12,795 nucleotides of DNA from a virus. Shown here one piece after another: positions 1 through 12,795 of the stretch (within the stretch, counting starts at the first letter, position 1; every line of letters begins with the position of its first letter). The translations under genes and the position numbers were made by a program. The stretch lies in UHGV virus genome UHGV-0061597; one strand, 5' to 3'. The notes beneath the pieces were generated by a model, which did not search any database, was not told where the DNA came from, and saw nothing but the letters and a program-made list of their open reading frames with translations.

Positions 1-8
1 TGACTACT

Positions 9-821
9 ATGTCTCTCGGTGCACTTGGGCCAGAAAAGGCGTTTGCTGTTCAGGATAAGATGGTTGGTCGCCAGCAGGAGCAGCAAAGAATTAACGAAAC
101 CATTCGCAATAATGACATGACGAATGCGAGGGCTATTAGGGGGCAGGATCTTTCCTATAAGGCTCAAATGGCAAGACTGAATCACGACAAGTATGTGTTT
201 AAGCAGTCACAGGCGGCTCTTGAAAGAGCAGGACAACTTCAGGATATGGATGTTTTGTCTCTTAACTCACAGATAGCAGCGACGGGAATTGATCCGCTAA
301 CCGGTAAAGCTGCAACGTCAGCCAGAATGTCTCAGGCTAAGAGATGGCTTGATGGCAACAATAATTACAACAATGCGTTGATTACTGGTGAGCGAGGGAT
401 AGAGAAAATAGATTCTTTGCTTGGTAAGAAGGAGCTTGAAGGTATCGGTCGCTTCGAAGGAAGAAATATAGATGGCTTCACAAGTGCTGAAGGGCTTGCA
501 AACCGTAATGCGATAGAAGAATTAAAGTCGGGTGCGTTTGTCCAGAACGTGCAGACTATGCGAGGTATGGGTAGCCTCTCCAATGCTGAAGGACAAAAAC
601 TGGAAAACCTTATCGCGAAACTCGATATAACACAGCCTGAAGAGGTCGTCAGAAAACAGTTATCTGAAATCCGATCGCAATATTCTGTATTTCAAAAGGT
701 TGCAGCAAGGGAGGCTGAATCAATGGGATATAGTTCATCAGGTTATGACACATATGTTAGTGAGCGAAAATCAGGAAGCGACAGCAATAAGTCCGGTTTC
801 TCGTCTTTATGGGGTGATTAA
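9..821 (+). CDS. Phage virion internal/DNA-ejection protein candidate (gp20-like position); the 5' end may lie upstream of the window
   Basis: 270-aa ORF, ATG at 9 with no in-frame stop in the 8 nt before it, so the true start could be outside the window. Stop TAA 819-821 overlaps the ATG of the next gene by 1 nt (TAATG). Gln/Ala/Gly-rich, low-complexity composition. Lies immediately upstream of a large Ala/Gly-rich protein and of the sieA-equivalent and immI region, matching the P22 order 7-20-16-sieA-immI-9. Product assignment is by synteny and composition only. Confidence 0.5.
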
Positions 822-2977
822 TGGCTAAAGCATGGAAAGATGTTATCGCTTCTCCACAGTATCAGGCGTTAACTGAAGAACAGAAAGCACAGGCTCAAGC
901 GCAATATTTTGATGAGGTTGTTGCCCCTAAGGCTGGTGACAAATGGGCTGAAGCAAGAGATCAGTTTTATGCAGCATACCCTCCACCTCAGCAGCAGAAA
1001 GAAGAACCATCATTGATGCAACAAGCTGGCGATTGGCTCACTGGTGGTCAAAGTGCAGGGCAAATTGCAGAACAGGCTGGTCGTGGTCTGGTAAACATAC
1101 CATTTGACGTATTGCAGGGTGGCGCAAGTCTGATTAATGCAATCAGCCAGGGGCTTGGTGGCCCCAAGGTTTTGGATGATGTTTATCGCCCTGTCGATCG
1201 ACCTACAGACCCTTACGCGCAAGCCGGTGAAACAATTGGTGGGTATCTCCTGCCAATTGGCACAGCGGCAAAAGCTGCTGGAGCGCCAGCAAAGCTCGCT
1301 GGAGATATCGGTTCCGCAGGAAACATGATTGCAGGTTCTCTTGCTGATGCTGCAAATCAGGATGGGGACTTTGCACAAAATGCTGCCATTAACGGTGGTA
1401 TCAATATTGGTGCTCAAGGCGTTCTTTCAGGTGTCGGGCGCGTTATTGCGCCAAGGGTTTCACAGGCTCTTGGTGGTGCGGCACTGAATTCTGCTAATGA
1501 TGTTTCTAGGATGGCAAAGTCAGGTGCTGGGCGTCAGTCAATTGCCAGTCAGGCCGCTAATGTGTCCGAAGATGTAGCAAAAGCGGCTGAGTCTGCTGGA
1601 ATTGATATAAACGCATTAACACCAGGAATGCGATCTGGAAGTCGTGGAATTGCACAAGCCGAAGGGATATTGGCATCCGAACCAGGAATTGTTCAGGATG
1701 CACATACTAGGGCTTTTAGTGAAATACAGTCGAAATTCCACTCAGCACTTGATGAACTTGGTGCTGAGGCTGGATCTGCATCAGAAAAAAGTGCAGCCAT
1801 AAAACAAAGGGTTTTAGCAAGTATTGATAAAATGAAGAACTCAGAAAAGGCAGCATGGGATAGCGTACGCTCCACGATGCCTGACGCAAAGGCCAGAATG
1901 TCAAACCTGAACGCTACAATTCAGGGTGATATTTTGGCTGGTATGCCGCTAACTCCTGAGATGAAACAATTTGCATCGGCTTATGCTAAAACTGGTAAAA
2001 AAGGAATCACGTTTGATGCCATGAAGGCATGGCGAAGTAAACTTGCTGACGCTGAGCAGAAGTATATAAGGTCTGGTGAGGCAAATACGGCAAGGCGCAT
2101 GGCGGAGCTTCGTGATGCAGCAACGGAAGATATGCGCATAATGGCTCAAAATGGCGGTTTTCTTGATGACTGGCAAAAAGCTAATGATCTGTCAAAAGCA
2201 AGATTTACAGCACAAGAACAGGCTGAAGCAGCGTTTAGAAACCTTGCAACTGATCAGTTAGTCACTGATGGTATTAAAGCCTTGCAAAATTCATCAAAAA
2301 GTGGGACAGGAAAGTTTCATCAGATTATTGGCGCACTGCCAGAGTCTGAGCGATCTCCAGCAATTGCATCAATATTACAAGATGCGGTATCGCAAGGGGT
2401 GCGTGGCGGTAAATCAGAGTCTGCTGGCGTATTCCATATAGCGTCGATCCTTACGCCGCAGAATATTACTGCCATTAGCAAGCACTCGCCAGAAATGGGT
2501 AAGATTGCTAGGGCATACAGCGACCTTGCCAGAGCAGCAACCAGACCACTGCGATATGTAGAGCATACGGGGCGCTCTATACCGGCAATTAACTCTCTTG
2601 AGCAAGGACTGCCAAAAGCTGTCATGACAGTTCTCAATGCAATAGGCAATTCAACATCAGGGGCTATTGTTGGTACCACTGGTGGAGGGATTGTTGGCGG
2701 TGTTGTGGGGGCTGTTTCTGGATCTATAGCTAAAGGGACGATAGAAAAGTTAGCTGCATCCCGCAGTGGTCGTTACGCTATTGAAAAGGCTGTTCAAGAG
2801 GCAACAAAGGCAGTTAAGGTTGGGGCAAGTGATGGTGCATTAGCGGCGGCTGAACGCAGATTTATGGCAAATAAAGCTGCTGTAAAAGCGATACGTGATA
2901 CCGTCGGAAACGAAGAGTTTCAGCGCTTAGCGAGGGGTGGGATTGTGGCATCGCTAAGCGGAATGGAGCGGGAGTAA
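821..2977 (+). CDS. Phage DNA-ejection (injection) protein candidate, gp16-like by position
   Basis: 718-aa ORF translationally coupled to the upstream ORF. Ala/Gly/Gln-rich, with a C-terminal glycine-zipper-like hydrophobic stretch ([25 protein letters not shown]), as expected of membrane-interacting ejection proteins. It is the last gene before the opposite-strand cargo and immI region. The specific family is not verified. Confidence 0.55.
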
Positions 2978-3001
2978 TTAGTAATCCACGGATGGATTCG
3001 T

Positions 3002-3424
3002 TTAGCCATCGGATAGGCGCTCTTTTGCCTCTTCGATTAAATCAGCACAAATAAGAGGTAGCTCTGATGAAACAACTTCCCAGCCAGATTTTTTAACAAC
3101 TTCATTTAACCACTCTTCTCGATCGTGAGTTCCTCTTCTTTTTTCTAGGAGGAAGATTTGAGAGTAAATCTGAATGGCCTTCTCGTTTAGATAAAACGCA
3201 TATTGCCTGTTTAAAACAACATCTGCAAGTATATCAATGCCTTGTTGGGTTTTTGCCGCTACATCTGGCTCTACTCCCATACGAATAGATAAATCGCATA
3301 ACTCAACAAATGCACGCTCTTCAGCGTCGTATTTCATTTTGTAAAAATGTGAAGCCAGTTTTTGTGTTTCGGCGAGTTCTGCCCTTAATTTTTTTATCTT
3401 GCTTCTCGTTAATATACCAAACAC
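3002..3424 (-). CDS. Hypothetical protein, third gene of the minus-strand cargo cassette; start probably GTG at 3424, alternative GTG at 3487
   Basis: The ORF track gives 3002..3487 (161 aa), but its first codon is GTG and the first ATG is 50 codons in. An in-frame GTG at 3424-3422 is preceded by a strong Shine-Dalgarno on the minus strand (AAGGAGG, 5-nt spacer), giving about 140 aa. No transmembrane segment and no motif I recognise. AT-rich codon usage like the two genes upstream of it. Confidence 0.6.
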   Translation of the reverse strand: MFGILTRSKIKKLRAELAETQKLASHFYKMKYDAEERAFVELCDLSIRMGVEPDVAAKTQQGIDILADVVLNRQYAFYLNEKAIQIYSQIFLLEKRRGTHDREEWLNEVVKKSGWEVVSSELPLICADLIEEAKERLSDG

Positions 3425-3551
3425 ACCAACCTCCTTAGTTTTACGCAGGATACCAGATGGTTTGGAGTGAGATAAAGGTTTGTCCACTTTTGGCTATAGC
3501 TTTATGTATCCGTGACGGATGTAATTATCACGGATGCATAAAAATTATATT

Positions 3552-4100
3552 TTAGTGTAATCTCTGATCGTCTGAATCGTGTAAGAACTCCATGAGACTT
3601 TGAACCGGAATTGGTTCTATTGATGACAATGTGAACACAGGAATATTGAGACTTTTGCAACGCTCAAACACTCCCTTATCATGAGTCCATACCTCGTCAG
3701 CATTAATTGCTCTTGCAATTGCTATTATTTGTCTGTCAAACTTAATTTTATTTGCTGTACCTTCTGTGCTAATTTTCCTTAATTCTTTTAATGTTGGTAT
3801 CGATGCGCATTCAATAGCAGCCAACTCATCAAATGATACAGTCTCGAAGCACGATAACGATTTGATAACATTCAGTTTTTCTTGTTGGTAATCTTTATGG
3901 ATTCCAACTAAAAACTCCGCCAATACAGGAGTTGGAACGATGATTGTCCCGTTCTTGTTATCTATTCGATCAACAAGAGCTTCTGCTCTTCTTTTGGCAT
4001 CTGGAATCTCAGAACCAAGTATAGGGTCAGATAATCTATAATCGTGTTCTATATCTGATAGTAGGTATACCAGAATATTGGTATCTAAAATTACTCGCAA
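3552..4100 (-). CDS. PIN-domain (VapC-like) putative ribonuclease
   Basis: 182-aa translation starts MRVILDTNILVYLL, the typical PIN beta1 motif with the first catalytic Asp. Further acidic residues are spaced as in PIN folds (LAEF, DRQIIAIA, WTHDKG). TTG start at 4100-4098 preceded by GAGGAAG. It overlaps the stop of the upstream gene by 10 nt, which indicates translational coupling. Confidence 0.75.
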   Translation of the reverse strand: MRVILDTNILVYLLSDIEHDYRLSDPILGSEIPDAKRRAEALVDRIDNKNGTIIVPTPVLAEFLVGIHKDYQQEKLNVIKSLSCFETVSFDELAAIECASIPTLKELRKISTEGTANKIKFDRQIIAIARAINADEVWTHDKGVFERCKSLNIPVFTLSSIEPIPVQSLMEFLHDSDDQRLH

Positions 4101-4810
4101 TTTATCTTCCTCAGAGTCCTAAGGATTGAATCAACATCGCGTTCCTCGGACCACTGATCTCCAGGAACTTGCTTGATAGCATTAATAGCATCCTTGAGTG
4201 ATGATTTTTTGAGCAATACAAATGAAGTTATTTTTAGTTTCTTTAGCTCCCATTTGTTGTTCTTTTTTTCCCAGCACCCATCTCCTTTAACCCTAATATA
4301 TTTGAATAGATGGGACCCAAGAGCTGCCGCCAAATCAGGGGTTGCCTCGCACTTGAATGTTTCACCGTTGGCTCCCTCAATACGCACAGGTATTGAGTTG
4401 TCTTTTCCGCCAACACTGTATAGCCTTCCTTGAACTTCTGACGTTTTTGTTATGAGTAAAGGGATTGGCTCCTTTTTTACTCGCGGGAATGCGATAATGG
4501 TTGAGTGGTTTCGTCCGAGTAGTTTCGCTGAAAAACCATCATGTTCCAGTAAATTAACAATTTTTTGATACGCGGGTGATTTCTCTTTGGCTGAGAGAGA
4601 GGCCCTTGCTATGACAGCGTTATAACAAATATCATTATCGACCCATGCATTTAAGTCAGCCGATCCTTCACTTACACAGTCGAAGTGAACAGAATCTGCA
4701 GAACCGTATAGATCTACGAGAGCAGACATATACTTGACCAACTTAGCCATTGACAGCTGGCCAGGGGTGGTTCCGTCAAGTTTTAATGTGAGTCCATTGC
4801 TTTTTTTCAT
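4091..4810 (-). CDS. Hypothetical protein, upstream partner of the PIN nuclease (candidate sensor or antitoxin-like component)
   Basis: 239-aa ORF with ATG at 4810-4808 and stop TAA at 4093-4091, overlapping the PIN gene start. No transmembrane segment, no Walker motif, no family I recognise. Far larger than a canonical VapB antitoxin. Same orientation as mnt, 49 bp downstream of the mnt stop. Confidence 0.75.
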   Translation of the reverse strand: MKKSNGLTLKLDGTTPGQLSMAKLVKYMSALVDLYGSADSVHFDCVSEGSADLNAWVDNDICYNAVIARASLSAKEKSPAYQKIVNLLEHDGFSAKLLGRNHSTIIAFPRVKKEPIPLLITKTSEVQGRLYSVGGKDNSIPVRIEGANGETFKCEATPDLAAALGSHLFKYIRVKGDGCWEKKNNKWELKKLKITSFVLLKKSSLKDAINAIKQVPGDQWSEERDVDSILRTLRKINCE

Positions 4811-4859
4811 TTGTCATCACGCGAGCCAATATCGATATGGTTAACTGTACGTCATAAGC

Positions 4860-5114
4860 CTATAACTTACTTTTGCTATAAATATTTTTCAGCGTTTCAA
4901 AGACCATCTTCTTAACAACGTCAGATTGCTCATCCGCGACTCGCTCAGCTTCGTCTCGATAGCCTACAATTGATGATGGCTTTGAGAGAGCATCCTGAAC
5001 GATTTGTAATAACTCAGAGTTCATTGACCTTCCGTTAGCCTCTGCTCTTAATTTCAATTTTTCTCTTACTTCCAAAGGCATACGGAAGTTAAAGTGCGGA
5101 TCGTCTCTAGCCAT
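4860..5114 (-). CDS. mnt: Mnt repressor (ribbon-helix-helix, immI maintenance-of-lysogeny repressor)
   Basis: 84-aa translation MARDDPHFNFRMPLEVREKLKLRAEANGRSMNSELLQIVQDAL closely matches my memory of P22 Mnt, and its N-terminus has the same RHH motif as Arc. It is divergently oriented from arc, with the operators between them. Confidence 0.9.
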   Translation of the reverse strand: MARDDPHFNFRMPLEVREKLKLRAEANGRSMNSELLQIVQDALSKPSSIVGYRDEAERVADEQSDVVKKMVFETLKNIYSKSKL

Positions 5115-5141
5115 GCCATCACCCCAAGTTAGTGTATTGAC

Positions 5142-5162
5142 ATGATAGAAGCACTCTACTAT
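5142..5162. promoter_or_regulatory. Arc operator (Oarc), 21 bp
   Basis: ATGATAGAAGCACTCTACTAT matches the P22 arc operator sequence as I recall it (TAGA half-sites). It lies between the divergent mnt and arc genes, where Pant and Pmnt overlap. Confidence 0.75.
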
Positions 5163-5170
5163 ATTCTCAA

Positions 5171-5189
5171 TAGGTCCACGGTGGACCTA
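5171..5189. promoter_or_regulatory. Mnt operator (Omnt), a perfect inverted repeat overlapping Pant
   Basis: TAGGTCCAC-G-GTGGACCTA, 9-bp arms around one central base, seen directly. It contains the GGTCCACGGTGGACC core of the P22 mnt operator as I recall it and sits about 16 bp upstream of the arc ATG. Confidence 0.8.
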
Positions 5190-5204
5190 TATTGTGAGGT
5201 AAAT

Positions 5205-5363
5205 ATGAAAGGAATGAGCAAAATGCCGCAGTTCAATTTGCGGTGGCCTAAAGAAGTATTGGATTTGGTGCGCAAGGTAGCTGAAGAGAACGGGCGATCT
5301 GTTAACTCTGAGATTTATAAGCGAGTGATGGACAGCCTGAAGAGAGAGGGGATAACGGTATGA
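5205..5363 (+). CDS. arc: Arc repressor (ribbon-helix-helix)
   Basis: The ORF track starts at 5142, but the real start is the ATG at 5205 preceded by GAGG (5196-5199). The translation [52 protein letters not shown] (52 aa) is nearly identical to P22 Arc as I recall it. Confidence 0.92.
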   Translation: MKGMSKMPQFNLRWPKEVLDLVRKVAEENGRSVNSEIYKRVMDSLKREGITV

Positions 5364-5581
5364 GGTTTATTGAGGTTGATGAGATTGGCTATGAGAATGC
5401 ACTTGGTAGAGGTAAATCTTTAGTTAACGTTAATGGCATTGAGTCGATAAGGAGCGGTGAATTTACGGAGATCAGAATGATGTCAGGTGGAATCATTCCT
5501 TGCCGTGATTCAGTAGAGTCAATCAAAGCAAGAATGAGTGGTCAGTGGCTTTATAACTACAGTGACTTACAAAAACAGTGA
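5360..5581 (+). CDS. Hypothetical small protein (73 aa) translationally coupled to arc
   Basis: Its ATG overlaps the arc stop (ATGA at 5360-5363). A purine-rich tract AGAGAGGGG lies upstream. It fills a roughly 280-bp arc-ant gap that I recall being short in P22. No recognisable domain; coding status unverified. Confidence 0.4.
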
Positions 5582-5642
5582 AGCCCCAACTGCTGGAACA
5601 GTCGGGGCTTCGGTATCAACAAATCAGATAGGAATTATTGAT

Positions 5643-6572
5643 ATGACAAGTTTAGCAAAGTCAACATTAAATTGCACTAACAGCATCACCATTTCAGACG
5701 TCAAGATTCATATGGATTCAGAGGGGCGTTACTCGCTTAATGACCTGCACAAGGCATCAGGTAAAGAGCGTCGTCATGAGCCTGCGGCGTGGCTGCGACT
5801 CGAACAAACCAATGAGTTAGTTCAAGAAATTCTAAATACACAGATGTGTGTATTTAAAAATGGCGATAACTTTAATTCTTCAGAATCGCAGATTAAGAAG
5901 CCAATGGACTCTAAGAAGGGTCGCTACGGAGGCACCTACGTGTGCAAGGAGCTTGTTTACTCCTACGCCATGTGGATTAGCGCAGCCTTTGCGCTGAAGG
6001 TTATCCGTGCATATGACGCAATGGTTACTGCCACACAAGAGAGGAAAGCTATTGGCGGTAAAACTTCAGTAGCTGAACGCACACCGCTACGAGATGCAGT
6101 AAACATGCTGGTAGGAAAGAAAGGACTTCGCTATGACGATGCATACAATATGGTTCATCAGCGTTTTGGTATTGACAGCATTGATGAACTTTCAATTGAA
6201 CAAATCCCGCTGGCCGTAGAGTACATCCACAGGGTAGTGCTTGAAGGTGAGTTCATCGGCAAACAAGAGAAGAAAACCAACGAGCTTTCTGCAAAAGAAG
6301 CAAACAGCCTTGTATGGCTATGGGATTATGCCAACCGCTCACAGGCATTATTCCGCGAACTGTATCCGGCATTAAAACAAATTCAATCGAACTATTCCGG
6401 CAGATGTCATGACTGCGGTTATGAGTTCTCCCGTATTATCGATATAGCGAGAGACGTTTTAATCAATCACACACGAGATGTTGATATCAATGAGCCAGAC
6501 GGACCAACGAATCTTTCCGCATGGATGAGACTTAAGAATAAAGAATTACCTCCTTCAGTACATAACTACTGA
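5643..6572 (+). CDS. ant: Antirepressor, KilA-N domain type (Ant)
   Basis: The long ORF starts at 5538, but the ATG at 5643 with an upstream AGGA puts the KilA-N-like motif ([32 protein letters not shown] ... [18 protein letters not shown]) at the N-terminus. A C-terminal antirepressor-like domain follows. It sits downstream of arc in the immI operon. 309 aa from 5643. Confidence 0.8.
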
Positions 6573-6590
6573 CAGATAACCAACGCAACG

Positions 6591-6614
6591 ACCCAGCTTC
6601 GGCTGGGTTTTTTT
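6591..6614 (+). terminator. Rho-independent terminator after ant
   Basis: ACCCAGC-TTCG-GCTGGGT stem-loop followed by a 7-nt T run, 19 bp after the ant stop. Confidence 0.85.
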
Positions 6615-6750
6615 ATGCCCAAAATTCACCGCAGCAACTAAGCGGCGATGGCCTTGATGGATAGCACTACACAAAAAGTGTAGTGCAAAAAGCAAACAAA
6701 TACTCACCGTAGCTACGCTGCGGCGATTCATTGTATCTGGAGCAAATTAA

Positions 6751-8808
6751 ATGACAGACATTACAGCCAATGTTGTAGTGAGTATGCCTTCGCAACTCTT
6801 CACTATGGCGCGTTCTTTTAAAGCCGTAGCCAATGGCAAAATTTATATCGGTAAAATTGACACTGACCCGGTAAATCCTGAAAACCAGATTCAGGTTTAT
6901 GTGGAGAACGAAGACGGCTCTCACGTTCCTGTTCCGCAACCAATCATCATTAATGCTGCTGGATATCCGGTATATAACGGACAGATTGCCAAATTCGTTA
7001 CTGTACAGGGCCATTCTATGGCTGTTTATGATGCGTACGGTGTGCAGCAGTTCTATTTTCCGAATGTGCTGAAGTATGACCCGGATCAGTTAAGACAAGA
7101 GTTAGCAACAGAGGGTAATGAAATACTTGTTGACGACTCCCGTATTGCAGTTAAAAGTGTTCATGTAAATTCAAAACTTAGAACACAGCACAATAAAAAC
7201 GCAGAAATAATCACGCCAAATGATTTTATATCAAATTATGACATGATATCTGCAGCTATTAACTCTGGAGAGAGTGCCGCAGTATTTAATTCCAGGTATG
7301 CATTCACAATAACAGTTGGGGAATATGGTAATTTTAAATCTATTAGTGATGCTCTAAACTCGGCTGTTGCACTGCGTCCACTATGGAAAAATGGCATTGA
7401 CTTTTGCATAATTAAAATTCTTTCCGGTTTTGTGCTCAATGAGCAAATAGAAATTTCAGCAGGATGTGACTTATCATGGATTAAAATAATATCAGAAGAC
7501 TCAGTGGTTTTCTCTGATACCAGTTTGTTTACTAAAACTGTTAGGACGTATTACGAATACAAATATTTATTTTACATTTGCGATGCAGCAAAAAGTCCTG
7601 TATTTGCTATTCAGATTGAAGAAAATAGAGATGATAGCGATGTTTGTGCATTTATTGTAACTCAAAAAGCTGAACTTAATTTCTATCCGTATTCAGGTGC
7701 TCGAAAGTTCTACGTTGGAATTCATGGTAGTTTTGGTGCAAAAATTAGTGCATATCATACCGGATGTGCTCCTGATGAGGAAAGTGTTGCTGCATATATG
7801 CCAGAAGGATATTACGTATGTGATTTTTCTTATAGCAGATACTCTTCCCTGCAACTGGTAAATAATGTCAAGGCATCAATGCCTGTAAGCAAGTTTGAAC
7901 GGTGCACAGAGAGTACGGTTGCGTCAGTTAATTGTATTTATAATGTTAAAGCAGATTTTCAGGGGTCAAGTGCAAGCTATTGTTATATAGGATGGAATGT
8001 AAGAGATGGTTCAAATGTTAATATACGCGACCATAAAACTATACATTGCTCATATCGTGGATTAACCTGCATTCATACAGCATATGTTGATGCAAGACGA
8101 CATGACGTTGAAGAAAGTGATGCAGAAACAAGTGGTAAAGTCCTTGAACCAAATATTGAAAAAGGTTTTTATGGATGTGCACTTGGTGTGCGTATTGATG
8201 GTGCGGGTTGCGTTGATGTTGCTGGTAATGATATGCGCAATTGTGGAACAGCCGTTAATGCAGACACTGGTGCTGTTATTTCAGGAAAGGCTGTAGATAT
8301 CTCAGGGGCTGAGCTGGGATTTGATTGCCATGCAGGAGCATCTGTTAATTTTCCAAGGCTATGGGGTACAGATATAAAAAAATTAATGCACCTCCAAGAT
8401 GGTGTAAGGTTTAACTCTAATATTTGTCATGTATTTGGTGCAAATCCCACAAAAGATATTAGATGGATTGATGTAGAGAGATCTGAAGCTTCTTTTATGA
8501 ATGCAACGCTGGATGCAGATTCAGGATTTATTGCCGACTGTGGTAGTAGGATAACCATTGAAGGAAGTAAAGTTAAAAACCAAACAATAAGAAGTTTTTT
8601 TGGATCACATGTGGCTATAAATAATACTGTTGCTGACAGAACTTATTCAGATATAGCCGATGTTCCGCAGTTGACTATTAGTGGAGGATCTTTTATTTCT
8701 GCTACAGGATATTCTAATTCTGACTCCAGCCCTCTTAGGTTGAGCACAACACGAAATACACTTGGAGTTGGAGGAGCCATATTTTCAACCAATGGGGAAG
8801 TTTCATGA
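6751..8808 (+). CDS. Tailspike protein: P22-like N-terminal head-binding domain fused to a divergent receptor-binding domain
   Basis: The first ~113 aa ([34 protein letters not shown] ... NVLKYDPDQ) closely match the P22 gp9 N-terminal domain as I recall it. The remaining ~570 aa show no resemblance to P22 gp9 and are Cys-rich and AT-rich. GGAG lies upstream of the ATG. 685 aa. Confidence 0.92.
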
Positions 8809-9101
8809 TTAAGAGCATTGATGTCACTCCATTTCTTCACTCGCTTTGCGCTTTTGTGGCTCAGGTACTGGTTGGTATTTTTACCGGAAACTGGGCTTAC
8901 GGTGCGATAGCCGGTTGTACGTTCTTCATTGCGCGTGAACACACCCAGGCAGAATATCGCTGGATAGAAAAGTTTGGGAAAGGGAAACGTATCAACATGC
9001 CGTGGTGGGGAGGTTTTGATCCACGCGTGTGGGATGTGGGAAGTCTGTTGGATTTTGCTGTTCCTGTTGTTTTTTGTTTTTGTGTTTATTTCTCTATTTG
9101 A
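8805..9101 (+). CDS. Small hydrophobic (membrane) protein of unknown function, coupled to the tailspike gene
   Basis: ATG overlaps the tailspike stop (ATGA at 8805-8808). 98 aa with two hydrophobic segments ([27 protein letters not shown] and [18 protein letters not shown]). No family recognised. Confidence 0.55.
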
Positions 9102-9294
9102 CTGCTACCGCGCCATTAAATGGTGCGGTATTCAACCTGCTCTTCACTGTTTGTTTCTTCAGAGTCATGTAAAAGGTGAGCTTTATTCTCGGCATGAAAA
9201 ACAGGGAATTGACGATGTTAAAGTAACAAAAAACCATAAATGGTTTATTATGCGTAATGCTTTACTGTTCAGGAGGTTGTTATGCATATAAACG

Positions 9295-9708
9295 GTGGAA
9301 AACATGTCAGCTCAACTAACCAGTGAAACTTTAAATCAGTGGCTTAGCATGAGTTCTCTGGCGGCGGTGATAGCAGGAGTTCCTCCTGAGGTTGCTTTGG
9401 GTGCTTTGGCTGGAGCGGTAATTTTTGTTACCTCTGCAGTAGAGTACCCCATCCGTCGCCGGGTGCTCCTGTCGATGCTCAGCTTTCTTTGCGGCCTTCT
9501 CTTTTACAAACCAGCAGCATCAATTCTTATCGGCATAGCCAGCCTGATCCCTACCATCACGCAGGACTCTTTTGAAAAAGGGATTGTTTTCTCTGCAGGC
9601 GCATTCGTGTCAGCAATTGTCGCTGTGCGTATTGGTATATGGCTCTATCACCGTTCCGATAATCCACGCGAGTTAATTCCGGGGAGAAAAGACGATGGTA
9701 ACGCATGA
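9295..9708 (+). CDS. Putative holin or lysis-associated membrane protein (multi-TM)
   Basis: 137 aa with at least three hydrophobic helices. First gene of a tightly overlapping set of four ending in endolysin and Rz. The start is uncertain: GTG at 9295 or ATG at 9304. Confidence 0.55.
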   Translation: MENMSAQLTSETLNQWLSMSSLAAVIAGVPPEVALGALAGAVIFVTSAVEYPIRRRVLLSMLSFLCGLLFYKPAASILIGIASLIPTITQDSFEKGIVFSAGAFVSAIVAVRIGIWLYHRSDNPRELIPGRKDDGNA

Positions 9709-10003
9709 GTTTTTTTTGCTTATCACCAATGCAGTTATTTGCACTGGCATAGCAATTCGCGTTGTCACATTCCGGCGTAACGGCTCTCAACACCGAAGGT
9801 GGGGAGGATGGCTTGCTTATTTCCTGATTGTTGCTGCGGCCAGTATTCCTGTTCGTGTCGCCTATGCAATCTGGTTACGTACGCCAATGGCTGTGGATTT
9901 ATCTGAGGTCATTATCAACGCTGTCATGCTAGCTGCGGTTATTAAAACGCGCGGTAACGTCGTTCAAATTTTCAAAGTATCGAGGTCTAAACATGGAGAT
10001 TAA
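9695..10003 (+). CDS. Putative holin or antiholin (2-3 TM)
   Basis: 102 aa with hydrophobic segments and a charged C-terminus (KVSRSKHGD). Overlaps the upstream gene by 14 nt and the endolysin start by 11 nt. Confidence 0.6.
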
Positions 10004-10622
10004 ACAATTCCAGCGAGCTGCTGGTATCAGCGAGGCACTGGCCGCACGCTGGTTCTCGCATATAACTTCTGCGATGAAAGAGTTTGGTATCAGCAAACCA
10101 GAAGATCAGGCTATGTTTATTGCTCAGGTCGGGCATGAGTCTGGAGGCTTCACCCGGTTGCAGGAGAATTTCAACTACAGCGTCAGCGGACTGGCTAACT
10201 TTGTTCGGGCTGGGCGTCTCACTCAGGGACAGGCCAACGCATTGGGGCGACGTGCAGGCGAACCACCATTGCCACTTGAGCGCCAGAGAGCGATTGCCAA
10301 TCTGGTGTACAGCAAACGCATGGGGAACAATGCCCCTGGTGATGGCTGGAACTACCGTGGGCGCGGGCTTATCCAGGTTACCGGTTTGAATAACTATCGT
10401 GACTGTGGAAACGGTCTTAAGGTTGACCTGCTGGAGAGTCCTGAACTGCTGGCGCAGGACGAATACGCGGCTCGTAGCGCGGCGTGGTTCTTTGCCAGCA
10501 AAGGATGCATGAAGTATACCGGCGATATTGCACGTGTAACTCTGATTATCAATGGTGGCCGGAACGGCATCGACGACCGGCGCGCGCGATACATCAATGC
10601 CAGTAAGGTGCTGGCGGTATGA
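9993..10622 (+). CDS. Endolysin, glycoside hydrolase family 19 (chitinase-like lysozyme) type
   Basis: 209-aa translation ([22 protein letters not shown] ... [20 protein letters not shown] ... [13 protein letters not shown]) matches GH19-type endolysins of Salmonella podophages as I recall them. GAGG lies 6 nt before the ATG. Confidence 0.9.
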
Positions 10623-11101
10623 TCTGGGCATTCGTAAAAGCATACCGGAAACAGTTGATTATCATGGCGGTGCTTGCTGTTCTGGTCATATCAGGAGTTG
10701 TTGCCTGGAGTGTACACGGCAGTCGTCAGTACGACGCCGGGTATGCGCAGGCGAAAGAAGACCGCAAAACCGAAGATGAGAGAATTCGTCAGCACTACGA
10801 ACAGGAGAAAGCGATCAATGAACGTGAAGCGCAGCAGAGGATCGACCAGGCGCGCAATGATGCTCTTGATGCTGCCGCTCGCGCTGGCCGGTTGCAGCAA
10901 CAGCTCGTTGCCATCCGTGAGCAGCTCAGGCAGTATAACGCCATTGTCGGCGCTGGGACGTCAGCCGCAGACACCGGAGTTTTGCTTGCCGACGTGCTCA
11001 GTAAATCTCTCGAGAGAAACAGACAACTGGCAGAGTATGCTGACCGGGCAGCCGAAGCCGGAAGAGTCTGTGAAAAACAGTACGACACCCTGACCAGATA
11101 G
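10619..11101 (+). CDS. Rz-like i-spanin
   Basis: ATG overlaps the endolysin stop (ATGA). 160 aa with an N-terminal transmembrane helix ([18 protein letters not shown]) followed by a charged coiled-coil periplasmic domain. Contains an embedded +1-frame lipoprotein gene. Confidence 0.85.
10818..11093 (+). CDS. Rz1-like o-spanin lipoprotein, embedded in Rz in the +1 frame
   Basis: The internal ATG at 10818 is preceded by AGGAG (10803-10807). Signal peptide with lipobox ([13 protein letters not shown]) and a Pro-rich mature part. Lies wholly inside the Rz ORF. Alternative starts at 10857 or 10860 are possible. Confidence 0.7.
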   Translation: MNVKRSRGSTRRAMMLLMLPLALAGCSNSSLPSVSSSGSITPLSALGRQPQTPEFCLPTCSVNLSRETDNWQSMLTGQPKPEESVKNSTTP

Positions 11102-11256
11102 CATGGCATTTTTCATGGTACTGATTTCCGGTGACGGTATATAAAACGGTACGATAAAAATTGAGATTTGGAAAAATGTTATCACTCAATTGGTTATGGT
11201 TATCGTAAATAATTGAGTGGGAATGATTTTAATCCCTGCACTATGAATGAACAAAA

Positions 11257-11282
11257 CCCTCTGTTACTACAGAGGGTTTTTT
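11257..11282. terminator. Bidirectional rho-independent terminator between the lysis cassette and the convergent minus-strand operon
   Basis: CCCTCTGT-TACT-ACAGAGGG hairpin flanked by AAAA upstream and TTTTTT downstream. Sits between convergent genes. Confidence 0.75.
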
Positions 11283-11320
11283 ATCTTCAAGAATCATAGG
11301 CTTGAAGTTACTAACATCGA

Positions 11321-11860
11321 TTAATTAAACCAGCTGTCCGATTTGTTCTCTTCTGCTTTGCCCACGCTTTTCATCAGATCGCGACCGCCTTCAGTCATAT
11401 TTCTGTTGGCGTCAGCTTCAGATTGCACCACATCGGTTTGCGCAGCTTTGTGCTTCAGTTCCTGATCGATAAATTCGTTTTCTCGCTTAACGCGGGCTTC
11501 TTCTTTTGCCAGCGCCAGTTTTTGTTTCTGAATCTCTAAGCTGCGTAGCTCATCTTCATAACTTTGATCGCGTTTTTTGTCCGCAGAGGCTTCGGCGTCC
11601 AGTTTATCCTGACGAGCTTTCTTATTTGCCGCTGCCGTTGCCGCTCTTTTGTTAGCGGCGGCCTGGGCATTTGCGCGACGTTGCTTCTCTTGCTGGATTT
11701 TCCTGTTGCGCTCCGCGACCCATTCGTCATGCTGCCTTTGCTCTTCATTTTTACCTTGCTGTTCAGCTTCTGCTACAGCAGAGAGTTGATCCTGCAATGA
11801 TGAGGCGATAGCCGGATAGCTTAAGGAGGCCAAGATGGCGCAAAGAAAAACTTTCTTCAT
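11321..11860 (-). CDS. Secreted/periplasmic Lys/Ala/Glu-rich coiled-coil protein
   Basis: 179 aa with an N-terminal signal peptide (MKKVFLCAILASLSYPAIASS) and a highly charged low-complexity body. AGGAGGAG lies upstream on the minus strand, 15 bp after the lipoprotein gene stop, so the two are probably one operon. Confidence 0.7.
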   Translation of the reverse strand: MKKVFLCAILASLSYPAIASSLQDQLSAVAEAEQQGKNEEQRQHDEWVAERNRKIQQEKQRRANAQAAANKRAATAAANKKARQDKLDAEASADKKRDQSYEDELRSLEIQKQKLALAKEEARVKRENEFIDQELKHKAAQTDVVQSEADANRNMTEGGRDLMKSVGKAEENKSDSWFN

Positions 11861-11875
11861 GACTCCTCCTGATTA

Positions 11876-12394
11876 TTAGCTCTTTTCAGGACATTTAGTA
11901 TTTGGCTGAATACGCGTTTCGTTATACGTTGTGGTAATAACAACGGCTAAACCTGTCGTAAACTGGCACTCTTTACCCACCTGGGTAGAGGTATACACTT
12001 TGGTGCCTTCCTTATATGTTAAAGAAACACCTTCCACTAAGGTTTTATCATTCACCATAGAACCCACTGCCGCGCCTACAGCTCCGCCGCCAACTGCCCC
12101 TGCCGTCGTTCCGGAATTGCTGCCAGAACCGACGTTGTGGCCGATAACACCGCCAGCGACTGCGCCAATAAGCGCGCCGAAGGCTTGTGCGTTCCGTTTA
12201 TTTTGGGAGTTGTCTACGGCAACTTTTGCGGGAAGAATGGAAATAATATTAACGGTTTTAGTTTCTTGTTTGGTATTCAGTTGATCGGTTTGATAAACAT
12301 CGGCGGCATGATCGTCAGCATTTGACTGGCATCCTGCCAGAGTGAATGACGCTAACATTGCCACAGGCAGAAGACATTTTTTAAATTTCATCAC
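11876..12394 (-). CDS. Lipoprotein with glycine-zipper domain (YcfJ/SlyB-like family)
   Basis: 172 aa with signal peptide and lipobox (LAGC), and a glycine-zipper motif (FGALIGAVAGGVIGHNVG) resembling E. coli YcfJ as I recall it. AAGGAA lies upstream. Followed to the right by a roughly 200-bp extremely AT-rich region. Confidence 0.75.
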   Translation of the reverse strand: MMKFKKCLLPVAMLASFTLAGCQSNADDHAADVYQTDQLNTKQETKTVNIISILPAKVAVDNSQNKRNAQAFGALIGAVAGGVIGHNVGSGSNSGTTAGAVGGGAVGAAVGSMVNDKTLVEGVSLTYKEGTKVYTSTQVGKECQFTTGLAVVITTTYNETRIQPNTKCPEKS

Positions 12395-12795
12395 TATTCC
12401 TTGTTATACACATTACGAAAAATAAGACATTTAAGATCATCAAAAGAGGAAAGTAAATGTATTGCGTATAAAGGGATAGATTAAATTTATTAAAATTCAC
12501 GCAGGGAATAATTTATAAAAATATATCATTACAATATATATATTAATTTTATATTTATTTCGCAGCCAAACAGGATAAACATCAGTCAGGACAAAGACGT
12601 AAAATTTAAGATGAAAGAATATCTGCCGCTTTGATAATTCCAAAGAGCAAAAGCATCCGACAGCGAAGTGCCGTTAGGTTCTGTGAAAGTGGAGAAGGTA
12701 ACCGCTAACGTTGTACCGGTGATTCGACGGAGAGTGTGGATTGATCCTACCCACGTAATATGGACACAGGCCTAAGCGAGGTTCTGGTTTTCAAA

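Follow-up and report, generated by a model that had tools for sequence, protein, structure and literature searches.

The stretch of DNA that we analysed (the window, 12,795 nucleotides of virus genome UHGV-0061597) belongs to a P22-like E. coli prophage. A Pfam scan placed a P22 gp16-type ejection protein before the cassette studied here, and Mnt, Arc, a KilA-N/P22_AR antirepressor and a head-binding tailspike after it; the sar RNA lies at 5577-5641 (Rfam match). The immI maintenance repressor gene mnt (4860-5114, minus strand; Pfam Arc, E=6e-27, and Repressor_Mnt, E=5e-13) encodes a protein with 82% identity to P22 Mnt. Three minus-strand genes had been proposed between ejection gene 16 and mnt, and we recovered them in the ORF list as well as in RefSeq, where the same three are annotated. 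Reading away from mnt, and in the same orientation, a spacer of 49 nt (4811-4859) is followed by an ATG-initiated gene for a 239-aa protein, the partner (4091-4810, WP_000749484.1), then by a TTG-initiated gene for a 182-aa PIN-domain nuclease, the predicted effector (3552-4100, WP_001263856.1), by a stem-loop that begins 10 nt past the PIN stop codon (3501-3542), and by ORF3 (3002-3424, 140 aa, WP_000467047.1). The co-oriented gene directly upstream of the partner/PIN pair is mnt. The AT-richness ascribed to this region was also confirmed, with a GC content of 0.36-0.43 across 3000-4800 compared with 0.44-0.53 in genes 20 and 16.

The product of the middle gene was recognised by the Pfam PIN model PF01850 (E=4.1e-10, 40.8 bits against a cut-off of 23.6), as the first-pass annotation had predicted. 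The acidic tetrad expected of such a protein was complete on alignment, D6, E62, D122 and D141 showing no variation among 38 sequences whose identity goes down to 29%; in the same alignment E97 was invariant and T57 near-invariant. When its AF2 model (pLDDT 85, pTM 0.80) was compared with the PDB using Foldseek, the best matches were the VapC toxins 5ecw, 3zvk, 7vwo and 4chg, and VapC chains made up most of the top 10 (E from 6e-6 to 2e-5; target-normalised TM of 0.68-0.73). Judged on this model, the protein is a bona fide VapC-like PIN domain with a full acidic quartet, and the invariant quartet together with the VapC-like predicted fold makes it look competent as a nuclease. Among the NCBIfam VapC models the best score was that of NF047863, 27.1 bits against a cut-off of 140. 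DefensePredictor scores are machine-learning predictions. In Table S10 of PMC13092281 (DefensePredictor, Science 2026), WP_001263856.1 is given as a 'Predicted novel defense gene' with a value of 6.81, and the accession of the partner is not among the rows of that table listed. The window's protein sequences were absent from the table of cloned systems in PMC13092281, and a literature search by RefSeq accession returned zero papers.

Next, we studied the junction between the two genes (4091-4112, minus strand). The 10-nt overlap reported for the pair is real (4091-4100): the stop codon TAA of the partner gene occupies 4093-4091, the TTG of the PIN gene 4100-4098, and the SD sequence GAGGA (4112-4108), placed 7 nt before the TTG, sits inside the end of the partner gene. 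All the Enterobacterales homologues share the overlap of 10 nt, and the homologues from Pseudomonas, Marinobacter and Halomonas have a gap of 1 or 2 nt instead; taking both geometries together, the partner lies upstream in this manner in 38 of the 41 loci that we scored. The PIN gene starts on TTG in 28 of these and on GTG in 10, and the single ATG belongs to a decayed copy. Non-ATG starts were scored in 39 of the 41 loci, two of these calls (CTG and CTT) being probable alignment artefacts. Decay was seen on the effector side, with a PIN gene frameshifted in one locus (L016), truncated in Kingella, absent in another locus (L023) and, in L029, decayed beside a partner gene that is itself in fragments. 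A PIN gene without its partner was found in none of the loci examined, including those reached by PIN-seeded searches. The coupled gene order, the inner SD and the weak PIN start constitute a gene organisation that, as read from sequence, is toxin-antitoxin (TA)-like.

The 239-aa partner had been described as a protein of no recognisable family and without an obvious DNA-binding motif. The first of these descriptions holds for sequence libraries: Pfam, NCBIfam and PADLOC gave no match to the partner or to ORF3, 115 diverse homologues of the partner had no Pfam family in common, and no model of these three libraries covers the partner family, in which a profile search counted at least 1,558 clusters (50% identity). 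PHROGs holds families for both the partner and the PIN protein, each labelled 'unknown function', and PDB sequence searches with the single proteins and with the 115-member partner-family profile gave nothing significant. The predicted structure does have recognisable features, and the second description fails there, because the model contains a predicted nucleic-acid-binding fold, an OB-fold, and a nucleic-acid-binding motif can therefore not be called absent. What Pfam, NCBIfam and the model all lack in the partner is an AbrB, RHH, Phd or HTH DNA-binding domain. The model is divided into three parts. An N-terminal alpha/beta domain (residues ~1-110, with near-invariant H42, G49, S50 and D91) has the order beta-alpha-beta-beta-alpha-alpha-beta-beta and is ferredoxin/RRM-like by topology only. 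It is followed by an SSB/Stn1-like OB-fold barrel (~118-199), in which, across the 115 sequences, G176 and W187 are invariant, W180 is near-invariant and R173 and R182 are present in about 88%, the conserved Arg and Trp residues sharing one hairpin. The last part is a two-helix tail (200-239) of low pLDDT that carries R234 in 113 and W220 in 106 of the 115 sequences. The partner is basic (pI 9.15; 9.4 for the OB domain alone) and the PIN protein acidic (pI 5.1). Like SSB, PriB and Stn1-RPA32, the partner thus has a predicted OB-fold barrel; unlike them, it shows no PF00436 match, reaches only 10-16% identity in structural alignments, and carries extra N- and C-terminal modules. A Foldseek search against viral models returned partial SSB-like matches alone and no full-length analogue. 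The domain pI of 9.4 and the conserved R173, R182, W180 and W187 are supportive of single-strand nucleic-acid binding by the partner; OB-folds also mediate protein-protein contacts, and for that reason the binding stays a prediction.

These features separate the pair from VapBC systems such as Shigella and Salmonella VapBC or Neisseria FitAB, in agreement with the earlier proposal that it is not canonical VapBC. The likenesses are the four acidic residues and a PIN model closest to VapC, a partner gene upstream that is translationally coupled to an effector with a weak start codon, and an almost invariant Arg in a flexible partner C-terminus. The differences lie in both proteins: the partner has 239 aa against about 70-100 aa for the antitoxin, with an alpha/beta domain and an OB-fold in the model and no VapB-type domain, and the PIN protein is ~50 aa longer than VapC, with extra sequence inserted behind strand 1 and a tail at the C-terminus. 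The expectation that the three proteins match no described system was likewise upheld, zero families of PADLOC-DB v2.0.0 being hit at E<=1.

The third gene behaved differently. Its product had been given as 140-161 aa, and both values were reproduced: 161 aa corresponds to the longest mechanical ORF (3002-3487, minus strand) and 140 aa to the RefSeq protein, whose GTG start (3424-3422) lies 5 nt after AAGGAGG (3436-3430). Homologues of ORF3 form only 3 clusters, with identities of 86% or more and with E. coli as the only species named, and no locus outside E. coli that holds the pair also holds ORF3. Within the P22-like prophages the two come apart in either direction: STEC383 and M15 carry ORF3 without the pair, and the pair occurs without ORF3 in KE40, where it accompanies hkcB, and in PEC011, where it accompanies nothing. 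This distribution rules out ORF3 as a third component; by these comparisons, it is a separately mobile, independent E. coli cargo gene outside the conserved module. Consequently, the three-gene cassette initially proposed did not survive the comparison across loci, which reduces the conserved unit to partner and PIN. The assignment to the slot used by sieA was right for ORF3, which occupies the place adjacent to gene 16, the sub-slot equivalent to that of sieA or hkcB, and wrong for the pair, which occupies the mnt-proximal place held by orf59a in P22. Sister prophages fill the slot with a YafO-toxin pair (CUS-3, STEC383) or a ClpP-like protease, and P22 with orf59a and sieA; there are also sister P22-like prophages without the partner/PIN pair. 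As with P22 SieA and lambda RexAB, we are probably dealing with prophage-expressed cargo beside a repressor or immI region. SieA itself is a multi-pass membrane protein, unlike the three proteins here, which share no sequence similarity with it and are all predicted to be soluble: none has a hydrophobic segment, the maximum 19-residue hydropathy being <=1.19. ORF3 as a SieA homologue was ruled out (BLASTP E=15).

To determine how stable the two-gene unit is, we scanned species-representative genomes and recovered 23 real loci; in 20 of them the gene directly 3' of the partner encodes a PIN homologue, and the other three consist of one frameshifted PIN, one decayed PIN and one partner alone. 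Adjacency is kept in E. coli, Pseudomonas, Marinobacter, Halomonas, Cupriavidus, Methylobacterium and a temperate Pseudomonas phage. It persists when partner identity falls to 27-33%, on plasmids of Cupriavidus and Methylobacterium, on a Kingella phage-plasmid and in Pseudomonas phage Ostro (PIN profile E of 2e-58, 3e-49, 6e-15 and 3e-29, respectively), and it was also found in metagenomic members and with PIN homologues as search seeds. Each of the two genes occurs in 33 of 5,426 complete E. coli genomes, always full-length and single-copy, and ST131 genomes are among the carriers of the pair. In phages, distant homologues turned up at the protein level in Pseudomonas phages Ostro and Pacha_bin_1 only; at the nucleotide level, the megablast matches of the cassette among 50,697 phage records were confined to the end of gene 16.

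The usual position of the pair is directly downstream of a lysogeny repressor: the co-oriented Mnt gene in E. coli and Salmonella salamae, a CI/S24 repressor in Pseudomonas prophages, phage Ostro and Providencia, and Rac-type HTH repressors in Enterobacter and Leclercia. In Kingella it stands three genes downstream of a LexA-like repressor. Together with the comparison of sister prophages and P22, these neighbours support the genomic setting first suggested, a variable cargo slot expressed in lysogeny. Elsewhere the pair lies on conjugative or mobilisable plasmids and in non-phage chromosomal islands, and its other neighbours include IS elements and a Fic gene; on a Binatia-like metagenomic contig it adjoins IS1595. 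Its presence on plasmids and beside IS elements fits plain addiction equally well, that is, post-segregational killing in which the partner would be a labile large antitoxin and the PIN protein a stable toxin with no part in phage defence. The gene order, the coupling, the weak toxin start and the VapC-like fold are all TA hallmarks, and a YafO-family toxin pair occupies the same slot in CUS-3 and STEC383. We nevertheless regard addiction by itself as unlikely. At least four unrelated prophage types have the pair right behind their lysogeny repressor, where genes for exclusion or abortive infection, rexAB and sieA for example, classically lie. Neutralisation alone would require far less than a partner of 26 kDa built of three parts, a conserved OB-fold among them; moreover, phage defence is also a property of many type II TA systems, which makes the two roles compatible. 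Our best reading is a TA-like defence or abortive-infection module expressed in the lysogen, its anti-phage function being what we infer from genomic context.

We then examined the transcription signals around the pair. The spacer upstream of the partner gene contains a perfect palindrome, ATATCGATAT, at 4829-4838 and a -10-like GATATT at 4833-4828, and at the equivalent position Salmonella salamae has GGATATTG; these elements suggest that the spacer may be a weak promoter of its own or an operator. In 18 of 35 distinct upstream regions, the end of a consensus -10 box lies 6-7 nt ahead of the partner ATG; one further region has it at 11 nt. No terminator-like site was identified between the mnt stop codon and the partner ATG, and mnt is a likely source of read-through transcription into the module in a lysogen. 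The palindromic intergenic site noted earlier after the PIN gene was verified as an inverted repeat with 15-nt arms (3501-3515 and 3528-3542, 93% complementary), folding at -20.7 kcal/mol (z = -5.1 against shuffles). This hairpin probably marks the 3' end of an mnt-partner-PIN transcript, as a terminator or a stabiliser; it has no U-tract, which makes termination at this point uncertain. Canonical terminators with a GC stem and a T-run are found at the same position in many homologous cassettes, at least seven among them, and in P22 an annotated mnt terminator lies at the equivalent place. Judged by these predicted signals, the pair often brings a promoter and a terminator of its own. A type III (toxIN-like) RNA antitoxin was ruled out, since tandem repeats are absent and sar is the only Rfam match in the window. 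Probable co-transcription with mnt, beside the RNA-regulated arc-ant-sar switch, would also suit an RNase working for the phage itself, one that processes phage or host transcripts and tunes immI, lysogeny or induction with no effect on other phages. We consider this very improbable, given that the pair is equally found behind CI and Rac-type repressors, on plasmids, in chromosomal islands and next to IS1595, and that sister P22-like prophages manage without it.

A defence module of two components need not be a TA system. In such a design the PIN protein would be harmless or inactive alone, and the OB-fold partner would activate it or recruit phage RNA or ssDNA to it. Eukaryotic PIN nucleases commonly pair with OB, S1 or CSD RNA-binding modules, as in Dis3/Rrp44, a habit that speaks for this arrangement here, as do the basic OB domain and the single hairpin on which its conserved Arg and Trp residues lie. 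The precedent is DS-5 (PN12; DeWeirdt, Mahoney & Laub, PMC13092281), an E. coli system of two genes, for an uncharacterised protein and, downstream, a PIN nuclease, an organisation shared by our pair. Its defence was lost when the PIN catalytic residues D7 and E44 were mutated, it was reported as not behaving like a TA pair, and deletion of the non-PIN gene abolished defence without unrestrained toxicity (PMC13092281). A TA relation can therefore not be assumed for PIN pairs. The proteins themselves differ: DS-5A (166 aa, Zn-ribbon-like, DUF5830/AcrIF4-like) shows no relation to the partner (hhalign probability 0.1%), and DS-5B is a 376-aa PIN protein sharing the first PIN motif only (hhalign probability 5.5%, 12 N-terminal columns). 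Identity with the validated PIN systems of DefensePredictor was thus ruled out, the one called 'PIN2' being an ImmA + DUF4411 pair. HEC-03 (Payne et al. 2024, bioRxiv 10.1101/2024.01.29.577857), a tested anti-phage candidate, likewise combines a VapC-like PIN effector with a non-VapB partner; that partner is an ABC ATPase, unlike ours, which has no ATPase family match and in its model an OB-fold, not a P-loop. Against a DS-5-like mode of action, apart from the lack of kinship with DS-5A, stand the conserved non-ATG start of the PIN gene and its tight coupling, which point to selection for low PIN dosage, and the decayed loci, which always lose or break the PIN gene while the partner gene, intact or fragmented, persists. 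The low-dosage start and the PIN-first decay suggest that the PIN protein is harmful if unpartnered, and for us they make the DS-5-like alternative improbable.

Accounting for the module as a whole, we propose self-contained, TA-like prophage cargo of two genes, expressed in the lysogen and made of a VapC-like PIN effector and an obligate OB-fold partner; we give this proposal about an even chance of being correct. The pair would be transcribed in the lysogen by read-through from Pmnt, from its weak own promoter, or both, up to the hairpin at 3501-3542. With a conserved geometry and non-ATG start, the PIN protein would be made only by coupling from its weak TTG and would stay sub-stoichiometric to the partner. 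The partner would bind the PIN protein and hold it inactive, probably through the flexible C-terminal tail, whose R234 and W220 could block the acidic active site in the manner of the C-terminal Arg of FitA/VapB antitoxins, an idea that rests only on this analogy and on conservation. From their predicted folds, the basic OB-fold and the N-terminal domain could form the sensor or substrate-binding part, whose ligand would be single-stranded nucleic acid or else a phage protein able to coat or imitate it. When another phage infects, the partner would be titrated, displaced or degraded, and the freed PIN protein would cleave tRNA, rRNA or mRNA, arresting translation and aborting the infection. 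A more specific version is possible, and we hold it only tentatively: the partner would directly sense ssDNA or RNA replication intermediates of the phage, or its SSB-like protein, and once such a ligand occupied the OB and N-terminal domains the Arg/Trp tail would leave the PIN site, licensing the protein as a tRNase.

Independently of function, our comparison refines the map of the gene 16-mnt hotspot of P22-like phages into two independently swapping sub-slots, which should be useful for mining P22-like prophages for more cargo. If the pair protects lysogens, it would be an easily cloned 1.3 kb addition to the small set of PIN-based anti-phage defences, in which an OB-fold protein has not previously been described as the partner; anyone cloning it should heed the conserved TTG or GTG start and the promoter's leaderless geometry. 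Protection would also give a function to a large family that lies outside the curated libraries, and the presence of the pair in clinically important E. coli lineages, including ST131, means that it may influence host range in phage therapy. Finally, if the sensor reading is true, the pair would represent a new sensor-effector family, widespread in Proteobacteria (at least 1,500 sequence clusters) and placed by several temperate phage lineages under their lysogeny repressors.

Between the gp16-type ejection gene (821-2977, plus strand) and mnt (4860-5114, minus strand, from a Pfam scan of the window) the ORF table contained three minus-strand genes, as the first-pass annotation had proposed, and RefSeq annotates the same three in the 99.9%-identical stretch of E. 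coli Ecol_AZ146. The mnt-proximal gene (4091-4810, minus strand, ATG start) encodes a 239-aa protein, hereafter the partner (WP_000749484.1). It overlaps by 10 nt the gene of a 182-aa PIN nuclease (3552-4100, minus strand; WP_001263856.1) that starts on TTG (4098-4100), which confirmed the reported coupling and added a GAGGA Shine-Dalgarno (SD) sequence 7 nt 5' of the TTG. The third gene, ORF3, is 161 aa long from a GTG start as the longest mechanical ORF (3002-3487, minus strand) and 140 aa long in RefSeq, where its start is the GTG at 3424-3422, 5 bases after AAGGAGG. The palindromic site noticed before this gene proved to be an inverted repeat with 15-nt arms (3501-3515 and 3528-3542), and the resulting hairpin (3501-3542) has a folding energy of -20.7 kcal/mol (z=-5.1 against shuffled sequence). 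The three genes are also more AT-rich than their flanks, with a GC content of 0.36-0.43 against 0.44-0.53 in the ejection genes. In Ecol_AZ146 (locus L001, 2253-3422) ISEc52 splits the gene 20-equivalent ejection gene; the copy in the window (1-820) is uninterrupted.

The functional unit comprises two genes, the partner and PIN genes, and not the three of the cassette originally described. ORF3 is separable: it occurs without the pair in STEC383 (identical protein, WP_000467047.1) and in M15 (a variant), and the pair occurs without ORF3 in KE40, where the next gene is a different one of 109 aa with 50% identity to hkcB of phage CUS-3, and in PEC011, where nothing follows it. ORF3 was absent from every non-E. 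coli locus carrying the pair, and its homologues formed only three clusters among 5.8 billion proteins, all at least 86% identical and with named sources exclusively in E. coli. Homology of other complete E. coli genomes to the window ends at ~3418-3422, exactly at the ORF3 start codon, which suggests that this start and its CTAAGGAGGTTGGT(G/A)TG motif form a recombination joint. The motif, an SD plus a start codon, is found 3' of PIN in the window (3422-3436) and also in a Salmonella salamae locus (L033, ~8300-8320); ORF3 begins at it in the former and a different short ORF in the latter.

In the annotated P22 genome gene 16 is followed by sieA, which has a promoter of its own, and then by the mnt terminator, orf59a and mnt, so the gap between gene 16 and mnt consists of two sub-slots, and in P22-like phages these swap independently. 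The mnt-proximal sub-slot holds orf59a in P22, a 199-aa protein with a YafO-like toxin in CUS-3 and STEC383, a ClpP-like protease in M15 and the partner/PIN pair in the window. The gene-16-proximal one holds sieA in P22, hkcB in CUS-3 and KE40, and ORF3 in the window, STEC383 and M15, and is empty in PEC011. The earlier placement in the sieA slot was thus correct as to the gap, but it is ORF3 that takes the sieA sub-slot, and the pair takes that of orf59a. SieA is a membrane protein unrelated to the pair or to ORF3, and we found no membrane-spanning segments in the partner, PIN or ORF3. STEC383 and M15 have an extra plus-strand P63C-domain gene in the gap.

The PIN protein (pI 5.1, acidic) cleared the Pfam threshold for PIN, and the acidic tetrad on which its assignment depended is complete, with D6, E62, D122 and D141 invariant across 38 homologues down to 29% identity. 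Its AlphaFold model (pLDDT 85, pTM 0.80) was closest to crystal structures of the VapC toxins of Shigella, Rickettsia and M. tuberculosis (E ~1e-5, target-relative TM 0.68-0.73), from which it is set apart by an insertion behind strand 1 and by its disordered C-terminal tail. Because its scores against the NCBIfam VapC equivalog models were also far under the cut-offs, it represents a PIN clade of its own, built on a VapC-like core.

The partner had no match in Pfam, NCBIfam or PADLOC, nor by sequence in the PDB; a 115-member profile did no better against the PDB, nor did a Pfam scan of all 115 members, and its PHROGs entry (phrog_19868) is of unknown function. The initial view that it belongs to no recognisable family therefore held for these databases, but where no obvious DNA-binding motif had been seen, modelling predicted a nucleic-acid-binding fold. 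The model (pLDDT 84) divides into an N-terminal alpha/beta domain (residues ~1-110), a beta-barrel predicted to be an OB-fold (~118-199) and two low-confidence C-terminal helices (200-239). The protein is basic (pI 9.15; OB domain 9.4). Its family is both large and homogeneous: when 1.84 billion cluster representatives were searched with a profile, at least 1,558 proteins scored E<=1e-3, of which 297 reached E<=1e-30, and nearly all of the 150 matches listed are 220-260 aa long and align end to end. Across 115 diverse members, near-invariant positions are H42, G49, S50 and D91 in the N-terminal domain (window ~4685-4538), G176, W180 and W187 in the barrel (with R173 and R182 in ~88%), and W220 and R234 in the tail (with R213 and D225 in ~78%). 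Judging from this conservation, H42, the Gly-Ser and D91 could be a candidate ligand-binding or even catalytic site.

Partner and PIN have evolved as a unit. When each bacterial species was represented by a single genome, the scan gave 23 real loci, distributed over Pantoea, Buttiauxella, Hafnia, Pseudomonas, Marinobacter and Halomonas, and in 20 of them the partner gene was directly followed by an intact PIN gene homologous to that of the window; in the other three the PIN gene is frameshifted (L016), both genes are decayed (L029) or the partner is alone (L023). Even partners only 27-33% identical precede the same PIN clade, on a Cupriavidus conjugative plasmid (PIN profile E=2e-58), a Methylobacterium plasmid (E=3e-49), a Kingella phage-plasmid (E=6e-15, truncated copy) and the temperate Pseudomonas phage Ostro (E=3e-29), and the arrangement recurs in two metagenomic members. 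In the reverse direction, PIN homologues from Leclercia, Providencia and a Binatia-like contig all had a partner-family gene upstream (3/3). Each gene is present in 33 of 5,426 complete E. coli genomes, always full-length, single-copy and at least 99% identical. One Pantoea latae contig (NZ_MWUE01000022.1) carries two diverged pairs ~12 kb apart (L009 and L012), whose partners are 70% and 57% identical to that of the window.

The pair lies repeatedly directly 3' of, and co-oriented with, a lysogeny repressor gene. Congruently with the orientation first observed, this is Mnt in the P22-like prophages of E. coli and Salmonella salamae; it is a CI-type HTH+S24 protein in Pseudomonas lambdoid prophages, phage Ostro and Providencia, and a Rac-type HTH protein (opposite YdaS/YdaT) in Enterobacter and Leclercia, and in Kingella a LexA-like repressor is encoded three genes upstream. 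Other pairs have IS elements or a Fic gene as neighbours, and in a P. aeruginosa prophage the neighbour is an integrase fragment. Phages use the position behind the repressor for lysogen-expressed exclusion or abortive-infection genes, such as lambda rexAB behind cI and P22 sieA. In P. syringae-group prophages (L037/L038, 6177-6854) a DUF4145 gene stands between the CI repressor and the pair, and since this domain is frequent in restriction and Abi contexts, cargo may be stacked there.

The window's neighbourhood is a P22-type immI region (Mnt, Arc, KilA-N/P22_AR antirepressor and sar RNA) plus a tailspike gene with a head-binding domain. The sar antisense RNA (5577-5641, minus strand; Rfam RF00262, 59.6 bits) reaches into both the end of a 73-aa ORF (5360-5581) and the beginning of the antirepressor gene, which indicates an intact immI switch in this prophage. 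The mechanical arc ORF (5142-5363, plus strand) has 73 aa from ATG 5142; the Arc domain begins at residue 25 and the RefSeq Arc has 52 aa, which makes ATG 5205 the probable true start. Upstream of this start are the palindrome ATAGGTCCAC/GTGGACCTAT (5170-5190) and the divergent promoters Pant and Pmnt, with 11/12 and 10/12 matches to the consensus. In the tailspike (6751-8808, plus strand) residues 1-113 form a P22 head-binding domain, and the body behind it is markedly GC-poor, with a GC content of 0.35 over ~7050-7800; sister prophages have different tailspikes of 2.1-2.7 kb, so the receptor-binding module has been swapped.

Across the window and loci L001-L048, the PIN gene starts on TTG (28), GTG (10) or ATG (one decayed copy); two further calls are probable alignment artefacts. 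The junction with the partner is a 10-nt overlap in Enterobacterales and a gap of 1 or 2 nt in Pseudomonas, Marinobacter and Halomonas, and the PIN SD is always inside the 3' end of the partner gene. The non-ATG starts and this fixed geometry point to selection for coupled, low-level PIN translation. In the 40 nt upstream of the partner ATG, 18 of 35 distinct regions (loci including L004, L014-L030, L035 and L041) have a TATAAT-like box (TATAAT, TATACT or CATAAT) whose end is exactly 6-7 nt before the ATG and no SD, which predicts a leaderless mRNA, as for lambda cI from PRM; in one additional region the box is TATAGT and its end is 11 nt from the ATG. A TATACT box occurs ~30-40 nt upstream in four enterobacterial loci (L009, L010, L039 and L047). 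For the window and its Salmonella relative the only such box is GATATT, within the 44-49-nt spacer after mnt; we found no terminator in front of it in the window, and read-through from Pmnt is therefore a plausible source of expression. Many cassettes have a canonical GC-stem and T-run terminator directly after the PIN stop. The window's hairpin occupies the same position without a T-run, and the P22 mnt terminator is at an equivalent place.

The pair resembles VapBC in its nuclease, gene order and coupling, but it lacks the small DNA-binding antitoxin that defines VapBC, so we rejected this assignment, in agreement with the non-canonical architecture recognised at first. A competent VapC-like RNase, the partner-first order, the weak coupled start, the pattern of decay and the Arg/Trp tail are consistent with a toxic PIN nuclease that would be kept in check by a co-translated partner made in excess. 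In decayed loci PIN is always broken, and no PIN without a partner was seen among the loci examined. In FitAB/VapBC complexes a C-terminal antitoxin Arg inserts in the acidic PIN pocket (Mattison et al. 2006); by analogy, R234 of the partner's flexible tail is a candidate for such a plug. A nuclease restrained in this way might serve as a plain addiction module, which we consider rather unlikely; the partner has ~200 residues far beyond neutralisation needs, which suggests that its basic, predicted OB-fold and conserved N-terminal domain may act in sensing or substrate binding. The lysogen-expressed cargo context favours a TA-like abortive-infection or defence module, a reading in which our confidence is about even, and a phage-internal regulatory RNase appears very improbable.

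The 'unknown protein + PIN' architecture also occurs in DS-5, a two-gene E. coli defence system with a validated phenotype (PMC13092281). Both proteins of the pair are unrelated to those of DS-5 beyond the first PIN motif, and an obligate two-component system of that kind, in which the partner would activate or target PIN rather than inhibit it, has in our estimate a low probability. In HEC-03, another candidate, the partner of the VapC-like PIN is an ABC ATPase. The suggestion of an undescribed system stands in part: the partner has no PADLOC or NCBIfam match, but the PIN was already flagged by one machine-learning screen, DefensePredictor, whose Table S10 gives WP_001263856.1, identical to the window's PIN save for the translation of the start codon, under the label 'Predicted novel defense gene' (values 6.81, 1.46, 3.95 and 8.01); the systems cloned and tested there do not include it (PMC13092281). 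A literature search by accession found no mention of the partner or PIN in the main text of the papers covered.

The finding is real and biologically coherent, and narrower than originally framed, with two genes and a partner with a predicted OB-fold. The two genes fit best as a TA-like or defence pair with a PIN effector and a partner family that is novel, widespread and uncatalogued. Its category is unlikely to surprise a specialist; the pair is easy to test, and doing so would show what a large, so far uncharacterised family of proteins does.

Follow-up and report, generated by a model that had tools for sequence, protein, structure and literature searches.

An imperfect inverted repeat with a stable predicted RNA hairpin between a PIN-domain gene and an exchangeable cargo gene of a P22-like prophage

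Genes and features of the locus

The DNA analysed here, a 12,795-nt stretch of viral origin referred to below as the window, was assigned by Pfam and PHROG matches to the ejection-protein, immI ("ant moron") and tailspike region of a P22-like E. coli prophage. In E. coli the whole prophage (39-kb) sits between sbcB and dacD. The genes and other features of the window are collected in Table 1. The gp16-like protein was found to be 718 aa long (vs 608-649 aa for the gp16 homologues of Salmonella loci), and in its N-terminal third it matched PHROG families with the annotations transglycosylase and lytic tail fibre. In the prophage copy of strain Ecol_AZ146 (locus L001, 1-372), an ISEc52 element (IS3-family) is located just upstream of an apparently shortened ejection-protein gene; this prophage copy is probably defective.

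Table 1. Coordinates of genes, sites and sequence elements in the window
Feature	Position	Strand	Remarks
gp20-like gene	9-821	+	Pfam/PHROG
gp16-like ejection protein gene	821-2977	+	convergent with leftward cargo gene
Cargo gene A (third gene)	3002-3424	-	140 aa, soluble, no family match
Conserved linker, (CATC)TGGTATCCTGCnnAAAACTAAGGAGGTTGGTGTG	3422-3459	-	AAGGAGG 3436-3430, start GTG 3424-3422
Doubtful 32-codon antisense ORF (MVWSEIKVCPLLAIALCIRDGCNYHGCIKIIF)	3457-3555	+	spans unique leader
Leader segment specific to this PIN module	3460-3551	-	92 nt
Imperfect inverted repeat	3501-3542		42 bp; arms 3501-3515 and 3528-3542, 12-nt spacer
Perfect 6-1-6 palindrome	3508-3520		end of left arm plus extra ACGGAT(G) in spacer
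ACGGATG copy	3530-3536	+	inside right arm, 15 nt from middle copy
Promoter-like hexamers	3544-3576	-	TTCAGA (3576-3571), 16-nt spacer, TAAAAT (3554-3549)
PIN-domain protein gene	3552-4100	-	182 aa; Pfam PF01850, E = 4e-10; phrog_21691
239-aa partner protein gene	4091-4810	-	C-terminal half an OB fold; phrog_19868; AlphaFold2; Foldseek
Mnt-like ribbon-helix-helix repressor gene	4860-5114	-	leads leftward operon; Pfam Arc and Repressor_Mnt
Pmnt/Pant with P22-type Arc and Mnt operators	about 5137-5190		
Mnt operator, ATAGGTCCACCGTGGACCTAT	5170-5190		
ant	5538-6572	+	arc also on + strand here
sar RNA	5577-5641		Rfam
Tailspike gene	6751-8808	+	

The promoter Pmnt (TTGAGA-17-TATCAT, 5170-5142) faces leftward into mnt. 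The gap between mnt and the gene for the 239-aa protein is 49 nt, the 239-aa gene and the PIN gene overlap by 10 nt, and a terminator scan found no terminator-like site on the minus strand from Pmnt to the start of the cargo gene. The original prediction had placed the sequence motif that is the subject of this study in a 64-bp gap between PIN and the third gene, a distance that holds for the GTG of the longest ORF (3487). The RefSeq start is GTG 3424, which follows AAGGAGG at a distance of five nucleotides and coincides exactly with the end of the similarity to other prophages. With this start the gap measures 127 nt, and the palindrome is located 84-96 nt ahead of the gene.

The 239-aa protein was modelled with AlphaFold2 (pLDDT 85), and Foldseek matched its C-terminal half to the OB folds of Stn1, RPA32, SSB and LysRS. 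A DNA-binding domain was considered for this protein and rejected, an OB fold being found instead of HTH or RHH. The model suggests that the protein is a single-stranded nucleic-acid binder and not an HTH/RHH repressor.

We found the OB-fold/PIN pair as a conserved two-gene module in prophages of Enterobacterales and Pseudomonas (loci L049-L052 and L045-L048). In the Enterobacter and Pseudomonas prophages (L049-L052) the module lies directly downstream of a CI-type repressor gene on the same strand. In one of them, from Enterobacter (L049), it is followed by terminators and then by an O_L/P_L-like TTGACA promoter, whose operators recur in the repressor/cro intergenic region. The position directly behind a lysogenic repressor suggests that the module is normally read from the repressor promoter, as it would be from Pmnt here. 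Such a position is the classic site of exclusion and abortive-infection functions such as rexAB, and by analogy we regard the module as a candidate for an uncharacterised prophage exclusion or abortive-infection system. PADLOC v2 gave no match for any of the three cassette proteins, and NCBIfam returned only weak VapC-like matches for the PIN protein.

The inverted repeat and its predicted fold

We confirmed the sequence and coordinates of the palindrome ATCCGTGACGGAT (ATCCGT-G-ACGGAT, 3508-3520) and of the third ACGGAT (3530-3535); the second and third copies are both extended to the 7-mer ACGGATG. The arrangement as originally described is real, but it is no rarer than chance. The window has 19 perfect 6-N(0-3)-6 palindromes, where dinucleotide shuffles gave 14.5 +/- 4.5; a palindrome with a third half-site no more than 30 nt away was seen in 34% of such shuffles; and ACGGAT was counted eight times in the window, with 4.1 +/- 2.1 expected.

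While the half-sites had been described correctly, a larger repeat and a strong hairpin around them had been overlooked. The left arm of this repeat, TTTATGTATCCGTGA (3501-3515), and its right arm, TCACGGATGCATAAA (3528-3542), are complementary at 14 of 15 positions, and the repeat starts 8 nt past the PIN stop codon. Only one inverted repeat with 15-nt arms and at most 1 mismatch is found in the window, and such a repeat is present in 2% of shuffles; the larger inverted repeat is the non-random feature of this region. The middle ACGGATG copy (3515-3521) is located in the spacer, where it abuts the left arm and creates the 13-bp perfect palindrome. Described as half-sites, the repeat consists of the 8-bp inverted sequences ATCCGTGA and TCACGGAT with a 12-bp spacer, the outer pair being about 22 bp apart from centre to centre.

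RNA folding supported a structured element. The sense (minus-strand) RNA was predicted to form a hairpin of -17 kcal/mol (z = -5.65), and none of 200 shuffles folded as well. The stem, which spans 3500-3543, has 7 + 9 bp with one C.A mismatch and closes a 10-nt loop. In plus-strand RNA the mismatch becomes G.U and the predicted energy is -20.5 kcal/mol. Rfam covariance models gave no match at 3420-3560 even at E <= 5, the only hit in the window being sar RNA.

The statement that no T-run adjoins the palindrome on either strand was right. On the 3' side of the stem the minus strand continues with CUAUAGCCAAAAG and the plus strand with AAAAAUUAUAUUUUAG, neither of which provides a U-tract. There is thus a stable stem-loop just downstream of a gene but no U-tract 3' of it, and the hairpin is therefore not a canonical terminator; the terminator scan likewise did not flag the repeat, in agreement with the original view that the site is not terminator-like. 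Homologous modules of about 55% identity carry a canonical GC hairpin with a T-run (Rho-independent terminator) 3-25 nt past PIN, and a 76%-identical copy from Pantoea has a hairpin directly after the PIN stop. An intrinsic terminator that ends the PIN operon, or the late transcripts of the plus strand, would account for a stable hairpin in the place where homologous modules have theirs. We nevertheless consider it very unlikely, because both strands lack a U-tract, the stem has an A/U-rich base and a loop of 10-12 nt, and the scan for terminators passed over the repeat.

Promoter prediction identified TTCAGA-16-TAAAAT as the one promoter-like pair beside the repeat, with 9/12 matches to the consensus, but sites of this kind are common by chance (nine promoter-like sites were found by the consensus scan vs 5.8 +/- 2.6 by chance). 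A perfect TATAAT (3549-3544) without a -35 element is also present. A start from either -10-like hexamer would fall at the base of the hairpin.

We then looked at possible DNA-binding partners. The only dsDNA-binding repressor of the cassette is Mnt, whose operator is elsewhere; the N-terminal sequences and operators of Mnt and Arc are of P22 type. The repeat was rejected as a Mnt/Arc operator, as TCC is all that ATCCGT has in common with a half-site of O_mnt (AGGTCCACGGTGGACCT). No further clusters of the motif were found in the 39-kb prophage with its flanks (49.5 kb), where the frequency of ACGGAT is at expectation. The motif is absent from the immC operator regions, and the half-site was not found in the 49-nt region upstream of the 239-aa gene. 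Taken together, the OB-fold and PIN proteins, the location of the Mnt/Arc operators elsewhere and the lone motif leave no candidate repressor and no regulon. An operator derived from a donor phage gained no support: a gapped scan of viral contigs for ATCCGTGA-N(6-20)-TCACGGAT returned only scattered matches in unrelated contexts and no operator arrays. Among the CRP, Fur, LexA, DnaA, lambda-operator, NikR and MalT consensus sequences, we know of none that convincingly resembles the site.

Cargo exchange and distribution of the repeat

About 34 nt upstream of and including the cargo start, TGGTATCCTGCnnAAAACTAAGGAGGTTGGTGTG (3455-3422), are common to the start of P22 sieA, to HK620 hkcB and to 281 E. 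coli genomes. The 1.9-kb cassette region had matches in 54 of 5,426 complete E. coli genomes, only 19 of which contained the whole region; among the partial matches listed, similarity ends at 3418-3422 of the window. We compared loci from otherwise near-identical prophages (L002, L003, L012, L041, L045 and L047) and found the same leader, ribosome-binding site and GTG before five unrelated ORFs, the leader differing by a few scattered SNPs. In addition to cargo A of this window, these are cargo B (109 aa, with a transmembrane segment and a coiled coil, corresponding to HK620 HkcB), cargo C (a 62-aa membrane peptide), cargo D (129 aa, with a signal peptide) and cargo E (a 75-aa membrane protein). 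Small membrane or secreted proteins thus account for four of the five ORFs. These sequence comparisons indicate that the linker is the junction where sieA-slot cargo genes are exchanged.

The suggestion that the third gene is a separate unit was borne out, in that this gene is exchangeable and is preceded by a strong ribosome-binding site of its own. Its autoregulation, which had also been proposed, did not hold up, since the site and the cargo are not inherited together. Cargo A was also found behind leaders lacking the palindrome, in one case by a P63C-domain gene and in another in Salmonella, and it had no Pfam, NCBIfam, PHROG or PADLOC match, and hence no match to a DNA-binding domain. For an operator bound by the third-gene product there speaks only its location upstream of that gene. 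With one leader in front of five unrelated ORFs, self-regulation of the third gene is for practical purposes excluded, and of all the readings considered here we give it the lowest probability.

The two parts of the leader differ in their distribution. A different ant-moron type (L043) has a leader with about 83% similarity to the proximal part (3422-3484, including 3460-3484 of the PIN-specific segment), and the remaining 67 nt (3485-3551), which carry the repeat, were found only beside this PIN gene. In 33 E. coli genomes a 73-nt stretch (3484-3556) was 100% identical, single-copy and always beside PIN; it was not found in plasmids. With one copy per genome and zero plasmid matches, a dispersed palindromic repeat (REP or MITE-like) or a mobile element was rejected. 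Copies from IMG/VR and metagenomes are nearly all identical, with few scattered SNPs, only one of them in the stem. In one natural variant (L025/L042), a stem pair and a half-site are disrupted by a change from G to T.

P22-like prophages of Salmonella enterica contain a 72%-identical version of the module in the order Mnt, 238-aa protein, PIN, cargo, gp16. Only 61 nt lie between PIN and the cargo start in these prophages, without the palindrome, the hairpin or conserved -10-like hexamers. The existence of this junction indicates that the repeat is not required. Judged by this distribution, the repeat appears to be a recent, dispensable and lineage-specific accessory of the E. coli version of the module.

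Several other features of the slot were observed. The predicted fold of the leader (3425-3475, minus strand) pairs CACUCC (about 3469-3464) with the Shine-Dalgarno GGAG, a pairing that could possibly sequester the ribosome-binding site; for the leader as a whole, z is only -1.8. A hypervariable patch of 2-4 nt (3443-3446, minus strand GCGT in CCTGCGTAAAAC), close to the Shine-Dalgarno sequence on its 5' side, has six or more alleles (GCGT, GCGC, ACTC, GCAC, GCTC, GCTA) in an otherwise invariant leader. P22 has GCAC and HK620 GCGA at this position, and the alleles show no correlation with cargo type; the patch may be an old linker polymorphism reshuffled by crossovers within the linker. In another prophage (L044, 2530-2690, minus strand) the leader before cargo A contains 3-4 copies of ATGCTTGCAT/ATGCAAGCAT. 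This array adjoins the divergent P63C-domain gene and is far more clearly operator-like than the one in the window.

A fourth ACGGAT (2988-2993) was considered as a cassette-flanking repeat and rejected, because it belongs to a separate mini-hairpin, CCATCCnTGG, at the 3' end of the slot. This conserved mini-hairpin (2983-2998, AATCCACGGATGGATT) is flanked by the stops of the cargo gene (3002) and of gp16 (2977) and has no relation to the repeat at 3501-3542. At the 3' end of the slot we saw it behind cargo A, cargo C, the L043 cargo and P22 sieA, and for hkcB within the end of the coding sequence; the copies show an apparent compensatory change (ATCCA/TGGAT vs AGCCA/TGGCT).

Possible roles of the repeat and comparison with known systems

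We tentatively favour the reading that the repeat is a module-boundary RNA stem-loop in the Pmnt operon transcript. The transcription unit would run leftward and be expressed in the lysogen, from Pmnt through mnt, the 239-aa OB-fold gene and PIN to the cargo. In the 127-nt spacer between PIN and cargo, the repeat would act as RNA at the position where diverged modules carry a Rho-independent terminator. As the hairpin has no U-tract, transcription would continue into the cargo gene, and the mRNA would be punctuated at the hairpin without ending there. For the PIN segment the hairpin might be a barrier that stabilises the 3' end, or a processing point; for a cargo transcript initiated at the adjacent -10-like hexamers it might be a 5' structure.

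Consistent with this are the strength of the sense-strand fold, the rarity of the 15-nt-arm repeat among shuffles, and its location 8 nt past the PIN stop, equivalent to that of the terminators of homologues. Co-transcription with the upstream genes would agree with the short 49-nt gap, the overlapping genes and the minus strand free of terminator-like sites from Pmnt to cargo, as well as with the position of the module elsewhere, behind a CI-type repressor on the same strand. The lack of an obvious dsDNA binder in the cassette apart from Mnt also points to RNA. Against it, the antisense RNA has G.U where the sense RNA has its sole mismatch, C.A, and a hairpin could do without the third ACGGATG copy in its loop (the chance of this copy, given the repeat, is about 0.01 by our own estimate). 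The 33/33 E. coli copies and nearly all metagenomic ones are identical and more distant modules lack the repeat, so that there is no covariation to read. The G-to-T variant (L025/L042) breaks a stem pair, the 61-nt Salmonella junction has no hairpin and no known RNA family matches. A more specific form of the stem-loop reading, in which the repeated CAUCCGU motif exposed in the loop would be a cis RNA (or ssDNA) ligand or cleavage site for the OB-fold/PIN pair, is improbable. If true, the nuclease module would process its own operon transcript and set the expression of a swappable exclusion gene, and a module of superinfection defence would be coupled, at the post-transcriptional level, to the cargo that happens to fill the sieA slot.

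Two other readings rank close to the RNA stem-loop and follow it in the order given here. It is possible, though less likely, that the repeat is a DNA operator at a weak internal promoter, where a dimer or tetramer on the ATCCGTGA half-sites would block starts at TAAAAT/TATAAT. The binder could be encoded outside the cassette, by a host or other prophage gene. Alternatively, the PIN module could have brought the site along, as an orphan piece of an operator-promoter region, from a lambdoid donor phage in which the module would lie between a cI-type repressor gene and O_L/P_L. An operator would explain why one 7-8-mer is present three times, in part as a perfect 13-bp palindrome, and also the -10-like hexamers 2-7 nt upstream, from which the repeat would cover about +1 to +40. 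Operator-bearing promoters do occur downstream of the module elsewhere, as seen in the Enterobacter prophage (L049) in which terminators and then an operator-bearing TTGACA promoter follow it. The leader in the same slot of L044 carries an obvious ATGCTTGCAT array, and the geometry of 8-bp inverted half-sites about two helical turns apart is reminiscent of FitAB/VapBC operators. However, no candidate binder is at hand, the 239-aa protein having an OB fold, PIN being a nuclease and the Mnt/Arc operators lying at 5142-5190. Neither the rest of the 39-kb prophage with its flanks nor the immC operator regions contain a second such site, the promoter matches the consensus at only 9/12 positions, which is chance level, and its hexamers are not kept in the palindrome-less Salmonella module. 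The gapped-motif scan of viral contigs, with its scattered matches in unrelated contexts and zero arrays, also argues against an operator.

Somewhat less likely again is a functionless junction relic, a 67-nt scrap from the recombination that brought the PIN module up to the sieA-slot linker. Template switching at quasi-palindromes would have perfected its nested palindromes by mutation, and only the youth of the lineage would explain its persistence. The complete identity in 33/33 E. coli genomes shows nothing beyond clonality that would point to purifying selection, the orthologous junction of Salmonella does without the repeat, a natural variant has a disrupted half-site, and the region is in rapid genetic flux (PMC2629481). 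It is harder to reconcile with a relic that a repeat with 15-nt arms is rare by chance (2% of shuffled windows), that it was kept unchanged through at least four cargo exchanges and that it lies precisely at the terminator-equivalent position. The repeat could also be the coding sequence of a 32-aa antisense small protein with a repeated Gly-Cys motif, expressed by late read-through; we regard this as very improbable, on a par with an intrinsic terminator. In this frame the direct ACGGATG copies encode DGC and HGC, and Cys occurs at every fifth residue (C-x4-C-x4-C). The ORF has an AGGA ribosome-binding site and begins where HK620 hkcC begins on the plus strand, its two direct copies are 15 nt apart and in frame, and late transcription has been reported through the region (PMC2629481). 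By our own estimate, however, a 32-codon frame in AT-rich DNA has a chance of about 10-20%. The ORF was called by a gene finder on one contig among 15 billion proteins, its cluster has no other member, and it leaves the inverted repeat unexplained.

The repeat alone is a minor lineage-specific intergenic element, and little hinges on it. Should the hairpin be found to separate or to couple expression of the PIN module and the cargo, this would show in what way such stacked prophage defence genes are co-regulated.

When compared with known elements, the repeat lacks defining features of a terminator, a TA-type operator, a Mnt/Arc operator, an Rfam RNA and a dispersed repeat; it is one more intergenic palindrome or stem-loop of uncertain role. 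FitAB/VapBC operators consist of 8-bp inverted repeats about two helical turns apart, bound by complexes of an RHH/AbrB antitoxin and a PIN toxin. The window shares with this family the 8-bp inverted half-sites, the 12-bp spacer and a neighbouring PIN gene. Its site, however, is downstream of PIN instead of lying in the promoter of the operon, the partner protein, with 239 aa and an OB fold, is not a small DNA-binding antitoxin, and the Salmonella orthologue does not have the site. Stabilising or processing stem-loops are also known between the cistrons of polycistronic mRNAs, e.g. the REP hairpins in malE-malF. The window likewise has a stable U-less hairpin between cistrons of an apparent operon, but as a single-copy element per genome rather than a dispersed one.

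The lambda layout is cI-rexAB-t_imm-O_L/P_L. The OB-fold/PIN pair similarly follows a lysogenic repressor, which is CI-type in L049-L052 and Mnt here, and in both settings a hairpin-like element comes after the last module gene. In the L049 type this is a canonical terminator, with the operator promoter at a distance, whereas the window has one U-less hairpin by -10-like hexamers. Unlike in L049, the motif of the window does not match the operator regions of the resident repressor.

The locus belongs to the ant moron/sieA region of P22-like phages, a known region of high variability that is in rapid genetic flux and through which late transcription is reported to read (PMC2629481). In P22, sieA occupies the same slot, between mnt and gene 16 and transcribed toward gene 16, and shares the identical stretch of about 34 nt with the ribosome-binding site and GTG. 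By experiment, 85 bp upstream of P22 sieA were enough for its expression (PMC10883804). Upstream of the linker, P22 has an annotated putative PsieA and, further up, t_mnt (PMC10883804). In the window the stretch equivalent to PsieA is replaced by the 92 nt specific to the PIN module, with the repeat, and no terminator separates the cargo from the upstream genes. The sieA slot can be described as an expression platform in which a fixed leader, ribosome-binding site and start codon serve at least five interchangeable small genes, most of them encoding small membrane proteins like P22 SieA.

Follow-up and report, generated by a model that had tools for sequence, protein, structure and literature searches.

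The open reading frame at positions 6751-8808 of the window (the entire 12,795-nucleotide stretch of viral genome UHGV-0061597 analyzed here) is, close to certainly, the tailspike gene of a P22-like temperate phage, and its product is modular: a head-binding domain of a familiar type is connected through a neck to a receptor-binding β-helix whose specificity is very likely unlike that of the tailspikes of P22, Sf6 and HK620. From the distribution of lysogens among E. coli genomes, we infer that the receptor is probably the group-2 capsule K52, together with a related K116-like capsule. That the module is a depolymerase (in other words, that the spike cleaves this capsule) is a more tentative proposal, plausible but short of probable.

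Genomic setting and modular construction

Like a gene 9 of the P22 type, the tailspike gene follows the genes for ejection proteins (gp20, gp16) and the immI region (mnt, arc, ant): ORF 821-2977 matches PF26808 (Phage_P22_gp16) of Pfam, and other upstream ORFs match Inj_translocase, Arc, Mnt, KilA-N and P22_AR_C. A GGAG ribosome-binding site is placed 8 nt 5' of the tailspike ORF, and the terminator-like hairpin preceding it (Table 1) is at a position equivalent to that of the annotated terminator tANT of HK620. JEP4 and CB7286 have these genes in the same order.

Table 1. Features of the tailspike region (window coordinates)
Feature	Position	Strand	Basis or remark
Terminator-like hairpin and T-run, 3' of ant and 5' of the tailspike gene	6590..6609	+	compare HK620 tANT
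Tailspike ORF, 685 aa	6751-8808	+	single ORF, translation
Head-binding (virion attachment) domain, aa 1-113, P22 gp9 type, GC 44%	6751..7089	+	Pfam, PDB sequences, megablast
Neck/linker, aa 114 to ~182, motif RTQH(N/D)KN...DF, two predicted helices, junction for module exchange	7090..7296	+	alignments, family conservation
Receptor-binding/putative depolymerase domain, aa 183-685, predicted right-handed parallel β-helix, AT-rich, 17 Cys	7297..8808 (including stop codon)	+	
Switch from P22-like to epsilon15-like copy of the shared cassette	8700..8800	.	mismatch bins
98-aa predicted membrane protein, start overlapping the tailspike stop (ATGA)	8805..9101	+	translation; phrog_1443, unknown function

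Residues 1-113 are P22 gp9-like, as a first-pass annotation had proposed: they match the Pfam family Head_binding (PF09008) over its full length (positions 1-113 of 113; E=1.8e-66) and, in a search of PDB sequences, the solved head-binding domains of P22 gp9 and Sf6 gp14. At the nucleotide level this segment is 88-95% identical to HK620, Sf6, CUS-3 and others, and the megablast matches to these three and to ~25 other P22-like phages stop between nt 339 and 355 of the gene (window 7089-7105). The accompanying claim, that past about nt 7090 the protein diverges completely, goes too far, because the neck (aa 114-160) still aligns with Sf6 gp14: a single-sequence search of the PDB places it on aa 114-167 of that protein, and in a profile search positions 116-167 match the N-terminal end of the crystallized Sf6 tailspike constructs. 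Two helices are predicted in the neck, at residues 33-39 and 49-62 of the modelled fragment. The segment from aa 114 to 160, with its motif RTQHNKN, is kept in 22 of 22 homologues irrespective of the N-terminal anchor to which it is attached (PF09008, PF18668, PF12571 or PF03906). The gene is a modular chimera with the classic exchange breakpoint after its head-binding domain, just as had been supposed. Mosaic tailspikes are textbook biology, and a chimera is by itself ordinary.

Base composition changes at the same boundary. GC content drops from 44.2% in gene nt 1-339 to 37.2% in the remainder, and GC3 from 44% to 22%; a check across 6751-8808 locates the drop at window 7050-7125, so that the marked AT-richness noted on first reading is genuine and the discontinuity is where it was expected. 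The AT-richness is specific to the present receptor module, since GC3 is 36-42% in the corresponding parts of the tailspikes of HK620, Sf6 and CUS-3. The cysteines have lost the significance that was first attached to them. There are 17 (not about 20), all within aa 219-597, and the cysteine content of aa 114-685 (2.97%) is not unusual for a tailspike β-helix when set against the same region of HK620 (2.35%) and Sf6 (2.55%), although CUS-3 has only 0.69%. Four of the cysteines are invariant in the family alignment, and at the remaining positions V, I, A, S, T or M can take the place of Cys; in this pattern of substitution they behave like buried core residues. Structural disulfides are unlikely in a protein that is assembled in the cytoplasm. 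The HK620/Sf6 comparison and the family conservation together dispose of cysteine-richness as a special feature.

The β-helix module belongs to a small, uncharacterized family (phrog_5662) and is exchanged as a cassette among phages whose backbones are unrelated. Clustered at 90% identity, the module has 190 member sequences. It is found unchanged (100% aa identity) on the P22-like phages JEP4 and HZ41; on the 130-kb phage 92CQ it is 99.4% identical in amino acid sequence, with 99.3% identity beginning at window 7179; on epsilon15-like HEMP4 and related prophages it is 89.7% identical overall at the amino acid level, with 98.3% nucleotide identity from window 7444. The overlapping 98-aa ORF accompanies the module in P22-like and epsilon15-like prophages and is absent 3' of it in 92CQ; PADLOC yields no match for this ORF or for the low-GC moron. 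JEP4 and CB7286 share sequence with the window up to 9064, HEMP4 and EC332 beyond that point. Mismatches to P22-like references number 0 in 8400-8799 and 5 in 8800-9064, while those to epsilon15-like references number 3 in 8600-8799 and 0 from 8800 to 9700; the switch that these counts define reflects either recombination or a join made during assembly.

Fold and family of the receptor domain

In the predicted model (pLDDT 92.7) the C-terminal domain is a right-handed parallel β-helix, as in tailspikes of the P22 gp9 type; on this model the fold is that of an ordinary tailspike β-helix, and no new one. Residues 2-572 of the aa 114-685 fragment match positions 152-729 of the phrog_5662 profile ("tail fiber protein") with 1211.9 bits. 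Past the neck, PDB sequences give no match to the receptor domain, whether they are searched with the single sequence or with a profile; Pfam and NCBIfam likewise provide no receptor-domain match, and no catalytic family signature appears in either or in the PDB sequence searches. The domain aligns to no characterized tailspike in these three collections. The earlier expectation that its specificity differs from that of P22, Sf6 and HK620 is very likely correct. The Pectate-lyase-like and Beta_helix families (PF12708/PF13229) do not match the present protein above the gathering threshold; among distant relatives the PF13229 scores are weak, and P0031 and P0045 alone surpass the cut-off. The fold class is nevertheless that of the Beta_helix-type families, the absent Pfam match notwithstanding. 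A profile search of 1.84 billion representatives generated 2,106 matches, mostly to the N-terminal anchor columns of the alignment; the distant helix relatives have no more than weak matches to Beta_helix.

Is this helix an enzyme, or does it only hold on? A non-enzymatic β-helical adhesin, binding capsule or some other glycan, would explain why no catalytic signature emerges from Pfam, NCBIfam and the PDB sequence searches. High-scoring fold matches include the non-enzymatic β-helices Vag8, pertactin and the TibA and Hap adhesins, and the closest solved relative, the receptor-binding protein gp15 of Staphylococcus epidermidis phage Andhra (PDB 8egr), has no demonstrated activity. The relationship to Andhra gp15, which is also the best structural match, is distant (12-15% identity, with marginal profile homology by hhalign, E=1.9e-4). 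Two considerations make the adhesin improbable: 1) many charged residues, among them D240, E291, D358, D419, D494, H442 and seven Arg/Lys, are invariant across 22 homologues that range down to 39% identity, and a set of invariant charged residues is more typical of an active site and substrate groove than of a scaffold; 2) the known podovirus spikes that cross capsule are enzymatic, as exemplified by CUS-3 (annotated as such, its endosialidase shown experimentally). An additional SGNH esterase domain in two members of the family is in keeping with an O-acylated substrate, and acyltransferases are encoded by both of the K loci discussed below.

Lysogens and the nature of the receptor

The module is carried by 16 of 5,426 complete E. 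coli genomes, and what these carriers have in common points to its receptor. By precedent, the first candidate is O-antigen, the substrate of the endoglycosidase tailspikes of P22, Sf6 and HK620, with only the O-serotype specificity being new; the first-pass annotation had leaned in that direction. Co-occurrence with O-type was counted by means of chimeric megablast queries composed of the module and 700 nt of wzy. The module co-occurs with the two wzy probes in just 2 of 16 and 6 of 16 carriers, and on this count O-antigen was rejected as the factor common to them. The O-antigen clusters of the carriers are, moreover, unrelated: O15 in six (118UI is one), the O17/O44/O73/O77/O106 group in a single strain that has been deposited twice (the O17-group cluster was located in CB7286), and O5 in FORC_082. 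With at least three unrelated O clusters, no O-type above 6 of 16, K52 or K116-like loci in 15 of 16, and the O15 enrichment accounted for by the known O15:K52 clone, an O-antigen-specific spike becomes very improbable.

Capsule loci present a different picture. Group-2 kpsD is found in all 16 carriers, compared with 1,709 of 5,426 genomes overall. Ten carriers have the K52 locus, and these are 10 of the 40 K52 genomes of the collection (two independent probes each recover the same 40); the locus of 118UI has the gene order and product lengths (525, 123, 248, 829 and 1248 aa) of the K52 reference cluster. Five further carriers have a locus of the FORC_082 type, which occurs in just nine genomes overall. 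Its proteins are 63% (GalT), 47% (TagF-like) and 71% (acyltransferase) identical to those of K52, the published K52-K116 identities being 63%, 48% and 68%; it is on the match between these inter-cluster values that we designate the locus K116-like. Both loci encode homologous TagF-like polymerases and acyltransferases. One or the other is present in 15 of 16 carriers and in 34 of 5,410 non-carriers (Fisher p ~3e-31, for carriers that are not phylogenetically independent: six of those with K52 share O15, a single genome is represented by two deposits, and the names ECO_1_S and ECO_2_R suggest a pair). P22-like and epsilon15-like backbones each occur in both K types, which implies several independent acquisitions. 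The distribution of lysogens thus follows K type and not O type, as an association, which is what would be expected of a capsule-specific spike of the CUS-3 type. The exception is EC332, which carries the module twice and yet has a K locus of a glf/ugd type, unrelated to these two.

The association might, of course, be indirect. These prophages might simply circulate in certain clones, or depend on another factor that accompanies group-2 capsules, the actual receptor being some other surface structure such as the LPS core, ECA or the lipid-Kdo anchor that group-2 capsules share. K52 clusters in CC69, there is clear relatedness among several carriers, group-2 kps is common to all 16 (compatible with a generic group-2 feature), EC332 manages without either K locus, and JEP4 has been reported to have a broad host range, lysing 28 of 38 phylogroup A chicken isolates. 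A generic group-2 feature should, however, have spread the module over the 1,709 kps-positive genomes, whereas 15 of 16 carriers fall within the 49 that have the two homologous region-2 clusters; and carriers isolated from people, chickens, seawater, meat and one pig, with varied O-types and two prophage backbones at different integration sites, are not readily construed as a single lineage or ecology. We consider this explanation decidedly improbable. The JEP4 host range is broader than expected of a phage restricted to K52/K116, yet FORC_082, a chicken-meat isolate, has a K116-like locus. Since the JEP4 paper gives a myovirus morphology for a 39-kb Lederbergvirus genome, its host-range data may be irrelevant here. 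The literature on JEP4, HZ41, HEMP4 and 92CQ yielded no receptor data.

Proposed action and comparison with known systems

Of the three modules of the spike, the head-binding domain plugs it into the tail hub, the neck is the second, and the third, the ~500-aa β-helix, binds a host surface polymer. If K52 and K116-like capsules are the receptor, the targets would be polymers that resemble teichoic acid and contain phosphodiesters, the products of homologous TagF-like polymerases. The trimeric spike would bind this polymer along the groove of its helix and would most likely cleave it, so that the virion could penetrate the capsule and reach the outer membrane, on the pattern of the CUS-3 endosialidase tailspike and K1. 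The backbone of K52 is reportedly one of galactosyl-phosphate (Hofmann, Jann and Jann, 1985); it bears a fructose branch along with O-acetyl and propionyl groups. TagF-like domains transfer hexose-phosphate or glycerol-phosphate, and K52 is cited as a phosphodiester-bridged capsule. A further hint at such chemistry is that the best structural match, Andhra gp15, belongs to a phage with wall teichoic acid as its receptor class. Speculation can be carried further, onto more doubtful ground: the module may represent an enzyme family for phosphodiester-linked teichoic-acid-like polymers, common to wall-teichoic-acid-binding receptor proteins of Gram-positive picoviruses (Andhra, Bacillus phage SRT01hs-like) and to coliphages directed at TagF-dependent group-2 capsules, and cleaving the K52/K116 backbone at or beside the glycosyl-phosphate bond.

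The value of this gene resides in its predicted target rather than in its being a chimera. Among the capsule types of European bloodstream infections K52 ranks in the top five, and no other K type has so high an estimated invasive potential; it is missing from the list of K antigens of E. coli for which a phage depolymerase is known (PMC12488582). Once cloned, a protein that recognizes or strips K52 and K116-type capsule would be of direct use in typing capsules, in countering virulence enzymatically, and in the selection or engineering of phages for therapy. If the reading is correct, it would provide a first view of a β-helix spike handling a phosphodiester-linked capsule and, should glycosyl-phosphate cleavage prove true, it would be the first known depolymerase to act on a phosphoglycan capsule of E. 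coli, specifically K52.

The Lederbergvirus O-antigen endoglycosidases (P22 gp9, Sf6 gp14, HK620 gp9) have no detectable sequence similarity to the present protein past ~aa 160; GC3 is 39-42% on their side, against 22% here, and the host distribution of the present module does not track O-type. Andhra gp15 resembles it in fold but has a different anchor (a coiled-coil stem on the picovirus collar) and a Gram-positive host; the receptor class of Andhra is wall teichoic acid, with neither activity nor ligand shown for gp15 itself. The preneck appendage of phi29, gp12, scores far below Andhra gp15 in structural comparison and has an autocleaving C-terminal chaperone that is absent from the present protein. 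A parallel in logic is CUS-3, which has the same head-binding domain (92.7% nucleotide identity over the first 342 nt) and is likewise a P22-like temperate phage, its spike directed, by annotation, at a group-2 capsule (K1) instead of O-antigen, as we propose for the capsule target here. The receptor modules are unrelated, that of CUS-3 belonging to a 981-aa endosialidase with 0.7% Cys, and the polymers differ accordingly: polysialic acid for CUS-3, and a putative K52/K116-like phosphoglycan for the spike described here.

An exchange breakpoint in the tailspike gene

The first 113 residues of the tailspike match the Pfam Head_binding family (PF09008) end to end (E = 1.8e-66), and a Pfam search finds no other family in the protein. 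Among PDB sequences the matches were confined to the P22 and Sf6 head-binding domains and fusions thereof, a weak alignment to Sf6 gp14 reaching as far as residue 160. Megablast of the gene against 50,697 phage records yielded two classes of match: about 30 P22-like phages (HK620, Sf6, CUS-3, IME10 and Sf101 among them) match nucleotides 1 to 339-355 only, at 88-95%, while the remainder is matched by four phages. Thus the modular breakpoint that the first-pass annotation had proposed to follow P22 gp9-like residues 1-113 is, on these alignments, real and lies at window 7089-7105. Its N-terminal domain, its place in the genome and its fold make the tailspike a member of the P22 gp9-type class. 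A ribosome-binding-type GGAG stands 8 nt 5' of its start codon.

The base composition changes at the same boundary, as had also been anticipated: GC content is 44.2% in the first 339 nt of the gene and 37.2% in the rest, a sliding-window profile places the fall at window 7050-7125, and GC3 drops from 44% to 22%. The receptor parts of the HK620, Sf6 and CUS-3 tailspike genes, extracted as controls, have GC3 values of 42%, 39% and 36%, so the AT-richness belongs to this module and not to tailspikes generally. The companion claim, of about 20 cysteines as an unusual feature, fared less well: there are 17, all within residues 219-597, and at 2.97% of residues 114-685 (HK620, 2.35%; Sf6, 2.55%; CUS-3, 0.69%) their content is not unusual for a beta-helix spike. 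Only Cys 219, 433, 476 and 498 are invariant across the 23 family members, the remaining positions swapping with V, I, A, S, T or M; this is how small buried core residues behave, not disulfide pairs.

Features of the window
Feature	Coordinates	Strand	Remarks
Low-GC block (36-40%)	3002-4810	-	three leftward ORFs between the gp16-type ejection gene and mnt
Terminator-like hairpin	6590-6609		after the ant gene, 5' of the tailspike
Tailspike ORF	6751-8808	+	single long ORF, 685 aa
Neck motif RTQH(D/N)KN...DF	7180-7227		aa 144-159; kept in all family members whatever the anchor type (family alignment A1)
Predicted membrane protein	8805-9101	+	98 aa
Host yfgI (DUF5384) and yfgH (glycine-zipper lipoprotein)	11321-12394	-	

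The window comprises one short-read metagenome contig from end to end (ERZ1314608 NODE_2890_length_12795). It follows P22-like references up to ~8.7 kb, and from ~8.8 kb is identical to an epsilon15-like prophage (HEMP4, EC332), with a lysis cassette and then host yfgI and yfgH. The switch, at ~8700-8800, falls inside a ~1.6-kb near-identical cassette common to both prophage types; since the two are co-resident in some strains, the join may have arisen in assembly and not in a recombinant phage. Any such misassembly leaves the tailspike ORF unaffected. Its exact 685-residue product is found in an isolate genome at NCBI, and it is present in complete genomes at 99.4-99.7% nucleotide identity. 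The HEMP4 match stops at window 11228, and the presence of yfgI and yfgH identifies the right end as bacterial chromosome adjoining the attachment site of the epsilon15-like prophage. (Two neighbours may be noted in passing. The low-GC block, with ORFs of 161, 182 and 239 aa, the second with a PIN domain, has the look of a moron and may be a cassette for a toxin or for defence; PADLOC gives no match for it, and P22-like prophages of other strains, ST131 included, have the same block. The ATG of the 98-aa ORF overlaps the tailspike stop codon (ATGA); the ORF falls in phrog_1443, of unknown function, has no match in Pfam, NCBIfam or PADLOC, goes with the module in P22-like and epsilon15-like prophages, and is missing in phage 92CQ.)

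A mobile receptor module, its neck and its fold

A homology search with residues 114-685 gathers 23 relatives at 39-100% identity. Their N-termini vary: the P22 head-binding domain, PF18668 (TSP1/Gp66 N-terminal domain), PF12571 (tail-collar fibre), PF03906 (T7 tail fibre), or none. A neck motif, GDxLIxVKQP...RTQHDKN...DF, precedes the conserved domain in all of them, and its RTQH(D/N)KN...DF part occurs in the Sf6 tailspike too. On this pattern the neck looks like a second shared recombination joint, besides the end of the head-binding domain; near-identity with the 130-kb phage 92CQ starts at window 7179, exactly the RTQH motif. There the module (99.4% identity) sits behind a different N-terminus within a tail-fibre gene cluster. 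In the P22-like phages JEP4 and HZ41 protein identity is 100%; in epsilon15-like HEMP4 and related prophages it is 89.7% overall, with 98.3% nucleotide identity from window 7444. Tblastn adds relatives in only two further phages, VEc3 (47%) and an Aeromonas jumbo phage (30%). The module is mobile, with a narrow distribution among isolated phages. Public records already hold the sequence, under no more specific annotation than tail spike, tail fibre or head-binding-domain protein.

A confident AlphaFold2 model built from the family alignment (mean pLDDT 92.7, pTM 0.87) consists of two short helices followed by a long series of short strands. Its sole significant Foldseek match (E = 3.8e-12, all others above 1e-3) is PDB entry 8egr, the gp15 receptor-binding protein of Staphylococcus phage Andhra; in a library of viral models the best named match is a Bacillus phage protein. 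As modelled, the fold is ordinary for a tailspike. In sequence comparisons the family profile finds nothing among PDB sequences past anchor and neck, hhalign matches the first turns of the helix to Andhra gp15 at marginal significance (E = 1.9e-4, probability 48%), PHROGs placement is in phrog_5662, labelled only 'tail fiber protein', and an NCBIfam search gives no match. By these searches the sequence family has no characterised member, and the protein belongs to no characterised catalytic family. Invariant in the family are D240, D250, E291, D358, D419, D494 and H442, together with the basic residues R293, R318, K319, R418, R426, R449, R496 and R536. Judging by sequence position, arginines 426, 449 and 496 are spaced at about one helix turn, which is consistent with a basic groove that accommodates a polyanion. 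Two relatives (P0013 and P0018), one with a TSP1-type anchor and the other with a P22 head-binding domain, have an extra C-terminal SGNH/GDSL esterase domain after the beta-helix, which suggests that the target polymer is deacylated in some lineages.

Surface polysaccharides of the module's carriers

The module is present in 16 of 5,426 complete E. coli genomes, three of which hold two copies; a P22-like prophage is the backbone in seven carriers and an epsilon15-like form is the best match in nine. What do these genomes have in common? The first-pass annotation had predicted a new O-antigen specificity. Following conserved gene order located the O-antigen clusters of three carriers, and they differ: wzx and wzy of the O17/O44/O73/O77/O106 family in CB7286, O15 in 118UI, O5 in FORC_082. 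For co-occurrence the module was joined to a shorter 700-nt probe, so that carriers rank first and an extra match place marks the probe as present. O15 wzy was found in 6/16 carriers and O17-group wzy in 2/16, these two being one strain deposited twice. With no O-type common to the carriers, the O-antigen was rejected as their common factor, and its diversity contradicts the reading of the protein as an O-antigen spike.

O15 and O17/O77 are classical partners of the K52 capsule, and the capsule locus was examined for that reason. In 118UI its order is kpsFEDUCS, an IS3 element, four K-specific genes, kpsT, two K-specific genes and kpsM; K52 is named among loci with rearranged kpsM and kpsT (PMC13171606). 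The K-specific products have 525, 123, 248, 829, 1248 and 330 aa, the first five agreeing exactly in length and annotation with ORFs K52_7, _8, _9, _10 and _12 of the kTYPr catalogue's K52 reference cluster (PMC13171606 supplement). Probes for the 525-aa gene and for the K52 TagF-like polymerase gene identify exactly the same 40 of the 5,426 genomes, 10 of them carriers. FORC_082, one of the six carriers without this locus, has a short region 2 encoding a GalT-related protein, a 1249-aa TagF-like protein and a 262-aa acyltransferase, 63%, 47% and 71% identical to those of K52; the catalogue values for K52 against K116 are 63%, 48% and 68% (PMC13171606 supplement), and the locus is therefore named K116-like. 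Its polymerase probe is found in only 9 genomes, 5 of them carriers. Thus 15/16 carriers have one or other of two homologous loci that total 49/5,426 genomes (Fisher's exact test, p ~3e-31, or ~3e-29 without the duplicate genome, the genomes not being phylogenetically independent).

Could this be an artefact of lineage? That non-independence leaves room for it, but the carriers vary in source, O-type, backbone and integration site, which weakens the case; both prophage backbones are seen with both K types, the module being 98.3-99.7% identical throughout. A receptor generic to group-2 capsules would account for kpsD in 16/16 carriers (1,709/5,426 overall); it does not explain why 15 of the 16 are concentrated in just 49 of the 1,709 kps-positive genomes. 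The exception, EC332, has two module copies, in two prophages, and an unrelated region 2 with glf, a sugar dehydrogenase and two GT2 genes, and might have switched capsule after lysogeny. (In the EC332 region covered, NZ_AP039429.1 4.01-4.26 Mb, the pheV island holds two copies of segments that are single in FORC_082.)

A candidate capsule receptor

The most economical reading of this distribution is that the module would recognise a feature common to K52 and K116-like capsules, presumably the backbone laid down by their homologous GalT and TagF-like enzymes. K52 is reportedly (Hofmann, Jann and Jann, in 1985) a poly(galactosyl phosphate) branched with fructofuranose and bearing O-acetyl and O-propionyl groups. 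It figures in a list of capsular polysaccharides with phosphodiester bridges (PMC5566550); TagF-like polymerases of capsules build teichoic-acid-like polymers by transferring hexose-phosphate or glycerol-phosphate (PMC5974469); and wall teichoic acid is the host receptor class of the phage whose receptor-binding protein is structurally closest to the module (PMC9710869). Acyltransferases are encoded in both K loci, which, with the SGNH esterase of two relatives, fits an O-acylated substrate. We think the protein more likely to be a capsule depolymerase than a pure adhesin.

One report is hard to fit with narrow K specificity: JEP4 is said to lyse 74% of phylogroup A chicken isolates (PMC8425383). 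It carries little weight, since the same paper describes a myovirus in its morphology (head 106 nm, tail 103 nm) and assigns the phage to the Myoviridae, whereas the deposited JEP4 genome is that of a 39-kb P22-like Lederbergvirus; the host range in print may have been obtained with something other than a pure stock of that phage.

K52 is not among the E. coli K antigens for which a published list gives known phage depolymerases (PMC12488582). A parallel is offered by the recently described P22-like phage phiHS3: a Klebsiella-like K47 capsule is the inferred receptor of its tailspike. In function the present spike would resemble that of CUS-3, a P22-like prophage with a K1 endosialidase as its spike.

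Follow-up and report, generated by a model that had tools for sequence, protein, structure and literature searches.

In the Uetakevirus phage epsilon15, the map runs from the tailspike, by way of other genes, to gp23, holin, endolysin, and Rz/Rz1 and then to attP and int. The two-component spanins of epsilon15, phiV10, TL-2011b, SPN1S, SPN9TCW, and SPC32H/N are included in the Bcep176 spanin family as described on the basis of i- and o-spanin clustering (Kongari et al. 2018, PMC6139136), and the SPN1S endolysin is described as lysing Gram-negative cells (PMC12329726). Exchange of the receptor-binding domain between Lederbergvirus and Uetakevirus prophages has been documented (Virol J 2023, PMC10408124), and temperate phages are reported to acquire resident-prophage DNA by homologous recombination (PMC3945230). 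On the P22-like (Lederbergvirus) side, the HK620 map has S, R, and Rz at 16.5 to 17.8 kb, the terminase at 19.7 kb, and the tailspike at 34.5 kb, while phage JEP4 and CB7286-type prophages have a small open reading frame (ORF) and then int downstream of the tailspike.

The window analyzed here, 12,795 nucleotides long, is an entire SPAdes-style metagenome contig (NODE_2890_length_12795_cov_44.6, ENA assembly ERZ1314608). Judged from its sequence, the region from 9304 to 11101 is an ordinary lysis cassette of the epsilon15/phiV10 type (Uetakevirus) in its native position, with genes for two holin-family membrane proteins, a soluble GH19 endolysin, an Rz i-spanin, and an embedded Rz1 lipoprotein. 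The gene order, the overlapping frames, the orthologous proteins, and the place just upstream of attP/attR are those of the Uetakevirus cassette. hol1 overlaps hol2 by 14 nt, hol2 overlaps the endolysin gene by 11 nt, and the endolysin gene overlaps Rz by 4 nt (ATGA); the lengths of hol1, hol2, the endolysin gene, Rz, and Rz1 (405, 309, 630, 483, and 276 nt, respectively) are identical in epsilon15. Amino acid identity to epsilon15 gp23 to gp26 and Rz1 is 93% for hol1, 82% for hol2, 84% for the endolysin, 86% for Rz, and 88% for Rz1. At the DNA level, the cassette is 83 to 99.9% identical to those of epsilon15, phiV10, TL-2011b, and HEMP4, with epsilon15 itself at only 83%. It was found beside yfgI in about 10% of complete Escherichia coli genomes (532 of 5,426), and the complete EC332 genome has, in this order, tail protein, ORF98, holin, holin, GH19, Rz, yfgI, yfgH. 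Promoters and terminators predicted in the neighborhood of the cassette were no more numerous than in shuffled sequence, with only a weak -35/-10 match at 9223 to 9251. The RNA fold of 9100 to 9320 (z = -2.2) contains a GC hairpin just 3' of the 98-amino-acid ORF described below.

The first gene, hol1 (9304 to 9708, plus strand; alternative GTG start at 9295), matches Phage_holin_8 (PF16931; E = 4.4e-12) and the holin family phrog_198 (E = 6.9e-42) and is the orthologue of epsilon15 gp23. hol2 (9695 to 10003, plus strand; 102 amino acids) matches the 3TM holin family PF05449 (E = 5.1e-27) and phrog_217 (E = 1.5e-35) and is the orthologue of gp24. hol1 likely starts at ATG 9304 (134 amino acids) rather than at GTG 9295 (137 amino acids), ATG 9304 being the start in epsilon15, in RefSeq prophages, and in the contig's own gene calls. 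The two starts are in frame and do not form a dual start of the lambda S105/S107 type, the extension being Met-Glu-Asn without Lys or Arg. Topology was read from a Kyte-Doolittle scan rather than from a dedicated predictor, and the PF05449 and PF16931 matches agree with it. For hol1, the scan gave about three hydrophobic spans together with an RRR loop and a C-terminal tail that is charged; for hol2, it gave transmembrane domains (TMDs) at residues 6 to 24, 43 to 61, and 65 to 83, a basic loop at residues 25 to 35 with four Arg, and a basic C-terminal tail. hol2 thus has the three spans, basic cytoplasmic loop, and charged C-terminal tail of a class I (3-TMD, N-out/C-in) holin, and hol1 is similar.

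Gene pairs for a holin and an antiholin are known from P1 (LydA/LydB) and T4 (T/RI), and hol1 and hol2 could likewise encode a holin with a dedicated antiholin instead of two co-acting hole formers, an option that we take seriously but toward which we do not quite lean. The pair is kept adjacent and overlapping in all of the epsilon15-like phages listed (as "holin (x2)" or as "membrane protein" and "holin"), its members fall in different Pfam families, and hol2 by itself resembles a classic class I holin in both size and topology; yet hol1, too, is built like a holin, with about three TMDs and a C-terminal tail that is charged, and has matches to two holin families (PF16931 and phrog_198), and neither a lambda-like dual-start motif nor a positive charge in the GTG 9295 extension marks it as an antiholin. 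A literature search found no experiment on hol1 or hol2 function in epsilon15-like phages, and the division of labor between the two holin-family proteins is a question for these phages generally.

The endolysin gene (9993 to 10622, plus strand; 209 amino acids) encodes a GH19 enzyme (PF00182, E = 1.5e-8; phrog_181, E = 2.5e-91) of which residues 1 to 208 match the SPN1S endolysin structure (PDB 4OK7; E = 1.7e-116). Glu49 and Glu58, the two glutamates typical of GH19, align with E51 and E60 of PaGH19Lys (9EOI), which are called catalytic by comparison with SPN1S. No 19-residue window reaches a hydropathy of 1.2, and there is accordingly no signal or SAR segment; the endolysin is predicted to be cytoplasmic and holin dependent.

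The Rz gene (10619 to 11101, plus strand; 160 amino acids) matches PF10721 (DUF2514; E = 1.9e-41) and the Rz-like spanin family phrog_312 (E = 4.3e-58), and its product has the build of an i-spanin, with an N-terminal TMD at residues 14 to 32 and a highly charged, helix-prone, periplasmic remainder. Rz1 (10818 to 11093, plus strand; 91 amino acids; Rz-like spanin family phrog_11621, E = 3.8e-40) is wholly embedded in Rz. It starts 199 nt past the Rz start, so that it is read in the +1 frame, and terminates 8 nt short of the Rz stop; an AGGAG (10803 to 10807) precedes its ATG by 10 nt. Its product, equal in length to epsilon15 Rz1, has the features of an embedded o-spanin lipoprotein: a signal of 25 residues and the lipobox LAGC, with Cys26 followed by Ser. 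By homology, lysis would begin with the buildup in the inner membrane of hol2, as a class-I-like 3-TMD holin, and of hol1, as a second 3-TMD holin-family protein that may serve as a co-holin or a regulator, and with the opening of holes at a set time. The GH19 muramidase, cytoplasmic and without a signal or SAR sequence, would exit through these holes and cut the glycan strands of the cell wall, and in the last step the spanin complex of Rz in the inner membrane and the lipoprotein Rz1 in the outer membrane would break the outer membrane.

The initial annotation had described the lysis genes as overlapping, with Rz1 embedded in the +1 frame behind an AGGAG, and all five were recovered where it had placed them, save that hol1 likely starts at ATG 9304 and not at GTG 9295. 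Its two holin-like ORFs both encode membrane proteins, with about three hydrophobic spans apiece, and the resemblance that it saw between the endolysin and the GH19 enzymes of Salmonella podophages is borne out by about 84% identity to that of epsilon15 and by the match to SPN1S 4OK7.

Downstream of the cassette, alignment with the empty site of strain 13TMH22 and with epsilon15 attP delimits the phage arm of attR (11102 to 11211). It is followed by the 18-nt att core, ATTGAGTGGGAATGATTT (11212 to 11229), which equals the 3' end of guaA and begins 110 nt past the Rz stop. Matches to phage records stop at 11228/11229, and from 11212 to 12795 the window is 100.000% identical to 13TMH22, a nonlysogen in which the guaA site is present and empty. 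This host flank contains the terminator hairpin of the guaA-yfgI intergenic region (11253 to 11280; 12-bp stem), identical in the empty site, followed by yfgI (11321 to 11860, minus strand) and yfgH (11876 to 12394, minus strand), both as annotated by RefSeq in EC332 and 13TMH22. The contig stops in the end of an IS3 element (12744 to 12795). The yfgH-IS3 junction has a 100% match in 33 complete genomes, with the element annotated as an IS3 family transposase; the one carrier inspected is a nonlysogen, and this IS3 was found in no lysogen of the collection. No tRNA attachment site was found in the window, the attachment site being the 3' end of guaA. By these comparisons, the cassette is identified as the terminal gene block of a prophage of the epsilon15 type that has integrated into guaA at its 3' end. 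yfgI and yfgH had also been considered as phage morons on account of their hits to phrog_1094 and phrog_1277 ("DNA methyltransferase"), and this was rejected in view of the empty site in 13TMH22 and the 100% identity of the flank, which mark both as host genes beside attB. The membership of these genes in the two families probably stems from over-generously cut prophage records such as that of TL-2011b.

Upstream of the cassette, the tailspike gene (6751 to 8808, plus strand; 685 amino acids) begins with a P22-type head-binding domain (about 6751 to 7090; PF09008 Head_binding, E = 1.8e-66), followed by the receptor-binding domain. The tailspike has the same length and about 99% nucleotide identity in the P22-like prophages CB7286 and PCP07083 and in phages HZ41 and JEP4, and many members of its protein cluster are "partial," having been truncated where a contig ends. 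Between the tailspike gene and the cassette lies ORF98 (8805 to 9101, plus strand), encoding a small 98-amino-acid membrane protein (phrog_1443, E = 3.3e-55) with hydrophobic spans at about residues 7 to 43 and 78 to 96 and a C terminus of the epsilon15-like type. ORF98 has no Pfam or PADLOC match, PADLOC likewise gave no match for the immI cargo genes, and the 428 homologues of ORF98 are all unnamed. ORF98 travels with the receptor-binding domain; the exact ORF98 protein was found on 25 long contigs, every one of which has a 729-amino-acid epsilon15-type tail protein upstream.

The receptor-binding domain and most of ORF98 form a module (7444 to 9064) that is common to two classes of loci and within which the contig switches lineage. 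Class A comprises epsilon15-like prophages, whose matches to the window start at 7444, and class B comprises P22-like ones, whose matches end at 9064. From 7620 to 9044, each class shares at least 99% identity with the window, and the common stretch is about 1.4 to 1.6 kb. Diagnostic single-nucleotide polymorphisms (SNPs) in the window are of class B up to 7617, of class A from 7809 to 8314, of class B from 8608 to 8766, and of class A from 8857 onward. The haplotype that the window has in the shared module was found in no complete genome; the closest match reaches 99.7%. Patchiness of A and B alleles was also found in natural isolates, and both classes occur in one draft genome (2744054675), where the contigs break inside the module.

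The contig as a whole has the order gp20-gp16-immI-tailspike-ORF98-lysis, in which the ejection proteins, immI, and the tailspike head-binding domain are P22-like; this left part in turn joins an ST131-type immI to a CB7286-type tailspike, a combination that is new. From the position of the cassette downstream of the tailspike, which holds with the 98-amino-acid ORF in between, the initial annotation had argued for a mosaic join of a P22-like part with a lysis module of another podophage lineage. Its premise that P22-like references place lysis before the head genes is borne out by the HK620 map, and the JEP4/CB7286-type tailspike leads to int; the composite nature of the contig also stands, with epsilon15/phiV10 (Uetakevirus) as the other lineage. 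The join itself, however, lies not between the tailspike and the lysis genes, as proposed, but inside the shared receptor-binding/ORF98 module (7444/7620 to 9064). Nor has the lysis module moved: the epsilon15 map itself runs from tailspike to lysis to attP, and the order is therefore native to the lineage and involves no relocation, the cassette abutting an epsilon15-type attR in guaA.

The linkage of the P22-like and epsilon15-like parts is probably an assembly chimera, produced by a path through the repeat shared by two prophages in the sample. Searches with the whole window did not find the hybrid in E. coli genomes or phage records, and the segment from 6600 to 9900, at a coverage of at least 80%, was found in none of the 5,426 complete E. 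coli genomes and none of 50,697 phage records, every match to it belonging either to class A and starting at 7444 or to class B and ending at 9064. In IMG/VR, searched with the tailspike protein, the 13 loci with the module divide into 7 of class B and 6 of class A with no hybrid, epsilon15-type lysis genes occur in 0 of 73 IMG/VR loci with a P22-type head-binding tailspike, the 25 contigs with ORF98 include no hybrid, and an exact look-up of the tailspike protein returned this ENA contig only. The co-residence of both classes in draft genome 2744054675, where contigs break within the module, the many tailspike relatives truncated at contig ends, and the lack of the window's module haplotype among complete genomes also favor a chimera. 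Given a hybrid seen nowhere else, a single metagenome contig, and the alternating SNPs, we rate a chimera, as the probable reading, above a real recombinant, which we consider doubtful. The B-A-B-A switching is as expected from the collapse of two near-identical copies; natural isolates are also patchy, however, so that alternating SNPs do not by themselves point to an artifact. Some observations fit a chimera less well. An unresolved 1.4-kb repeat usually brings an assembly to a halt, as it did in the isolate drafts, whereas a true hybrid, as a single-copy genome, would also yield a contig that crosses it; the contig is reported in two samples, which would make the structure reproducible if they are independent; and in the host flank, 100% identical to one lineage, no mixture of haplotypes is seen.

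Were the contig correct, a P22-like genome would have recombined at guaA with a resident epsilon15-like prophage via the shared module, and the window would be the right-hand recombinant junction, with the epsilon15 lysis cassette merely lying downstream; we hold such an event to be possible but rather unlikely. Campbell-type insertion of a whole P22-like circle would leave a nested double prophage that carries the module twice, and replacement would leave a hybrid prophage, probably defective; P22-like entry at guaA through the shared module, and not by the phage's own integrase at argW, is as doubtful as the junction itself. A stretch of 1.4 to 1.6 kb at more than 99% identity would be ample for RecA or phage recombinases, the exchanged allele patches in isolates show that both classes recombine in nature, and both co-reside in one genome. 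The crossing of the repeat is expected if the sample holds one copy, the tailspike and ORF98 frames are intact, and the report from two samples counts here as well. Set against this are the absence of the hybrid from every collection searched, the need for at least three switches if the window is set against the common haplotypes of classes A and B, and the derivation of the linkage on one molecule from a single short-read metagenome contig, although absence from databases is no disproof of a recombinant prophage; a nested double prophage, moreover, would also hold two copies of the module and present an assembler with the same ambiguity. P22-like phages are as a rule mosaic, and the contig order could be taken for a viable new phage type with a P22-like virion and immI and with lysis genes after the tailspike that replace or duplicate the lambda-like S-R-Rz block. 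This we regard as very improbable. An epsilon15-type attR and host DNA follow the cassette directly, so that it marks a prophage end and not an internal P22-like module; P22-like phages with the same tailspike run on into intS and argW; the order occurs in no phage record or IMG/VR contig; and the contig covers one genome end only, so that a second lysis block upstream, if present, would lie beyond it.

The cassette thus adds nothing new, being one more instance of a module that some 10% of complete E. coli genomes carry, with an endolysin family that already has a solved structure. Contigs that cross lineages through the shared tailspike module should not be taken for new mosaic phages without read-level support; because modules more than 99% identical are shared between Lederbergvirus and Uetakevirus prophages able to co-reside, caution is warranted with such contigs. 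If the junction were real, a host-range module would have mediated the fusion of two unrelated temperate podophage genomes, and host-range cassettes shared across podophage genera would provide portable homology for intergenus genome fusion, which would be of moderate interest to specialists in phage evolution and no surprise.

Compared with the exchanges described in PMC10408124, the receptor-binding module found here likewise occurs behind both a P22-type head-binding anchor and an epsilon15-type anchor, with the downstream gene traveling along; in the exchanges described there the domain alone is exchanged, whereas the contig runs on into the genome of the other lineage, which may not be real. 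The lambda/P22/HK620 lysis module shares the logic of the cassette, namely, a holin, a soluble endolysin, a two-component spanin with an o-spanin embedded in the +1 frame, and overlapping genes. It differs in having one holin gene with two starts rather than two holin-family genes, and its endolysin is a transglycosylase (lambda type) or a lysozyme (P22 type) and not a GH19 enzyme. The cassette is not a P22-like lysis module, whose lambda-type genes lie between the late promoter and the terminase: in HK620, S, R, and Rz precede the terminase, whereas the window's genes stand at the prophage end after the tailspike, and the HK620 proteins are unrelated to those of the window, with 15 to 23% global identity, which is at noise level. 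The closest relatives are epsilon15 and the other Uetakevirus members phiV10, TL-2011b, SPN1S, and SPN9TCW, which have the same five genes with the same order, lengths, and overlaps. Relative to the SPN1S endolysin 4OK7 and LysSA05 of epsilon15, the endolysin of the window matches over its full length, keeps both catalytic glutamates, and lacks a secretion signal; about 15% of residues differ in the window allele, which is known from sequence. Rz and Rz1, 86 to 88% identical to those of epsilon15, show no difference from the Bcep176 two-component spanins and are a further member of that family. In epsilon15, the cassette likewise lies after the tailspike region and directly before attP, with the same att core, but the reverse-strand O-antigen conversion genes gp21 and gp22 separate the cassette from the tailspike, where the window and E. 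coli prophages of the same type have the forward 98-amino-acid ORF instead.

The ORF listing and family searches agreed with the gene content of the initial annotation: two holin-like genes, a GH19 endolysin, and Rz with Rz1 embedded in its +1 frame behind AGGAG, all on the plus strand. The first gene, hol1 (9304 to 9708), matches Phage_holin_8 and PHROG 198, and hol2 (9695 to 10003) matches PF05449, a 3-TM holin family, and PHROG 217. The endolysin (9993 to 10622) matches GH19 and PHROG 181 ("endolysin"), Rz (10619 to 11101) matches DUF2514 and PHROG 312 ("Rz-like spanin"), and Rz1 (10818 to 11093) matches PHROG 11621 ("Rz-like spanin"). Adjacent genes overlap by 14, 11, and 4 nt. The proposed hol1 start, an in-frame GTG at 9295, was not retained, as ATG 9304 is the start in every annotated relative; because the GTG extension carries no positive charge, hol1 is without a lambda-like dual-start motif. 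A hydropathy scan found about three membrane spans in each holin-like protein, confirming both as membrane proteins, a single N-terminal span in Rz, and none in the endolysin, which is therefore without a signal or SAR segment. The Rz1 ATG has AGGAG 10 nt upstream, and its product begins with a basic n-region and an LAGC lipobox with Ser following Cys. The suggested likeness of the endolysin to enzymes of Salmonella podophages was borne out by a full-length match to the solved SPN1S endolysin (4OK7; E = 1.7e-116). Glu49 and Glu58 are kept and are the counterparts of the residue pair assigned as catalytic in the related PaGH19Lys through comparison with SPN1S.

Based on homology throughout, hol1 and hol2 would build up in the inner membrane late in infection. 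The likeliest hole former is hol2, with the size of a class I holin, three spans, a basic cytoplasmic loop, and a basic tail, while hol1, of similar build but from another holin family, may act as co-holin or regulator. The soluble GH19 muramidase would be freed through the holes to cut glycan strands, and inner-membrane-anchored Rz and the outer-membrane lipoprotein Rz1 would form a spanin complex disrupting the outer membrane. A literature search for experimental work on hol1 and hol2 of epsilon15-like phages found none. Upstream of hol1, a strong Shine-Dalgarno sequence (AGGAGG, 9271 to 9276) precedes ATG 9282, which opens a 14-codon ORF in a different frame from hol1, spanning the hol1 start (9304) and stopping at 9324 to 9326. 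The Shine-Dalgarno sequence and ATG are kept upstream of the epsilon15 equivalent of hol1, but the short ORF there has 12 codons and a different frame. This upstream ORF may exert translational control on hol1.

Matches to phage records end at 11228/11229. Alignment of the window with the unoccupied site of strain 13TMH22 (guaA, yfgI, yfgH, IS3, yfgG) and with epsilon15 attP revealed an 18-nt att core, ATTGAGTGGGAATGATTT, at 11212 to 11229, made up of the final four guaA codons with the stop and three further bases. This makes the cassette the terminal coding block, ahead of attR, in an epsilon15-like prophage. A candidate reading of the genes at 11321 to 12394 as phage morons was rejected, since alignment with the empty site identifies them as host yfgI and yfgH. 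The right end of the contig (12744 to 12795) is the terminal sequence of the IS3 inserted between yfgH and yfgG, and 33 complete Escherichia coli genomes share the yfgH-IS3 junction at 100% identity. One of these, 13TMH22, was inspected and has an empty guaA attachment site; no lysogen with this insertion was found in the complete E. coli genome collection. In several lysogens among the NCBI genomes (loci L090 and L092 to L095), an IS200-family (Y1 transposase) element lies between the cassette end and yfgI, at or near attR. The TL-2011b deposit (JQ011317.1) includes host yfgI, yfgH, and yfgG past attR (41360 to 43105), which is probably how these host proteins came to have PHROGs families, including one with the label "DNA methyltransferase."

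EC332, a complete genome, carries epsilon15-type head and tail genes followed by a 729-aa tail protein, a 98-aa ORF, holin, holin, GH19, Rz, yfgI, and yfgH, and matches covering at least 80% of 9100 to 12795 occur in 532 of the 5426 complete E. coli genomes. In the epsilon15-like lineage, the lysis genes thus normally follow the tailspike. The initial annotation had proposed a mosaic join from an unusual gene order; P22-like and other-podophage (epsilon15) sequences do share the contig, but the order ceases to be unusual because the lineage is epsilon15-like. Its statement that P22-like references place lysis before head genes was correct: in HK620, S/R/Rz (16.5 to 17.8 kb) come before terminase (19.7 kb), and the tailspike (34.5 to 36.6 kb) is succeeded by a terminator, a gene for O-antigen polymerase, and int. 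Nor is tailspike-then-lysis the order in P22-like phages and prophages with this very tailspike (JEP4, HZ41, CB7286, and PCP07083), where a small ORF, intS, and tRNA-Arg follow. In HK620-type prophages (L005, L008, and L089), the attP core (1368 to 1383 in HK620) flanks int on its xis side; therefore, tailspike, ORF98 (the 98-aa ORF), and intS stay adjacent in the prophage, beside tRNA-Arg (argW).

From position 1 to about 7090 the window is P22-like, with the gp20 and gp16 ejection proteins, immI with Mnt, Arc, and Ant, and a P22 head-binding tailspike domain. Positions 50 to 7091 match, at 98.3% identity, a prophage found in ST131 strains that has a different tailspike, and from 6704 on the window tracks CB7286-type prophages, the switch falling within the conserved head-binding domain (6704 to 7091). 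These alignments make the P22-like part a novel combination in its own right, of an ST131-type prophage and a CB7286-type tailspike. Between gp16 and mnt in immI, three minus-strand cargo genes (3002 to 4810) occupy the position of sieA in P22: an ORF of 161 aa, a gene for a 182-aa PIN-domain protein, and, overlapping it, one for a protein of 239 aa. They gave no PADLOC match, and the block recurs in ST131 prophages, annotated as PIN or VapC toxin family protein.

A search with 6600 to 9900 defined two classes: epsilon15-like prophages (class A) match 7444 to 9900 and P22-like prophages (class B) about 6704 to 9064, each at about 99%. Given this clean split, the receptor-binding part of the tailspike (6751 to 8808) and most of ORF98 (8805 to 9101) form a module common to both lineages. 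The lineages are >99% identical over about 7620 to 9044, and the lineage switch of the contig falls inside this module. Prophages of Lederbergvirus and Uetakevirus have been described as exchanging receptor-binding domains, in some cases together with a gene behind the tailspike (PMC10408124). ORF98, a membrane protein (phrog_1443) whose start overlaps the tailspike stop (ATGA), travels with the receptor-binding domain between the two lineages and occupies the position of O-antigen-modifying genes in other members. Its 428 unnamed homologues come from Enterobacteriaceae and from other groups, and it has no Pfam or PADLOC match. At 99.3% identity, the receptor-binding domain (7179 to 8812) also occurs, with the annotation tail fiber, in Escherichia phage 92CQ (130 kb), whose genome is of a third, unrelated type.

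The window corresponds to one complete contig, NODE_2890_length_12795_cov_44.6, from an ENA metagenome assembly, and we consider it rather probable, partly from the way de Bruijn assemblers handle near-identical repeats, that its hybrid linkage is an assembly chimera. Compared with 7 sequences of class A and 11 of class B, its alleles are B to 7617, A at 7809 to 8314, B at 8608 to 8766, and A from 8857, an alternation that a collapsed two-copy repeat gives. Classes A and B do co-reside: the draft isolate UViG 2744054675 (IMG/VR) has both a P22-like and an epsilon15-like copy of the module (L021 and L024, on contigs 000005 and 000004). Both contigs stop at window position 7858, 127 nt past the SNP at 7731, as expected of a k=127 assembly halting at a repeat, and the tailspike 90% cluster holds many "partial" proteins truncated at contig ends. 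De Bruijn assemblers usually stop at near-identical repeats rather than cross them. For that reason, a contig that crosses the repeat fits a single-copy hybrid. A real homologous recombinant, as a nested or hybrid prophage, is a possible though doubtful source. The alternation is unspecific, natural isolates also being patchy (L019, L009/L010, L014, and L018); two samples are recorded for the contig; and the host flank has one unmixed haplotype, which matches 13TMH22 at 100.000% identity across 1584 nt.

Against a real recombinant, no second hybrid was found. None of 5426 complete E. coli genomes or 50,697 phage records matched at least 80% of 6600 to 9900, and in IMG/VR contigs with the module, matches ended at 9064 in 7/7 of class B and began at 7444 in 6/6 of class A. 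These lysis genes are absent from all 73 IMG/VR loci that have a P22-type head-binding tailspike, and exact ORF98 on 25 long contigs has an epsilon15-type tail gene upstream in every case. The exact tailspike protein occurs in this contig only. The shared module is present in only 16 complete genomes (11 class A and 5 class B), none with the window haplotype (best, 99.7%). A stable new phage architecture is highly improbable. The contig is a composite, real as sequence, with a putative biological linkage. Fusion of two podophage genomes by recombination through a shared host-range module is a tentative reading and, if true, would be of moderate interest.

DNA searches identify the cassette as the epsilon15/phiV10 group block, with 99.9% identity to HEMP4, 92 to 95% to TL-2011b, ZX5, and phiv142-3, 89.6% to phiV10, and 82 to 83% to epsilon15 and SPN1S. 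It is present also in the 115- to 138-kb records PH444 and BP9. The spanins of epsilon15, phiV10, TL-2011b, and SPN1S have been placed in the "Bcep176" family (Kongari et al. 2018; PMC6139136). Past the epsilon15 tailspike gp20 come two O-antigen genes on the reverse strand and then gp23 (405 nt), holin (309 nt), endolysin (630 nt), and Rz (483 nt) with embedded Rz1 (276 nt), followed by attP protein-binding sites and int. The window genes have exactly these lengths, and their products (hol1, hol2, endolysin, Rz, and Rz1) are 93, 82, 84, 86, and 88% identical to those of epsilon15. At 15 to 23% global identity, they show no relationship to S, R, and Rz of HK620. This lysis module was known before and stands here in its native context.
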